Shown piece after piece: positions 1-64,000 of a stretch of 64,000 bases of DNA; the stretch's first letter is position 1, and the number at the start of each line of letters is the position of its first letter. Location: positions 16,242-80,241 of the forward strand of contig JBAUWJ010000190.1 in NCBI GenBank assembly GCA_049583715.1. Direction: 5' to 3'. A model generated the notes under the pieces. The model saw only the letters and a program-made list of their open reading frames with translations. It was not told where the DNA came from and made no database searches. Source of the stretch: Arenicellales bacterium (GTDB lineage Bacteria > Pseudomonadota > Gammaproteobacteria > Arenicellales > JAANXG01). The position numbers and the translations under genes were made by a program.

Positions 1-735
1 TTCGGCATCGGTGCACTGCATCGTGGACACGTCGGCGTTCTCCACACCGGCATTGCGATATCTGCTCTGTCGCCGTCCCCGGTCGTGAAGCACGCCGATA
101 ATCCGCTGCTGTGCCATGGACAAGGTATCGAACCCCATCCACCACACGGGCTGCCGGCTGCGCCCCAGCCAGGCATCCCCGTTGTCGATCAGGCGTGCCT
201 GGAGCTCGGCGCGGGTCAGCCAGCGCTCGTCGTTCAGTCTCTCGCGCAGGGTGTCGGCCCAGGCGAGAAAGGCTTCGGTGTCGGCGCTCTTGTATTGCCG
301 CAGCCGCCGCCAATCGAGGTCCCAATCGTGAATCAGCCGCCACGCCTGCCTCGCGGTGCGCGCCGCACCCGGGATCTGCAGCAGGGCGGGACTGTCGCTC
401 CCCGCACCCCGCAGCCGAATGATCTGCTCCCAGACCTGCGACTCCTGGTCGTCGGTCAGCAGGCGGGGCGCGCCGGGTCGATGCTCGAAGGCGAGCTGCC
501 ACGCCTCCTCCAGCCAATCGTCGTACGCGAGCACGCGCGGCGTTGTCCAGGCCCTGGCACTTCCGCTCACTTTCCAGTCCGCGTAGCGCTGGGTCACCTG
601 ACGGGCCAGGTGGCGGTTCGAAGTGATTACGGCGGCCCCTTGCTCCAGCTCCTGGAACAGCCTGGTGACGGCGGTGGTGATCAAGCGACGATGATGGGCG
701 GGAGGCCGGTATTCACAGTGTTCATGACCGCGCAT
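1..735 (-). CDS. AddB-like / PD-(D/E)XK-family probable DNA repair protein, N-terminal 245 codons (gene continues beyond position 1)
   Basis: Absent from the ORF track because its stop lies outside the window. Manual reverse-complement translation from ATG 735-733 gives an uninterrupted frame to position 1 (MRGHEHCEYRPPAHHRRLITTAVTRLFQELEQGAAVITSNRHLARQVTQRYADWKVSG...VWWMGFDTLSMAQQRIIGVLHDRG...). This frame lies codon-for-codon opposite the spurious + ORF 85..1503. The N-terminal pattern (xxGAxVxTxNRRLAR, later GFDxLxPxQ) matches, from memory, the proteobacterial 'probable DNA repair protein' AddB-like family. Confidence 0.6.
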   Translation of the reverse strand, partial: MRGHEHCEYRPPAHHRRLITTAVTRLFQELEQGAAVITSNRHLARQVTQRYADWKVSGSARAWTTPRVLAYDDWLEEAWQLAFEHRPGAPRLLTDDQESQVWEQIIRLRGAGSDSPALLQIPGAARTARQAWRLIHDWDLDWRRLRQYKSADTEAFLAWADTLRERLNDERWLTRAELQARLIDNGDAWLGRSRQPVWWMGFDTLSMAQQRIIGVLHDRGRRQSRYRNAGVENADVSTMQCTDAE

Positions 736-840
736 TGTCGCAAATCGGTCCAGCCGAAGCAGGTCCGCGGCACTTTTCGGCCGGCGACGGGGGCGGGGAA
801 GCCGGGGCCGTTCGTGTCCCGCGAACGACCGCCGGGAGGA

Positions 841-1356
841 TCAATTGGGGGTGGAGCCGCGCGGTGGTGCCCCGCCTTCGTTCGATGCGCTACCGTGGTG
901 CTGGCTCTCGGCCATGGCGATCCTGAGCTTCTTCTTCAGATCTTCGGGCTCGTAGCTCTTCTTCTCCGTCAAGGTGAGGCTCGGCAGGCCGATATCACGC
1001 AACACGGTATCGGTAACGTCCTGAGGCGAGAGACCGCGCCGTGCATATTCCGTCTTTGGAAACAGACGGATGGCCACCAGTGGCTCCAGGTCGTGGCTCC
1101 GGCAGATCAGGAAGTCGATCGTCTGCCTGTGGACCTTGATCCAGTGGAGCTGGTGGACGCGGTTGCTGCTCTCCACCTGCGGCTCCACGAGCGCCGACAG
1201 CTTCACTTTCGCGAACACATGGTACGCCCTGCCGAGGACCTGCCTCAGACAGTCGAAGAGCTGCCTGTCGGACTCCCGCAGGAAGCGGTCACGGCGCTTG
1301 TAAAGGGGCAGGTCGGTGGAATCCTGATGCGCCGGTTTGCTGAACCAGGACCTCAT
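841..1356 (-). CDS. DUF2726-like (NERD/endonuclease-fold related) hypothetical protein
   Basis: ORF 841..1494. The core segment FLRESDRQLFDCLRQVLGRAYHVFAKVKLSALV...IDFLICRSHDLEPLVAIRL resembles DUF2726. The start is uncertain: ATG 1356 (M47) is chosen, and TTG 1494 or ATG 1443 are possible. No convincing SD precedes any of them. Confidence 0.55.
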   Translation of the reverse strand: MRSWFSKPAHQDSTDLPLYKRRDRFLRESDRQLFDCLRQVLGRAYHVFAKVKLSALVEPQVESSNRVHQLHWIKVHRQTIDFLICRSHDLEPLVAIRLFPKTEYARRGLSPQDVTDTVLRDIGLPSLTLTEKKSYEPEDLKKKLRIAMAESQHHGSASNEGGAPPRGSTPN

Positions 1357-1614
1357 GGTGAAGTGGACATCTCTCGTTTTGACTTGTTTCAAGGCGCGGA
1401 AATAGAACAAGACGGGGCGCGGCCATCTCTTGCGGCTCGGCATTTGTGGCACAACATGGCGGAAATGACAAGGCCCCTCCCTGAGAGTCTGCAAAACCGA
1501 TGACCCAGCTCAATTCAGGCGTGGTTCCCACGTTTCTCCGTTCCCCGACATCGTGCTCTCACCGGCTCCGAACATGCCGCGATTGGTGGGAAGGGGACGC
1601 TCCGAGTCGACCTG

Positions 1615-1747
1615 GGGAAGCCCTGATTAATCGCTTACGCCGTCATTGTGAGCGCAGCGAAGCAATCCAGGATGCCTGCCATTCCACGCTTTCCGGATTG
1701 CTTCGTCGCGTCGCTCCTCGCAATGACAGCATTAATCAGAGCTTCCC
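1615..1747 (-). repeat. Dispersed palindromic element family A (MITE-like, about 130 bp), copy 1
   Basis: The terminal inverted repeats are GGGAAGCCCTGATTAAT and ATTAATCAGAGCTTCCC. The internal long inverted repeat is GTCATTGTGAGCGCAGCGAAGCAATCC / GGATTGCTTCGTCGCGTCGCTCCTCGCAATGAC. This copy is roughly 90% identical to the reverse complement of 21709..21836. It abuts the ybgA stop codon (1747-1749). Confidence 0.85.
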
Positions 1748-2709
1748 TAGATGAGGTTCCGCAGCATCAGCTCCGGGGGATGCGGGTTAAGGTAGACCTG
1801 GCGCTGCATGTAGTCGTCGGGATGGCGGCGGAAATGGTGATTCAGCAGCGTCAAGGGCACAACCAGGGGCACCTCTCCCAGCCGGTATCGCTCGATGAGC
1901 TCGTTGAGCTCGCGTTTGTCCTCGGCGTCGATCCGTGACTTGAGATAACCCTGGACGTGCTTGAGCACGTTGGTGTGATTCCTTCTCGTGGCAGGGGTCC
2001 GCAGTGCACGCATGAGGGCGGCGATATAGTGCTCCGCGAAATGGTCCGGGTCCTCGTCGCCGCAGGAGGCGACCGACCGGCCGAGCTGGCGATAGGCTTG
2101 CTGGCTGTGCGCCATGACCAACAGCTTGTGACGGGTATGGAAGTCGACGATGCCCGCGGCGCTCGCACCGCGCTCCATCATGCCCTGCCAGCGCCTGTAG
2201 GTGAACACCCGGTCGATGAAGCTTTCGCGGAGCATGGGATCGTTCAGGCGGCCCTCTTCTTCGACCGGCAGCTCCGGCCAGCACTCCATCAACGTCCGGG
2301 CGAACTGCCCGACACCGTCCCGGGTGGGCATACCGCCGGCATGGTGCACCTTCACCCGCTCCATGCCGCAGCTCGGAGACTTGCTCTTCAATATGTATCC
2401 ACTCAGGTCACGGTGAGCGTCCACGATTCGCCGGCCGCAATCATGCAAAGGCCCGGTGACGTCCATCTGCGGCCGCTTGACTCCAACGACGCGCACGGTG
2501 CCGTGTCGCCGCTCCAGGTGAATCGGATCTCTCGGGACACCGAGCCCGATCTCCATCTCCGGGCACACCGGCACGAACTGGAAATAACGGCTCAGTACGC
2601 CGTTGACGAAGGCGTCCTTCTTGTGGCTCCCGTCGAACCGCACTTCCCGGCCCAGCAGGCAGCTGCTCACGCCGATCTTGATCGTCGGCGTGGCCCCGGG
2701 TGTGCTCAC
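1747..2709 (-). CDS. ybgA: YbgA-family protein (DUF523 / 2-thiouracil-desulfurase-like N-domain plus DUF1722)
   Basis: 320 aa. The N-terminal segment IGVSSCLLGREVRFDGSHK...VPVCPEMEIGLGVPR is DUF523-type. The C-terminal segment FHTRHKLLVMAHSQQAYRQLG...HTNVLKHVQGYLK is DUF1722-type. Its start overlaps the hemH stop in an ATGA (2706-2709). Confidence 0.85.
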   Translation of the reverse strand: MSTPGATPTIKIGVSSCLLGREVRFDGSHKKDAFVNGVLSRYFQFVPVCPEMEIGLGVPRDPIHLERRHGTVRVVGVKRPQMDVTGPLHDCGRRIVDAHRDLSGYILKSKSPSCGMERVKVHHAGGMPTRDGVGQFARTLMECWPELPVEEEGRLNDPMLRESFIDRVFTYRRWQGMMERGASAAGIVDFHTRHKLLVMAHSQQAYRQLGRSVASCGDEDPDHFAEHYIAALMRALRTPATRRNHTNVLKHVQGYLKSRIDAEDKRELNELIERYRLGEVPLVVPLTLLNHHFRRHPDDYMQRQVYLNPHPPELMLRNLI

Positions 2710-3806
2710 TGCTGCGCGCCCAGAGCGATCGCCCGCGCCCGCCGTTGTTTCAGCTCATCGGGCTTCGCGGGACCCTCGAACTCGGGCCAGCCACGGGTGT
2801 GCTCCTCGATCAGGCCGAGCAGCATCTGAACGTGGGCAGGCTCGTCGTTCAAACACGGAATGTACTGAAACGACTCGCCGCCGGACTTCTCGAAGAGCTC
2901 GCGGTTCTGCATCGCGATCTCTTCGAGTGTTTCCAGGCAATCCACTGAGAATCCGGGGCAAACCACGTCGACGCTGCGGATACCGCGCGCCGGCAGCCCC
3001 TTGAGCGTCTCGTCGCAGTAAGGTTCGAGCCACGGCTCGCGGCCGAAGCGGGACTGGAAGACGACCATCCACTGGTCGTCCCGAAGGTCCAGCTTCCCGG
3101 CGAGCAAACGCGCCGTGGCCCGGCATTGGCAGTGGTAGGGGTCTCCCTGGAGCAGTGAACGCCTGGGCACCCCGTGAAAGGATATCAGCAGCAGCTCGCC
3201 GCGGTGCTGCTCCGCCCAGACCCGGTGCACTCGATCCGCCAGCGCCTCGATATAGGCCGGGTGGTCGTGGTAGCCGGTCACGAAGCGCAGCTCGGGCACC
3301 CGGCGCCATCCCCTCAGCTCCCTGCTCACCGCGTCGAAGGTGGACCCGGTGGCCGCGCCGGAGTACTGCGGATACATCGGCAGCACGAGCAGGCGATCGA
3401 GCTGCGCGTCGAGCATCTGCCGCAGCACGAATGATGTGGAAGGCTCGCCGTAGCGCATGGCGATCTTGACCAGGGGCTGCTGCGGGAACCGCTCGCCGAT
3501 CTTGCCGACCAGATCATCGGCGAGCCGCCGGGTGTTCATCAGCAAAGGAGAGCCTTCCCCGGTCCAGATCCTGCGGTAGGCGCGCGCACTGCGCGCCGGG
3601 CGCAGGTTCAGGATCACGAGGTTCAGGACCAGCCACCACAACGGCCGGGGCAGCTCGACCACGCGGGGATCGGAGAGGAACTCCTTCAAGTACCGGCGCA
3701 GCTCGCGGGCAGTCGGCGCCTGAGGCGTACCGAGATTGGTGAGCAGGACACCGGCGCGCAGCGGCTGGTCGTGGCGAAACCCGGGTTGACCGAGATAGTC
3801 ACTCAT
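2706..3806 (-). CDS. hemH: Ferrochelatase
   Basis: 366 aa. Segments VLLTNLGTPQAPT..LRRYLKEFLSDPRVVE, ISFHGVPRR and CPGFSVDCLETLEEI are typical of ferrochelatase. Confidence 0.95.
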   Translation of the reverse strand: MSDYLGQPGFRHDQPLRAGVLLTNLGTPQAPTARELRRYLKEFLSDPRVVELPRPLWWLVLNLVILNLRPARSARAYRRIWTGEGSPLLMNTRRLADDLVGKIGERFPQQPLVKIAMRYGEPSTSFVLRQMLDAQLDRLLVLPMYPQYSGAATGSTFDAVSRELRGWRRVPELRFVTGYHDHPAYIEALADRVHRVWAEQHRGELLLISFHGVPRRSLLQGDPYHCQCRATARLLAGKLDLRDDQWMVVFQSRFGREPWLEPYCDETLKGLPARGIRSVDVVCPGFSVDCLETLEEIAMQNRELFEKSGGESFQYIPCLNDEPAHVQMLLGLIEEHTRGWPEFEGPAKPDELKQRRARAIALGAQQ

Positions 3807-3889
3807 TCATGCATGCTCCGAGGGAAAGCCGGATGGTGCATCTATACTCTACGTATTCCCCTTGCGCATGCAAATCGAAAGAACTCACT

Positions 3890-5341
3890 TTGTCCATTCC
3901 CATCATCGTCTGGTTTCGCAGGGATCTGCGCCTGCATGACAATCCCGCCCTGCGTTCCGCGCACGATGAGGGAGGCCCGGTCATCCCCGTCTACGTCTAC
4001 GCTCCGGAGGAAGAAGAGCCGTGGCGTCCGGGCGCGGCGAGCCGGTGGTGGCTGCATCACAGCCTCGGGGCCCTCGACGCCAGCCTCGGGGCGGTGGGAT
4101 TCCCACTGCTCATTCTAAGGGGGGATACATCGTCGACGCTGATGATGCTGTGCCGGCGCACGCGTGCTCGCGCCGTGTACTGGAACCGGCTCTACGACCC
4201 GGCGGTTGTGGCGCGCGATGCGCGGGTCGAGACGGTGCTGCGGAAGATCGGTGTCGAGACCCGCAGCTTTCCCGGCTATCTGTTGCGGGAGCCCGGTGAG
4301 GTGATGACGGCTGCCGGGACACCCTACAAGGTCTTCACCCCGTACAGCCACGCCGTCTTCCGGCTCGGAGATCCCCCCGAGGCCGTGGCGGCCCCGAGCG
4401 GCCAGGCCTCGTCCGAGCACGGCGTAGACAGTGAAGGTGTAGACGCCCTGCGCTTGCTGCCGCGAATACGCTGGGACACGGGCCTGCGCGAGGCCTGGCA
4501 ACCCGGAGAGGCCGGGGCCTGGCAACGCGCCGAAGCGTTCGTCACCCCGGATGACTTCGACTACGCCGGCAGCCGCGACCGGCCGGACCGGGATGGCATA
4601 TCGAGGCTGTCTCCCCATCTCCATTTCGGCGAGATCTCGCCCCGCGCGCTCTGGCATGCGCTCATGCGGTCCCTTGCAGGCCGGGGCCGGGAAGAGGAGG
4701 CGTTTGCGTACCTGAGGCAGCTCCTGTGGCGGGACTTTGCTCATCAATTGCTGTTTCATTTCCCGCGAATCACGGAGGACAACTTCAAACCGGCATTCGA
4801 CGCATTCCCCTGGCGCAGCGACCCCGCGCTGCTCGAAGCCTGGCATCGGGGTGAGACGGGCATACCCCTGATCGACGCCGGGATGCGGGAGCTGTGGCAT
4901 ACGGGATTCATGCACAACCGCGTGCGCATGAACGTCGCGTCGTTCCTCACCAAGAACGCGGGTATCGACTGGCGTATCGGGGCGCGCTGGTTCTGGGACA
5001 CCCTGGTCGATGCCAATCTCGCCAACAACACCCTGGGCTGGCAGTGGGTGACCGGCAGCGGCCCGGATGCGGCGCCCTACTTCCGCATATTCAACCCGGT
5101 GACCCAGAGTCGCCGCTTCGACCCGAACGGCACTTACATCCGGCACTGGGTGCCCGCGCTGTCATCCCTGCCCGCCCGTTACGTCCACTCTCCCTGGACC
5201 GCCCCCAAGGCCGTTCTCGATAAGGCGGGCGTCCGTGTCGGAAAGGACTATCCCAGCCCCGTGGTCGACCTGAAAGCGTCCCGGCAGCGAGCCCTCGACG
5301 CCTACAAGCGCTCCGTCGCAGTGCTCGGGTATCCAAGGTAA
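3890..5341 (+). CDS. phrB: Deoxyribodipyrimidine photolyase (class I CPD photolyase)
   Basis: ORF 3809..5341. Motifs seen are IVWFRRDLRLHDNPAL, LLWRDFA, TGIPLIDAGMRELWHTGFMHNRVRM and LGWQWVTG. The in-frame TTG at 3890 gives M-SIPIIVWFRRDL, which matches known photolyase N-termini. ATG 3833 (good SD GAGGGAAAG) and ATG 3809 are alternatives. Confidence 0.9.
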   Translation: MSIPIIVWFRRDLRLHDNPALRSAHDEGGPVIPVYVYAPEEEEPWRPGAASRWWLHHSLGALDASLGAVGFPLLILRGDTSSTLMMLCRRTRARAVYWNRLYDPAVVARDARVETVLRKIGVETRSFPGYLLREPGEVMTAAGTPYKVFTPYSHAVFRLGDPPEAVAAPSGQASSEHGVDSEGVDALRLLPRIRWDTGLREAWQPGEAGAWQRAEAFVTPDDFDYAGSRDRPDRDGISRLSPHLHFGEISPRALWHALMRSLAGRGREEEAFAYLRQLLWRDFAHQLLFHFPRITEDNFKPAFDAFPWRSDPALLEAWHRGETGIPLIDAGMRELWHTGFMHNRVRMNVASFLTKNAGIDWRIGARWFWDTLVDANLANNTLGWQWVTGSGPDAAPYFRIFNPVTQSRRFDPNGTYIRHWVPALSSLPARYVHSPWTAPKAVLDKAGVRVGKDYPSPVVDLKASRQRALDAYKRSVAVLGYPR

Positions 5342-5345
5342 TTAC

Positions 5346-5660
5346 AACCCGACGCTCCCCGCATCCGTCTGGGTCGGTCGGACCTCGTTCCCGATGATCT
5401 CCGACACTCCCCACATCCCTGTGGGTCGGAATTCATTCCGACAAGCATCGTTTGACGGTGCTTGTGCGGCTAAGGCTTACCGAGCTTATGCGGGAGTACC
5501 CCGCATGAACCGGGAAGGGTCTTTGTCGAGCGTCTCGAGGCAGGAGCCGAGAGCGAGCCTACATGGATGTACTTGCGGCGTATCGACAAAGACCCTTCCC
5601 GGTTCATGCCCGAACGCTGCTTCCTTCGTTTGGGATCGGAGGAAACAGCGCAGAGGATCC
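5346..5660. repeat. Composite intergenic repeat cluster, copy A (REP hairpin family B plus 26-bp-arm hairpin family C)
   Basis: The family B hairpin GTCGGAATTCATTCCGAC lies at 5425-5442. The family C arms are CATGAACCGGGAAGGGTCTTTGTCGA (5504-5529) and its complement (5583-5608), around a 53-nt loop. The flanks match the reverse complement of 18490..18790. The cluster sits between the convergent genes phr and nadA. Confidence 0.85.
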
Positions 5661-5850
5661 TGTCTGGGGGGCCGATCTTCTTGCCACGGGCTCGAGGGGG
5701 AACGGTGGTTCCTTGATAGTCCCGAGGCACCTCCCCCAGCCCATGCGCTCCGTGGTCCTTTCAGCTACGCCGCGTACACCCCCTCTCTGGGAAACACCAA
5801 CCTCGAAGGCCCCGGATCAGCGAGCGAGACCTACTTCAACCAGATACAAC

Positions 5851-6951
5851 TTACGCGTCCCCCGATACCTTCATCGTCGGATGGATATGCTGGCGGGCGA
5901 AGTCGACCATGCGTTTCAGCGACTTTTCCGCCTCCACGCGGATGGCCTCCTCGATGACGATCTCGTTGTCGCCGGTATCCAGTACATGCTCCAGCCGGTC
6001 CAGGTCGTTCAGCTTCATCCACGGGCAGTGGGCACAGCTCTTGCAGGTGCCTCCTTCCCCGGCTGTGGGTGCGGCGATGAAAATCTTGTGCGGCGCCTTC
6101 TCCCGCATCTTGTGAAAGATGCCGTCTTCGGTGGCGACGATGAACGTCTGCTCGTCCATCTCCAGGGCCGCCTGGATAATCTGGCTGGTCGATCCCACAC
6201 GATCCGCCAGCGCGATCACCTCGGGCGGTGACTCCGGATGAACCAGAACTGCGGCCTCGGGATGAGCCTTCTTCATTTCAGCGAGCTCGCGTGCCTTGAA
6301 CTCCTCGTGCACCACGCAGGCCGACTGCCACAACAGCATGTCGGCCCCGGTTTGCCTTTGCACGTACTGTCCCAGATACCGGTCCGGAGCCCAGAGAATC
6401 TTCTCCCCGCGCGCCTTCAGATACTCGACGACCTTCAGCGCAATCGACGAGGTAACGACCCAATCGGCGCGGGCCTTCACCGCGGCGCTGGTATTGGCGT
6501 ACACCACCACGGTCCTGTCGGGGTTGGCGTCGCAGAATCGGGAGAACTCCAATGCAGGGCAGCCCAGGTCCAGGGAACACTCGGCCTGCTTGTCCACCAC
6601 CAGCACGCGCTTCTCCGGGCTCAGGATCTTGGCCGTCTCACCCATGAACCTCACGCCCGCTACGATCACCGTCTTCGCCGAATGCTCGTAGCCGAAACGC
6701 GCCATCTCCAGGGAGTCCGCCACAAAGCCACCGGTTTCGTCAGCCAGGTCCTGCAGGTCGTAGTCGACGTAATAGTGGGCCACCAGCACCGCGTCCTGCT
6801 CGCTCAGCTTCTGCTTGATCCGCGCGACCGTCGCGGCCTTCTCGTCCGTGTCCATGCCCCGGTGCTTCACAGAACGCGCCCGCAGGGCCGCCATATCTAT
6901 CTGGGCCTGCAGCTCGTCGGATATTGAATTCAGTGCTGCCGTCATTGCCAA
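5851..6951 (-). CDS. nadA: Quinolinate synthase A
   Basis: 366 aa. Segments [51 protein letters not shown] and [14 protein letters not shown] (Fe-S cysteines) are typical of NadA. Confidence 0.95.
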
Positions 6952-6954
6952 CTC

Positions 6955-7704
6955 CTACTTGAGATAGTGAATGGCGTCGCGGGACGTGTATCGGTACAGG
7001 CGAGCCGGCCGGTGTGAGCCGTTGCATCGCTTCCGGTCGGTCGCCTCGACGTGCGCCATGGCCAGTACGCGTTTACGGAAATTCCTCTTGTCGATCGGCC
7101 GGGAGCAGATCGTCTCGTAGACCTGCTGGAGCTCGCTCAGGGTGAAGTACTCGGGCATGAGCTGAAAGGCAATGGTGGAGTACTCGAGCTTGGCCTCCAG
7201 CCGCTCGCGCGCGACAAGAATGATCTCCTCGTGATCGAGGTGCAGATCAGGCAGATCTCCCGCGGCATGCCAGGTGCTCCGCGAGAGCGGCTCCACCGCC
7301 TGAAGTCGATCGCCGGAAACGAGCGCGTAATAGGCGACGGACACCACCCTTGCCTCCGGATGCCGGTCAGGGCGGCCGAAGGTATAGAGCTGCTCGAGGT
7401 AGACGTCCTTGAGGCCGGTCTGGACCCGAAGCGCGCGCTGTGCGCACTCGTCCAGCGGCTCGCCGACGCCCGGGCAGCCGCCCGGCAGCGCCCAGGATGC
7501 CCCGGCGGTACGCGGATCCCGGCGGACCAGCAGGACCTCCAGGCGAGCCCGGCGAACCGCGAAGATCACGATATCGGTGGAAACCTGAAAGAGCGCGGGC
7601 CGGGTCCCGGCATGACTAGTTAGTGTAGATTGCACACGAACTATGATAAGCCCACATGGGACCAAATTCAATAGCGCCGAGTTCACCCCGGGAAGGGTGA
7701 GCAC
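6955..7704 (-). CDS. nrtR: NrtR-type Nudix-related transcriptional regulator of NAD metabolism
   Basis: The protein has a Nudix fold with a degenerate Nudix box (GGCPGVGEPLDECAQRALRVQTGL, catalytic Glu pair lost). It also has a C-terminal winged-helix-like domain (FTLSELQQVYETICSRPIDKRNFRKRV). It lies immediately upstream of nadA with a 3-nt gap. The start is ambiguous: in-frame GTG 7704, GTG 7686, TTG 7671, TTG 7665 or GTG 7635. Confidence 0.75.
   Translation of the reverse strand: MLTLPGVNSALLNLVPCGLIIVRVQSTLTSHAGTRPALFQVSTDIVIFAVRRARLEVLLVRRDPRTAGASWALPGGCPGVGEPLDECAQRALRVQTGLKDVYLEQLYTFGRPDRHPEARVVSVAYYALVSGDRLQAVEPLSRSTWHAAGDLPDLHLDHEEIILVARERLEAKLEYSTIAFQLMPEYFTLSELQQVYETICSRPIDKRNFRKRVLAMAHVEATDRKRCNGSHRPARLYRYTSRDAIHYLK
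7617..7643. promoter_or_regulatory. Candidate NrtR operator (27-bp imperfect palindrome with a GT-N7-AC core)
   Basis: In TAGTTaGTGTagattgcACACgAACTA, 10 of 13 mirrored positions are complementary. The centre GT-agattgc-AC fits the GT-N7-AC core I recall for NrtR sites. It lies at the 5' end of the nrtR-nadA unit and overlaps the candidate GTG start at 7635. Confidence 0.4.
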
Positions 7705-7720
7705 GGGAGTCGTGGCGGGG

Positions 7721-9436
7721 CTACCGGATAACGATATCCGGCTGCGCCGTGCTGGTACTCCTGATCTTGCTCAGGGCAGCCTGCATTTGACGTTCCCACT
7801 GCCTGACCACCTTTTCGGGTGGCCCGGCTCGCCCCGTCACGTCTCCGAGCGCCGTCTTCATGTTCCAACGCACCGACTGGACGAAGCTGGAGTCGACGCC
7901 CGTCCCCGTGTTGTACATCCAACCGAGGATGGGATAAACCGGGGCATACTTCTGGTCCGCCAGCTCGAGGGCCAGCTTCGCGGCGGCGCGCAGGTTGGGC
8001 CTGGATCCGAATATATTCCCAAGGACCAGGTTGTACTTCGCGTCCCGCACGCCCGCCGTCGAAGCACGGGTCAACCAGTACAACGCACGGTCCTCGTTGC
8101 GCTCTACCCCGTCGCCGTTGCCGTAAGCCACGCCGAGGTAGAACTCGGAAGTGGCGTGCCCCTGCTCCGCCGCCTCTTCGTAGGAACGCACGGTGCTGGA
8201 CATATGGTCTACGCTCGCCGCTTTGTAGTCCCAGTCCTGGCCGGCGGCAGGCTTGACGGTGTTGTTCTGGACCAGCTTGGGGGCGGTGCCCGCTGCGGCC
8301 GAGCTCGGCGGCGGGCCGCCGGACACGGGCACATCGTTGATCGTGGGCTGCGGTACCGGCGGCGGCGCGTCGCGCGGTGCGGGCGCCACCGGCATCGATG
8401 GCGGCGCCTCGGCGGGAGCGAGAAGCCGGGAAACCATCTTCTTGAGATCGGGGCCGTGACCCGGGCTCGCCTCGAAGGTGAACCGGTAGCCATGCGACCA
8501 CAACAGCAACAGTGTCGCCGGCAACACCAGCCCGACCAACACGACCAGGGACCAGTATCCCCTGCCGGAGCGGCGGGCATTCGTCCCCCGGGATGCGTCC
8601 GCCAAACGGCCGGTGTGGAGGTCGAGCTCCAGCTCGTCGAGTCGCGACGCCAGGGTTGTGCAGTCGGCTATGCGCTGATCCGGGTCCTTGGCCATCAGAT
8701 CGTCCAACAGTTCCTGGCACGCGGAAAGCTCCTCCGGCAGGCGCGGAATGGGATCGTTGATATGAGCGTATAACAGCGACATGCTGCCCTTGACGTCGAA
8801 GGGCGGCCGGCCGGTCAGCATCTCGTAGAGAATCACGCCGAGGGCGTAGATGTCCGAACGCGCGTCGCAGCCCTGGCCCTGGGCCTGCTCGGGGCTGATA
8901 TACCGGGGAGTGCCGACCACGATCCCGACACTGGTGAAGGCGGTATCCTGGGATTCCGATTTGGCGATCCCAAAGTCGGTGAGCACCGGGTCGCCGTTTT
9001 CCCGGAACAGGATGTTCTCCGGCTTCACGTCTCTATGGAAGACGCCCGCCCGATGCGCACAGCCGAGCGAGTCGTTGATCGAGCGCAACAGGGCCAGGGC
9101 CCGTCCGGGCTCCATCGGCGCCTTCATGCGGTCCTTGAGGCTGCCGCCCGGGAGATACTCCATCGCGATATACGGGCGGTGGTTGACCACGGCGACGTCG
9201 TACACCGTGACGATCCCCGGGTGCTTGAGCTGGGCTACGGTCTGGCCTTCCCGGATGAAGCGCTTGTTGAACCCCTCCTCGACGGCCAGGACCGGAGACA
9301 TGATCTTGATGGCGACCCGTCTGTCGAGCAGCTCATGCCGGGCGAGGTGCACCGTGGATACGCCGCCCCGACCGAGCTCCGTCAGGATCTCGTAGCCGGG
9401 CAGATCCAGGGCAAATTCGGCGTGTCTGTGGGCCAT
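7721..9436 (-). CDS. Hanks-type Ser/Thr protein kinase with one TM helix, a Pro-rich linker and C-terminal Sel1 repeats
   Basis: ORF 7721..9607 trimmed to ATG 9436 (MAHRHAEFALDLPGYEILTELGRGG). Kinase motifs seen are GRGGVSTV, VAIKIM, HRDVKPENILF, DFGIAK and GTPRYISPEQ. The TM helix is YWSLVVLVGLVLPATLLLLW. Sel1-like repeats include EFYLGVAYGNGDGVERNEDRALYWLTRAS. Confidence 0.85.
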   Translation of the reverse strand: MAHRHAEFALDLPGYEILTELGRGGVSTVHLARHELLDRRVAIKIMSPVLAVEEGFNKRFIREGQTVAQLKHPGIVTVYDVAVVNHRPYIAMEYLPGGSLKDRMKAPMEPGRALALLRSINDSLGCAHRAGVFHRDVKPENILFRENGDPVLTDFGIAKSESQDTAFTSVGIVVGTPRYISPEQAQGQGCDARSDIYALGVILYEMLTGRPPFDVKGSMSLLYAHINDPIPRLPEELSACQELLDDLMAKDPDQRIADCTTLASRLDELELDLHTGRLADASRGTNARRSGRGYWSLVVLVGLVLPATLLLLWSHGYRFTFEASPGHGPDLKKMVSRLLAPAEAPPSMPVAPAPRDAPPPVPQPTINDVPVSGGPPPSSAAAGTAPKLVQNNTVKPAAGQDWDYKAASVDHMSSTVRSYEEAAEQGHATSEFYLGVAYGNGDGVERNEDRALYWLTRASTAGVRDAKYNLVLGNIFGSRPNLRAAAKLALELADQKYAPVYPILGWMYNTGTGVDSSFVQSVRWNMKTALGDVTGRAGPPEKVVRQWERQMQAALSKIRSTSTAQPDIVIR

Positions 9437-9562
9437 CGCGGTGTCTGAGTCCGGAACGCGTGTTGCGCACCTGCAAGAATAGCGCAACGGGCCGGTGTTT
9501 CTAAGGCCTGGCCTTCCCCTGCACCGACGGGCGGGCCTTATACGGTGGACGGGAGAACATGG

Positions 9563-9598
9563 GGCAAAAACAAAACCGCCGGCCTGGGCCGGCGGTTT
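9563..9598 (-). terminator. Intrinsic terminator downstream of the Lys-rich gene
   Basis: The minus-strand RNA reads AAACCGCCGGCC-CA-GGCCGGCGGUUU followed by UGUUUUUG. That is a 10-12 bp GC stem plus a U-tract, about 20 nt after the stop codon at 9617-9619. Confidence 0.75.
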
Positions 9599-9616
9599 GA
9601 AGGGCAAATCTGCTGC

Positions 9617-9997
9617 CTAGAACGGCAGGGGAATCCTCATCCCGGCTTTTTTCTTAGTGTTTTTTTTTGAGCCTCGCTTTTTGGACGTCTTCTTCTTGGA
9701 CGTCTTCTTCTTGGAGGTCTTTTTCTTGCGGCTCACCTTTTTCGCCGCCTTTTTCCTGGCCTTCTTCCTGGCCTTCTTCTTGGCCTTTTTCCTGGCCTTC
9801 TTTTTGGCCTTTTTCTTGCCCTTCTTCCGGGCTTTCTTCTTACTGGCCTTCTTTTTAGCCTTCTTTTTGGCCTTTTTCTTGGCCTTCTTCTTCGTGGCCT
9901 TCTTCTTGGTCTTCTTGGCTACCTTACGAGCCGACTTTTTTCGGGTCGACTTCTTCTTCGTAGCCTTCTTCTTGGCTCGTTTCTTAGCTGCTGCCAT
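9617..9997 (-). CDS. Lys/Ala-rich histone H1-like (AlgP/Hc1/BpH1-like) basic protein
   Basis: 126 aa, with 66 Lys by my count, built from (A/T/S)KKK and KKKTS repeats. A strong SD (GAGGAGA) lies 7 nt before the ATG. A near-consensus promoter lies upstream and an intrinsic terminator downstream, both on the minus strand. The opposite-strand Phe-rich ORF 9657..10016 has no such signals. Confidence 0.75.
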   Translation of the reverse strand: MAAAKKRAKKKATKKKSTRKKSARKVAKKTKKKATKKKAKKKAKKKAKKKASKKKARKKGKKKAKKKARKKAKKKARKKARKKAAKKVSRKKKTSKKKTSKKKTSKKRGSKKNTKKKAGMRIPLPF

Positions 9998-10281
9998 GAC
10001 GCGTCTCCTCGTGTGAGGTTTGGTTGAGTTGAGTTGATTTAATCCACTCGCCGGCCGACGCCTGTGAACAGAGTCGTGGTTCGGGAGTCGATCGTGAGTG
10101 GGGCTGAAAGAGTAGAGGGTATGAGTCTCCGGTTTCCTGCGTAGAGCAGTAACCGTGTCCGCCGGCGTCTATGAAGTGCTTCGCCAATGTATCGGCTTTT
10201 GTCGCCTGCTGTCTTTGTAGAACGTCCTTGATACCCGTGTCGATTCAATCTTAAACGCAATCCGTATTGGATTTGTCGCAG

Positions 10282-10309
10282 ACTATATTCACGTTGGAAG
10301 AAATGTCAA
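10282..10309 (-). promoter_or_regulatory. Near-consensus sigma70-type promoter on the minus strand (TTGACA-N16-TATAGT)
   Basis: The minus strand reads TTGACTTGACAtttcttccaacgtgaaTATAGTctgcg. The -35 TTGACA corresponds to plus-strand 10304-10309 and the -10 TATAGT to plus-strand 10282-10287. This would give a roughly 275-nt leader ending in a CA-rich tract (CAACTCAACTCAACC) before the Lys-rich gene. Confidence 0.5.
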
Positions 10310-10741
10310 GTCAAAAGCAACAACTTTTGCGCAAAAAACAACGGAGCACATCAGCTTCGTTCAGAGTCCGGAGTCAACACGAAGATCGTTGTCCGAACGA
10401 AGAGCATGAAGAATCCTCCCAACGAAGCTCCACGATGAGAGCGTTCCGTCGGTGCGAGAAACGTTGTCCGAGATTCACGACGTGCCATTAGTGCGTTTTT
10501 CACAACGAATTTAGCGACGTTTCCAACCTTTTGTAACATTTGGTCCACGTGTTGCGCGGTACCACCCTGCAAGCTCGATCAACATCGAGCCGCGTCGCGC
10601 TTTCATATGGGATTATTGATGCTCGGCGCGCAATATATAATCTCGAACAATTCCTGCATAACCCGGCCGGAGGCCGTTTGACCGGCCGATCCCCGGACAA
10701 GCAAGACGCAGCAACCGAGACAACCGAGAACCAACCCAGCC

Positions 10742-11449
10742 GTGAATCGAATTCGCGCCATCACACTGGACCTCGACGATACCCTGTGGCCGATCGGCCC
10801 GGTCATTGAGGCCGCCGAGAGCAGACTCTACGACTGGTTGAGCGTGAACTGCCCCCGCGCGGCCCGGCGCCACGATCTCGAGACGATGAGGGAGCTCCGG
10901 GATTCCGTCGTCCGGGACCACGCCGACATCGCCCACGACCTGACGGAGGTTCGGCGGCGCACCCTGGAGCGCCTGATAGTCGCCGAAGCCGCCTACCCTC
11001 ACGACTACGTCGATCGGGCCATGGGAGAGTTCCTGCAGCACCGCAACAACGTGGAATTCTTCCCTGATGCCCTGCCCTTCCTCACCCGCGTCAGCCCAGC
11101 CTATCCATTGCTGAGCATCACGAATGGCAACGCCGACCTGGGAAGAATCGGACTGCAAGGGGTTTTCGTCAGCCAGATTTCCGCGCGCGAGGTAGGAGCG
11201 GCCAAACCCGATGCGCGAATGTTCCTGGCCGCCTGCGCTCATCTGAAGCTGGCGCCGGAGCATATCCTGCATATCGGCGATCATCCGGTCCAGGATATAC
11301 TCGGCGCCGCGCAGGTCGGGATGAAGACGGTATGGGTCAACCGAAACGGGGCCCCCTGGGATCAGGAATACAGTGCCGACCATGAGGTCACATCTCTCGA
11401 GGAGGTCCTGGACCTTCTGCCGCCGAGCAGTATTGGAGACTCCGAATGA
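10742..11449 (+). CDS. HAD-superfamily hydrolase (subfamily IA-like)
   Basis: 235 aa with a GTG start. HAD motif I is ITLDLDDTLW. Later segments are SITNGNAD and HIGDHPVQDILGA (motifs III/IV). Its stop overlaps the sohB start in an ATGA. Confidence 0.85.
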   Translation: MNRIRAITLDLDDTLWPIGPVIEAAESRLYDWLSVNCPRAARRHDLETMRELRDSVVRDHADIAHDLTEVRRRTLERLIVAEAAYPHDYVDRAMGEFLQHRNNVEFFPDALPFLTRVSPAYPLLSITNGNADLGRIGLQGVFVSQISAREVGAAKPDARMFLAACAHLKLAPEHILHIGDHPVQDILGAAQVGMKTVWVNRNGAPWDQEYSADHEVTSLEEVLDLLPPSSIGDSE

Positions 11450-12462
11450 ATCAATTTTTCATCCAGTATGGCCTGTTCCTCGCCAAGTCACTGACGCTGC
11501 TTGCGGTGTTTGCGGCCGTCGCGGCCCTGCTGTCGGCGTTGGCGAAGAGGAACAAGGCACCGGAAAAGCTGGAAGTCAGGAATCTGAACCGCAAGTACGA
11601 CGAGATGCGAGATGCGCTCCGCGCCGAGGTTCTCGCCCCCAAGGAGTGGAAGAAGCTGGCCAAGATCGAAAAGTCCAAGCGTAAGAAGAGCCGAAAGAAG
11701 CCCCCGGACCCGGGCGCCAAGCGCTTGTTCGTGCTCGATTTCCACGGGGACCTCAAGGCCACCGCCGTGGCCTCACTGAGGGAGGAGATTACCGCCATCC
11801 TGACCATCGCCGGAGCCGGAGACGCCGTGCTGCTGCGGCTCGAGAACACGGGCGGCGTTGTTCACGAGCACGGCCTGGCGGCGTCGCAGGTCAACCGCCT
11901 GCGGGACGCCGGAGTCCACGTAACGGTGGCGGTGGACAAGGTCGCCGCCAGCGGCGGCTACATGATGGCCTGCGTCGCGGACCGCATCATCGCCGCGCCC
12001 TTCGCTGTCCTGGGGTCTATCGGGGTCCTTGCCCAGCTCCCCAACTTCAACGAGCTGCTCAAGCGGCACGGCGTTGCCTTCGAGCAGCAAACCGCCGGCG
12101 AGTACAAGCGCACTGTCACCATGTTCGGGGAGAATACCGACAAGGAGCGTGCGAAGCTCCGCGAGCAGATCGAGCATACACATGTCCTGTTCAAGACTTT
12201 CGTGGCCAAGCACCGGCCGGACCTCGATCTGGAGAAGGCGGCCACCGGAGACATCTGGTATGGGAGCGACGCCGTCGACGTCGGATTGGTCGACGAGATC
12301 AGGACCAGCGACGACTATCTCCTGCAGGCGAGCCGGGACGTCCAGCTTTATCAGCTCACCTACAGCCACCGGAAGTCGCTTTCCGAACGAATGCTGTCGA
12401 GCGTCGGCGCCGCTGTGAATCGAACCATCGACTTCGCCCGAAGCAGCCTGGCGGGATGCTGA
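11446..12462 (+). CDS. sohB: SohB-type S49 family inner-membrane peptidase
   Basis: 338 aa. An N-terminal TM helix is followed by RLFVLDFHGDLKA and VDKVAASGGYMMACVADRIIAAPFAVLGSIGV, which are typical of SohB/SppA-like S49 peptidases. Confidence 0.9.
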   Translation: MNQFFIQYGLFLAKSLTLLAVFAAVAALLSALAKRNKAPEKLEVRNLNRKYDEMRDALRAEVLAPKEWKKLAKIEKSKRKKSRKKPPDPGAKRLFVLDFHGDLKATAVASLREEITAILTIAGAGDAVLLRLENTGGVVHEHGLAASQVNRLRDAGVHVTVAVDKVAASGGYMMACVADRIIAAPFAVLGSIGVLAQLPNFNELLKRHGVAFEQQTAGEYKRTVTMFGENTDKERAKLREQIEHTHVLFKTFVAKHRPDLDLEKAATGDIWYGSDAVDVGLVDEIRTSDDYLLQASRDVQLYQLTYSHRKSLSERMLSSVGAAVNRTIDFARSSLAGC

Positions 12463-12580
12463 CCGGCCAGGCCCGGACCGCCTCCCTGCCTTGGTCCGGA
12501 GAGGCCGCGCTCCATCGAGCCGCCTGTTCGGACTACTATGGGCGTCGTCGCAGCCGCATCACGATGATCCGGGCAGGCTC

Positions 12581-14758
12581 TCAGCGCGGCACCGTATCGG
12601 TGTCCGTTGCTTCGTCGTCGGCCTTGCTCTGGGTGATTCCCTCACCCCGGTTCTCTCCCTGGGTGACCCCCTGGCTCATCCCCTGCGTCATGAGCTGGCG
12701 GTGCCGCAGCCGGATGAGGTCGACGAGAATGTTGGCCGCTTCCCGCTGCTTGATGCGGCGGGCGTCGGAGATATACGTGGGATCGGCACTGCTCTCCTGC
12801 TCGCTCAGCTCGTCCAGGCTCGACAAAGGCTTTTCGCCGATCGTCCTGCGATAGATGTTCAGCCGGTTGAGCTGCTGGTTGTCGATCTCATCCATAGTCC
12901 TCTTGCGCACTGAGCGCTCGAGGCTGAATTCCTTCTGCTCTTCCAGCTTGCTCGCTGCCACGGCCTCGCTGCGAAGGTAGGCGAAGCCGGGGTCGTGGCG
13001 TACCCGCCGCCGGTGCAGCTCCCTCAGCGCGGAAATGTCGAGAGGACCGAGTCCGGACACCTTGTACTCGGCAGGCTTGATGGACTCCCAGGGCAGGGCG
13101 TTGTCGAATGCCCTCTCTCCCTGTTTGTCGCTGTCAATCGACGTCGGGTACATGATGTCCGGGGTGACGCCGCGCAACTGCGTGCTGTCTCCATCGACCC
13201 GGAAGAACTTGGCTATGGTGTATTTCAGCTTGCCCAGCTCCGGGCCGTCGCCGAGGTTCTCCACCCTCTGGACGGTACCCTTACCGTACGTGGGGTCGCC
13301 GATGATGAGACCGCGCCCGTAGTCCTGGATCGCCCCCGCGAAGATCTCGGAGGCCGACGCACTGTACTTGTCCACCAGTACCGCCAGCGGACCCGAATAG
13401 ACGATCTTCGGATCGGGATCGCGGCTGACGCTGACGCGGCCGAGGGAATCGCGCACCTGCACGACGGGCCCCTGCGTGATGAACAGACCCGTCAGCTCGA
13501 TGGCCTCGGGGAGCGAGCCGCCGCTGTCGCCGAGCAGGTCCACCACCACGCCGTCGATCCGTTCCTTACTCAACTCGTGCAGAATGTTACGCACGTCCCG
13601 GGTCGTGCTCCGGAAGTTCTTGTCGCCGCGGGCCCGGGCCTCCAGATTCGAGTAGAAGGTCGGGACCCGGATCACGGCGATGCGGCGCACACCCCCGGGT
13701 GTGGGGATCTCGTAGATCCTCTTGTGAGCCGCCCGCCCTTCCAGCTTCACTTTGTCCCGAACCAGGCGGATCTCGTGGGTCGGGCCGCCGAGCGGCTCGT
13801 TCTCCCGCAGGACATCCAGCCTCACGACGCTCCCCTTCGGGCCCCGGATCAGATCCACGACGTCAGCCAGACGCCAGCCGTTGACATCGACCATGTCCCC
13901 ATCGCCCTGGGCGACGCCGGTGATGCGGTCTCCCGCGAAGACCTTGTGGCTCAGCGCGGCCGGCGCACCGGGGATGACGCGCTTTATGACCGTCTCGCCG
14001 TCCTCCGACTGCAGCGCCGCCCCGATGCCCTCCAGGCTGAGGCTCATGCTGATACTGAAGTTGTCCGAGGCGCGCCGCGCCAGATAGCTGGTATGCGGCT
14101 CGATGGAGCCGGCGTAGGCGTTGATGAAGGTCTGGAATACATCCTCCCGATCGAGCTGGCGGATACGCCGGTCGATGCCTTCGTAGCGCTCACGCAGCTT
14201 CTTGACGATCTCGGCGTCCTTCTTGCCGGACAAGGACAGTATCAACCAGTCATTCTTGACCCGCTTGCGCCAGATCTCGTCCAGCTCGGCCCGGTTCTTC
14301 GCCCAGGGTGCATCGCTGCGGTCCAGCCTCACCGTCTCGTCGATCGAGAAATCGAAACCCTTGTCGAGCAGCGACAGGGCATACCGGACCCGCTCGCCGA
14401 CGCGCTCGCGCACCCTCTTGAAGATCTCGTAGGCCGGGGAGAGATCGGCCTTGTCTATGGCATCGTCCAGCTTGTCCCTGTACTTGGAGAACTCCGCAAC
14501 GTCGGACGCGAGCAGATAGCTGCGGTTCCCGTCCAGGGCCTTGAGGTACCGGTCGAAGATCTGTTCAGACAGCTTGTCGTCGAGCCGCACGTTCCGGTAA
14601 TGGAAGCGGTCGATGAAGTAGTGGATGAGCTTCGTGGCCCGCTGCTGGTCGGCGGTGGGATGCAGGTCCGCCAGATCGACGACCGTGGGACTTGCGAGCA
14701 CGCAAGGGGCGCTCGCGATCATCAAGAGGATGAGTACCTGTCTGATAAGTTTCGTCAT
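12581..14758 (-). CDS. prc: Tail-specific (C-terminal processing) protease Prc, S41 family
   Basis: 725 aa with a signal peptide. The N-terminal helical domain is HYFIDRFHYRNVRLDDKLSEQIFDRYLKALD. A PDZ domain follows. The S41 core is LAVLVDKYSASASEIFAGAIQDYGRGLIIG...GTVQ...KYTIAKFFR. Confidence 0.93.
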   Translation of the reverse strand: MTKLIRQVLILLMIASAPCVLASPTVVDLADLHPTADQQRATKLIHYFIDRFHYRNVRLDDKLSEQIFDRYLKALDGNRSYLLASDVAEFSKYRDKLDDAIDKADLSPAYEIFKRVRERVGERVRYALSLLDKGFDFSIDETVRLDRSDAPWAKNRAELDEIWRKRVKNDWLILSLSGKKDAEIVKKLRERYEGIDRRIRQLDREDVFQTFINAYAGSIEPHTSYLARRASDNFSISMSLSLEGIGAALQSEDGETVIKRVIPGAPAALSHKVFAGDRITGVAQGDGDMVDVNGWRLADVVDLIRGPKGSVVRLDVLRENEPLGGPTHEIRLVRDKVKLEGRAAHKRIYEIPTPGGVRRIAVIRVPTFYSNLEARARGDKNFRSTTRDVRNILHELSKERIDGVVVDLLGDSGGSLPEAIELTGLFITQGPVVQVRDSLGRVSVSRDPDPKIVYSGPLAVLVDKYSASASEIFAGAIQDYGRGLIIGDPTYGKGTVQRVENLGDGPELGKLKYTIAKFFRVDGDSTQLRGVTPDIMYPTSIDSDKQGERAFDNALPWESIKPAEYKVSGLGPLDISALRELHRRRVRHDPGFAYLRSEAVAASKLEEQKEFSLERSVRKRTMDEIDNQQLNRLNIYRRTIGEKPLSSLDELSEQESSADPTYISDARRIKQREAANILVDLIRLRHRQLMTQGMSQGVTQGENRGEGITQSKADDEATDTDTVPR

Positions 14759-14931
14759 GCCCTAGAAAGCCTTGTGGCGGGTGGCCCCCGCATCGGAATC
14801 GGCGCTTGTTGGAATTCGCCCCGTACTCACATCATTATGCACAAGCATAGTACACTTCGCGAGCAAACCGAATCGTCCGGCGCCCCCACGGAACGACCTC
14901 CCGACCGCCGCCCGGGCGCGACCGCAGCACC

Positions 14932-16281
14932 ATGAATAATTCCACGATGGCATCATATCCTGAAAAAAAGCAAAGGATTTCCGACCAGTTCAAGGGTACC
15001 GCGGGCGAATTGCGGCTGGCGAAGGACACGTCGAACCTGTTTCGGGACCGCGCGCAGCACAAGGCAGCCCGGCTGGACGTGCGCGATTTCAATGAAGTCC
15101 TCGAGGTAGACGCCGATCAGGGCTGGGTCGAGGTGGAGGGCATGACCCCCTACGCCAAGCTCGCGGACGCCACCCTGGCGCGCGGCGCGATGCCCTGCGT
15201 CGTACCCCAGCTTCGGAGCATTACGATCGGCGGAGCCGTCGCCGGGGTCGGAATCGAGTCGACCTCCTTCCGCTACGGCCTGGTACACGAGACCATCCTG
15301 GAGATGGACGTCCTGACGGGCACCGGAGACGTCCTGACCTGCACCCCGGACAACGAGCACAAGGACCTGTTCTTCGGTCTGCCCAACTCCTACGGCACCC
15401 TCGGCTACGTGCTGAAGCTCAAGACCAGGACCATCCCCGTACGTCCCTACGTGCGCCTCGAGCACGTGCATTTCCCGGACGCGCGCTCGTATTTCGAGCG
15501 CCTCGGCGAGCTCTGCGGTGATGAGAATATCGACTTCCTGGACGGCACGGTGTTCGAGCCCGGGCAGTTCTACATCACGGTGGGGCGATTCACCGACCAC
15601 GCACCCTACCTCAGCGACTATACCTACAAGGACATCTATTACCGCTCCATCCCGGAGCGCCGCGAGGACTACCTCACGACCCACGACTATATCTGGCGCT
15701 GGGACACGGACTGGTTCTGGTGCTCGAAGAACGTGGGGGCCCAGAATCCGTTGCTGCGCCGGCTGTTCGGACGGAAGCGCCTGAATTCGGTCTTCTACAC
15801 GAAGCTCATGCGCTGGAACGCGCGCTGGGGACTCACGGGCTGGGCGAATCGCTTCCGCGGCATCCGCACGGAATCCGTCATCCAGGACATCGACATCCCG
15901 CTGGAGCGCTGCCCCGAGTACTACGAGTTCTTCGACCGGGAAATCGGCATCCGACCCGTGTGGATCTGCCCCATCGGGGTGTATGACCGCCGGGCGCACT
16001 TCCCTCTGTATCCGCTGGATCCGGAACGACGGTACGTCAATTTCGGGCACTGGGACGTGGTCCGAACGCGCCGACGCCGCCCCGAAGGCCATTTCAACCG
16101 CCTGGTGGAGAAGAAAACAGCCGAGCTCGGCGGAATCAAGTCGCTCTATTCGGATTCTTTCTACCCCGAAGACGAGTTCTGGGCCAACTATAACCAAAGC
16201 GCCTACCGCTCGTTGAAAGCGAAATACGATCCCAATGGACAACTCAAGGATCTTTATCGAAAATGCGTGCTGAGGGAGTGA
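14932..16281 (+). CDS. FAD-binding (PCMH-type) oxidoreductase, DHCR24-like family
   Basis: 449 aa. The segment ITIGGAVAGVGIESTSFRYGLVHETILEMDVLTGTGDVL...LFFGLPNSYGTLGYVLKLK resembles the FAD-binding 4 domain. Confidence 0.85.
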   Translation: MNNSTMASYPEKKQRISDQFKGTAGELRLAKDTSNLFRDRAQHKAARLDVRDFNEVLEVDADQGWVEVEGMTPYAKLADATLARGAMPCVVPQLRSITIGGAVAGVGIESTSFRYGLVHETILEMDVLTGTGDVLTCTPDNEHKDLFFGLPNSYGTLGYVLKLKTRTIPVRPYVRLEHVHFPDARSYFERLGELCGDENIDFLDGTVFEPGQFYITVGRFTDHAPYLSDYTYKDIYYRSIPERREDYLTTHDYIWRWDTDWFWCSKNVGAQNPLLRRLFGRKRLNSVFYTKLMRWNARWGLTGWANRFRGIRTESVIQDIDIPLERCPEYYEFFDREIGIRPVWICPIGVYDRRAHFPLYPLDPERRYVNFGHWDVVRTRRRRPEGHFNRLVEKKTAELGGIKSLYSDSFYPEDEFWANYNQSAYRSLKAKYDPNGQLKDLYRKCVLRE

Positions 16282-16317
16282 CACCGCCCGGCGGCGTCCG
16301 GGTCCGGAGGTTTTGAA

Positions 16318-16806
16318 ATGTTGAAGCGATCTCTTGTTCTGTTACTGGGCCTCGCGCTGGCGGCCCCGGCCATGGCCGGGGGCTACGGCGGGCACTACTA
16401 TGGCCACCGCTACGGCGGGCATTCCCACTATGGGCATCATGGCGGCGACGCCGGCGGTGCGCTGGTTGCCGGTCTGGTGTTCGGTGGTCTGCTCGGCTAC
16501 CTGATCAGCGAGGACCAGCACTACCAGCAGGACGTCTACTGGGACAATCCCGACCGCGTCTATTACTACGAGCCCGCGTATGACTACGGCTATCGCAGAT
16601 ACGTGCGCGTTGTGCCGGTGCCCGTGCCTGCCCAAACGGCGGTCGTCGACCCGGAGTTCGCCGGACAGAATTGCCAGATGACCCGCGAGTACACTACGAC
16701 CATCGAGGTCGACGGCAAGAAGCACGACGCCTACGGCACGAAGTGCCTGACCGCCGACGGCTCCTGGATCCTGGGGCGCCCCAAGCTCGTCCCCGACTTC
16801 AACTAG
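16318..16806 (+). CDS. Secreted Gly/His/Tyr-rich protein with a glycine-zipper segment and a 17-kDa-surface-antigen-like C-terminal domain
   Basis: The signal peptide is MLKRSLVLLLGLALAAPAMA. It is followed by GGYGGHYYGHRYGGHSHYGHHGG and the glycine zipper GGALVAGLVFGGLLGYLI. The C-terminal segment NCQMTREYTTTIEVDGKKHDAYGTKCLTADGSW resembles the CREYxQ...G.ACRQPDGSW surface-antigen motif. Confidence 0.7.
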   Translation: MLKRSLVLLLGLALAAPAMAGGYGGHYYGHRYGGHSHYGHHGGDAGGALVAGLVFGGLLGYLISEDQHYQQDVYWDNPDRVYYYEPAYDYGYRRYVRVVPVPVPAQTAVVDPEFAGQNCQMTREYTTTIEVDGKKHDAYGTKCLTADGSWILGRPKLVPDFN

Positions 16807-16827
16807 CGCGCGGGACCGCGCGGCGGC

Positions 16828-17226
16828 GTGCCCCCGCCAACGCGGCGTGTGACACGGTCCAGGCCGCCCGTCGTGGCGCCGGAGAATCGGTCCGCCTATG
16901 AGAAGATCTGGGAGACCGTTGCCCGTATCCCCTACGGCCGGGTCGCCACCTACGGCCAGATCGCCCGTCTCGCGGGTCTCGGCAAACGCGCGCGGCTCGT
17001 CGGCTACGCCCTGCATCGAACGCCGGAGCATTGCGAGATTCCGTGGCATCGCGTCATCAATGCCGGGGGCAGGATCTCCTTCCCGCCCGGAAGCGACTCC
17101 TACCGCAGGCAGCGCGACAGACTGATCGCGGAGAACATCCCGCTGGTGGGTGAGCGGGTCGATCTGCGGCGATATCGCTGGCGGCCGGGGATCGAAGATG
17201 CTCCCGAAGGGTACTTCGAAAGCTGA
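16828..17226 (+). CDS. Alkyltransferase-like (ATL) protein, MGMT DNA-binding domain without the acceptor cysteine
   Basis: The segment IPYGRVATYGQIARLAG...ALHRTPEHCEIPWHRVINAGGRISF has PWHRV where MGMT has PCHRV. The start is uncertain (GTG 16828 or later). Confidence 0.8.
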   Translation: MPPPTRRVTRSRPPVVAPENRSAYEKIWETVARIPYGRVATYGQIARLAGLGKRARLVGYALHRTPEHCEIPWHRVINAGGRISFPPGSDSYRRQRDRLIAENIPLVGERVDLRRYRWRPGIEDAPEGYFES

Positions 17227-17287
17227 GCTCCGGCGTGGTCGTGTAGAATGGACCGCCCGCAAAGAACAAACCTCGGATCGCACGTCC

Positions 17288-18175
17288 ATGAAAGTCGCAA
17301 CTTGCCGATACAAGAATCAGGAGCACCTCGCCATAGTACGCAACGGCGCCGCGATGCTCCCGGCCCTCGTGTCCAGATATCCCGGCTTCGCCGATGCACT
17401 GTCCTTCATTCGCGATTACCGCAAGTCTCGCGAGCTGCTGGCGGGTCTGCAGGAGTCGGAGAAAGACCGGGCGACGGTGATGATGGACGACCTTACCCTG
17501 CTCGCGCCCATTCCGCGCCCCACCAAGAACGTCATGTGTCTCGGCTGGAACTATTCGGAGCATGTGCGCGAGTCGTCCAGTGTCAGAAAAGAGGAAGCCG
17601 GGCTGCCGGAGCACCCCATTGTCTTCACCAAGAATGTCACAAGCGTGACGGGTCCGGGCAGCACGATACCCTGTGATGCGGCCGTCACGGAGCAGCTCGA
17701 CTGGGAAGCAGAGCTCGGCGTGATCATCGGCAAATCCGGCCGGGCAATCACCGCCGCGGACGCCATGGGCCACGTATTCGGCTACACGGTCATCAACGAC
17801 GTGTCGGCGCGGGATCTTCAGTTTCAGCACAAACAGTGGTTCATCGGCAAGAGCCTCGACGGCGCCTGTCCCATGGGCCCCTGGATCGTGACGGCGGACG
17901 AGATCGCCGACCCGCACGCACTGGCCATCCGCTGCGACGTGAACGGCGTTCGCAAGCAGGATTCCACCACCGCCAACATGATCTTCAAGATCCCCGCGAT
18001 CATCGCCACCCTTTCCCTCGGCATGTCGCTGGAGCCCGGCGACGTGATCGCCACCGGCACCCCGGAGGGCGTCGGCTTTGCCAGGACCCCGCCCGAGTTC
18101 CTCAAGCCCGGCGACGAGGTCGTTTGCGAGGTCGAGGGGGTCGGCAGCCTGCGGAATACCATCGGCGGGAAGTAA
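17288..18175 (+). CDS. Fumarylacetoacetate hydrolase (FAH) family protein
   Basis: ORF 17150..18175 trimmed to ATG 17288 (MKVATCRYKNQEHLAIV). Segments CLGWNYSEH, DWEAELGVIIGK, GYTVINDVSARDLQ and PGDVIATGTPEGVG are typical of the FAH family. Confidence 0.9.
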   Translation: MKVATCRYKNQEHLAIVRNGAAMLPALVSRYPGFADALSFIRDYRKSRELLAGLQESEKDRATVMMDDLTLLAPIPRPTKNVMCLGWNYSEHVRESSSVRKEEAGLPEHPIVFTKNVTSVTGPGSTIPCDAAVTEQLDWEAELGVIIGKSGRAITAADAMGHVFGYTVINDVSARDLQFQHKQWFIGKSLDGACPMGPWIVTADEIADPHALAIRCDVNGVRKQDSTTANMIFKIPAIIATLSLGMSLEPGDVIATGTPEGVGFARTPPEFLKPGDEVVCEVEGVGSLRNTIGGK

Positions 18176-18489
18176 CCCGCATCGCACAAACTCGCGACGT
18201 ATCCGGAGGATCATCGGGGACGCAATTCGTGGACGGCGTAGTCGACAGCGGTATGTAGAGCATGGGGTGGTTCGGGTCCTTGTCGACAGGCATCCGGTAC
18301 CTTGGACGCTGTGCTTGTCCTCTCTGGTCGAATAACCCAAGCGACCGCGCCGCTCACCCCTCATCCTGTGCTTCTCGACTGGCGTTCCCGACTTCGTCCT
18401 GCCTCCTCCATCCCTGGAGTCGTCCCTCGATGGAAGAAGAAACCTATGGCCCCGTGTTGGGGGTACGTGAGAGAAATCGGGGTCCGTGC

Positions 18490-18790
18490 TCCAGATCCTC
18501 CACCTCAAACAAAAGGAGCAGCGTGGGGGCATGAACCGGGGAGGATCTTTGTCGAGCGTCTCGAGGCAGGAGCCGAGAGCGAGCCTGCTTCGGAGGTAAT
18601 TGCGGCGTGTCGACAAAGACCCTCCCGGGTTCCTGCGGGGCGCTCCTCTACAAGCTCGGCAGGCCCCAGCAGCGCAGCACGATCAAACACTGCTTGTCGG
18701 AATGAATTCCGACCCACAAGGAAGTGGGGAGTGCCGGAGACCGTCGGGAATGAGAACCGACCGACACACTTCGGATGTGGGGATGGAGTG
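18490..18790. repeat. Composite intergenic repeat cluster, copy B (family C hairpin plus family B REP)
   Basis: The family C arms lie at 18530-18555 and 18610-18635 around a 54-nt loop. The family B hairpin GTCGGAATGAATTCCGAC lies at 18696-18713. The flanks are the reverse complement of copy A, but the loop is in the same orientation. An extra 25-nt module, CCTCCTCCATCCCTGGAGTCGTCCC, at 18402-18426 recurs exactly at 32199-32223. Confidence 0.85.
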
Positions 18791-18795
18791 CAGGC

Positions 18796-19533
18796 CTACT
18801 CCCCGAGCAGCAGGTCCTTGGCCTGGTTGACCTTGGCGGCGAGGTAGTCGGAGCCGCCGCGGTCGGGGTGCAGCTTCTGCATCAGGCGGCGATGCGCCTG
18901 GATGATCTCCTCGCGCGGAGCGCCCGGGCTGACGCCGAGGATCTGGCCGGCTTCGTCCTTGCTCATAGCCGTCGACTTCCCCGCCTGCGAGCGGTGCCCC
19001 TGCTGCTCCCAGCCGTTGTGATAGCGGTCGAGATAGCTCTGCAACAATGAAGCAGAGTCGCCGTCGTCGGCCTGATAGGCCTCGAGAAGCGAAAGCAGGT
19101 CGTCGATCCGTAGCTGCGACAGGCGTCTCCCGGCGAAACGTCCCTGCAATATCTCGCCGTCCATCTCACCCGTATCGTGGCTCAAAGTCATCCGGAGATA
19201 CTTTGAGCTCACCTGCGACGACCCCGTGCCGGTGGCGCCCGCGGTACTCCGGGCACGCGCGTTTTGATAGTGGCCGTAGGCCTGGTTGAAAAGGGGTGCG
19301 TATCTGAGCAGCGACGACAGCAGGCGTCCCACGACGGGGACCGCCGCCGCCACCAGCCCGAACAGCCAGGGCAGCCTGCCGGTCACCACGAGCAGCAACG
19401 CCAGTCCCGCGACGACCCACAAGGCGCCCCGTCGAAGACTCGCCGCCACCCGCTTCGGATCCTCCTTGAGCAGCCAGTTCACAAACACGACCGTCGCGAC
19501 CACGACGGCGAACAGCAGGATCAGTCGCAGCAC
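18796..19533 (-). CDS. Membrane-anchored J-domain (DnaJ-like) protein
   Basis: 245 aa with two N-terminal TM helices. The C-terminal J-domain is [49 protein letters not shown], with the HPD motif present. Confidence 0.85.
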
Positions 19534-19536
19534 GGA

Positions 19537-20247
19537 TCAGCGGCCGGGATCGAGTTGTCGGGTCAATTGCTTCACGGATTCATGCCTGCCGGCGCTGAAC
19601 TCCTCCAGGGCGCGCCTGCCGCCCGCCGCGTACACGGCTACGGCACTCAGCAGGTCGCGAAGCTGCGCGGCGCTGGTGTGGTCGAAGGGGCAGGCCGCGC
19701 CGTGCGTCAGGCGGGCAATGGCTTGGAACACCTCGACGGTGTGCGGGTCGTTGCCCTCGAAGAACAGGAACGCCGGCACACCCAGAATCCCGAGTTGTCC
19801 CGCCAGGCGAGCCAGTTGCCCCGTATCCTCCTCGACGCAGTCGCCTATGAACACCAGGGCGTTCACCTTCGACCGGCGCGCCTCTTTCAGCACGTGCCGC
19901 AGCACCTTCCCGATCTGGGTCAGGCCGCCGAGACAGAAGACCGCGCGCATGCGCCGCACCAGCTCGAGGGACGATGCATACCACGGGCTGACGCTGAACT
20001 CGGCATAGCCGCGGTAAAAGCAAAGCTGCACCTCGAGCCCCCCGAGCCGGCCCGCGGCCTCGAACATGTTTCCCTGGATGCCGCAGGCCCGGTCCCAGGT
20101 GGGCTCACGGCTGGCGGTGGCATCCAGGGCAAAGATCAAGCGTCCGCGCACCCCCGTCGCGGACTTGACCGGCATCCGTCTCGCGCGCTCGACGAACGCT
20201 TCGATGTCCCCCTTCGTGGATCGGGTGGGAAGCCTGTCGTCAGGCAT
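19537..20247 (-). CDS. von Willebrand factor A (VWA) domain protein
   Basis: 236 aa. The MIDAS-like segment is LIFALDATASRE (DxTxS). Later segments are CLGGLTQIG and ALVFIGDCVEED. Its stop lies 3 nt from the start of the J-domain gene. Confidence 0.8.
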   Translation of the reverse strand: MPDDRLPTRSTKGDIEAFVERARRMPVKSATGVRGRLIFALDATASREPTWDRACGIQGNMFEAAGRLGGLEVQLCFYRGYAEFSVSPWYASSLELVRRMRAVFCLGGLTQIGKVLRHVLKEARRSKVNALVFIGDCVEEDTGQLARLAGQLGILGVPAFLFFEGNDPHTVEVFQAIARLTHGAACPFDHTSAAQLRDLLSAVAVYAAGGRRALEEFSAGRHESVKQLTRQLDPGR

Positions 20248-20401
20248 GGCTCAAGGCATCTCGACTGCGTTGATCTCGGAAGAATGACTATACCGCAGGA
20301 GCCCGCGGCGCACATTCTCTCAGTGCACCGCCGCTCGAAACGCCGGAGATTTTCGAGTACTCTCGGCCTTCACCCTGCTGTCGAACGACCACCGGACCAC
20401 C

Positions 20402-21709
20402 GTGGCTAACACTGAATTCGTTGATGATTTTCTGGCTTTTCTGAGGGCTTCTCCGACACCGTTCCACGCCGTCGCCAACATCGCCGGCCGCCTCGAGCGG
20501 AGCGGGTTTGTCCGTCTGCGCGAGCACGAGGACTGGCGACTCGACAAAGACGGACGCTATTACGTCGTGCGCAACGGCTCATCCATCGTCGCCTTCTCCA
20601 ACACCGGGGAGCCCGGCATCCAGGGCATACGCATGGTCGGGACGCACACCGACAGCCCGTGCCTCAAGATCAAGCCGCGGCCGGAGCGCGTCAAGAACGG
20701 CTACTTCCAACTCTCCGCGGAGGTCTACGGGGGGGCGCTGTTGAACCCGTGGTTCGACCGCGATTTGTCCATCGCCGGCCGGGTCACCCTGCAGACCGGC
20801 GACCGGTCGCTGGTCCACCGGCTGATCGACTTCGAGCGACCCCTGGGCGTGATCCCGAGTCTCGCCATCCATCTCGACCGGGAAGCCAACAACAGCCGCT
20901 CCATCAACGCACAGACGGATATCCTCCCGCTCCTGCTGCGGACAAGCGAAGAAGGGCTCGAGTTGCGCAGCCTGTTGGCGGACCGGCTGGCGAAGGAGCA
21001 TCCGGACTATGCATCGGCCGAAATCCTGGATTTCGAGCTATGCCTGTACGATACGCAGCCGCCCGCGGTGGTCGGAGTCAGGGATGAATTCATCAGTGGC
21101 GCGCGGCTGGACAACCTCGCGAGCTGCTTCATCGCCGTGCGCGCCATCGTCGACCACGAGCACACCCGGCCCGTGCTGATGGTCTGCAACGACCACGAAG
21201 AGGTCGGCAGCCAGTCGGCCGTGGGCGCCGACGGCCCGTTCCTGCGCGACGTGATCCATCGCTGGCTGGGGGATCGCAGCGCCATGGCGGGCGCCATGGA
21301 CAGCTCCCTGCTGGTGTCGGCCGACAACGCCCACGGGGTGCACCCCAACTACCCGGACAAGCACGACGAGAATCACGGCCCTGTCCTGAATGGCGGACCG
21401 GTAATCAAGGTCAACCAGAGCCAGCGCTACGCCACCAACAGCGAGACCGGCAGCATCTTTCGGGCGATTTGCCTCTCCGCCGAGGTGCCGGTACAGAGCT
21501 TCGTCTCCCGGGCCGACATGGCCTGCGGCACGACCATCGGGCCGATCACGGCGGGTGGCGTGGGCGTCAAGACAGTCGACGTCGGAATTCCACAGCTCGC
21601 GATGCATTCCATTCGCGAGACCTGCGGGGCCGCGGACCCCGAATACCTGTACCGGGCGCTGAAGGCCTTTTTCGATACGGAGCAGCTTCAGGCGGCAGAA
21701 GCTTTCTAG
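20402..21709 (+). CDS. apeB: M18 family (aspartyl) aminopeptidase
   Basis: 435 aa with a GTG start. Segments FLRASPTPFHAV, GTHTDSPCLKIKP, RLDNLASCF, DHEEVGSQS and HSIRE are typical of M18 aminopeptidases. Confidence 0.9.
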   Translation: MANTEFVDDFLAFLRASPTPFHAVANIAGRLERSGFVRLREHEDWRLDKDGRYYVVRNGSSIVAFSNTGEPGIQGIRMVGTHTDSPCLKIKPRPERVKNGYFQLSAEVYGGALLNPWFDRDLSIAGRVTLQTGDRSLVHRLIDFERPLGVIPSLAIHLDREANNSRSINAQTDILPLLLRTSEEGLELRSLLADRLAKEHPDYASAEILDFELCLYDTQPPAVVGVRDEFISGARLDNLASCFIAVRAIVDHEHTRPVLMVCNDHEEVGSQSAVGADGPFLRDVIHRWLGDRSAMAGAMDSSLLVSADNAHGVHPNYPDKHDENHGPVLNGGPVIKVNQSQRYATNSETGSIFRAICLSAEVPVQSFVSRADMACGTTIGPITAGGVGVKTVDVGIPQLAMHSIRETCGAADPEYLYRALKAFFDTEQLQAAEAF

Positions 21710-21836
21710 GGAAGCTCTGATTAATGCCGTCATTGCGAGGAGCGACGCGACGAAGCAATCCAGAAAGCGTGCAATGGCAGGCATCCTGGATTGCTTCGCT
21801 GCGCTCGCAATGACAACGTGTTAATCAGAGCTTCCC
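21709..21836 (+). repeat. Dispersed palindromic element family A (MITE-like), copy 2
   Basis: The element runs GGGAAGCTCTGATTAATGCCGTCATTGCGAGGAGCGACGCGACGAAGCAATCC...GGATTGCTTCGCTGCGCTCGCAATGAC...TTAATCAGAGCTTCCC. Its first G is the last base of the aminopeptidase TAG stop (21707-21709). Confidence 0.85.
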
Positions 21837-21957
21837 TGGCTTGATCGTCGGTGCGACCGCACAGTTTCTCCCTCGCAGGACCGCTCCCCAAGAGAGAGGT
21901 ATCGCAAGAACGCTTGCGCTCGCTCCGGCAGCCGGCACTCGCCGATTCGCACCCGCC

Positions 21958-22950
21958 TCAGGATCGATGGACGAGGGAACCGGAGCGAAAGAGGTCGTTG
22001 ATCCGAACCCCACCAAGCAGCTCGCGCGCACTCATGGCGAGGCCGGGTTCCACCAGCCGCAGGTCCGACGCGAATCGACCCACCAGTGATTCCGCGGTTC
22101 CGCCCGCCGCGAGGTACGCATCCAATGAGGCGGAGCCGTCGCGCTTGCTCAAACGCCGCCCCTCATCGTCCCGCACCACGGGCACGTGCCAGTACCGGGG
22201 CGTTGGAAGGCCCAGCGCTTCCTGAAGCGCGATCTGCCTCGGGGTAGAGTCCATCAGGTCCTGACCGCGCAGAACATCGGTGACGCCCATCGAGGCATCG
22301 TCCACCACTACGGCGAGCTGGTAGGCGAAGACGTCGTCGCGGCGCTTGACAACGAAATCGCCGACGTCGCGCCCGAGGTCCTGGACATACATACCACCAA
22401 GGCAATCATGGAAGCGAACCTCGCCGTCGCCGACTGCGAATCTCCACGCCGGTGCCATTTCCGGCTGCGCCGCCGGCGACCTCGCCCACCCCGGCGTCGA
22501 GGGCCGGCACGTCCCGGGGTAGATGGGAGCGGCGCCGTGCGGCGCGCTCGCCGCGTCGCGGATGTCCTTCCGGGAGCAGAAGCAGGGGAAGAGGCGACCG
22601 CTCTCCTCGAGCTGCCGAAAGGCCGCCTCGTACCAGCCGGTTCGTTCGAGCTGAGTGTAAGGACCGAGGGCGCCGCCGAGATCGGGGCCTTCGTCCCAGT
22701 CCAGACCCAGCCGCCGCAGGTCGCGCAGGATCTTCTGCGCACAGCCCGCCCGGTTGCGTGGCCGGTCGAGGTCCTCCATACGCAGGACGAATACACCCCC
22801 AGCGAGGCGCGCCTGCAGCCACGCCAGTAGCGCGGTGCGCAGGTTGCCAAGGTGCAGCTCGCCGGTCGGACTCGGGGCGTAGCGGCCGCAAGGCGCCCCG
22901 CCGCGGATCGCATCGACGCGCTCGAGCAGCCGACGGGTACTGCCAATCAT
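21958..22950 (-). CDS. gluQ: tRNA glutamyl-Q(34) synthetase (GluQRS)
   Basis: ORF 21958..22989 trimmed to ATG 22950. Segments GRYAPSPTGELHLGNLRTALLAW, LRMEDLDRPR, YPGTCR and LSKRDGS are typical of truncated GluRS paralogues. Confidence 0.88.
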   Translation of the reverse strand: MIGSTRRLLERVDAIRGGAPCGRYAPSPTGELHLGNLRTALLAWLQARLAGGVFVLRMEDLDRPRNRAGCAQKILRDLRRLGLDWDEGPDLGGALGPYTQLERTGWYEAAFRQLEESGRLFPCFCSRKDIRDAASAPHGAAPIYPGTCRPSTPGWARSPAAQPEMAPAWRFAVGDGEVRFHDCLGGMYVQDLGRDVGDFVVKRRDDVFAYQLAVVVDDASMGVTDVLRGQDLMDSTPRQIALQEALGLPTPRYWHVPVVRDDEGRRLSKRDGSASLDAYLAAGGTAESLVGRFASDLRLVEPGLAMSARELLGGVRINDLFRSGSLVHRS

Positions 22951-23123
22951 TCGGGGGGCGGGGTCAGCTCCGGGTTGGCCGGCAATCACCGCCGGCGCTG
23001 CTTACGGCCGGCTCCAGACGGTAGGACCCCCGCGGCCCGGGGGCCAGGAGGCGCCCCGTCCGGGCGCCTGTTGTCACTACGCAGGACGACACCATGCGCC
23101 CTGCGGCCAGCTCATCCACACGG

Positions 23124-23447
23124 CTATTTCTTCTCGGCATTCTCGACCATGTAGTCCACACCGGCCTTGACTTCGTCGTCGCTGAGGTTGGTGAACCCGC
23201 CCTTGGGTGGCATGGTGCCCTTCTTGCCCGTGAAGCCGTTGATGGCGTCCTTATACAGGGTGTCCTTGCCCTTGGCGATGTGGGGCGCCCAGGCGTCGGC
23301 ATCACCGAATTTCGGCGCGCCGGCGACACCCTGCCCGTGGCAAACCACGCAGTTCTGCTCATAAACGGCCTTGCCGTCGACCGCGAAGGCCTGGCCGGAC
23401 ATCACGGCCGCGCCCAGCAACACGCCGGCAATCACTGTCTTCTTCAT
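23124..23447 (-). CDS. Periplasmic class I c-type cytochrome (cytochrome c5-like)
   Basis: 107 aa with a signal peptide. The heme site is CVVCHG and the distal segment is GTMPPKGG. Confidence 0.9.
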   Translation of the reverse strand: MKKTVIAGVLLGAAVMSGQAFAVDGKAVYEQNCVVCHGQGVAGAPKFGDADAWAPHIAKGKDTLYKDAINGFTGKKGTMPPKGGFTNLSDDEVKAGVDYMVENAEKK

Positions 23448-23553
23448 TTGCTTTACCTCTTGAGTTGGTTGAATCTTTGCATTGACCGCGCGAACGGTAG
23501 ACCTGCTCCCGGACTTCCCAATAGATCTATATCAAGTGAAGCTTAAGAAAGAC

Positions 23554-25131
23554 TTATATCTCCCGTGTCGCACGAAACTCGACGCTCGGCCATCTCTCCT
23601 GAGTCAACTGCAGATTGACCCGGTTCGGCGCGATGTAGGCAAGGCTGCCGGCACCGTCCGTCGCCAGGTGGTCGGATACCTTGTTTCGGAAGTCCAGCTC
23701 GGTCTTCGCGTCGGGGCAGGACACCCAGCGGGCGGTCGAGACCGGGACCGCCTCGAAGGCGGCATCGACGCCGTACTCCGTCTTCAGCCGGTGCGCCACC
23801 ACGTCGAACTGCAGGGAACCCACCGCACCGAGGATCAGGTCATTGCTGTTGAGAGGCTTGAACACCTGGGTCGCGCCTTCTTCGCTGAGCTGCACCAGGC
23901 CCTTCTGCAGGGCCTTGGCGCGCAGGGGGTCGCGCAGTTGGACGCGCCGGAAGAGCTCCGGGGCGAAGTTCGGTATACCCGAGAATTTGAGGCTCTCGCC
24001 CTCGGTGAAAGTGTCACCGATCTGGATCGTGCCGTGATTGTGCAGGCCGATGATGTCGCCGGCGTAGGCGTCGTCGGCCTGCTCACGGCGCGCGGCCATG
24101 AACGTAATGGCGCTGTGGATGGTGACATCCCGGCCGATCCGCACGTGGCGGAGCCTCATCCCCTTGTTGAACTTCCCGGAGTTCACCCTGAGGAAGGCGA
24201 TCCGGTCGTGGTGGGCCGGGTCCATGTTGGCCTGGATCTTGAACACCACCCCCGTGAATTTCTCCTCCTGCGGGCGCACGACGCGCTCCAGGGCCTCCCG
24301 CGGTTGAGGCTGAGGAGCGTAAGCCACGAAGTTGTCGAGCAGCTCCTCGACGCCCCAGTCGTTCAGTGCCGAGCCGAAGAACACGGGGGTCTGCCGGCCT
24401 CGCAGGTAGCGTTGAGGGTCGAAGGCATGGCTGGCGCCCCGCACGAGATCGATTTCCTCGCGCAGCCGCTCGGCGTCGAAGCCGAGCAGCGCCGCCAGCT
24501 CGGGATTGTCGAGTCCCTCGACCCGCCTGTCCTCGCGCGGGTTGCCGGGACGCCCACCGATCAAATGGACGCTGTCGTCGAACACGCGGTACAGGCCGCG
24601 AAAGCCCTTGCCCGACCCGATGGGCCAGGTCATCGGCGCGCACTCGATCTTCAGAACCGATTCCACTTCGTCCATCAGCTCGATGGCGTCGCGACCCTCG
24701 CGGTCCATCTTGTTGATGAAAGTCATGATGGGCGTGTCCCGCAGCCGGCAGACCTCCATGAGCTTGATGGTCCGCTCCTCCACCCCCTTGGCGGAGTCGA
24801 TCACCATCAGGCAGGAGTCCACTGCCGTCAGGGTGCGGTAGGTGTCCTCCGAGAAATCAGCATGGCCGGGGGTATCCAGGAGGTTGACGATCCGGCCGCC
24901 GTGCTCGAACTGCATGACGGAGGAGGTCACCGAGATGCCCCGCTGCTTCTCGAGCTCCATCCAGTCCGAAGTCGCGTAGCGTCCGGCCTTGCGCGCCTTC
25001 ACCGTACCTGCCATCTGAATGGCGCCTCCCCTCAGGAGGAGCCGCTCGGTCAGCGTGGTCTTGCCCGCGTCCGGATGCGAAATAATCGCGAATGTGCGGC
25101 GTTTGGCCACCTGGGTACGAAAATCGGTCAT
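23554..25131 (-). CDS. prfC: Peptide chain release factor 3
   Basis: ORF 23554..25242 trimmed to ATG 25131 ([29 protein letters not shown]). The GTPase motifs DTPGHADF and NKMD are present. The trimmed length of 525 aa fits RF3. Confidence 0.95.
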
Positions 25132-25316
25132 GGATTGAAGGCTAGCGGAACCAGTGCTTACGGGGCGGCGAATTATAGCGAAACGGCGAGGCGACCGGAC
25201 AAGGCCCCAAAACCACGAAATCGCCATAACTTTGCCTTTCAAAGCTAATGGTTGTCCCCTATAAATTATTCAAGGGGAGGAGGCCGCCAGGGACGATAAC
25301 GACGGGGGAGAGAAGT

Positions 25317-25547
25317 ATGACGCACAGCCCGAACAACGACGCAGCGCCGGTGGGCGTAGTACCGCGCCGCCGCGCCGCATCCATAGAGCCGCTGATGTCC
25401 GACACCCTGGATGTCTGTACGGTGGCCGAGGGCGTGGCGTCACCGGGGCCGGGGCGCAGTCTCCCGCCGCTGCCGCACTGGCTTTCCGCCATGGCCTCGG
25501 TCGGCGTGGTCGCCGCGGCCCTGGAGTGGATGAAGCTCACCCGCTGA
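25317..25547 (+). CDS. Hypothetical small protein (76 aa) with a hydrophobic C-terminal segment
   Basis: ATG 25317 is preceded by the strong SD GGGGGAGAG at 5-nt spacing. Third-codon positions are GC-rich like the bona fide genes here. I recognise no homology. The C-terminal segment is HWLSAMASVGVVAAALEWM. Confidence 0.4.
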   Translation: MTHSPNNDAAPVGVVPRRRAASIEPLMSDTLDVCTVAEGVASPGPGRSLPPLPHWLSAMASVGVVAAALEWMKLTR

Positions 25548-25639
25548 GCTCCACCCCTGTGCCACGGCCGCGCGGAGCGCCCGCCGGGTGATTACCTGGT
25601 CCGGCACGCGGCCGTGCCTGGCGCGACGCCTCCCCACCA

Positions 25640-26143
25640 TCACAGGTCGTAGAGCGTCTCGTCCACCTTGGGCGGCAGATACCTGCGCCGCAGGTCGTCC
25701 ATCAGTTTCCTCGGCTTCACCGCGAAGGGCTCCTCTTCTTCCAGCATGTCCCCCATCTCGGCTTCGATCTGCTCGGCGTCCTCTCCGGCCTCCATCCGGC
25801 TGATCGCCTCCTCCATGCCGCCGCTCAGCTTGAGGCCGGTGGTGTCGAACAGCCTGCGCATCATCCTGGCCGCCTGGCGCGGGTCGTTCTCGTCCAGGTT
25901 CTCCATCTCACCCGCCATCGACATCATGGCCTTCTCGAGCCTGTCGTCATCCAGGTTGTCCAGCATGTCGTCGCCTTCCTTCTCCTCGCGGCCCTTGGAG
26001 ATCGCAAACAGCGACACCTGGCGCCGCAGGCGATGGTTCTCACCGGCCACGGGACATACCGGCACCTTGTCCGTGTTGATGCGACGGGAATAGAAGTTAT
26101 AGACCGTGTGACAGTCGGGGCAATAGAACTCATAGATCGGCAT
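25640..26143 (-). CDS. FmdB-family zinc-ribbon protein with a long acidic tail
   Basis: The N-terminal segment MPIYEFYCPDCHTVYNFYSR...VPVCP is the FmdB/CxxC zinc-ribbon signature. The rest of the protein is rich in Asp, Glu and Met. Confidence 0.75.
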   Translation of the reverse strand: MPIYEFYCPDCHTVYNFYSRRINTDKVPVCPVAGENHRLRRQVSLFAISKGREEKEGDDMLDNLDDDRLEKAMMSMAGEMENLDENDPRQAARMMRRLFDTTGLKLSGGMEEAISRMEAGEDAEQIEAEMGDMLEEEEPFAVKPRKLMDDLRRRYLPPKVDETLYDL

Positions 26144-26147
26144 AGGC

Positions 26148-26969
26148 TTACATCAGGTCCCTGTTCAGGTTGACCTTGTGCAGAATCGTGGTTGCGATCT
26201 CCTCGACGGACTTCGCCGTGGTGTTGACGAACGGGATGCGCTCGCGTCGATAGAGCGCCTCCGCCTGGGCGACTTCGTACTCGCACTGCCGGAGCTGGGC
26301 GTACCTGCCCTTGTCGTAGCGGGCCTGCCTGATCTGGCGAAGCATCTCCGGATCGATCGTCAAGCCGAACAGCTTCCCGCGGTGGCGGATGATTTTGTCC
26401 GGCAGTCGGGCGCGCTCGAGGTCTTCTTCGAGGAGAGGGAAATTGGCCGTCGAAATCCCGTAGTGCAATGCGAGATACAGCGAGGTCGGGGTCTTCGCGG
26501 TCCGGGACACGCCGACGATCACGAGTTCCGCGTGATCGTAGTGGTTGGCGTTCATGCCGTCGTCGGTGCGCATCGTGAAGTTCAAGGCGCTGATGCGCGC
26601 CGTGTACTTGTTCGGGTTCAATACCCCGTGGGAACTGCCGATGCTGTGCTCGGACTCGAGGTCGAGCTCCCGCTCCAGCGGCGCCAGGAAGTGATCGAAC
26701 AGATCGAACAACACTCCGTTGCCGGAGGCGATGATCTCTCGGATCTCATCGTCTGCGAGCGTCGCGAATATCAGCGGCCGGGCGCCTGACTTGTCGCAGG
26801 CTTCGTTGATCTTCCGTACCGCGTCGCGTGCCTTCTCCGGTGTATCCACGAAAGGCAGCGCGACCGTCTTGAACCGGAGACTCGGGAAATGACACAGCAG
26901 GCTGATACCGAGGCTCTCGGCGGTGATCCCGGTGCGGTCGGACACTGTAAAGACGTAACGATCTACCAT
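26148..26969 (-). CDS. ppsR: PEP synthetase regulatory protein (bifunctional kinase/pyrophosphorylase, DUF299)
   Basis: ORF 26148..27269 trimmed to ATG 26969 (MVDRYVFTVSDRTGITAESLG). The P-loop is VIVGVSRTAKTPTSLYLA. The gene is divergent from ppsA. Confidence 0.92.
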   Translation of the reverse strand: MVDRYVFTVSDRTGITAESLGISLLCHFPSLRFKTVALPFVDTPEKARDAVRKINEACDKSGARPLIFATLADDEIREIIASGNGVLFDLFDHFLAPLERELDLESEHSIGSSHGVLNPNKYTARISALNFTMRTDDGMNANHYDHAELVIVGVSRTAKTPTSLYLALHYGISTANFPLLEEDLERARLPDKIIRHRGKLFGLTIDPEMLRQIRQARYDKGRYAQLRQCEYEVAQAEALYRRERIPFVNTTAKSVEEIATTILHKVNLNRDLM

Positions 26970-27313
26970 TCTTTTCCAGTACAATAACGCCCTTTCTATT
27001 GGCCGGTACCCGTTTCTCCAGTGCCTGACCGCGTCACCGCGGGCGGCGCCAGGGACTCGCCGCGAACCGGGCGGCACGGGCGGCCAGACTCCTCCGCGTG
27101 CCGGTGCGGCGCGTATTCTAGCAGGCTGTTGAAAAGCAGCCTGCTGGTGCGGGACAGGGATGTCTCGCCGCGAATCAGGCACAGCAAATGCTTGATTCGG
27201 CGTAGCCGGGTGCGGACATGCACCGCCCTCGGCGCGTTGAAAAAAGGCCAGGAAGGCGTTTTTCAACATCCTGCTGGATATTCTAAATCATTCGAGTCGG
27301 GAGCAGTGACAAG

Positions 27314-29683
27314 GTGGACCAATCGGTAGTCTGGTTTGACGAGCTGGGGATGAAAGACGTGGCCCGTGTGGGCGGGAAGAACGCGTCTTTGGGCGAGATG
27401 ATCGGCAGGCTTTCCGGAGCAGGTATCCGGGTTCCCGAGGGCTTCGCCACCACCGCCGACGCCTATCAACGCTTTCTCGCCCAGGGCGGTCTCGACACCC
27501 GAATCCGCGCCGCCCTCGCCACGGTGGACGTAGAGGACGTGGAAAGCCTGGCGAGCTGCGGCTCCGGTATCCGGCAGTGGGTCATGGACACCCCTCTGCC
27601 GCCGGCGCTCGAGGACGATATACGGCGCGCCTATCTCGAGCTCGAATCGCGAAGCGGCGGAGAGATCTCCGTGGCCGTACGCTCTTCGGCGACGGCCGAG
27701 GACCTGCCCGAAGCATCGTTCGCCGGCCAGCAGGAAACCTTCCTCAATGTACAGGGCGCAGACAAGGTCCTGCAGGCGGTCAAGGGCGTCTTCGCCTCGC
27801 TGTTCACCGACCGGGCCATCTCCTACCGCGTCTATCACGGCTTCGACCACGCCGAGGTTTCACTGTCGGCCGGCATCCAGCGCATGGTGCGAAGCGATAT
27901 CGGTTCGAGCGGTGTGATGTTCTCGGTCGACACCGAGTCGGGTTTCGAGGATGTAGTGTTCGTCACCGCATCCTACGGACTGGGAGAATGCGTGGTGCAA
28001 GGCTCCGTCAACCCGGACGAGTTCTACGTCCACAAACCGACCCTGGCGGCGGGACGCCCCGCAATCCTGAGGCGAAGGCTGGGCAGCAAGATCATCAAGA
28101 TGATCTACAACGAGGGCGATGCCTCGCCGGTCCGGACCGTGGATGTCGAGGAAGCCGAGCGGAATCGCTTCTCCATCGACGACCGCGACGTCGAAGCCCT
28201 TGCCGCCATGGCGGCCACCATCGAACGGCATTACGGCCGACCGATGGATATCGAATGGGGCAAGGACGGGGTCGATGGGCGGCTCTACATCCTCCAGGCC
28301 CGGCCCGAGACGGTGGTGTCACGCAACTCGAAAACGGTATTCGAACGCTACCGACTCAAGGCCAGGGGCGAGCTTCTCGCGTCAGGCAGCGCCATCGGAC
28401 AGAAGATCGGGGTCGGCAAGGTGAGGATCGTACCCGGCGTCGAGGATTTGTCCAAGGTCGCGGAGGGAGACGTGCTGGTGACGGAAATGACGGACCCTGA
28501 CTGGGAGCCCGTGATGAAGCGCGCGTCCGCCATCGTCACCAACCGCGGCGGGCGGACCTGCCATGCCGCCATTATCGCGAGGGAATTGGGGGTGCCGGCC
28601 GTCGTCGGCTGCGGAGACGCGACCGATCGACTCCCCGAGGGGGAATCCGTCACCGTTTCCTGCGCCGAAGGAGATACCGGAAACATCTACCGAGGCGCGC
28701 TCGAATTCGAGATCAAGACCGTTGGCCTGGACGCCATGCCCCCGATCCCGTTGAAGATCATGATGAACGTGGCCAACCCGGACCGGGCATTCGACTTTCG
28801 ACGCCTGCCCAATTCCGGGATCGGCTTGGCGCGCCTGGAGTTCATCATCAACAACATCATCGGGATTCATCCCAAGGCGCTGCTCAGATACGAGGACAAC
28901 GAGCCGGACGTGAGGGCTCTGATCGACGAGAGAATCGCCGGTTACCGGGATCCCGTGGAGTTCTACGTAATGAAGCTTGCTGAGGGCATCGCCACCCTTG
29001 CCGCGGCTTTCGCGCCGAATCCGGTGATCGTCCGCCTGTCTGACTTCAAATCGAACGAGTACGCGAATCTCATCGGCGGCGAGCAGTTCGAGCCGAGCGA
29101 GGAAAACCCGATGATCGGATTCCGCGGCGCCTCCCGCTACATCGACGAGTCGTTCAGGGACTGCTTCGACCTGGAGTGCCGGGCCCTGCGCTATGTGCGC
29201 CGCGACATGGGCTTCGCCAACGTCTGGATCATGGTGCCCTTCGTGCGCACCCTGGACGAAGCCGATCGCGTCATCACGCTGCTCGGGAAGAACGGACTCG
29301 AGCGCGGCCGGGACGACCTCAAGCTCATCATGATGTGCGAAATCCCCTCCAACGCCCTGCTCGCCGACCAGTTCCTCGAACGGTTCGACGGCTTTTCGAT
29401 CGGCTCCAACGACCTCACGCAGCTCACGCTGGGGCTCGACCGTGATTCGAGTATCGTCGCCCGCTCCTTCGACGAGCGCGATCCGGCGGTGAAGAAGCTG
29501 CTGCAGATGGCCATACGGGCCTGCCGCAGCGTCGATAAATACGTCGGAATATGCGGCCAGGGCCCCTCCGATCACCCGGACCTGGCGCTCTGGCTCATGG
29601 AGCAGGGTATTTCCAGTGTTTCCCTGAACCCGGATACTGTGGTGGAGACCTGGCTGTTCCTCGCCGGCGAAGGGGAGGGCTGA
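27314..29683 (+). CDS. ppsA: Phosphoenolpyruvate synthase (pyruvate, water dikinase)
   Basis: 789 aa with a GTG start. The N-terminal segment is [26 protein letters not shown]. The phosphohistidine loop is [23 protein letters not shown]-terminal PEP-utilising TIM barrel follows. Confidence 0.96.
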
Positions 29684-29692
29684 CGGGCGCGG

Positions 29693-30268
29693 TCAGTCCG
29701 GCCGCAGCATGATCTCGTACTTGCCCACGTCGAGCAGCGCCCCGTTGGGAAGGATGCGCTTCACGACGATACCGTCCCCGATGGTTTCGGACTCGTGCAC
29801 GATGCGCTGATTCACCATGATGAAGCGGTGCGCCGGGACCTTCGAGTACGATACGACGTTCAATGACAATCCCGCGACCCGGGCACGCGACGGCGCGTCC
29901 AGTTGGTTGATGCTTTCGACGCGCTGAACGGTATCCGCAGGCTGCGCCGGCACAGCCGTCCCACTGTCGACAACCGCGGACGACGTCTGCGATTGCTGCG
30001 GCGCCGTCGGGGCGGGTGATTCCTGCCGCGAAGGCTCGGGAGAAGCGGCCGGCGAAACGACCGGCGATCCAGTGAGTTGAAGCCTGACGAACCAGGCCGT
30101 CGCCGCGACGGCGCCGAGGGCGACGACCCCGACCACAAACCCGATCCACAGCGACCGCTGGCTGAGCACGATCTGCGAAGAGGTCTGGAGGGTCGTGATG
30201 TTGCCGCGCTGCCGCTCGCGCTCGGATTTCTTCAGTGCCTCGAGAATATAGGACACGTGCGATCTCAC
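29693..30268 (-). CDS. gspB: GspB/ExeB-like type II secretion assembly protein
   Basis: The N-terminal segment SYILEALKKSERER is followed by one TM helix and a Pro/Ser-rich region. Its GTG start overlaps the exeA stop (GTGA at 30265-30268). Confidence 0.7.
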   Translation of the reverse strand: MRSHVSYILEALKKSERERQRGNITTLQTSSQIVLSQRSLWIGFVVGVVALGAVAATAWFVRLQLTGSPVVSPAASPEPSRQESPAPTAPQQSQTSSAVVDSGTAVPAQPADTVQRVESINQLDAPSRARVAGLSLNVVSYSKVPAHRFIMVNQRIVHESETIGDGIVVKRILPNGALLDVGKYEIMLRPD

Positions 30269-32022
30269 CCCGCGGCCGATTCGAGCTTGGGCACGCTGGG
30301 ATCGACGATGCCGTTGAGACGAATGATCGTGTGCAGCCCCGCCACGCCGTCCACCCGAAGGTTATTGGATTCCTGGAAGGCCATGACCTTTCGTTTCAAG
30401 GATGAATCGAAGCGGGCATTGTCGACTTCCCCGATCTGGACATCGGGAAGACGCGCGAGGGTCTGTCGCAGCCAAAGGACGTCGACCCCGTCCGAGTTCT
30501 CGGCGATGTTGCGCGCCCCGTGCGGCGGTGCGCGCCAAAGCAGTACATACCTGCCGTGCCAGTAGGGATCCACCTGCGCGCGGGTGAAGGCATACACGCC
30601 CTTGTCTCCGGAGAACACGGCCCGATCGGGACCGAGCCCGGTCAGCAGCAGGTAAGACACCTGGTCGCCCTGCTCGAACCTCAAGGCGGCTACCCGGTTG
30701 AAGCTCTCGAGGTCTTTCCAACTTCCCTGCTCCTTCAGGCAGCGAAGACCGAAGACCTGCTCGACCCTGGCACACGACAGTCCGCCCGCATCATCGAAAT
30801 CGATTCGCCATGCTTTGAGCAACCCGGCCAAGGCTTCCCCTTCAGTGCGCGGAGCGTCCGTGCTCGTCAGAACCTCGGGCAGAGAAGCCGGCGAATTGTC
30901 GCTCGCGCCCGCCCCTGTCGAGGCCGGCGCCAGGGCCAAAGGTGCAGCGGGCGGATCCTCAGGCGCATCCGCGGGCGAGGCTTTCCCTGAGCCCTGCTTC
31001 GCCGGCGCCTCGGTCGCGGCGTACGCCAGCGCCGACGGCACGGCCGTGCTGGTTTCGGCCTTCGAGCTTCGGTTCGCCGGCGCCGCCGGGCGGCTGGCGG
31101 GAAGCGTGACGGAGGGCGGCGTCACAGTCCACCACTGGAAACGCAGCGTGGCCACTGCCGCGACGGAAACAACAGCCAGTCCGGATACCCACCACCACAC
31201 CCTGCTTCGCGCGCGCGTTCCGCCGAATACCTCTTTCGCCGCCTGGGAGACCATCGTCCCGGTAACCCGGTCACTGTCCGAGGAATACGCCCCCAGCAAT
31301 GCCCGGTCACAGATCACGTTGATCAGCCGCGGGACCCCGTGGGAGACCTTGAAGACGCGCCTGAGCGCTCCGCCGCTGAAGACCGAGCGGTGGCAGCCGG
31401 CGATGCCGAGCCGGTACTTGACGTACTCGGCAGTCTCTTCCCGCATCAGGGGTTCCAGGTGGTATCTCGCCGTGATCCGCTGCGCGAGCTGTCGCAAGTC
31501 CCGCCGGGACAAGGTCTCGCTGAGCTCCGGCTGCCCGATCAATATGATCTGCAGGAGCTTCTGCTTGGTGGTTTCCAGGTTGGTGAGGATGCGGATCTCT
31601 TCCAGGACCTCGCGCGTGAGCATCTGCGCTTCGTCGATGACCAACACCGTACGCCGCCCGCGGGCGAAGTTCTCGATCAAGCGTTCGTTGAGCAGGTCCA
31701 GCAGCCGCTTGGGACTGGCCTCGGCCGGGTAGGAAACGCCGATCTCGTCGCACAGGGTCGCGAGCAGCTCGCTGTGGCTGATCTGGGGATTGAGAATCAG
31801 CGCGACGTCCACGTTCTCCGGCAACTGCTCGAGCATGCAGCGGCAGATCGTCGTCTTGCCGGTCCCGACTTCACCGGTCAGTTGAACGAAACCGCCGGAC
31901 TCCTGAATGCCGTAGCGCAGATGGGCCATCGCCTCCTGGTGCCGCCGGCTCATGTACAGGTAGCGCGGGTCGGGCGAGATGGAGAACGGCGCTTCGGTCA
32001 GTCCAAAGGACGATTCGTACAT
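30265..32022 (-). CDS. exeA: ExeA/GspA-type AAA ATPase with a C-terminal peptidoglycan-binding domain
   Basis: 585 aa. The N-terminal segment is FGLTEAPFSISPDPRYLYMSRRHQEA. The Walker A motif is LTGEVGTGKTT. A TM helix follows. The C-terminal PG-binding segment is KRKVMAFQESNNLRVDGVAGLHT. Confidence 0.88.
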   Translation of the reverse strand: MYESSFGLTEAPFSISPDPRYLYMSRRHQEAMAHLRYGIQESGGFVQLTGEVGTGKTTICRCMLEQLPENVDVALILNPQISHSELLATLCDEIGVSYPAEASPKRLLDLLNERLIENFARGRRTVLVIDEAQMLTREVLEEIRILTNLETTKQKLLQIILIGQPELSETLSRRDLRQLAQRITARYHLEPLMREETAEYVKYRLGIAGCHRSVFSGGALRRVFKVSHGVPRLINVICDRALLGAYSSDSDRVTGTMVSQAAKEVFGGTRARSRVWWWVSGLAVVSVAAVATLRFQWWTVTPPSVTLPASRPAAPANRSSKAETSTAVPSALAYAATEAPAKQGSGKASPADAPEDPPAAPLALAPASTGAGASDNSPASLPEVLTSTDAPRTEGEALAGLLKAWRIDFDDAGGLSCARVEQVFGLRCLKEQGSWKDLESFNRVAALRFEQGDQVSYLLLTGLGPDRAVFSGDKGVYAFTRAQVDPYWHGRYVLLWRAPPHGARNIAENSDGVDVLWLRQTLARLPDVQIGEVDNARFDSSLKRKVMAFQESNNLRVDGVAGLHTIIRLNGIVDPSVPKLESAAG

Positions 32023-32149
32023 GGACTCGGTGTCGATGAACTGGCCGCTATTATAGACCCCGCCGTCGCCACTGAGCTAAGGATGGTCCAAGAGCTCCCT
32101 CTTCCTTCGGGAGCTTCGGGAAAGCCGGGACAAGGGGGCGCTGTCCGGG

Positions 32150-32390
32150 AACCACCCTCACCCTGACCCTCTCGGCTCTGGCTCCGTGCTTCGCCCTACC
32201 TCCTCCATCCCTGGAGTCGTCCCGCCAGCGGGAGAGGGAATGGAGCCTTGTCGACAGATTGCCAGGTCCGGACAAAGACGTCGCCGGAAGCCCTCTCCGC
32301 CGCTCCCTCTCCCTCCGGGAGAGGGCTGGAGTAAGGGGGCGCTGTCGGGGAAACGCCCTGACTCTGACCCTCCGGCGGGAGAGGGCATCC
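32150..32390. repeat. Cluster of family D hairpin repeats (CCCTCTCCC-N4-GGGAGAGGG type)
   Basis: Several copies or half-copies are present, for example CCCTCTCCCTCCGGGAGAGGGCTGGAGTAAGGGGGCG and CTGACCCTCCGGCGGGAGAGGGC. The same family occurs at 49603-49629 and 62869-62996. Confidence 0.8.
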
Positions 32391-32519
32391 TGCACCCGGA
32401 TCAGGAAGTGCATGCGATAGCCCCGGCGGGCACTAAAGCGGCACGATGATGGGTAAGAGGGCAAGTTTTCCGGCGCCCCGAATACCCACCTCGACGGTGA
32501 CAGCGCACTGCGGCATCGA

Positions 32520-33437
32520 TCAGGGGTCTCGTGTGCCGGAACACGCCCGTCGGATGCGGTCCACGTAACCTTCGCCGCGGTCCAGCCAGGCGAGAAAGTC
32601 ATCCAGGTCACCTCGGCTGGCGGCGACGATCCCGTGGTGCGGGGAGCGGCCACCGGCCGGGGCGTCGCAGGCCAGGGCGGTCAGGCGCCTCGCCAGCATG
32701 ACGGATTCCCGGTGCTCGTCGAGCTGGTGCGCGACCCTGGCGGCGCCCCGCAGACCGAGGCGCGGCACTTCCTCGAGTCTCGAGTAGAGCTGCTCGATGT
32801 CCTTGAAGACGCGCAGCAGCCGCGAGGCGGTCTTCGGTCCGATGCCGGGTACACCGGGGATGTTGTCCACCGCATCGCCCACCAGCGCGAGGAAATCCAT
32901 GATCTGGCGCGGCCAGACTCCGAACAGGTCGTAGACCCCCTGCGCGTCCAGCTTCCGATTGCGCGAATAGTCCCACCACAGGTCGCCCTTGTGGATTACC
33001 TGAGACAGGTCCTTGTCGCCGCTCACGACCACCACGCGGTAGCCGTTGTCGCGCGCCACGGCGGCAACGCTCGCGATCAGATCATCCGCCTCGAACCGTG
33101 GATGCTTCAGGCAGGATATACCGAGCGATTCCACCAGCCGCTCGCAGGCCGCGAGCTGAACCTTGAGCTCCGGGGGCGCGGGGTCGCGGTTGGCCTTGTA
33201 CTCCGGGTAGATCTCGTTGCGAAACGACGTCGTGAGGCTGTGGTCGAAGGCCACCATCAGATTGACCGGCCGGACGGCCTCGAAGAACTCGGTCAGGAAT
33301 CTCAGGAATCCGTACACCGCGTTCACCGGCGCGCCGTCGGATGCGGTCAGGGTATCGGGAAGGGAAAACCAGGATCTGAATATGTATATGCTGGCATCGA
33401 GCAGATAGATCGTCCGGTCCTCGCCAGGTGCCCCCAT
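32520..33437 (-). CDS. 5'-3' exonuclease / flap endonuclease (PIN-like plus H3TH)
   Basis: 305 aa. Segments YLLDASIYIFRSWF, RFEADDLIASVA, VSGDKDLSQV and DNIPGVPGIGPKTASRLL are typical of Pol I-type 5' nucleases. Confidence 0.88.
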   Translation of the reverse strand: MGAPGEDRTIYLLDASIYIFRSWFSLPDTLTASDGAPVNAVYGFLRFLTEFFEAVRPVNLMVAFDHSLTTSFRNEIYPEYKANRDPAPPELKVQLAACERLVESLGISCLKHPRFEADDLIASVAAVARDNGYRVVVVSGDKDLSQVIHKGDLWWDYSRNRKLDAQGVYDLFGVWPRQIMDFLALVGDAVDNIPGVPGIGPKTASRLLRVFKDIEQLYSRLEEVPRLGLRGAARVAHQLDEHRESVMLARRLTALACDAPAGGRSPHHGIVAASRGDLDDFLAWLDRGEGYVDRIRRACSGTRDP

Positions 33438-33444
33438 GCCGGCC

Positions 33445-33759
33445 TCAACAATACGGCCAGATGGGACACTGCTCCCTGAACACGTCGTCGAAGACTTTGG
33501 CGCCCACCATGGGATAGGTGCCGATGCTCTGGGCCTTGTCTGAAAGCTTGTCCAGGTAATGGGACAGGTTCCGCTCCGCGTGCATGATCTGCTCTTCCTT
33601 TTCGACCACCCCCTGGCTCTCCATTCGTTGAACCCCGTGGCTTATCATTCTGTGGATCAGGTTGTTGCACGAAGGTGTCAAACCGAGCCCCAGCTTCGAG
33701 GCCCGTTTATTGCACAGAATCTTCAACCTCTGCTCAAGGCGAAACTGCCGACTCTGCAT
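33445..33759 (-). CDS. Hypothetical 104-aa protein, possible ribbon-helix-helix N-terminus
   Basis: The gene is tightly packed between the DUF4124 gene (16-nt gap) and the exonuclease gene (7-nt gap). The N-terminal segment QFRLEQRLKILCNKRASKLGLGLTPSCNNLIHRMI has an RHH-like strand-helix-loop-helix pattern. I recognise no family. Confidence 0.55.
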   Translation of the reverse strand: MQSRQFRLEQRLKILCNKRASKLGLGLTPSCNNLIHRMISHGVQRMESQGVVEKEEQIMHAERNLSHYLDKLSDKAQSIGTYPMVGAKVFDDVFREQCPIWPYC

Positions 33760-33775
33760 GGACGGTCTCGATCGT

Positions 33776-34351
33776 TCATTCCGTCAGTTCTCGGTATCTC
33801 TTGAGCTGCCGATCGTACTCTTCGATGGTTGCCTGCTTCTGGCTCTCGATCGATTCTATGGACTCGTCGTACTGCTCGATCTGCTCGTCGAGACTGTCGA
33901 TCCGGGTCTTCGAATTTCCGGCCTTCTCGACCTTCTCCTTCTGGTCGACGAGGCCCTTCCGGAACAGGCGCTGATTCTTCAGGTCGCGGTCCATCGCGTT
34001 GATTCGCTCGTTCCTGGCGTCGATAATGCTCTGTGCACTATCATAGGTCCGCAGAAGACGCTGGTCCTCCTGCCGCTGTTTGGCGCGTTGCCTGGTTTCC
34101 TGCTGCTTCTTTTCCCGTTCGGCCTTCTGCTTCTCGAGCTCCTCCTCGGTCGGCGGTGGCCCCTCCTTCTTTACCGTTATTCCCTCCTGGTTAATCTGGG
34201 TAATCGGGGCGTTGCTGGCACACGCGCTGGACGCGAAGTCTCCGTAGTGCCAATTGCCCTGGGCGTCCTGGCACTTGGTGATGTTCCTTCCCTGCGCGGA
34301 GACGCAACACATCGACGCCGCAAGCAACACGCATAAGACACTGACTTTCAT
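33776..34351 (-). CDS. DUF4124 domain secreted protein with a long charged coiled coil
   Basis: A signal peptide is followed by ITKCQDAQGNWHYGDFA, which is DUF4124-like. The rest is a Glu/Lys/Gln-rich helical region. Confidence 0.75.
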   Translation of the reverse strand: MKVSVLCVLLAASMCCVSAQGRNITKCQDAQGNWHYGDFASSACASNAPITQINQEGITVKKEGPPPTEEELEKQKAEREKKQQETRQRAKQRQEDQRLLRTYDSAQSIIDARNERINAMDRDLKNQRLFRKGLVDQKEKVEKAGNSKTRIDSLDEQIEQYDESIESIESQKQATIEEYDRQLKRYRELTE

Positions 34352-34368
34352 AAGACGATCGTCTCGCT

Positions 34369-35181
34369 TCAGCCCTCTGCATCATCGGCGGCCCCCTTCG
34401 CGGAGCGCGCCGGCAGAAAATATATGATCACTCCCAATAGTATCATCGGAATACTCAGTACCTGACCCATGGTCAACCATCCAAACGCCAGGTATCCGAG
34501 CTGCGGATCCGGAAGCCTGACGAACTCAATGACGAACCGAAAGACCCCGTAGCACATCAGGAACAGCGCGGACACGCGTCCCACTTTGCGGTGCCTGCGC
34601 GAATACACCCACAGTATAACGAAAAGGACCAGTCCTTCCAGGAACGCCTCGTAGAGCATCGAGGGGTGCCGCGGCACCCGGGCCGGATCGGTGGCGGGAA
34701 ACACCATCGCCCACGGCAGGTCGGTGGGCTTGCCCCAGAGCTCCTGGTTGATGAAGTTGCCGATGCGCCCCGCCAGCAGGCCGAGCGGTGTCAAAGGGGC
34801 GATGAAGTCGGCCACCTCGAAAAATCGCCGGTGGGTCCTGTGCCCGTACCAGGCCATCGCGGTGATCACTCCCACCAGACCGCCATGGAAGGACATACCG
34901 CCCGACCACACCTCGAATATCTGCACGGGATTGTGGAGATAGTAGCCGGGATTGTAGAAGATCACGTACCCGATCCTCCCCCCGAGGATGACGCCAATGG
35001 CTATGTAAAACAGCACGTCGGCGACCTCGTGGGTGCCCCAGCCGCTGCCCGGCTGCGCCGCCCTCTTCACCCCGAGTCCATAGCCGGCGGCAAAGCCCGC
35101 GAGATACATCAGGCCGTACCAGTGCACCCGGATGGGACCGATGGAAAACGCAACGGGATCGATTGCAGGATGAACGATCAC
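34369..35181 (-). CDS. lgt: Prolipoprotein diacylglyceryl transferase
   Basis: ORF 34369..35352 trimmed to the in-frame GTG at 35181 (M-IVHPAIDPVAFSIGPIRVHWYGLMY, aligning with the Lgt N-terminus). Segments GGRIGY, GGMSFHGGL and GRIGNFINQELWG are typical of Lgt. Confidence 0.92.
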   Translation of the reverse strand: MIVHPAIDPVAFSIGPIRVHWYGLMYLAGFAAGYGLGVKRAAQPGSGWGTHEVADVLFYIAIGVILGGRIGYVIFYNPGYYLHNPVQIFEVWSGGMSFHGGLVGVITAMAWYGHRTHRRFFEVADFIAPLTPLGLLAGRIGNFINQELWGKPTDLPWAMVFPATDPARVPRHPSMLYEAFLEGLVLFVILWVYSRRHRKVGRVSALFLMCYGVFRFVIEFVRLPDPQLGYLAFGWLTMGQVLSIPMILLGVIIYFLPARSAKGAADDAEG

Positions 35182-35382
35182 AAGGAGAACGCCGACCCGT
35201 CCGGGGCGCTCGACCCGGGGACTGCGCGACGCGAGAGACGAAGCATGCCGAACACCCTGAAACCTTACTCGATACCTCACTGCTCGGCAACCGCGCAGTG
35301 GAACGGGATTGCCAAGCCGTGCAGTTCGCTTGACACAAGGGTTGTGGCACAATCCCTCAACTGGTTCAAAGGACCGTGCAAC

Positions 35383-35925
35383 GTGGAAAAACGACTCCGT
35401 AACATCTGGCTGCTGCCCTTTGCCCTGACACTGGCGAGCTGCTCCGGCGGCGGCACCGACACGGGGGCCGCATCCGGGGGCGCGACCCCCTTCACGGGCA
35501 AGTGGTACGTGGTGGCCACGCTCAACGTCAACGTCGGCGGTACGGCGACCGTCGTTACGGACACCACGCAGTTCATCGTGGGTGCGGCGGGCAACGCGGT
35601 CATCACGGGCACGGACTCCCAGTGCCGCCTCGACATATCCGTGAACAACAACATCCTGAACTACCAGACGACCTGCGTCTTCTCGGCCACGTCCGCGACC
35701 GGCTCGAGTACCACCAGCTCCACGGCGGCCTGCGTGCTGACGGTACGCACCCAGGCGCCGATCCGCGGGCCGCAGGGCTCGGCAAAGGTATCCGGCTCCT
35801 TCGGGCCGAAGACCGAGGTCTGCAGCGGAGCCGCCGTGTCGTATTCAGGCAACCTCGTGGGAGCCGAAGGAACCGCGCCGACAAGCGGCGGCTCCGGCAT
35901 CGTCACTACCCCCACCAGCGGCTGA
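35383..35925 (+). CDS. Hypothetical lipoprotein (Thr/Ser/Gly-rich, four further Cys)
   Basis: Only the 3' part of track ORF 34591..35925 is real. A GTG at 35383 with an upstream AAAGGA gives [20 protein letters not shown], a lipobox of the form LASC. Confidence 0.7.
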
Positions 35926-35963
35926 ACGGTGGGGCGCCCGGCATCGCTGACCACCGACTCCGC

Positions 35964-38027
35964 TTGACCTCCACGGTCCAAAATCACCTGGCGAGCGAAA
36001 CCAGCCCGTACCTGCTCCAGCACGCGGGCAATCCCGTCGACTGGTACCCCTGGGGTCCGGAGGCGCTCGACCTGGCGCGAAAGAGCGGCAGACCGATACT
36101 CCTTTCCATCGGCTACACCGCATGCCACTGGTGCCATGTGATGGAGAAGGAGTCCTTCGAGGACGAAGCGACCGCCGCCTACATGAACGAGCATTTCGTG
36201 TGCATCAAGGTCGACCGCGAGGAGCGGCCCGATCTGGACAAGATCTACCAGATCGCCCACCAGATGCTGAGCCGCAGGCCCGGCGGATGGCCGCTGACCG
36301 TTGCCATGGACCCTGTGCACCACGTCCCGTTCTTCGCCGGCACGTATTTCCCGGACCGGCCCCGCCACGGAATGCCCGCCTTCACGGATATTCTGGCCCG
36401 TATCGTCGAGTTCTACGAGACCCACAGGGAAGACAGCCTGCCCGAGCACATCTCGGCCATGCGGGCGGCAATGGCCCAGCTCCAGGACGGACCGGCCGGC
36501 GACGCGGCGCCGGAGCTGCTCGACCGTGCAGCCGCGGAGCTGGAAAGTGCTTATGACTCCGTCAACGGCGGCTTCGGGGGCGCCCCCAAGTTTCCGCATC
36601 CGACGAATCTCAGTCTCTGCCTGCGCCTCTGGCGACGTTCCGCCCGGCAGGGTCCGTCCCGCGATCGCCTGCTCGAGATCGCCCGCCACTCACTCGAAGC
36701 CATGGCCGACAAGGGCTTGTTCGACCACGTCGGCGGCGGCTTTTATCGCTACTCGGTCGATGCCGGCTGGGTGATCCCGCATTTCGAGAAGATGCTGTAC
36801 GACAATGCGCAGCTCCTGCCGCTCTACACCGACGCGCATCTCGCCACCGGTGATCGGCGGTTCAGGGAGGTGGCGCTGCGCACGGGGCACTGGGTGATGG
36901 ACGAGATGCAGTCCCCGGAGGGCGCCTACTACTCTACGCTGGACGCGGACTCGGAAGGCGAGGAAGGACGTTTCTACCTGTGGACGCGGGACGAGATCGC
37001 CGCAGTTCTGGACAGCGAGGAGCTGGCCGTGGTCGAAGATCGATTCGGACTGCGCGGCGGTGCCAACTTCGAAGGCAAATGGCACCTGAACATCGCCCAG
37101 GACATCGCGTCGGTCTCCAGGCACACCGGTCTCGAGCGCTCGAGGGTCGAGTCTCGGCTGGAGTCGGCCCGAACCAAGCTGCACACGGCGCGCGGGAGGC
37201 GGACTCGCCCCTTCAGGGACGAGAAGATACTCACCGCCTGGAACGGGCTGATGATCCACGGCATGGCGCACGCCGGCCTGCAGCTCGGTGAGCCGGCATT
37301 CGTCGAGTCCGCCACCCGGGCGCTGGACTTCGTCCGGAACCGCCTGTGGCGGGACGGGCGCCTGTGCGCCACCACCAAGGATGGCGTGACTCGCCTCAAC
37401 GCCTATCTCGACGACTATGCCTTCCTGATCGACGCCCTGCTCACCGTCAACCAGTGCGCCTGGGACACCACTCGCATCCAATGGGCGATGACACTCGCGG
37501 ACTTCGTCCTCGAGCATTTCGAGGACAGGGCGCGGGGTGGATTGTTCTTCACATCGGACGACCACGAGGCCCTGCTGCACCGCGACAAGCCGGGCACGGA
37601 CGACGCGACGCCGTCCGGCAACGGCATCGCCGCCCGGGTGCTGCTCCGCCTAGGGCACCTGCTCGCCGAGACCCGCTACCTGGAGGCGGCCGGGCGTATC
37701 CTCGAGGCAATGTCCGGCGCCATGGCGCGATACCCTTCCGCCCACGGTGCCCTCTTGGAGGCACTCGACGAGTTTCACGACCCGGTGGAGACCATCGTGA
37801 TCCGCGGCCCGGACGAAACCACGGCGCCATGGCGCGCGGCCTGCGCCGGCTACTATCCCGACCGGCAGGTGTTTGCCATACCCGAGCAGACCGCGGGCAC
37901 ACTCCCCGGTATAATCGAGAACATGCGAATTCGCGGGAACGTCACGGCCTATGTGTGCCGCGGCACGGCGTGCAGCGAACCCATCACCGGGCAGTCCGCG
38001 CTCAGCCGGTATCTGGCGAAGGACTGA
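35964..38027 (+). CDS. Thioredoxin-domain protein of the YyaL/DUF255 (SSP411-like) family
   Basis: Track ORF 35502..38027 trimmed to TTG 35964. Segments [25 protein letters not shown] and [20 protein letters not shown] are typical, followed by a six-hairpin glycosidase-like C-terminal region. Confidence 0.9.
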
Positions 38028-38137
38028 CGCGGATCCTCGCGGGCCCATCCTCGCCACACGCAGCATGCCGGCCCGGACATGCCCTTCTCCGATCAACCCG
38101 GGCAGATTTTGAAATTGAACCCATCACGGAGCCATCC

Positions 38138-39904
<1,767 letters not shown>

Positions 39905-39968
39905 GGCGAGCGACTGTTTGACGGTGGGGATGGCTGGTGGCAGCGCGGCGAGCATGGGTCGGGGGAGG

Positions 39969-40036
39969 CTCGACAAGACCCAGCAGCCCAGTACCATCAA
40001 ACACTGCTTGTCGGAATGAATTCCGACCCACAGGGA
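39969..40036. repeat. Partial copy of the composite repeat (family C arm remnant plus family B REP hairpin)
   Basis: CTCGACAAGACCC...CATCAAACACTGCTTGTCGGAATGAATTCCGACCCACAGGGAG matches 18610-18725 with the middle deleted. The REP hairpin lies at 40010-40027. Confidence 0.75.
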
Positions 40037-40124
40037 GCGCCAACAATGAGACCCTGTTTGTACACCATGCGCAAAGACGTATAGAGTGTGTGGCACCCAA
40101 CGAACCTGCATCCAGGGATTTCCC

Positions 40125-40688
40125 TTGCTCTGCGAAACGCCTCCTGACGAGCCCGTCGTCGCCTACGTGGGACTCGGGAGCAACCTCGGCGACGGCCCGG
40201 CCACCCTGAGAACCGCCATCGCGGCCATCGACCTGCTGCCGCGCACGAGGGTTGCCCGGCGATCGTCCTTCTATCGGTCGCCGCCCATGGGCGTGGTCAG
40301 CCAGCCCTGGTTCATCAACGCCGTGGTTCAGGTAAGAACGCGCCTGACGGCGCCGGAGCTCCTCGCCGAGCTCCAGAAGATCGAGCGTCGCTGCGGGCGG
40401 GTCAGGAAGCTGCGCTGGGGGCCGCGCACGCTGGATCTCGACATCCTCCTGTACGGCGACAGTGTCACGAGCAGGCCAGAGCTGACAATTCCCCACCCCG
40501 GCGTCTCGTCGCGCGCTTTCGTGCTGTATCCACTCCTCGAGATCGCACCGAACCTGGAGATTCCGCGCATGGGGTCGCCCGCGTCTCTCGTCCGTCAGTA
40601 CCGCGGGCCGCTCCCCGTGCGTCTGCCTACCGGCCCGCGAGGCTTATCCGGCACGACGATCGCCGGCCTTCGGATCGACGCGCACTGA
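40125..40688 (+). CDS. folK: 2-amino-4-hydroxy-6-hydroxymethyldihydropteridine pyrophosphokinase
   Basis: Track ORF 40086..40688. A TTG at 40125 with an upstream AGGGA gives a better N-terminus (VVAYVGLGSNLG about 12 aa in). Segments RWGPRTLDLDILLY and IPHPGVSSRAFVLYPL are typical of FolK. Confidence 0.9.
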   Translation: MLCETPPDEPVVAYVGLGSNLGDGPATLRTAIAAIDLLPRTRVARRSSFYRSPPMGVVSQPWFINAVVQVRTRLTAPELLAELQKIERRCGRVRKLRWGPRTLDLDILLYGDSVTSRPELTIPHPGVSSRAFVLYPLLEIAPNLEIPRMGSPASLVRQYRGPLPVRLPTGPRGLSGTTIAGLRIDAH

Positions 40689-40754
40689 GTCGGCGGCGAG
40701 CCGACTTTCCGCACGGGATCGGGCCTGCGGGGGATGCCGGGGCGGTGATCGGCC

Positions 40755-41693
40755 TCACAGCTCCAGGCGGCTGCCGAAGCTCTCCTGGTAACGCCGTGCG
40801 AAATCCTCCGGCGTGAAGCTGTGGTTCTGCGTGCCGTGACGCTCTATCTTGATGCCGCCCGCGAGGGACGCTATGCGTCCGGTCGTTTCCCAGTCCAGAC
40901 CGCGGCTCAGGCCGTAGAGCAGGCCCGCCCGGTAAGCGTCACCGCACCCCGTGGGATCGACGACCTCTTCCACCTTGGCGGGCGGGATGTCCAGGGTTAG
41001 GCCACCGGCGTATATCCGCGACCCCTCTCCGCCCCGGGTGACGATGAGCGCCTCGACCTCGGAGGCGACTTCCTTGATATCCCGGCCGGTGCGCTCCTGC
41101 AGCAGCCGGCTCTCGTAGTCGTTGAGGGTGATGTAGGCGGCGCGCTCGATGAATGCATCGAGCTCCTCTTTTCCGAACATGGGCAGGCCCTGGCCGGGGT
41201 CGAAGATGAAGGGAATGCCGCGGTCCGCGTACTGCGCGGCATGCTCGATCATGGCGCGGCGCCCGTCCGGGGCCAGGATACCGAGGTCGACGCCCTCGAC
41301 GCCGTCCACGCGGTTACGATGGGCTTCGTTCATGGCGCCGGGATGAAACGCCGTGATCTGGTTGTCGTCCATGTCCGTAGTGATGTATGCCTGGGCGGTA
41401 TAGGTGCCGAACACGGGCGTCACGTGAGTGCGGTCTATGCCGTGCTTGTCGAGCCACCCGGCATAGGAATCGAAGTCGTCGCCGACGGTGCCCATGGGAA
41501 GGGGGTCGCCGCCGAGCAGCTTCAGGTTGTAGGCGATGTTGCCCGCGCAGCCGCCGAATTCCCGGCGCATGCCGGGAACGATAAAGCAGACATTCAGGAT
41601 GTGCACCTGGTCGGGAAGAATGTGGTTCTTGAACCGGTCCTCGAACACCATGATGGTGTCATAGGCAAACGATCCACAAATCAATACTGGCAT
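40755..41693 (-). CDS. PfkB-family carbohydrate/nucleoside kinase
   Basis: 312 aa. Segments GGCAGNIAYNL and the C-terminal VDPTGCGDAYRAGLLYG (the PfkB anion-hole/catalytic Asp motif) are present. Confidence 0.88.
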   Translation of the reverse strand: MPVLICGSFAYDTIMVFEDRFKNHILPDQVHILNVCFIVPGMRREFGGCAGNIAYNLKLLGGDPLPMGTVGDDFDSYAGWLDKHGIDRTHVTPVFGTYTAQAYITTDMDDNQITAFHPGAMNEAHRNRVDGVEGVDLGILAPDGRRAMIEHAAQYADRGIPFIFDPGQGLPMFGKEELDAFIERAAYITLNDYESRLLQERTGRDIKEVASEVEALIVTRGGEGSRIYAGGLTLDIPPAKVEEVVDPTGCGDAYRAGLLYGLSRGLDWETTGRIASLAGGIKIERHGTQNHSFTPEDFARRYQESFGSRLEL

Positions 41694-41800
41694 TCAATGC
41701 TCCAAATGAACGAAACAGACGAGCTCTGTCAGCTCGTGCGAGCGCGGATGGAACCGGCTCAGGGAAGGCGCCGCCTGAAAACCGGTCACGCGGCAGGCGT

Positions 41801-42190
41801 CTACTCGACCTCCAGCAACTCCTGATACGCATCGGAGTCCAGCAGCTCGTCCCAGTCACCCTCGTCGTCCGGACGCAGCCTGAACAGCCAGCCGTCGGCA
41901 TAGGGGCTCTGGTTCACCAGCTCGGGCGTGTCCTCCAATGCACTGTTCGTCTCCACGATCTCGCCGTTGACCGGCGCATAGATATCGGAGGCCGCCTTGA
42001 CCGATTCCACCACCGCGCATTCATCCCCGGCACCGACAGTGCTGCCGACCTCCGGAAGCTCGACGAACACCATGTCCCCGAGCTGGTCCTGCGCGTGGTC
42101 GGTGATGCCCACCTCGAAGTGTCCGTCCTCCATGCGCCGGACCCATTCGTGGGACTTGGTATAGCGCAGCTCACCAGGAATCTCACTCAT
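41801..42190 (-). CDS. gcvH: Glycine cleavage system H protein (lipoyl carrier)
   Basis: 129 aa. Segments [30 protein letters not shown] and the lipoyl-lysine motif VESVKAASD are present. Confidence 0.93.
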
Positions 42191-42377
42191 TATTTTAGAA
42201 CCTCCTCAGATTCAGATGTAACACCCCGGTGCACGATGACCGGCCTACGGGAACTATAGCCACCGGAAAGAGCGAACTCCAGCTCGACACGCGACCAACG
42301 CCTCCTCGCCGATCCGGGGGCTCTCGGCGATGGGGCCGAGCCTCGCCCGGGCCGCGCGGATGGCCGCCGACCGATGT

Positions 42378-42839
42378 TCAGGATGCCCCCAGTATTCCCT
42401 CGTTTTTCTTGATCGAGCACTTGCCGTTCGTCTTCATGCCCTGGCACACCCCGTACATGTGCAGCGAGTGACCCTCCAGCACAAAGCCCGCGTTCTCCGC
42501 AACCTTGCGCTGGCGCTCCTCGATGGTCTTGTCGTAAAACTCGAACACGCGCCCGCACTCGACGCACACCATGTGATCGTGGTGGCCCTCGTCGTCAAGC
42601 TCGAAGACGGACCTGCCGCCCTCAAAGTTGTGGCGGATCACCAGGCCCGCGCTCTCGAACTGCGTCAGCACGCGATACACGGTCGCCAGCCCGATGTCCT
42701 CCCCGGCGTCGAGAAGCTCCTTGTAGACGTCCTCCGCGGTCATGTGCCGCACCTCGGCGCCCTCCAGGATGCCCAGGATCTTGAGACGCGGAACGGTTGT
42801 CTTCAGGCCCGCCCTCTTCAGTTCGTTGCTCGATGACAC
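42378..42839 (-). CDS. fur: Ferric uptake regulator
   Basis: ORF 42378..42887 trimmed to GTG 42839 (VSSSNELKRAGLKTTVPRLKILGIL aligns with the Fur N-terminus). The metal sites HHDHMVCVECGRVFEF and HSLHMYGVC are present. Confidence 0.93.
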   Translation of the reverse strand: MSSSNELKRAGLKTTVPRLKILGILEGAEVRHMTAEDVYKELLDAGEDIGLATVYRVLTQFESAGLVIRHNFEGGRSVFELDDEGHHDHMVCVECGRVFEFYDKTIEERQRKVAENAGFVLEGHSLHMYGVCQGMKTNGKCSIKKNEGILGAS

Positions 42840-43001
42840 CGTCAACGCTCCACGGTGGGACAAGCCACCTTGAATGTCAGCCCCCACAATCGCCCCATTG
42901 TCTCCCCATTATCTCAAATTACGGTCGTGAGCATAGCCGGATGCGGGCCGGCGCGGCATTTGGCGCGAGCGGAGCCGATGGGCCGCTCTCATTGACGATG
43001 C

Positions 43002-44198
43002 CTAGAACCGGGGCCGCGACGTCCCGAGAGCCTGCCGCGTCAGAAAATGCTTCAGCCAATCCTGGTGGTCCACCACGTCGAGACCCAGGCCCCGCAGGCG
43101 GTGGACGACCGTCGACTCGGTCGAGAACAGTCCATGCAGGGCATCCAGCATTCGCATCGTGGAAAAGTTCTCGCTGCGCCGCCAGCGCTCGAATCGACGC
43201 AGGACGTGCCGGCGGCCGATGTCCCGCCCCTTGCGCGCGCCTTCGAGTAACACGCGGGCCAGCGAGCAGGCATCACCGAATCCAAGATTGACGCCCTGTC
43301 CGGCGAGCGGATGCACGACGTGGGCCGCGTCCCCGATGAGCGCGCCGCGCTCGACGACATACTGCGCCGCGCTGCGTCTCGACAAGTCGAAGCTGCGCAC
43401 GGCACTGACCACCTCCACCTCCCCCAGCCTGCGGTCGAACGCCGCCTCCAGCCGGCGGCCGAACGATGGCTCATCCAGACCGGTCAGCTCCTCGGCGAGC
43501 TCGGCGTCACAGGTCCACACGACGGAGCAGTGACCGTTCGCCAGGGGCAGGAACGCAACGGGGCCGGACGGCAGGAACCGCTGCCAGGCCGTCATCCGGT
43601 GCGGGAGCGCCGTCCGGACTTCGCATACGAACGCCTTTTGACCGTAAAGGCGCATGTCCAGGGCAACTCCCAGCTCCTGCCTGACCCAGGAATGCGCACC
43701 GTCGGCTCCGACTACGAGCTTGCCCGTCAACATCTCTCCGCCACTCAGGGTCAGGCGGCAATGCTCGTCGTCCACGACGAGGCGCTCCGGCTCGGCACCG
43801 AAGCGGCACTCGATGTTGGCCGCGCTGCCTGTGGTCTCTCGCAGTGCATATTGAATGTTGGCGTTCTCGATGATGAATCCCAGCCACGACTCCCCGAGCT
43901 CGGAGGCATCGAATTCGATCGATCCTTCGCTGCATGCGTCCCAGACGCACATCGACCGATACGGACCTATCCGGCTCGCATCGAGGCGGTCCCAGGCGCC
44001 GATCGCCTTCAGTATGTCGCGGCTGCCCGGACTGACGGCGCTCACTCTGAGGTCATAGTGCTCCGCCGGCGGAGGCTCCGGCGGCGCGCCGGCATCCAGC
44101 AGCGCCACGGAAAACGGCGAGTCCGCCAGGGCGGCCGCGAAGCTCGCTCCGACCATGCCCGCCCCCACCACCAGGATGTCGTAGCCCGACCCGCTCAT
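43002..44198 (-). CDS. ubiI: UbiH/UbiF/UbiI-family FAD-dependent ubiquinone hydroxylase (UbiI/VisC by synteny)
   Basis: 398 aa. Segments DILVVGAGMVGASFA and GDAAHVVHPLAGQGVNLGFGD are present. The position directly after ubiH mirrors the E. coli order pepP-ubiH-visC. Confidence 0.82.
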   Translation of the reverse strand: MSGSGYDILVVGAGMVGASFAAALADSPFSVALLDAGAPPEPPPAEHYDLRVSAVSPGSRDILKAIGAWDRLDASRIGPYRSMCVWDACSEGSIEFDASELGESWLGFIIENANIQYALRETTGSAANIECRFGAEPERLVVDDEHCRLTLSGGEMLTGKLVVGADGAHSWVRQELGVALDMRLYGQKAFVCEVRTALPHRMTAWQRFLPSGPVAFLPLANGHCSVVWTCDAELAEELTGLDEPSFGRRLEAAFDRRLGEVEVVSAVRSFDLSRRSAAQYVVERGALIGDAAHVVHPLAGQGVNLGFGDACSLARVLLEGARKGRDIGRRHVLRRFERWRRSENFSTMRMLDALHGLFSTESTVVHRLRGLGLDVVDHQDWLKHFLTRQALGTSRPRF

Positions 44199-44199
44199 G

Positions 44200-45426
44200 T
44201 CACACCGACAGCGGCACGCCGCGGGTCAAGCGCGGCAAGCGGCCGCCGAGGCCCATGGTTCGTTTCACCAGGAATCTCTTGGCGGGCGGAAAGTGATTCA
44301 GCGCCGTCAGAGCGATATTGCGGCCCGCGACAAAAGGGGCGATCTCATTGGCGAACACGCGGATCAGGCCGTCGGTGAATCGGGTGGTCGCGCGCACATC
44401 CCGCCGGCGCCAGTCCCTGTACTGGTCGAGGACCGTGGCGCGGCCGACATCACCGTTGTATCTGGAATGAGTCGCCAGAACATCGGCAAGAACGGCGACG
44501 TCGCGCAGCCCCAGGTTGAACCCCTGTCCCGCAACCGGGTGAATGGTGTGCGCGGCGTTTCCCACCGCCACCGCCCGGCCCCGCACCGGTTCCGGCACCT
44601 CGAGCAGCTTCAAGGGATACGGCCGTCGGCGGCCGGGCGAGACCAGGGGTCCGAGCCAGTCCCCGAAGCGTGCCTGCAGGCGATCCAGGAACTCCTCGTC
44701 GGAGTACGCCAGGATGCTCTCGACGTCGTGGTCCCGCGCCGTCCAGACCACCCCGTAGCGACTGTCGCTCGTCGGCAACATCGCCAGGGGGCCGGTCGAG
44801 GTGAAGCGTTCGAACGCCGTGCCGGCGAGCGGCACGCGCGAGGTGACGGTGCACAGTATCGCGCTCTGGTGGTAGTCCGTCGTCCTGGCATCGATTCCCA
44901 CCATGTCGCGCGCGGCGGAGCTCGTGCCGTCGGCGAGCACGACCAGGCGCGCCCGGACGGGGTCCTCCCGCGAGTCCAGGCGCACTGAAGCCCCGTCGTC
45001 GTCCGTCTCGATGGCGGTGACCCGGGCGGGGCAGTACAGGCGCGCAGCGCCGGCGGCCTCGATCCGCTCCACCAGGCTCAAGCCGATGACACGCGCCGGC
45101 ACGACGTAGCCCAGCGCGGGCATGTTGAACTCGGCAGCCGACAGCCGGACCTTGCCGTAATGCCCCCGGTCCGAGATGTGGATGTGCTCGATGGGCGTCA
45201 CGCCCCGGGCCCTGACGGCCGGCCAGACGCCGATGCCGTCCAGGATGCGCATCGACGCGGGTGCCAGGGACAGCATCTTCTCGTCGTAGCTCGGCTGGGC
45301 ATCGGAGCGAAACGGCACGGCCTCGACCAAGGCGATATCCAGCCCCGTCGGCGAAAGCGCGCAGGCGAGGCTCGCGCCGATCAAGCCGCCGCCGACGATG
45401 ACCACATCGTGCTCCGTTCCGCTCAT
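44200..45426 (-). CDS. ubiH: 2-octaprenyl-6-methoxyphenol hydroxylase
   Basis: ORF 44200..45627 trimmed to ATG 45426 (MSGTEHDVVIVGGGLIGASLA), which overlaps the pepP stop in an ATGA. The segment GNAAHTIHPVAGQGFNLGLRD is present. Confidence 0.88.
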   Translation of the reverse strand: MSGTEHDVVIVGGGLIGASLACALSPTGLDIALVEAVPFRSDAQPSYDEKMLSLAPASMRILDGIGVWPAVRARGVTPIEHIHISDRGHYGKVRLSAAEFNMPALGYVVPARVIGLSLVERIEAAGAARLYCPARVTAIETDDDGASVRLDSREDPVRARLVVLADGTSSAARDMVGIDARTTDYHQSAILCTVTSRVPLAGTAFERFTSTGPLAMLPTSDSRYGVVWTARDHDVESILAYSDEEFLDRLQARFGDWLGPLVSPGRRRPYPLKLLEVPEPVRGRAVAVGNAAHTIHPVAGQGFNLGLRDVAVLADVLATHSRYNGDVGRATVLDQYRDWRRRDVRATTRFTDGLIRVFANEIAPFVAGRNIALTALNHFPPAKRFLVKRTMGLGGRLPRLTRGVPLSV

Positions 45427-46730
45427 GCGCCGCTCATGATGGATTCGATCTCGTCGATGGTCTTGGGCGCGTGGGCGGACAGCACCAGATTTCCCTTCCG
45501 CTGCACCAGCACGTCGTCCTCGATCCGAATGCCGATGTTCCTGAAACGCGGATCGATGTCCTCGTCCTTGCCGATGTACAACCCCGGCTCGACGGTCATC
45601 ACCATTCCCGGCTCCAGGGCACGCCATTCAGTCTCGACCTTGTAGTCACCCACGTCGTGCACGTCCATGCCCAGCCAGTGTCCGGTGCGGTGCATGTAGA
45701 AGCGCCGGTAATTACCCTGCTCGATATTGTCATCGACGCCGCCTTCGAGCAGCCCGAGCTCGATCAGGCCCTCGACGAGCACCCGCACCGCCGCCTCGTG
45801 CGGCTGATTCCAGTGGTTTCCGATCCGCGCCTGCTCGATGGCGGAGAGCTGGGCGGCGAGCACGATCTCGTACACGGCCTTCTGCGGACCGGTGAACTTG
45901 CCGTTGACCGGGAACGTCCGGGTGATGTCCGAGGCGTAGTAGTCCAGCTCGCCGCCCGCGTCGATGAGCAGCAGGTCGCCGGAGCGGAGCTCGTCCCGGT
46001 TCGAGATGTAGTGCAGCGTGCAGGCGTTCGCCCCGCCGGCGACGATGGGTGGATAGGCCCAGGACTCACAGCCGGATTTCTTGAACTGGTACTCGAGCTC
46101 GGCGGCGATCTCGTACTCCATCATTCCCGGTCGGCAGACCTCCATGACGCGTCGATGAGCCGAAGCGGAGATCCTGGCGATCCGTTTCATGATGTTGACC
46201 TCTTCCGTTCGCTTGATCAGCCGCAGCTCATGCAGGATGTGCCCGAGGTCCACGATTTCGTTCGGCCCGCTCATGCCCACGCGCGACTTGGTCTTCACTT
46301 CCTGGACCCAGTTCAGCAGCTTGACGTCGAAGTCGTTGTGGCTGCCCACCGTGCAGAATACCTTGCGCCGGTTCTCCAGCAGGCCGGGCAGGATCTCGTC
46401 GATGTCGTCGATGGGAAACGCGTCGTCCGCCCCGTACTCGGATACCGCGCCATCGAGCCCGGAGCGCCGCCCGTCCCAGGTCTCCCTTTCGTCGTCCCGC
46501 TCGCGACAGAAGAGGATGAACTCCCCCTGCTCGCGGTCCGGGCACAGAACAGCCACCGCCTCGGGCTCGGGATATCCCGTGAGGTAGAAAAAATCGCTGT
46601 CCGGACGAAAAGGGAACAGCACGTCCCGGTTGCGGACACACTCCGGTGACGTGGGAATGACGGCGACGCCGCCTCCCATCAGTTGCATGACGTCCTGCCG
46701 CCTGCGGTTAAAGACTTTGGGGTCGAGCAT
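45423..46730 (-). CDS. pepP: Xaa-Pro aminopeptidase
   Basis: 435 aa. Segments FRPDSDFFYLTGYPEP, DAGGELDYYASDITRTFP, HRTGHWLGMDVHD and EPGLY..IGIRIEDD are typical of M24B peptidases. Confidence 0.94.
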   Translation of the reverse strand: MLDPKVFNRRRQDVMQLMGGGVAVIPTSPECVRNRDVLFPFRPDSDFFYLTGYPEPEAVAVLCPDREQGEFILFCRERDDERETWDGRRSGLDGAVSEYGADDAFPIDDIDEILPGLLENRRKVFCTVGSHNDFDVKLLNWVQEVKTKSRVGMSGPNEIVDLGHILHELRLIKRTEEVNIMKRIARISASAHRRVMEVCRPGMMEYEIAAELEYQFKKSGCESWAYPPIVAGGANACTLHYISNRDELRSGDLLLIDAGGELDYYASDITRTFPVNGKFTGPQKAVYEIVLAAQLSAIEQARIGNHWNQPHEAAVRVLVEGLIELGLLEGGVDDNIEQGNYRRFYMHRTGHWLGMDVHDVGDYKVETEWRALEPGMVMTVEPGLYIGKDEDIDPRFRNIGIRIEDDVLVQRKGNLVLSAHAPKTIDEIESIMSGA

Positions 46731-47309
46731 TCAGTTCAGGCTCCCGTCCGCAAGGTCCGGTTTCAGCTCCGGCTGCATCTCCTCGAAAACGAGCTGCACG
46801 CCGACCCGGACATACTCCTCGATCTCGACCAGGGCTCGCTCGTCCTCCTCCCCTTCGCCACCGGCCCGTGCCTCGCTGATCTTTATCAAATCCTGCACGA
46901 ACTCGCCGCCGTCCTCCTGGAGCCCGTCCAGCACGGCGGCCTGCTCACCGCACAGCAGCGCCAGGACGAAGCCGCGCGCCCAGTCGGCCAGCGCCGCCGC
47001 GCGCTCGGCCACAGGCTCGTCGTCGTCGGGCAGCAGCAGGTTGAACTCGATACCGGCATCCAACGTCCGCCAGGTCTCACCCATCAGCGCGTCCACGAGC
47101 TCCATCACCATGGTTTGACCGCCGCCGACGCTCCGCCGCAGACCCATCAACGCGGACAGCGCGGAATCGGCGTCCTCCACGAGTTTGAGCTGGCGGCACA
47201 CCTGGCCGCACACCATGCCGTGCACCTCCGACGCGCGCAGGTCCAGAGCGGCGAGGTCCAGGGCGGCCTGGAGTTGAACGTAGCTGGTCGTTTGTTGATC
47301 CGGAGACAT
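46731..47309 (-). CDS. ygfB: UPF0149 family protein YgfB
   Basis: ORF 46731..47342 trimmed to ATG 47309. The segment ASEVHGMVCG...LLPDDDEPVAERAAALADWARGFVLAL is YgfB-like. The gene is directly upstream of pepP and divergent from zapA, as in other gammaproteobacteria. Confidence 0.85.
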   Translation of the reverse strand: MSPDQQTTSYVQLQAALDLAALDLRASEVHGMVCGQVCRQLKLVEDADSALSALMGLRRSVGGGQTMVMELVDALMGETWRTLDAGIEFNLLLPDDDEPVAERAAALADWARGFVLALLCGEQAAVLDGLQEDGGEFVQDLIKISEARAGGEGEEDERALVEIEEYVRVGVQLVFEEMQPELKPDLADGSLN

Positions 47310-47412
47310 GAGTATACCGTTGCCTGGAGTGGCACGGTGCATTGTACCCGCCTGCTGTCAAGAGCAAAAAGCGTTGACCGTTCATTTCTCTATGCCTATA
47401 TTTCGAGAAGCT

Positions 47413-47637
47413 ATGGTAGGGGACAATCCAATTACTCAGGACCTCAAGGCGCTGGAGGAACGCATCGACGCGCTCATCGGTCTGTGCCGGCGTCTGCGCG
47501 AGGAAAACGAAGGCCTGAAGCACAGCCGGGAATCCCTGATCGAGGAGCGGACCAAGCTGGCCGAAAAGAACAAGATGGCCCGTTCGAGGCTGGAATCGAT
47601 CGTCGACCGGCTCAGAGCGCTGGAGAAGACCACGTGA
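47413..47637 (+). CDS. Small coiled-coil protein (ZapB-like / TIGR02449-like) preceding zapA
   Basis: 74 aa starting at ATG 47413. The segment LKALEERIDALIGLCRRLREENEGLKHSRESLIEERTKLAEKNKMARSRLESIVDRLRALE has a heptad pattern. Its stop overlaps the zapA GTG (GTGA at 47634-47637). Confidence 0.7.
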   Translation: MVGDNPITQDLKALEERIDALIGLCRRLREENEGLKHSRESLIEERTKLAEKNKMARSRLESIVDRLRALEKTT

Positions 47638-47945
47638 ATTTCGACGGTCACCAGAATATGAAAGTATCCATATTCGGCAAGGAATACTCGGTGGTATGCA
47701 GCCCGGAGCAAAGAGATGCGCTGCAAAGGGCGGCGGGTCATTTGAATGATAGAATGCAGCAGATTCAGAGGAGCGGAAAAGTGATCGGCGTGGAGCGCTG
47801 CGCGATCATGGCCGCGTTGAACATTACCTACGAGCTTCTGGAACTGAAGGAGAAGACCGCCCATTCCAGCCAGGTCACCAGCCAGCTCCAGGCGCTGACG
47901 CAGAAGCTCGAGGCGGCGGTACAGGAACAGAAACGGCTTTTATGA
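47634..47945 (+). CDS. zapA: Cell division protein ZapA
   Basis: This is the 3' part of track ORF 46683..47945. The segment KVSIFGKEYSVVCSPEQRDALQRAAGHLNDRMQQI aligns with the ZapA N-terminus. The start is GTG 47634 or ATG 47658. Confidence 0.88.
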   Translation: MNFDGHQNMKVSIFGKEYSVVCSPEQRDALQRAAGHLNDRMQQIQRSGKVIGVERCAIMAALNITYELLELKEKTAHSSQVTSQLQALTQKLEAAVQEQKRLL

Positions 47946-47954
47946 CAGAATAGA

Positions 47955-48150
47955 ATTGGTGTCACCTGCGGTGCTCGCGCCGGCCCGAAATCCCTTAGAA
48001 CCTAAATCACTTGAAGGGAGCCGGAATCGAGTATGTTGTTGCGCAAGTCCGCAAACGAGCGGAAAGCCTGATACATCTCGCAAGGCGCCCACTTGAACCG
48101 ACTCGGTTCAAGGCCAACGGCCGGTTTCGGCACAGGCGGGTGACACCTAC
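47955..48150 (+). ncRNA. ssrS: 6S RNA
   Basis: It sits in the conserved slot between zapA and the 5-formyl-THF cyclo-ligase gene. The 5' GGUGUCACC (47958-47966) pairs with the 3' GGUGACACC (48139-47), and CCGAAA pairs with UUUCGG, forming a closing stem. The conserved 6S 3'-side hairpin CUUGAACCgacucGGUUCAAGG lies at 48092-48113. The ends are approximate. Confidence 0.85.
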
Positions 48151-48184
48151 TTCTTCCCTCTCTCAGCCGGAACCTCGCCAACCC

Positions 48185-48769
48185 ATGTCCAGCAGGAACG
48201 AAATTCGCCGTCGAATGCGGCGGCGACGCCGTGCGCTCTCACGCACCGAGAGAGAACATGCGGCAGGCGCCGTGGCGGCCGTTCTGGGCGGGCTGAGCGT
48301 TTTCCGGGCGGCGCGGCGCACCGCTGTCTTCGTGGCCAGTGACGGCGAGATCGATCTCGGTCGCGCGATGCGGCAGTACGCCTGCAAGTCCTACTACCTG
48401 CCCGTCGTGCCGCCCCGCGGCCGGCGCCGGATGCTGTTTGCGAGGGTCCGACCGGAGACGTCGTTCAAGAAGAACCGCTATGGCATACTCGAACCCGATG
48501 CGCCGATCGCATCCCTGGCGACCGCCCGGGAGCTGGACCTGGTTCTTGCACCGCTGGTCGCATTCGATCGGCGCGGAGGGCGCCTTGGGATGGGAGGCGG
48601 CTACTACGACGCCACCTTCGAGTTTCTTGCATCGAGGACGTGCTGGGTCGAGCCCAAGCTGGTGGGGGTGGCGTTTTCCTTCCAGGAGGTACCGCACGTC
48701 GAGCGCGAGTCATGGGACATACCGCTCACGGCGATCGTGACGGAGCTCGGAGTGATCTCCGCAACCTGA
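48185..48769 (+). CDS. ygfA: 5-formyltetrahydrofolate cyclo-ligase
   Basis: Track ORF 48011..48769 trimmed to ATG 48185, because the upstream part is the 6S RNA gene. The segment LVLAPLVAFDRRGGRLGMGGGYYD is present. Confidence 0.88.
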   Translation: MSSRNEIRRRMRRRRRALSRTEREHAAGAVAAVLGGLSVFRAARRTAVFVASDGEIDLGRAMRQYACKSYYLPVVPPRGRRRMLFARVRPETSFKKNRYGILEPDAPIASLATARELDLVLAPLVAFDRRGGRLGMGGGYYDATFEFLASRTCWVEPKLVGVAFSFQEVPHVERESWDIPLTAIVTELGVISAT

Positions 48770-48787
48770 CCGACAAGAGATCCGACC

Positions 48788-49588
48788 TTGTTTAGAATTC
48801 TGTTCATCGGCGATATCGTGGGCCGTTCCGGGAGACGGGTGCTGCTCGACAACCTGGAAGAGCTGCAACAGGCGCACGGCATCGATTACACCGTCGTCAA
48901 TGCGGAGAACGCGGCCGCCGGGTTCGGCGTTACACACACCATCGCCGCGGAGATGCTCGGCAAAGGCGCGGATCTGCTTACTTCCGGCAACCACATCTGG
49001 GATAAGCGCGAGGCCCTGGAGTTCATCATCGACGAGCCGCGCCTGCTGCGGCCGGAAAACTTCCCCAACGACGCGCCGGGAAAGGGGTGGTACAGGACAC
49101 GGGTCGGGGAGTTGAGCATCGGCGTGCTCAACACCATGGGGATCGTGTTCATGCATCCGACTCTCGACTGCCCGTTCCGCTGCGCAGACCGAATCCTGAG
49201 CACGCACCTGGATGGCTGTGATATCGTCCTGCTGGACTTTCACGCCGAGGCCAGCAGCGAGAAAGTCGCCATGGGCTGGTATCTGGACGGGCGCGTGAGC
49301 GCGGTGCTGGGGACCCATACCCACGTACCCACCGCGGACGAGCGCATCCTGCCGGGCGGGACCGCCTTCATCTCCGATGTCGGCATGACCGGCTGCTACG
49401 ATTCGATCATCGGCATGCGCATCGAGCCCTCCCTGAAGCGCTTCCTGCACAAGGTACCGGAGCGCTTCGAGGTCGCGACGGGCCGCGGAACTCTGTGCGG
49501 CGTGGTGGTGGAGATAGACCCGGCGACCGGCCGCAGCACCGGCATACAGCGCGTGCGGGTGGAAGAGCCGGCAGCGGCAAACGAGTAG
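48788..49588 (+). CDS. YmdB-family metallophosphoesterase (2',3'-cyclic-nucleotide phosphodiesterase-like, TIGR00282)
   Basis: 266 aa with a TTG start. Segments ILFIGDIVGRSG, VVNAENAAAGFG, TSGNHIWD, DFHAEASSEK and GTHTHVPTADERI are present. Confidence 0.88.
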   Translation: MFRILFIGDIVGRSGRRVLLDNLEELQQAHGIDYTVVNAENAAAGFGVTHTIAAEMLGKGADLLTSGNHIWDKREALEFIIDEPRLLRPENFPNDAPGKGWYRTRVGELSIGVLNTMGIVFMHPTLDCPFRCADRILSTHLDGCDIVLLDFHAEASSEKVAMGWYLDGRVSAVLGTHTHVPTADERILPGGTAFISDVGMTGCYDSIIGMRIEPSLKRFLHKVPERFEVATGRGTLCGVVVEIDPATGRSTGIQRVRVEEPAAANE

Positions 49589-49602
49589 GTCGGACGAAGA
49601 AT

Positions 49603-49629
49603 CCCCTGTCCCGCTGGCGGGAGAGGGAG
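49603..49629. repeat. Single family D hairpin repeat
   Basis: The hairpin CCCCTGTCCCGCTGGCGGGAGAGGGAG lies in the ymdB-EVE intergenic spacer. Confidence 0.7.
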
Positions 49630-49685
49630 CTGGGCCGTACCGACCTGCCGGGCCGGAAGAAGACACGCGAATCAAGTGAACCGAC

Positions 49686-50140
<455 letters not shown>

Positions 50141-50144
<4 letters not shown>

Positions 50145-50722
50145 CCACCCGTATCCGCGCGGCCGCAATCCTGCTGATCTGCTGCCTGTTTCTATCCATC
50201 AAGGGCTACGCCCAGCAATCGAGTACCCATCTCATGGCCAAGATGACCACCAGCCTCGGCGACATTACGATAGAGCTCTATCAGGACAAGGCGCCGCAGA
50301 CGGTCGAGAATTTTCTCGAGTACGTCGACTCCGGTTTCTACGACGGCACGATCATTCACCGGGTCATCCCGGGCTTCGTGCTCCAGGGTGGCGGCTTGAC
50401 GCCCGACATGCAGCGCAAGGCCACCCGGGCGCCCATCACCAACGAGTCCGACAACGGGCTGCACAACCTGAGGGGAACACTGTCGATGGCGCGGCTGCCG
50501 GACCCGAACTCCGCGACCTCGCAGTTTTTCATCAACTTGAACGACAACGCGCACCTGGACTACCAGGGCTCGGGTCAGTGGGGCTACGCCGTGTTCGGTA
50601 AAGTCGTGGACGGGATGGACGTGGTGGACAAGATTGCCGATGTCAAGACCACCACCAGGGATGGATACCAGGACGTTCCCGCCACCCCGGTGGTGATCGA
50701 GCAGGTCCAACGAGTGCAATAG
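50141..50722 (+). CDS. ppiA: Periplasmic cyclophilin-type peptidyl-prolyl isomerase
   Basis: Track ORF 50111..50722 trimmed to ATG 50141, which overlaps the EVE gene stop in an ATGA. A signal peptide is followed by NFLEYVDSGFYDGTIIHRVIPGFVLQGGG and SQFFINL. Confidence 0.92.
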
Positions 50723-50752
50723 CCAACCGGTTCCCGGGGCGGCCTTCACAAT

Positions 50753-51073
50753 GTCGGAATGAATTCCGACCCACAGGGGCGCCGCGGTGTCGCCGTCGTT
50801 CGTTCCGACAAACCGCAGCATGGAAATGAATCGCAACCCTCGCGATCCGGCGGTCTGACCGCTCAAGCGTGGGTCGGAATTCATTCCGACAATTCTCGAT
50901 ATCGGAATGAGCTCCGACCCACAGGGGTGCCGCGGTGTCGCCGTCGTTCGTTCCGACAAGCCGCAGCATGGAAATGAATCGCAACCCTCGCGACCCGGCA
51001 GTCTGACCGCCCAAATGTGGGTCGGAATTCATTCCGACAATTCTCGATATCGGAATGAACTTCGACCCACGGG
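50753..51073. repeat. 148-bp tandem repeat (about 2.2 units), each unit bounded by inverted family B REP hairpins
   Basis: REP hairpins of one orientation lie at 50753, 50901 and 51049. Those of the other orientation lie at 50873 and 51021. The period is exactly 148 bp, and the units are near-identical, including the roughly 100-bp stretch between the hairpins. Confidence 0.9.
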
Positions 51074-51074
51074 T

Positions 51075-52076
51075 TCACCTCACCTGCCAGGTTGACCCCG
51101 AGGAGAGTCGTGCTTGAAGGCGCGACAAACCGTCGCCGTCGCAGCCTTGTCCCTGGGCACGCAGCACTTCGTGATGCACGGATCGCTTCTCGCGGTAAAT
51201 CACGCCCAGAGGCGTCGGCAGGGATGGATCCTCGATGTCGGTGAGAAGACGCGCCAAGGGCTTGCTGCCGGTATCGTGGACGGCCGCTTCGTCCGGTCCG
51301 GTCGGCGCGAGCTCCAGGCACAAGGCCGCCGGGTTCAAGCGCAGCGCGCGGTCCTCGAAGCTCATGGCCTCGCCGTGCCGCAGATACAGCCTTTTGTCTG
51401 CCCCTTTCATCGCCTCGAAGGGCAGCTCGTTGAAAATCGGGCAATTCTGCAGAATCTCGACGAAGGCCGAACCCTTGTGGGCGGCGGCGGCTCTCAGCAC
51501 CTCCTGCAGGTGGGCGGCGTCGGTGTCCACGGCCCGCGCCACCAGCGTGGCTCCGGACGCGAGCGCGAACCCCAGCGGATTGACCGGGCGGTCGGTATTG
51601 CCATCGGGGTTGGAGCGACTTCGCTGGCCAACGGGCGAGGTCGGGCTGTGCTGGCCCTTGGTGAGGCCGTACACCTCGTTGTTGAAGAACAGGATCTTGA
51701 TGTCCACATTGCGGCGCAGGGCGTGAAGAAGATGATTACCCCCTATGGACAGGCCGTCTCCGTCGCCGGTGACCACCCAGACCGTGAGGTCCGGATTCAC
51801 CGCCTTGAGACCCGTCGCCACCGCCGGGGCGCGGCCATGGATGCCGTGGAGCCCGTAGGTGTCGACGTAGTAAGGGAACCGGCTGGAGCAGCCGATCCCG
51901 CTGACGATGACATGCTCTTCCTTGCGGGCGCCGATGGCAGCCAGGAGCTTCTGGAACTGGGCCAGGATGGCATAGTCACCGCAGCCGGGGCACCAGCGCA
52001 CCTCGAGGTCCGTCTGGTAGTCCTTTCGGGACAGGGGCTTGCCGACGGTGTGGATGTCTTCAGCCAGATTCGTCAT
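51075..52076 (-). CDS. korB: 2-oxoacid (2-oxoglutarate):ferredoxin oxidoreductase beta subunit
   Basis: 333 aa. Segments WCPGCGDYAIL, the TPP motif VVTGDGDGLSIGGNHL and FNNEVYGLTKGQ are present. Its start overlaps the korA stop in an ATGA. Confidence 0.92.
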   Translation of the reverse strand: MTNLAEDIHTVGKPLSRKDYQTDLEVRWCPGCGDYAILAQFQKLLAAIGARKEEHVIVSGIGCSSRFPYYVDTYGLHGIHGRAPAVATGLKAVNPDLTVWVVTGDGDGLSIGGNHLLHALRRNVDIKILFFNNEVYGLTKGQHSPTSPVGQRSRSNPDGNTDRPVNPLGFALASGATLVARAVDTDAAHLQEVLRAAAAHKGSAFVEILQNCPIFNELPFEAMKGADKRLYLRHGEAMSFEDRALRLNPAALCLELAPTGPDEAAVHDTGSKPLARLLTDIEDPSLPTPLGVIYREKRSVHHEVLRAQGQGCDGDGLSRLQARLSSGSTWQVR

Positions 52077-53914
52077 CGCCGCAGCGCCTCTCTTATGCCT
52101 CGATCCAGCTCGTTGCTCGTGAACGGCCGGCCCTGCATCAGGCTCAGCGCCCGGGCGTCGACCAGGTATTCGGACCGTATGCGCCGGGTGAGCTGGCCGC
52201 TGTTCAGCTCCGGCACGATGACTTTCCTGAAACCGCCGGCAATGATGCCAAGGTCGCCGTGCAGTGGATTAAGCCAGCGCAGGTGCAGGTGGCTCACGGC
52301 GTACCCTCTTTCACGTGCGGAGAGGACCGCCTCGCGGGCCGCCCCGCAGGTCCCACCCCAGGTGATCACCAGGACGTCGCCTTGCCGGTCACCGTACAGC
52401 TCCGGCGCGGCGCTCGTGGAGCCCACCCCCGCGACCTTGGCCTCCCGCAGGCGTGACATCAGCTCGTGATTCGGGCCGTCGTAGCTGATGTGTCCACTGC
52501 CGTCCTCCTTCTCCAGGCCGCCGATGCGATGCTGCAGGCCGGCCGTGCCGGGAATCGCCCAGGACCTGACACCGCGCTCGTCGCGCTCGAACGGCCTGAA
52601 CGGGCCGCCCTCCGGAGGCACCGAAGCCCGGCGCGTCCCGATGGGCGCCAGTGCGGACAGCTCCGGTATCCGCCAGGGCTCCGCGCCGTTCGCCAGGGAC
52701 GCATCCGACAGCAGTATCACGGGCGTCATGTGCTCCACCGCGGCACGCACGGCCTCGAGGGCTGCGGTAAAGCAGTCGGACGGACTGCCCGCGGCGATCA
52801 CCGGCAACGGCGCTTCGCCGCTTCTCCCGTACATCGCCTGGTTGAGATCGGACTGCTCGGTCTTGGTGGGCATGCCGGTGCTCGGGCCGGCCCGCTGGAC
52901 ATCGATCACCACCAGGGGCAGCTCCAGCGCCACGGCGAGACCCAGTGCTTCGCTCTTGAGGGCGAGACCGGGGCCGCTGGTCGCGGTCACGCCCAGCGCC
53001 CCGCCGTAGGAGGCACCGATGGCGGCGCAGGCCGCGGCAATCTCGTCCTCGGCCTGGAATGTCTTGACGCCGAGCTCTTTCTCCCTGGCCAGATAGTGCA
53101 GGAGGTCGGAGGCCGGCGTGATCGGATAGCCCGCCATGAACAGATCGAGGTCGGCCAGCCCGGCCCCCGCCATGAGTCCGAGGGCCAGGGCCTCGTTGCC
53201 GGTGATGTTCCGGTAAAGACCCGGCCCAATGGGGGCTGGATTGACCCGTCGCCTGACGTCGCCCAGCCCGGCGGTCTCTCCGAAATGGAAACCCGCCTTC
53301 AGGGCAGCGGTGTTGGAGCGCATCAGTGCTTCATCACCCTTGAACCTGCTCTCGATCCAGGCCGCACTGTCCTCGACCTCCCGCTCGAACATCCACAGCA
53401 CCATGCCGAGGGCGAAGAAATTGCGGGCGCGCAGGGCGTCGCGTCGTCTCAAGCCAAACTCGCCGGTAACTTCCAGCGTGAGCGCGCTCATATCCACCGG
53501 GATTACCCGGTAGTCGTCGAGGCTCCCATCTTCGAGCGGGCTCGTCGCGTAGCCCGCCTGTCTCAGGGTCCTGGCGCTGAACGCGCCGCTGTCGAGAATC
53601 AGCACGCCGGCCGGCTCGAGGCTGTCCAGGTTGGTGCTCAGGGCGGCGGGATTCAAGGCGACCAGCACGTCCGCCCGGTCGCCGGCCGTGTAAACCCGGT
53701 GGTCCCCGAGCTGAATCTGGAATGCCGACACCCCGGCCAGGCTGCCGGCCGGTGCCCGGATCTCGGCGGGAAAGTCCGGAAACGTCGCGAGATCGTTGCC
53801 GGCGTACGCCGCCGAGAGCGTGAATCGGTTTCCGGAGAGCTGAATTCCGTCGCCGGAATCCCCCGCGAATCGCACCACGGCGGAAGCTTGTTCTTTACGA
53901 GCAGAAACGTTCAT
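52073..53914 (-). CDS. korA: 2-oxoacid (2-oxoglutarate):ferredoxin oxidoreductase alpha subunit
   Basis: 613 aa. Segments FAGDSGDGIQLSG..DLATFPDFPAEIRAP, GYPITPASD and GPGLALKSEALGLA are typical of the fused gamma-alpha type KorA. Confidence 0.92.
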   Translation of the reverse strand: MNVSARKEQASAVVRFAGDSGDGIQLSGNRFTLSAAYAGNDLATFPDFPAEIRAPAGSLAGVSAFQIQLGDHRVYTAGDRADVLVALNPAALSTNLDSLEPAGVLILDSGAFSARTLRQAGYATSPLEDGSLDDYRVIPVDMSALTLEVTGEFGLRRRDALRARNFFALGMVLWMFEREVEDSAAWIESRFKGDEALMRSNTAALKAGFHFGETAGLGDVRRRVNPAPIGPGLYRNITGNEALALGLMAGAGLADLDLFMAGYPITPASDLLHYLAREKELGVKTFQAEDEIAAACAAIGASYGGALGVTATSGPGLALKSEALGLAVALELPLVVIDVQRAGPSTGMPTKTEQSDLNQAMYGRSGEAPLPVIAAGSPSDCFTAALEAVRAAVEHMTPVILLSDASLANGAEPWRIPELSALAPIGTRRASVPPEGGPFRPFERDERGVRSWAIPGTAGLQHRIGGLEKEDGSGHISYDGPNHELMSRLREAKVAGVGSTSAAPELYGDRQGDVLVITWGGTCGAAREAVLSARERGYAVSHLHLRWLNPLHGDLGIIAGGFRKVIVPELNSGQLTRRIRSEYLVDARALSLMQGRPFTSNELDRGIREALRR

Positions 53915-53973
53915 TTATGAGCGATACAGCACGGGTTGGCATGACGTTTCAGCGCGGCCCCGGAGCACACGCG

Positions 53974-54753
53974 TCAGACCCATCCCTTCAGGGAAAAGCC
54001 GAGTCCGAGCACCAGCATGAACGAGGCGACCACCGGCCTCAGGATTTCATCGCGAAGGCGGCTCGCCCAGCGGGCGCCCACGCAAAGGCCGGGTATGGAG
54101 CCCGCCAGTAAAGGCAGCAGCAGCCCGACATCCACGGAGCCGAGCTGCCAGTGGCCTATCCCGGCCAGGGCCGCCAGAAACACGGAGTGGGTCAGGTCGG
54201 TACCCACGATGGTGTTCATGGGCATCGCACGGTAGAACAACAGCAGGAAAGCCGCGCCCAGGGCGCCCGCCCCCACCGAGGACAAGGTCACCAGGACTCC
54301 CACGAAGGCTCCACCGGCCACGGTGACAAGAAACAGGCCTCGTCCTTCGAGCTGGAAATCGCGGCGATGCATCAACCACGGACGCAGCAGAGTCACGGCC
54401 GCCGTCAGGACGAGCGCCACACCGAGGGCCACGGTCAAGAGTCCCTGGTAGCTCGCGTCCTCGGCACGCCAGATTTCCAGCAGCCACAGTGTGGCCCCGC
54501 AAGCCGGCAGGCTGCCCAACGCCAGGCTGCCGACGACGCGCCATTGGACGTTGCGCCGGAGCTGATGCAGGACCACCCCGAGGGACTTGCTGAGGGCGGC
54601 GTAAACCAGGTCCGTCCCAACGGCAATCGCCGGAGGAATGCCGTACAGGATCAGAGCCGGCGTCATCACGGCGCCGCCGCCGACCCCTGTCAAACCCACC
54701 AGCAGGCCCACCGCGAAGCCCGCGGCGACGAGGAGGTAATCCATTCGAAGCAC
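53974..54753 (-). CDS. TauE/SafE-family sulfite/organosulfonate exporter
   Basis: 259 aa, polytopic. The segment GLLVGLTGVGGGAVMTPALIL and a repeated half are typical of TauE/SafE. Its start lies 1 nt after the stop of the redoxin gene. Confidence 0.88.
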   Translation of the reverse strand: MLRMDYLLVAAGFAVGLLVGLTGVGGGAVMTPALILYGIPPAIAVGTDLVYAALSKSLGVVLHQLRRNVQWRVVGSLALGSLPACGATLWLLEIWRAEDASYQGLLTVALGVALVLTAAVTLLRPWLMHRRDFQLEGRGLFLVTVAGGAFVGVLVTLSSVGAGALGAAFLLLFYRAMPMNTIVGTDLTHSVFLAALAGIGHWQLGSVDVGLLLPLLAGSIPGLCVGARWASRLRDEILRPVVASFMLVLGLGFSLKGWV

Positions 54754-55146
54754 CTATATGAGTGCCAGATCAGGGTGCCTGTCGACGGCATCGGCCAGGT
54801 CCCTGGTCAAGTCCCCGGCCAACTCCTGCGACGCCGGCTCGTCGGTCCTCGCCCCTTTACCCGAGAACCATTGCTTGAACGCCAGGTACGACTCGATGAC
54901 CTCCTCGTATCCGCCGGCGTCACGCAGCACGAAGAACGGCGCCCGCGTCACCCCGTGCCGCTCGGCGATGCGTGCGCCGGGGCTCGAAGGATCACCCTCC
55001 TTCGCCAGCACCACCCCCGTCACGTGGCTCATCAGGCCGTCCCTGCGCAACCGGTTCTCGATGTCCCGGCACTTGGCGCAGGGCTCGCCGCCGGCCAGCA
55101 GCTTCTTGACGAACAGCACCGTCGGCATATCGACAGTGGTGTGCAT
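54754..55146 (-). CDS. Glutaredoxin/thioredoxin-fold CxxC protein (130 aa)
   Basis: ORF 54754..55212 trimmed to ATG 55146, which shares one base with the cysH stop (TGATG). The pattern TVLFVKK..GEPCAKCRDIENRL...VTRAPFFVLRD fits the beta-alpha-beta CxxC redoxin fold with a cis-Pro-like position. Confidence 0.68.
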   Translation of the reverse strand: MHTTVDMPTVLFVKKLLAGGEPCAKCRDIENRLRRDGLMSHVTGVVLAKEGDPSSPGARIAERHGVTRAPFFVLRDAGGYEEVIESYLAFKQWFSGKGARTDEPASQELAGDLTRDLADAVDRHPDLALI

Positions 55147-55874
55147 CAGACCACCTTCCGAACGTTGTCCGCGTGCAAACCGCACTCCTTGTCGGCGCTG
55201 CTCTCCCACCACCAGCGGCCTTCACGCTCATGCTGGTTCGGCACCACGGCGCGGGTGCAGGGCTCGCAGCCGATGCTGACGAAGCCCTTGCGGTGAAGCT
55301 CGTTGCAGGGCACGTCGTTCTCCCGGATGAAGGTCCAGACGTCCTGCGAGCTCCAGTTCGCGAGCGGGTTGATCTTGACCAGGGTGCGATCGGGTCCGGA
55401 GAACACGTTGTCGCGCTGGACCACGGGGACCTCCGAGCGGGTGTCCGGGCTCTGATCGCGGCGCTGGCCGGTGATCCACGCATCGAGCTGGACGAGCTTG
55501 CGGCGAAGCGGGCCCACCTTGCGTATTCCGCAGCACTCGCTGTGCCCGTCCCTGTAGAAGCTGAACAGGCCCTTGTCCCGCACCAGCCGGCCGAGCTGAT
55601 CGGCATCCGGATGCAGCACCTCCAGCTCGATGGGATACGTATCTCGCACGGTCTCGATGAAGCGATAGGTCTCAGCTTGCAACCGACCCGTGTCCAGGGT
55701 GAAAACCGGCACGCCGGGCCGGATGCGACTGGCCATGTGCACGAGCACCACGTCCTCCGCGCCGCTGAAGGAAACGGACAAGTTGTCGTACTGGTTCAGG
55801 GCCCACTCGAGAACCTGCTCGGGGCGTTGATCCGCCAGGTGGCGGGCCAGGGGCTCGAAGTTGAAATTCGTCAT
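55146..55874 (-). CDS. cysH: Assimilatory adenylyl-sulfate (APS)/PAPS reductase, Fe-S type
   Basis: ORF 55146..56039 trimmed to ATG 55874, which overlaps the DUF934 gene stop in an ATGA. The cysteine pairs ECCGIRKV and SIGCEPCT are the signature of Fe-S-containing APS reductases. Confidence 0.92.
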   Translation of the reverse strand: MTNFNFEPLARHLADQRPEQVLEWALNQYDNLSVSFSGAEDVVLVHMASRIRPGVPVFTLDTGRLQAETYRFIETVRDTYPIELEVLHPDADQLGRLVRDKGLFSFYRDGHSECCGIRKVGPLRRKLVQLDAWITGQRRDQSPDTRSEVPVVQRDNVFSGPDRTLVKINPLANWSSQDVWTFIRENDVPCNELHRKGFVSIGCEPCTRAVVPNQHEREGRWWWESSADKECGLHADNVRKVV

Positions 55875-56386
55875 GCCGATCTCTCCTCGGATTGGGGCGC
55901 GGCGGCGTGGGCACGCCTGCGGAATATCAATGGAATGCGGTCCTCGGAAGGCTGATAGCGCACGGTGATCTCGTCGAAACCCTGGAGCAGATCGGCCGCC
56001 GTCTCCGGCGGTACCGGCTCGAAGGCATCCATGCCACACCGCTCCATGTACATCACGTGGTCGCGGCGAGCCCCGATGGCGCGCAATTCGCCCTTGAAGC
56101 CGTGCCGCTCCCTGAGCAGGTAGGCCTGCGAGTAGCCGCGGCCTTCTGCGAACTTGTCGAACACGAGCGCGATGAGCTCGAGCTCATCCACGAAAGGCCC
56201 GAGGTCATCCAGCGAGTCGCCCGGCACGAGGCGAACGCCGACCCTGCCGTCGTGCCCATGAAAGGCATCACGCTCGCGCACCCAGCGCTCGAGGGACACG
56301 GTGACGTCCCCCGGCGCCAGCGGGGCGTCGTCATCCAGATGCGAGCACCGATTGTCTTGAATCTTTCGATTGATGATGAGGGACAT
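55871..56386 (-). CDS. DUF934 protein (sulfite-reductase-associated)
   Basis: ORF 55871..56608 trimmed to ATG 56386 (MSLIINRKIQDNRCSHLDDDAPLAPGD, a DUF934-type N-terminus). It overlaps the 3' end of cysI by 56 nt. Confidence 0.85.
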   Translation of the reverse strand: MSLIINRKIQDNRCSHLDDDAPLAPGDVTVSLERWVRERDAFHGHDGRVGVRLVPGDSLDDLGPFVDELELIALVFDKFAEGRGYSQAYLLRERHGFKGELRAIGARRDHVMYMERCGMDAFEPVPPETAADLLQGFDEITVRYQPSEDRIPLIFRRRAHAAAPQSEERSA

Positions 56387-58040
56387 AAACCTGTTCCTTG
56401 AAGGGCTGAATGCCGACCCGCTCGTAGGTGTCGATGAAGCGCTCACCCGCCTCGCGCCGGCCGATGTAAACGTTGAGAATCTGCTCGATGGTGTCGGCCA
56501 CCGCCTCCTTGGGGACGCTCGGCCCGATGCGGTCGCCGATCGCCGCGGCGTCATCGGCGCGGCCGCCGAGGGTGATCTGGTACCACTCCTCACCATGCTT
56601 ATCGACACCCAGGATGCCGATGTGTCCGGCGTGATGGTGGCCGCAGGCGTTCATGCAGCCGGACATCTTGAGCTGGATGCCGCCGATGTCGTAGAGGCGG
56701 TCCAGCCGGTCGAATCTCTCGTTGATCTGCCGGGCGATCGGTATGGACCCGGCGTTGGCGAGCGAGCAGAAATCGAGGCCCGGGCAGCAGATCATGTCGT
56801 TCAAGGTGCCGATGTTCGGCGTCGCGAGACGCTGCTTGTCCAGCTCTCGCCAGACCTTGACGACATCTTCCTGGCGGACCCAGGCGAGCACCAGGTTCTG
56901 GTCGTGCGTGCTGCGGATCTCGTCGCGGCTGTAGCGCTCGGCGATGTCGGCGACGGCGCGCATCTGGGCCGAGGTGATATCGCCCGGCGGCACGCCGGGC
57001 TCCTTGAGGGACACCACGACGACCCGGTAGCCGGCGTGCCGATGCTCGATGGTGTTCTGCCGGTACCAGTTGGCGAAGCGCGTATCCAGCATCCAGCGCT
57101 CGATCTGGCGGGTATCGGCCGTGGTGCCGTCGGCGGGGCCGCGCGCGCCGCCGCCGAAGAAGCGGGCTACGGTCTCGATTTCCTCCGGTCCGAGCTCGAG
57201 GGACTCGCCGCCGGCGAGCATGCCTTGCCACTCCTGCTCGACACGCTCCCGGAAGGCGTCGATACCGACGGCGTTGACCAGTATCTTGATGCGCGCCTTG
57301 TGCAGGTTGTCGCGCCGGCCGAGCAGGTTGTAGACCCTGAGCGTCGCTTCGATGTAGGAGAGCAGGTGGCGGCGCGGCAGGAACTCGCGCATCAGCTTGC
57401 CCACCACCGGGGTGCGCCCCATGCCGCCACCGACCCAGACCTGGAAGCCGGGCTCGCCCTTCTCACCGGCAACGATGCGCAGGCCGATGTCGTGAAAGCG
57501 GATCGCGGCCCGGTCGTGAGCGCCGCCCGTCACGGCGATCTTGAACTTGCGCGGCAGCCACGAGAACTCGGGGTGCAGCGTGGACCACTGGCGGATGATC
57601 TCGCAGTAGGGACGCGGGTCCTCGACTTCATCCGCGGCGACACCGGCGAGGTGGTCGGCGGTGACGTTGCGCACGCAGTTGCCGCTGGTCTGTATGGCGT
57701 GCATGTCGACGTCCGCCAGTTCTTGTAGAATGTCGGGAACGTCCTCGAGCGCCGGCCAGTTGTATTGTATGTTCTGGCGCGTCGTGAAGTGGCCGAGGCC
57801 CCGGTCGTAGGTGTCGGCGATCCGGGCCAGGGTGCGAAGCTGCCTGGAATCGAGTACACCGTAAGGAATCGCCACGCGCAGCATGTAGGCGTGGCGCTGG
57901 AGGTACAGACCGTTCCTCAGGCGAAGCTGCTTGAACTCATCGTCGGTGAGCTCCCCGTTCAGGTATCGATCGACCTGCCCGCGAAATTGCCGGACCCTCT
58001 GGTTGACCAGTGATCGATCGATGTCGTCGTATTGGTACAT
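56331..58040 (-). CDS. cysI: Sulfite reductase hemoprotein (siroheme/4Fe-4S), CysJ-independent Pseudomonas-type CysI
   Basis: ORF 56331..58481 trimmed to ATG 58040 (MYQYDDIDRSLVNQRVRQFRGQVDRYLNGELTDDEFKQLRLRNGLY). Segments HAIQTSGNCVRNVT and the cluster cysteines CPGLDFC...GCMNAC are present. Confidence 0.93.
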   Translation of the reverse strand: MYQYDDIDRSLVNQRVRQFRGQVDRYLNGELTDDEFKQLRLRNGLYLQRHAYMLRVAIPYGVLDSRQLRTLARIADTYDRGLGHFTTRQNIQYNWPALEDVPDILQELADVDMHAIQTSGNCVRNVTADHLAGVAADEVEDPRPYCEIIRQWSTLHPEFSWLPRKFKIAVTGGAHDRAAIRFHDIGLRIVAGEKGEPGFQVWVGGGMGRTPVVGKLMREFLPRRHLLSYIEATLRVYNLLGRRDNLHKARIKILVNAVGIDAFRERVEQEWQGMLAGGESLELGPEEIETVARFFGGGARGPADGTTADTRQIERWMLDTRFANWYRQNTIEHRHAGYRVVVVSLKEPGVPPGDITSAQMRAVADIAERYSRDEIRSTHDQNLVLAWVRQEDVVKVWRELDKQRLATPNIGTLNDMICCPGLDFCSLANAGSIPIARQINERFDRLDRLYDIGGIQLKMSGCMNACGHHHAGHIGILGVDKHGEEWYQITLGGRADDAAAIGDRIGPSVPKEAVADTIEQILNVYIGRREAGERFIDTYERVGIQPFKEQVYVPHHQSKDSRQSVLASG

Positions 58041-58152
58041 GACTGCAGTCGGCTCGAGGGCTGGATTTCGGGCAATGGTAGTGACTTTGACTAAGAAGAA
58101 AAAAGTATAAATATAAATATTGTTATAACCTTTCTTTATAAGTCCATACCGG

Positions 58153-61100
58153 ATGACTCGAGCCGCGCCCTTGGCACCGATGCCGCGCAACAACCCCGTC
58201 GACGAGTGCATGCTCCGCGACCGGGCACGTCTGGGTCGACTTCGCAAGGCCCGGAAAACAAGAGAGCTCGAGCGGCTGCTGAGTGCATCCGTGGCTTTGA
58301 GACGAGCCCGCAGGGAGGGCGTCCCGGCGCTCAGCTTCGACGAAGCTCTGCCCATCACGGCCCGGAAGACCGAGATACAGGCGGCGATTCGCGACCACCC
58401 GGTAGTCGTCGTGTGCGGAGAGACCGGCTCCGGGAAGAGCACGCAGCTCCCCAAGCTCTGCCTCGAGATCGGCCGCGGCATCGACGGCTACATCGGCCAC
58501 ACGCAGCCCCGGCGGGTCGCCGCCCGGGCCATCGCGGGCCGCCTGGCGGAGGAGCTCGGCGGCGAGGTGGGCGGCCACGCAGGGTACAAGTTCCGTTTCG
58601 CCGAAGAGCTCAGCGAGCGGAGCTATATGAAAGTACTCACGGACGGCATGCTGCTGGCGGAGCTCGAGACCGACCGGCTTCTCGAGCAATACGACACGCT
58701 GATCATCGACGAGGCCCACGAACGCTCCCTGAACATCGATTTCCTGCTGGGCTTCCTCAAAGGGCTGCTTCCCCGCCGCCCCGAGCTGCGAGTCATCATC
58801 ACCTCCGCCACCATCGATCCCGCCGGCTTTTCGAGGTTCTTCGACGACGCCCCGGTGATCGAGGTATCGGGGCGCATGTATCCGGTGGAGGTCCGGTACC
58901 GCCCCTTCGACCACCAGAATGCGGATGCCGGCGAGCGAAACCTCGAGGTCGCCCTGCTCCACGCCGTCGACGAGCTGAGCCGCGAGGGCCCGGGCGACAT
59001 CCTCGTGTTTCTGCCGGGTGAATTCGATATCCACAAGGCTGCCGGCCTGCTGCGCCGGAGGCACTACCGGAACACCGAGATCCTGCCGCTGTACGCCCGG
59101 CTCTCCACCCGCGAGCAGCAGCGGATATTCCATCCGGGCGGGGCGCGCCGGATCGTGCTGGCCACCAACGTCGCCGAAACCTCCATCACCGTGCCGGGCA
59201 TCCGCTACGTCATCGACAGCGGGCTGGCCCGCGTCAGCCGCTACCGGGCGGCCCGCCAGGTCCAGGCCCTGCCCATCGAGCCCGTCTCCAAGGCCTCGGC
59301 CAGGCAGCGGGCGGGGCGCTGCGGGCGCGAGGCCGCCGGCATCTGCATCCGCTTGTACGACGAGCAGGATTTCGAGGCCCGCGAGGAGTTCACGGCGCCG
59401 GAGGTTCAGCGCACATCCCTGGCCAGCGTGATCCTGACCATGCACAAGCTGCGTCTCGGCGAGGTGCGGGAATTCCCTTTCATCGAGCCTCCGCCCGAGC
59501 CGATGGTGAAGGCGGGCTATCGCCTGCTCGAGGAGCTGGGCGCCGTCGATGAAACGCGCGGGCTGACTCCCACCGGCGAGCGGCTCGCCCGCATCCCCGC
59601 GGACCCCAGGATCGGGCGCATGCTGCTGGCGGCGGCCGAGCACCAGTGCGCCAGCGAGGTCCTGACCATCGCCGCGGCGCTGTCCATCCAGGATCCGAGG
59701 GACTATCCGGCGGACGCGCTCGAGCGAGCGCGCCAGGCGCACGCTGCCTGGCGCCACCACAAGTCGGACTTCCTGAGCCTCCTGCTCCTGTGGGAACGCT
59801 ACCGCCGTGACACCCGGGACCTGTCCCACCGCCGGCGCGCGCGGTACTGCCGGGAGCGATACCTGTCCATAGTGCGAATGCGCGAGTGGCGCAACGTCCG
59901 GGACCAGCTCAAAGGCATCGCCCGCGAGCTGAATATCCCCCTCAACACCTCGGCGGCGCCGGAGCCGGCGGTGCACAAGGCCCTGCTCACGGGGCTGCTC
60001 GGCAACATCGCCCAGCGCCATACGGACCACGAGTACCTCGGTACCCAGGGCAAGAAGTTGTTCATCCATCCCTCCTCGTCGCTCTTCAAGGCGCGGCCCA
60101 AGTGGCTGATGTGCGCGGAGCTGGTACAGACGAGCCGACTGTACGCCCGCACCGCCGCCGCCATCGACCCTGCCTGGGTCGAGGGACCGGCCGCGCACCT
60201 CGTCAAGCGCCAGTACCTGGAACCGGCCTGGGACACGAAGCGCGGCGAGGTGGTCGCGCGCGAGCAGGTGACGCTGTTCGGCCTGACTCTGGTGAGCGGC
60301 CGAACGACGAGCTTCTCGAAGATCGACCCGACGGCGAGCCGCGAGGTGTTCATCCGCCAGGGCATCGTGACCGGCGACCTCCGCCCCCTCCCCGGATTCC
60401 TGGAGCACAACATGCGCCGGATCCGGCAGGCCGAGGAAATCGAGCAGCGCACGCGGCGTCGGGGCATCGTGATCGACGACGAGCGACTGTACGCATTCTA
60501 CGATCAGCGCCTGCCCGCGGATGTGATGGATGCCCGAAGCCTTCGGCGATGGCTCGAGCGAGCCCCGCGGGCGCAGGTCGACGCGCTGCAACTGGACGCC
60601 GAGAGCGCGCGTGCCGAGGTGGTGGACGAGGAGTATCCCAATCGCTTTCCGGATCATCTGGATCTTGACGGCAATCACCTGCCGCTCCGCTACCGGTTCG
60701 AGCCCGGCCACCCGTACGACGGTGTCACCGTCACGGTGCCGGCGCCGCTGGTGCGCCAACTTCAGCCCGAACCCCTGAGCTGGCTGGTGCCCGGCCTGCT
60801 GGCGGAGAAGATGACGGCCTTGATCAAGGGCTTGCCCAAGGCCCGCCGCCGCGGCGTCGGGCCGGCCGGCGACGCCGCGTTGCTCTGTCTCGGGCGTATG
60901 AAACCGTTAGCCGGGGAAAGTCTCCGGGACTGCATGGGGCGCACCCTGAAGGAGCACAAAGGAATCGACATTCCATCGGACGCCTGGGACGAGCAGGCGC
61001 TGCCGGCCCACCTGCGCATGAACATCGAGGTACTCGACGCGGGCGGTGAGGTCGTCGCGCACGGGCGCGATGTGGAAGACCTCCAGGGCCGGATTCCCCG

Positions 61101-62010
61101 ACCCACCGCGGAGCCGGGCGGCGGGAGCGGCGGGCGCCCGTCATGGCTGGCGAAAGGCCTGACCGACTGGAGCTTCGATGATCTGCCGGAATCCTTCGAA
61201 TACCGCCAGTCCGGCGTCCGGCTGCGCTCCTTCGTCGCCCTGCGGGACGACGGCGACAGCGTCGCCATTGCGCTCTTCGATCGCGAGGACGACGCGCGGG
61301 AAAGCATGGCCCGCGGTTTGCACCGCCTGCTCAGGCTACGCCTCGCCGCGCGCGTCAAGTACCTCGCGAAGAACCTGCCCCAGGGCCGGCGCATGTGCCT
61401 GAACTTCGCTTCCGTGGGCTCCTGCGACGCCCTGACGCAGGACATCATCGCCGCCGCCTTTGCGCGCGCCGTTCCCGCCGAGCCCTGGTCGGTGCGCTCC
61501 CGGGCGGCGTTCGAAGAGACGGTGGCGGCCGCCGGCGAGAACCTGGTTCCCGCGGCGGCACAGATCTGCCGGAGCGTCGCGCCCGCCCTGGAAGAGCTCA
61601 GGGCATGCATGAGCCGCCTGGACGACCTCCCCTCCCGCACCCGAACGGACATCGCGCAGCAGCTCGACCTGCTCGTCTTCCCGGGGTTCGTCAGCCATAC
61701 GCCGCCGGAACGGCTGAAGCACTATGAGCGCTATTTGAAAGGGGTGCGATTGCGGATCGACCGCTGCCTCAACAACCCGGAGCAGGATCTGGCGAAATTG
61801 GAAAAGATCCGTATCTTCTGGAAGCCGCTTCTGCTGGCACACCCTGCCCCGCCCGATCCCGTCCCGGCCCCGCTGTCCGACTTCCGATGGCTGCTGGAGG
61901 AGTATCGAATCTCGCTGTTCGCGCAGGAGCTCAAGACCGCACAGCCTGTCTCGGCGAAGCGTCTCGAGAACCAGTGGCGGATCTACCAGGCCTCACGACA
62001 CTCGAGTTGA
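58153..62010 (+). CDS. hrpA: ATP-dependent RNA helicase HrpA (DEAH box)
   Basis: 1285 aa. Motifs GETGSGKSTQLP, DEAHERS, SATID, TNVAETSITVPG and QRAGRCGR are present, followed by the long HrpA-type C-terminal region. Confidence 0.95.
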   Translation: MTRAAPLAPMPRNNPVDECMLRDRARLGRLRKARKTRELERLLSASVALRRARREGVPALSFDEALPITARKTEIQAAIRDHPVVVVCGETGSGKSTQLPKLCLEIGRGIDGYIGHTQPRRVAARAIAGRLAEELGGEVGGHAGYKFRFAEELSERSYMKVLTDGMLLAELETDRLLEQYDTLIIDEAHERSLNIDFLLGFLKGLLPRRPELRVIITSATIDPAGFSRFFDDAPVIEVSGRMYPVEVRYRPFDHQNADAGERNLEVALLHAVDELSREGPGDILVFLPGEFDIHKAAGLLRRRHYRNTEILPLYARLSTREQQRIFHPGGARRIVLATNVAETSITVPGIRYVIDSGLARVSRYRAARQVQALPIEPVSKASARQRAGRCGREAAGICIRLYDEQDFEAREEFTAPEVQRTSLASVILTMHKLRLGEVREFPFIEPPPEPMVKAGYRLLEELGAVDETRGLTPTGERLARIPADPRIGRMLLAAAEHQCASEVLTIAAALSIQDPRDYPADALERARQAHAAWRHHKSDFLSLLLLWERYRRDTRDLSHRRRARYCRERYLSIVRMREWRNVRDQLKGIARELNIPLNTSAAPEPAVHKALLTGLLGNIAQRHTDHEYLGTQGKKLFIHPSSSLFKARPKWLMCAELVQTSRLYARTAAAIDPAWVEGPAAHLVKRQYLEPAWDTKRGEVVAREQVTLFGLTLVSGRTTSFSKIDPTASREVFIRQGIVTGDLRPLPGFLEHNMRRIRQAEEIEQRTRRRGIVIDDERLYAFYDQRLPADVMDARSLRRWLERAPRAQVDALQLDAESARAEVVDEEYPNRFPDHLDLDGNHLPLRYRFEPGHPYDGVTVTVPAPLVRQLQPEPLSWLVPGLLAEKMTALIKGLPKARRRGVGPAGDAALLCLGRMKPLAGESLRDCMGRTLKEHKGIDIPSDAWDEQALPAHLRMNIEVLDAGGEVVAHGRDVEDLQGRIPRPTAEPGGGSGGRPSWLAKGLTDWSFDDLPESFEYRQSGVRLRSFVALRDDGDSVAIALFDREDDARESMARGLHRLLRLRLAARVKYLAKNLPQGRRMCLNFASVGSCDALTQDIIAAAFARAVPAEPWSVRSRAAFEETVAAAGENLVPAAAQICRSVAPALEELRACMSRLDDLPSRTRTDIAQQLDLLVFPGFVSHTPPERLKHYERYLKGVRLRIDRCLNNPEQDLAKLEKIRIFWKPLLLAHPAPPDPVPAPLSDFRWLLEEYRISLFAQELKTAQPVSAKRLENQWRIYQASRHSS

Positions 62011-62015
62011 TCGCA

Positions 62016-62786
62016 ATGGAAATTTTTCTGTCCAAATTCATTCCCATGTTCGTCTATCCGGTCGGCCTGGCTTTCTGTTTGCTGGTCATTGCCGCGCTGT
62101 TGATGCTGACCGGGAAACGGCGCACCGCCTGGGTCCTCGTGTTCGCTATCGTGTTGCTGATCTTCGCGGCCGGCAATGACTATACCTCCTACAAGCTGAT
62201 CCACGGCCTGGAGAGCGAGTATCCCCCCATGAAGGTCGAGGACACCCCGAAGGCGGACGTGATCGTGGTCCTCGGCGGCGGCCTGAGCCTGCCGCTTCCG
62301 CCGCGCCTGTATCCCGAGCTCAACGGAAGCTCCGACCGGCTGTTGCGCGCGCTGCGGCTGTATCGGGCCGGCAAGGCCGATCACATACTGCTCAGCGGCG
62401 GCAATGTCTTTCCGGAGCCCGGACTCGAGAGCGAGTCGTACTACGCCCGCGGCGTGCTCGAGCTGTGGGGGGTTCCGGAATCGGCGGTCGTGCTGGAAAC
62501 GAAGAGCCGCAACACCCTGCAGAACGCCGAGTACAGCGCGCCCATACTCAGGCAGCGACAGTGGCGCAAGGTGTTGCTCGTGACCTCGGCATCGCACATG
62601 CACAGGGCGGTGATGGCCTTCCACCGCGCCGGTGTGAACGTGATCCCGGTGCCGGTCGACTATATCGCGGTCAAGTCGAGCGCCCCGGAAGCGCTCGGCT
62701 GGGTGCCGAACGTCGGGGCGCTGGGGGGGACCACCTACGCGATCCACGAGTACCTCGGGCGGCTCTGGTATCGCTTGAAGCCGTAG
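62016..62786 (+). CDS. YdcF/ElyC-family (DUF218) membrane protein
   Basis: Track ORF 61887..62786 trimmed to ATG 62016, 5 nt after the hrpA stop. Two TM helices are followed by VIVVLGGG, ILLSGGN and LLVTSASHMHRA. Confidence 0.85.
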   Translation: MEIFLSKFIPMFVYPVGLAFCLLVIAALLMLTGKRRTAWVLVFAIVLLIFAAGNDYTSYKLIHGLESEYPPMKVEDTPKADVIVVLGGGLSLPLPPRLYPELNGSSDRLLRALRLYRAGKADHILLSGGNVFPEPGLESESYYARGVLELWGVPESAVVLETKSRNTLQNAEYSAPILRQRQWRKVLLVTSASHMHRAVMAFHRAGVNVIPVPVDYIAVKSSAPEALGWVPNVGALGGTTYAIHEYLGRLWYRLKP

Positions 62787-62868
62787 GAGCGGGGGCTCCC
62801 ATTCAATGCCCCGGCCGAATGTCCCGCGTCTCCCGGTGTGGGGTCAGGAACACGGTGCTTTCATGTAC

Positions 62869-62996
62869 CGCCCCCTCACCCCAGCCCTCTCCCGGAGGGA
62901 GAGGGAGTAATGTCCCCTCTCCCGCTGGCGGGTTAGGGTGAGGGTGGTTCCACGCAACGCCCCCTCACCCCGGCCCTCTCCCGGCGGGAGAGGGGG
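62869..62996. repeat. Three family D hairpin repeats in alternating orientation
   Basis: The three copies are CGCCCCCTCACCCCAGCCCTCTCCCGGAGGGAGAGGGAG, then the inverted CCCCTCTCCCGCTGGCGGGTTAGGGTGAGGGTGG, then CGCCCCCTCACCCCGGCCCTCTCCCGGCGGGAGAGGGGG. Confidence 0.85.
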
Positions 62997-63100
62997 TTAT
63001 CCTTCCATCCCTGGCGACATTCTCTTTGGCGGCATCACCGCCAACCCCCAGGTCATACCCATCCTCTGCCGACCAATCCAGCGCAGCCTCCCTGATACCA

Positions 63101-63844
63101 CTACAAGGTCCATGCCAGCCGCAAGTACCGCCGCTGCAGCTCACCGCTCGGATGTACCAGCGCGGCCACGAAGTTGTCCGTCGGATAGAGCTGGTGGATA
63201 TCCCAGCGCTCCCCGTTGACGTGGTCGTCGACCGATATCGGTGACGCGCCGCAGTCCACACACAGCTCGCGGCAGTCGAAGGGAAAGTGTATGCCGAGGC
63301 CAAGTGCCTTGCCGTATCCCTCCTTGCGAGTCCAGCAGGCCAGAAACATCCTGCGCTGCTCCTCTTCCGGCATCGCGAGCAACGCCGCCGATTCCCGGGC
63401 CGCGAATCGACGCTCGATGATCCGGCGGAAGCCGACCTCGCGGGACAGCATCTCCAGGTCGACGCCCAGCTCCCGGTTCCAGGCAAACCCGTACAGTGCG
63501 TAGCCGCCGGAATCCGTGTAGTTGAAGCACAGCTCGTCGCCGTTATGGCCCGGCGGCATCGAAGGTTTGCCCAGAGGGCCGTAGCGGAATTCCAGCTTGT
63601 CCGCAGGACGCCCGAGATAAGCCGACAACAACACCTTTAGCATCCCGCGGGCGGCCGTGAACTCCCGCTTGACGCCATCCACGCGGAAGCGACGCACCCG
63701 CTTGATCTCCCTTTCGCTCAGGAGCGTCTCCAGCGAGCTGGAAGCGAGCCGGTCCGTGTGCAGATCCTGCCACCACACGTGCACCTCCCCCGGCTCCAGG
63801 GCCGGGACCTCGTCCACCGGGTCCCAGGTGACCGGCTCGATCAT
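63101..63844 (-). CDS. Sfp/EntD-type 4'-phosphopantetheinyl transferase
   Basis: 247 aa. Segments EREIKRVRRFR, FNYTDSGGYALYGF, GVDLE and CWTRKEGYGKALG are typical of Sfp-type PPTases. Confidence 0.88.
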   Translation of the reverse strand: MIEPVTWDPVDEVPALEPGEVHVWWQDLHTDRLASSSLETLLSEREIKRVRRFRVDGVKREFTAARGMLKVLLSAYLGRPADKLEFRYGPLGKPSMPPGHNGDELCFNYTDSGGYALYGFAWNRELGVDLEMLSREVGFRRIIERRFAARESAALLAMPEEEQRRMFLACWTRKEGYGKALGLGIHFPFDCRELCVDCGASPISVDDHVNGERWDIHQLYPTDNFVAALVHPSGELQRRYLRLAWTL

Positions 63845-63868
63845 GCTCCGCCCTCCCCCGCCCGCGGG

Positions 63869-64000
63869 TCAGGCCAGGAACAGCCGATAGACCGGGTTGT
63901 CGGTTTCGTCGCTGTGGGCATATCCGAGGTCCTTCAGGAAGGCCCGGAACTGCGGCTTCTCCGCCGGCGGCACCTGGAGGCCGCACAGCACCCGCCCCAC
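63869..64000 (-). CDS. ilvA: Biosynthetic threonine dehydratase, C-terminal 43 codons (gene starts beyond position 64000)
   Basis: Manual reverse-complement translation gives ...GLQVPPAEKPQFRAFLKDLGYAHSDETDNPVYRLFLA*. This matches the conserved IlvA C-terminal regulatory-domain end (GY...DET.NPAYRLFL). Confidence 0.8.
   Translation of the reverse strand: MGRVLCGLQVPPAEKPQFRAFLKDLGYAHSDETDNPVYRLFLA

Follow-up and report, generated by a model that had tools for sequence, protein, structure and literature searches.

In an uncultured gammaproteobacterium of marine type (Arenicellales), a dispersed intergenic repeat has one copy whose conserved core is inverted relative to its flanks. The flip is restricted to the segment between the two inverted arms of the element, and elsewhere in the family the core has a fixed orientation. 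The most probable cause is a one-off inversion of the spacer between perfect inverted arms and not a programmed switch. The inverted segment is itself the conserved part of the element: a folded, strand-specific motif with covariation, borne on arms of variable sequence. The hairpin family to which it belongs, from uncultured sediment and soil Gammaproteobacteria, is previously undescribed.

The two copies, A (5346-5660) and B (18490-18790), lie in opposite genomic orientation in the window, by which we mean the whole 64-kb stretch of DNA that was analyzed (Table 1). The arms of A, GCATGAACCGGGAAGGGTCTTTGTCGA, enclose 53 nt and are complementary at every position, as in no other copy in the window; those of B (18529-18555 and 18610-18636) pair at 24 of 27 positions (89%) and enclose 54 nt. 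Pairwise alignment revealed that the arms and loop of A and B match on the same strand, with 97% identity over the 58 nt of 5503-5560 and 18529-18586, whereas the flanks are alignable solely as reverse complements: 5370-5462 with 18676-18768 (86% over 93 nt), 5463-5529 with 18610-18676 (78%), and 5583-5632 with 18506-18555 (86%). By chance, at most 0.01 matches would be expected for a 20-mer of the loop and 0.00 for an arm. The REP hairpin, GTCGGAATNNATTCCGAC, is present in both copies and in four further places, giving six in the window, including one 148-nt tandem pair. The orientation given here for the A core is that of the assembled sequence.

These alignments bear out the elements as the first-pass annotation had described them, with inverted flanks, arms, loop and REP hairpin, as well as its claim that the loop is inverted relative to the flanks. 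Two details changed: the arms are 27 nt long and not 26 bp, and the repeat extends beyond the limits it had been given, to a decayed second hairpin unit in A (about 5683-5746) and to further modules in B (to about 18358).

Table 1. Coordinates of the repeat copies A and B and their parts in the window. Flank scores refer to the 5' (5f_hp1) and 3' (3f_hp1) flanks of the first hairpin unit; R1 is the covariance model of the core.
Feature	Position	Strand	Evidence
A, REP-containing module	5346..5462	+	REP hairpin GTCGGAATTCATTCCGAC at 5425-5442
A, hp1 3' flank	5463..5502	-	3f_hp1, upstream, reversed, score 9
A, left arm of long stem P1, 27 nt	5503..5529	.	complementary 27/27 to 5583-5609
A, conserved 53-nt core, flipped relative to flanks	5530..5582	+	R1, 84.1 bits
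A core, hairpin P2 GGC-AGGA-GCC	5539-5548		
A core, hairpin P3 TACA-TGGA-TGTA	5560-5571		CsrA consensus 10/12
A, right arm of P1	5583..5609	.	complementarity to left arm
A, hp1 5' flank	5610..5645	-	5f_hp1, downstream, reversed, score 12
A, decayed second unit hp2	5683..5775	+	alignment to hp2 of L014, L023, L026, L029, L031, L034, L039
B, distal mosaic end	18358..18453	-	alignment, CCTCCTCCATCCCTGGAGTCGTCCC module at 18358-18426, inverted relative to L026
B, hp1 5' flank CAAACAAAAGGAGCAGCGTGGGG	18490..18528	+	5f_hp1, upstream, forward, score 9
B, hairpin unit	18529..18636	+	arms 24/27 paired; R1, 65.5 bits
B, 3' flank and REP module	18637..18790	-	REP hairpin at 18696-18713

Both copies belong to a mosaic whose order is a REP hairpin, a first hairpin unit (hp1), a spacer of about 60 nt, a second unit facing the opposite way (hp2), and further short modules. 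Each hairpin unit consists of a 5' flank, a stem of 27-28 bp capped by the conserved core of about 53 nt, and a 3' flank. A multi-locus alignment recovered the same mosaic in eight related Arenicellales metagenome contigs (L014, L015, L023, L026, L029, L031, L034 and L039). For the last six of these, tblastn found neither nadA nor phr on the contig, so that at least these represent other loci. The REP module of A also adjoins hp1 in L023, L026, L029 and L034. Of the hp2 unit of A, a left-arm-like stretch (GCCACGGGCTCGAGGGGG, 5683-5700) and the start of the core (GTCCCGAGGCAC, 5719-5730) remain; about 54 nt are deleted after the core start, and a right-arm remnant (..CTCCCCCAGCCCATGC, to 5746) and the 3' flank GCTCCGTGGTCC follow. 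In B, the first ~13 nt of the hp2 left arm (AACCTATGGCCCC, 18441-18453) are retained, after which the unit is truncated.

The arms, in turn, are the variable part of the unit and the loop its conserved, structured part, a division that the first-pass annotation had missed. Stem sequences differ wholly between copies and complementarity is kept, with 0-3 mismatches per 27-28 bp across the family. An origin of the variable arms by copying of target sequence at insertion was considered and rejected, as arms of different units resemble one another (GCATGrryyGGGG...) and hp2 of the window still has a decayed left arm. Hairpin units favor spacers between convergent genes and follow no other consistent orientation rule relative to neighboring genes. 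A search of genome contigs with a 20-mer of the loop returned 13 matches in unrelated taxa, all of them intragenic chance matches, and neither the viral contigs nor the plasmids searched contained a match to the element.

To define orientation, we called a unit canonical when its 5' flank lay upstream and/or its 3' flank downstream of the core's plus strand, and scored the flanks against a null distribution whose 99th percentile was 11. Canonical placement was found for ten hp1 and seven hp2 units, with scores of 11-26. Overall, the core held one fixed state relative to its flanks in these 17 units and in B, whose 5' flank is in its canonical place upstream of the core's plus strand and whose core (18556-18609) is canonically oriented; both flanks were reversed in A only. 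On the plus strand, the hp1 3' flank of A reads ..GCGGGAGTACCCC, the reverse complement of the canonical ..GGCACTCCCGC, and its 5' flank reads CCGAACGCTGCTTCCTTCGTTTGG, the reverse complement of the canonical CCAAACGAAGGGATGGGCGT. Scored across copies, loop orientation thus amounts to a fixed core/flank relation with a single aberrant copy, which speaks against the inverton-like reading in the first-pass annotation.

Comparison between related loci indicated the direction of the change. L014 and L015 (NadA 83-86% identical) have syntenic nadA-phr spacers in which the hp1 core is oriented opposite to that of the window, and A is therefore the derived state; in this comparison, canonical flanks were scored in L014 only. 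Orientation is the same within L023/L026 and within L028/L033, two pairs that are probably orthologous and whose members come from different samples. The hairpin units were absent from the nadA-phr spacers of L040-L043, where we had sought an orientation polymorphism at the same locus; L040 and L041 are the window's closest relatives (NadA 86-87% identical).

One further contig, L038, joins a reversed hp1 3' flank (score 17) to an hp2 3' flank (score 25). Judged from its sequence, this hybrid would imply a second flip, in which a flipped hp1 was followed by a deletion. The contig is short, and it may be a chimera. Counting the precursor of L038 together with A gives two flip-type events among about 12 hp1 units, which is rather high for a rare mutation.

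We consider how A came to be flipped. Most probably, a single mutational event inverted what lies between its two arms, which are perfectly complementary; the candidate routes would be template switching between the arms during replication or intramolecular recombination within the arms. The collinear cores of A and B with all flanks reversed, spacers of 53 and 54 nt, and bounds set by the arms are features expected of spacer inversion by template switching. The breakpoints are invisible because the arms are palindromic, and the same product is expected from template switching, reciprocal recombination between the arms and antiparallel ectopic gene conversion; the molecular mechanism is one that we infer. 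Template switching at inverted repeats is known to homogenize the arms and invert the spacer, in a recurrent and reversible manner (PMC8604942). Similarly, loop inversions in hairpins of RNA genes, bacterial ones included, have been ascribed to template switching (PMC8794818), and plastid DNA abounds in small hairpin-associated inversions 4-50 bp long (PMC12371153). Recombination between hp1 and hp2 was also considered as the source of the flip and rejected: it would part the 5' flank (F2) from its hairpin, yet the two are adjacent in A. Of the arm recombination put forward in the first-pass annotation, an event confined to the arms stands as the simplest account, and a programmed reversible switch does not.

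The same annotation had named modular reassembly as its alternative. Here, the arm-core-arm hairpin would move independently, or A would have been overwritten by gene conversion; the variants are two insertions at one flank junction in opposite orientations, or an antiparallel donor engaging through the palindromic arms. In part, reassembly does describe the mosaic surroundings. Modules are clearly gained, lost and sometimes inverted from locus to locus: the nadA-phr spacer measures 57 nt in L017, 173 nt in L040, 301 nt in L041 (REP and tail modules, without hairpin units), and, where hairpins are present (the window, L014 and L015), 509-626 nt, and the module beside B (CCTCC..GGAGTCGTCCC) is turned round compared with L026. 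The match between A and B is also closer over the arms plus the core's first 31 nt (97%) than over the flanks (78-86%), as would fit a recent homogenization between hairpins. For a flip bounded exactly by the arms, however, reassembly is the less economical account. An independent insertion would have to strike identical junctions, while orientation is otherwise fixed; neither A nor B shows an evident target-site duplication where the arms end, and the window contains no transposase. Antiparallel conversion is mechanistically close to the single inversion event that we favor, and its identical product is one that sequence cannot separate from it. We regard reassembly as unlikely.

An error of assembly is less likely still. 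A de Bruijn-graph assembler might have crossed the loop backwards, in which case the true A would be canonical. The source is a metagenome-assembled genome, A alone in the window has perfect arms, and a perfect 27-nt hairpin leaves the assembly path ambiguous if the k-mer does not exceed 27. However, four other units with perfect arms (L015 hp2, L023 hp1, L025 and L029 hp1) are all canonical. Common metagenome assemblers end at k well above 27, and reads of 150 nt cover the 107-nt hairpin. Moreover, the A core differs from that of B in the P3 region, which argues against cross-assembly of the two, and the assembled contig is long (82.6 kb).

The least probable alternative, which we consider very improbable, is a programmed inverton, in which a recombinase or dedicated system elsewhere in the genome would flip the core as a reversible phase switch and so change the strand that bears the motif: the segment is flanked exactly by inverted repeats, the orthologous locus is oppositely oriented in L014 and L015, L038 may record a second flip, and the strand-specificity of the core means that orientation would matter functionally, but orientation is fixed in the other units and concordant within the orthologous pairs, the arms of A are perfect, a Pfam scan of 47 ORFs of the window found no recombinase, integrase, invertase, transposase or RAYT domain, no sigma-70-like promoter was detected in or around A, B or the related doublets and mosaics, and the arms differ so completely among family members that they hold no common recombinase site. 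At 53 bp, the segment is also, to our knowledge, much smaller than the invertible segments known, and it is too short for two sites to be readily brought into protein-mediated synapsis.

For the inverted piece, we collected 34 cores with an HMM and the covariance model R1. One of the two strands of the core forms a pair of small hairpins, P2 and P3. In the structure alignment, 95.6% of cells were paired, and 14 of the 24 pairs showed changes on both sides; none of 500 shuffles reached the observed values, and slid controls were 30-50% paired. Compensation is seen inside the core as well: pair (18,44) changes from GC to CG in L015 hp1 and both L037 copies, pair (26,37) from GC to AU in L029 hp1 and L039 hp1, and pair (51,61) from AU to CG in L027. 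The mismatches that are tolerated point to one strand: in P1, 13 unique events gave G·U and four A·C on the plus strand (p = 0.049), and pairs (21,42) and (47,63) are often U·G or G·U. The core is thus a conserved folded motif with covariation and is strand-specific. A strand-specific role as single-stranded DNA, for instance as a transposase substrate, would account for the covariation equally well.

An initial structural model, in which the core's 5' CGTC pairs with its 3' GRCG and extends the long stem, was rejected: three sequences break its pair (18,70), and pair (18,44) shows the compensatory GC-to-CG change in exactly those sequences. Rfam returned no family for the element at gathering or E-value thresholds, and around A only sub-threshold matches to generic hairpins (miRNA precursors). 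The sole Rfam match in the window is 6S RNA, which lies away from A and B.

The core resembles binding sites of the regulator CsrA, whose SELEX consensus is RUACARGGAUGU (PMC4347634). In 29 of 31 cores, P3 matched this consensus at 10-12 of the 12 positions, with an exact match in four, while the opposite strand reached 9 at most. P2, whose loop reads CA-N-GGAUG, matched at 7-11 positions in most cores and at 5-6 in six, A and B among them. As background, 19 of 457,110 12-mers scored at least 11, most of these apparently from the elements themselves. P2 and P3 present GGA in their predicted loops, and the two motifs are about 24-25 nt apart, inside the range of 10-63 nt over which a CsrA dimer can bridge two sites (PMC3856055). 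The GGA is missing from P2 in two divergent members, L027_413 and L030, and the P3 consensus is lost in B, where the hairpin is partly degraded and matches at 5 of 12 positions. The resemblance to CsrA sites was recognized post hoc. We did not find csrA in the window or in the related loci examined.

The hairpin units have no recognizable promoter or terminator of their own: intrinsic terminators were found in neither the window copies nor L034, and the two weak terminator-like sites in L014 are not at hairpin units. Transcription of the units would therefore occur only by read-through. From the sequence pattern, we tentatively raise the possibility that the core acts as a plus-strand RNA whose two GGA hairpins bind a CsrA/RsmA dimer. 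It is somewhat more doubtful that the long-hairpin unit represents a novel type of regulatory RNA module, dispersed and strand-specific, with paired candidate high-affinity CsrA/RsmA hairpins on a long self-correcting stem, whose copies might serve as a distributed CsrA sponge or place neighboring transcripts under Csr control. Under such a model, opposed unit pairs between convergent genes would yield one binding-competent copy upon read-through from either side, and a core flip such as that in A would reassign the binding-competent strand between the two convergent transcripts.

The flip in A is a clean and unusually large bacterial case of a known process, the inversion of a spacer between perfect inverted repeats, and it cautions that “inverton-like” patterns within repeat families can be single events. 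Of greater use is the element itself, with stems that are free to vary as long as they stay complementary, a covarying core, and a near-exact match to the CsrA SELEX consensus. If the resemblance is functional, intergenic repeats would carry sites for a global post-transcriptional regulator, and “selfish” repeat dynamics, arm-mediated flipping included, would be tied to Csr/Rsm control.

Several known systems share parts of this design. Like our element, invertons (for example fimS, hin and the promoter invertons of Bacteroides) have a segment that is bounded by inverted repeats and occurs in both orientations relative to its surroundings; unlike them, our element has no nearby recombinase or promoter cargo, is 53 bp in length, is nearly fixed in orientation, and has unconserved arms. 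Parvoviruses (AAV) also carry the internal part of a terminal hairpin in two orientations, flip and flop, as a result of copying through the hairpin. That exchange arises in every round of replication, by hairpin transfer at the end of a linear genome, whereas the present element is chromosomal, internal, and almost always found in one orientation. MITEs have conserved terminal inverted repeats and target-site duplications; in our family the arms are unconserved, and no direct repeats flank the arms in A (..ACCCC\|GCATG...CATGC\|CCGAA..) or B.

The REP/BIME mosaics and REPINs of Gammaproteobacteria are likewise multi-copy extragenic palindromes, located mostly between convergent genes, in which short motifs are combined in mosaics of variable composition and orientation, and our mosaic includes a genuine REP-like hairpin. 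In REPINs and BIMEs, however, the arms (the REPs) are conserved and the linker is variable, whereas here the stems vary and the apical core is conserved and covarying; no RAYT was seen in the 64-kb window. The Csr/Rsm sponge RNAs (CsrB, CsrC, RsmX/Y/Z) and the SELEX ligands present GGA in the loops of short hairpins, as the core does. The element shows no sequence or covariance-model similarity to the Csr/Rsm families of Rfam, and unlike the CsrB/CsrC/RsmX/Y/Z genes, which are single-copy and have a promoter and terminator of their own, it consists of dispersed repeats, each with two candidate sites on a 27-bp stem.

The closest parallels to the flip are template-switch spacer inversions, as known from quasipalindrome mutagenesis, inverted-repeat flips in yeast, loop inversions in rRNA and miRNA, and plastid inversions. 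As in A, the segment between the arms is reverse-complemented with its length kept, the arms are perfect, and the event is rare, recurrent and evolutionarily reversible and requires no dedicated enzyme (PMC8604942, PMC8794818, PMC12371153). Reported template-switch spacers are mostly 2-8 nt, and 4-50 bp in plastids, compared with a spacer of 53 nt between arms of 27 bp in A. Unlike these cases, the inversion in A took place within a multi-copy bacterial intergenic repeat, and the inverted piece is a conserved, structured motif.

We aligned the two copies of the intergenic hairpin repeat in the window, copy A (5346-5660) and copy B (18490-18790). In a local alignment, the arms plus loop match on the same strand, with 97% identity over the first 58 nt, but outside the arms the copies match as reverse complement only (86% over 93 nt, 78% over 67 nt and 86% over 50 nt). 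Between A and B, then, the loop has changed direction with respect to its flanks, as the first-pass annotation had proposed. The chance expectation for the loop, arm and REP matches was at most 0.01.

NadA of the window shares 100% identity with a protein from an Arenicellales metagenome-assembled genome. Related loci were obtained in two ways: syntenic loci were fetched from relatives with 82-87% NadA identity, and a degenerate loop pattern searched against metagenome contigs yielded 18 more (L022-L039). Together with the window, in which A and B are the only copies, these loci contain 34 cores (the loops between the arms, about 53 nt), detected first by HMM and then by covariance model. A scan of genome contigs with a loop 20-mer gave chance matches only, and neither viral contigs nor plasmids yielded the core motif.

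The multi-locus alignment revealed a larger mosaic, of which A and B are two copies. The modules of this mosaic are, in order, a REP hairpin (GTCGGAATNNATTCCGAC, six copies in the window); a 3' flank (..GGCACTCCCGC.., reverse strand); the long-hairpin unit hp1; a 5' flank (CCTATACGCCCATCCCTTCGTTTGG, reverse strand); a spacer of about 60 nt; a second long-hairpin unit, hp2, oriented opposite to hp1; and further modules, CCCTCACCC..CCCTCTCCC..GGGAGAGGG and CCTCCTCCATCCCTGGAGTCGTCCC. In copy A, hp2 has decayed. The mosaic of copy B breaks off shortly into the hp2 left arm, and the module that follows the break is inverted with respect to its counterpart in L026. The hp1-hp2 doublet also occurs in L014, L015, L023, L026, L029, L031, L034 and L039, most of which lack nadA and phr, so the doublet is a dispersed element rather than a single orthologous locus. 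The nadA-phr spacer is a hot spot where repeat modules come and go: it ranges from 57 to 626 nt among relatives with 82-87% NadA identity, and from 509 to 626 nt where it bears hairpin units (the window, L014 and L015).

Coordinates of the repeat features and other elements (window positions unless a related locus is named)
Feature	Position	Strand	Description
Copy A arms	5503-5529 and 5583-5609		27 nt each, 100% complementary; 53 nt enclosed
Copy B arms	18529-18555 and 18610-18636		89% complementary; 54 nt enclosed
Copy A hp2 remnant	about 5683-5746		Diverged left arm, first ~12 nt of core and right arm kept; ~54 nt deleted
nadA-phr spacer, window	5342-5850		nadA and photolyase genes convergent
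nadA-phr spacer, L017	11096-11152		57 nt, empty
nadA-phr spacer, L040	3643-3815		173 nt; REP and tail modules, hairpin unit absent
nadA-phr spacer, L041	4163-4463		301 nt; REP and tail modules, hairpin unit absent
nadA-phr spacer, L014	11096-11662		Hairpin units present
nadA-phr spacer, L015	11096-11721		Hairpin units present
L038 hybrid unit	1093-1171		One core, hp1 left arm and hp2 right arm
hp1 with altered P2	L029 2915-2967; L039 331-383		GGCA/UGCC to GACA/UGUC or GACA/CGUC
L027 hairpin units	1-1243		Short metagenome contig, different organism; 4 diverged units in 1.2 kb, alternating orientation, stem different in each
CCCTCACCC..CCCTCTCCCGGAGGGAGAGGG and CCTCCTCCATCCCTGGAGTCGTCCC modules	62829-63000, 32132-32385, 12639-12666, 18358-18426, 32155-32223		Mosaic tail in related loci; either orientation relative to hairpin units
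REP hairpin (GTCGGAATNNATTCCGAC) cluster	50745-51070		Alternating orientation; 148-nt unit tandemly repeated (92% identity); BIME-like array
Second repeat family	1612-1751 and 21705-21837		~115-140 nt, opposite orientation, 95% identical
6S (SsrS) RNA gene	47960-48146	+	Full-length; 68 bits (gathering score, 46.4)
Repeat-rich ORF	9617-10168	-	Mostly 12- and 15-nt tandem repeats

To establish which copy had flipped, every core was scored for the 5'-flank and 3'-flank consensus to its left and right, on either strand (99th percentile of the null, 11). Ten hp1 and seven hp2 units, scoring 11-26, follow the canonical order of 5' flank, arm, core (+), arm and 3' flank. Copy B is canonical on a weak flank score (9) plus direct alignment, and copy A has its two flanks reversed (scores 12 and 9). 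The mosaic of L014 and L015 also occupies the nadA-phr spacer and runs in the same overall direction as in the window, with the hp1 core opposite to that of copy A; A is therefore the derived state. The hybrid unit of L038 reads reversed hp1 3' flank (score 17), hp1 left arm, core (+), hp2 right arm and hp2 3' flank (25). It would have arisen most simply by a flip of hp1, turning the two cores into direct repeats, and a subsequent deletion between them. This route would involve a second flip; the L038 contig, however, is short and could be a chimeric assembly.

The flip had also been described as inverton-like. An inversion through the inverted arms did occur, but it is very probably not an inverton, since the other units all keep one core orientation. 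Pairs of probable orthologs recovered from different samples (L023/L026 and L028/L033) agree in orientation. Arm sequences are wholly different among family members, so the arms cannot be a shared recombinase site. No recombinase, transposase or RAYT domain was detected in the 47 window ORFs scanned, no sigma-70-like promoter was found within or next to the segment (A, B, L014 and L034 scanned), and the repeat copies neighbor housekeeping genes. Known invertible segments are much longer than 53 bp. The flip in A is most likely a rare mutational event that inverted a single copy's core.

The core is conserved across loci, and the stems are unrelated in sequence: GCATGAACCGGGG.. in hp1, GCATGGGTTGGGGGAGG.. 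in hp2, GGCCGAGGCGCGGC.. in L022, L028, L033 and L036, and yet others in L024, L027, L030 and L037. The fold consists of the long arm stem P1 and two small hairpins inside the core, P2 (CG-CU paired with AG-CG around GGC(A)-loop-(U)GCC) and P3 (AG..UAC paired with GUA..YU). Under this structure 95.6% of cells are paired, with two-sided changes at 14 of the 24 pairs; none of 500 shuffles reached the observed pairing and covariation, and slid controls paired at 30-50%. Compensatory changes include GC to CG at pair (18,44) in L015 hp1 and both L037 copies, GC to AU at (26,37) in L029 and L039 hp1, and AU to CG at (51,61) in L027; pair (21,42) appears as UG, UA, CG and AU. An earlier model with P1 extended into the core was ruled out by these in-core compensatory changes. 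Wobble is strand-biased: P1 has 13 unique G·U versus 4 A·C events (p = 0.049), and pairs (21,42) and (47,63) often carry U·G or G·U. It is therefore the core (+) strand, in single-stranded form, that is under constraint. The hairpin unit matched no Rfam family; it is a previously undescribed variant of extragenic repeat whose structured core is conserved. One hairpin subfamily adjoins a DUF6600 gene whose nearest named relatives are in Steroidobacteraceae (~50% identity); given these relatives, the core motif may extend beyond Arenicellales.

In several units P3 is GUACAAGGAUGU, that is, the CsrA SELEX consensus RUACARGGAUGU, with invariant ACA and GGA, the latter in a hairpin loop (PMC4347634). 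The consensus is matched at 10-12 of 12 positions in 29 of 31 distinct cores (four exactly) and never at more than 9 on the opposite strand. Scores of at least 11 were reached by only 19 of 457,110 12-mers in the window and fetched loci, and most of these 19 appear to come from hairpin elements. The P2 loop is CA-N-GGAUG in most units, and the P2 and P3 GGA motifs lie ~24 nt apart, inside the 10-63 nt that a CsrA dimer can bridge (PMC3856055). The resemblance was recognized after the fact, GGA is missing from P2 in L027_413 and L030, the P3 consensus is lost in copy B, and no promoter or terminator belonging to the hairpin units was found. If transcribed on the + strand, the unit would present a candidate dual CsrA/RsmA site on a long stem, a testable reading that we consider rather doubtful. 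A strand-specific role of the core as single-stranded DNA would explain the covariation equally well. The P2 change in hp1 of L029 and L039 brings this hairpin closer to the CsrA consensus (AGACAGGGAUGU matches 11 of 12).

Other features of the window were also recorded. The 6S RNA gene partly overlaps the start of the 5-formyltetrahydrofolate cyclo-ligase stop-to-stop ORF, the classic ssrS-ygfA arrangement. The product of the repeat-rich ORF is Lys/Ala-rich, low-complexity and KKAKK-type, has no Pfam match, and may be a histone-H1/AlgP-like basic protein. The second repeat family, unrelated to the first, forms MITE-like nested palindromes (outer arms CTGGGGAAGCCCTGATTAAT / ATTAATCAGAGCTTCCC, inner hairpin CGCAGCGAAGCAATCCAG..CTGGATTGCTTCG); here the whole element is inverted and an internal flip is absent.

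The most likely mechanism for the flip in A would be template switching between the arms, which inverts the spacer. The same product would result from reciprocal recombination within the arms or from antiparallel gene conversion by another copy, and the sequence does not distinguish these from template switching. An assembly error at the perfect 27-nt inverted repeat of A is possible, although four other units with perfect arms are canonical. Template switching between inverted-repeat arms homogenizes the arms and inverts the spacer, and is recurrent, reversible and favored by long perfect arms (PMC8604942). Loop inversions in RNA-gene hairpins, including bacterial ones, have been attributed to inter-strand template switching, which also accounts for the lasting perfection of long stems (PMC8794818), and plastid DNA pervasively shows small hairpin-associated inversions, 4-50 bp in size (PMC12371153). 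The flip in A belongs to this known kind of event, which it resembles in the perfect arms of copy A and in stems of 27-28 bp that keep 0-3 mismatches despite the many stem differences among hp1, hp2 and other subfamilies.
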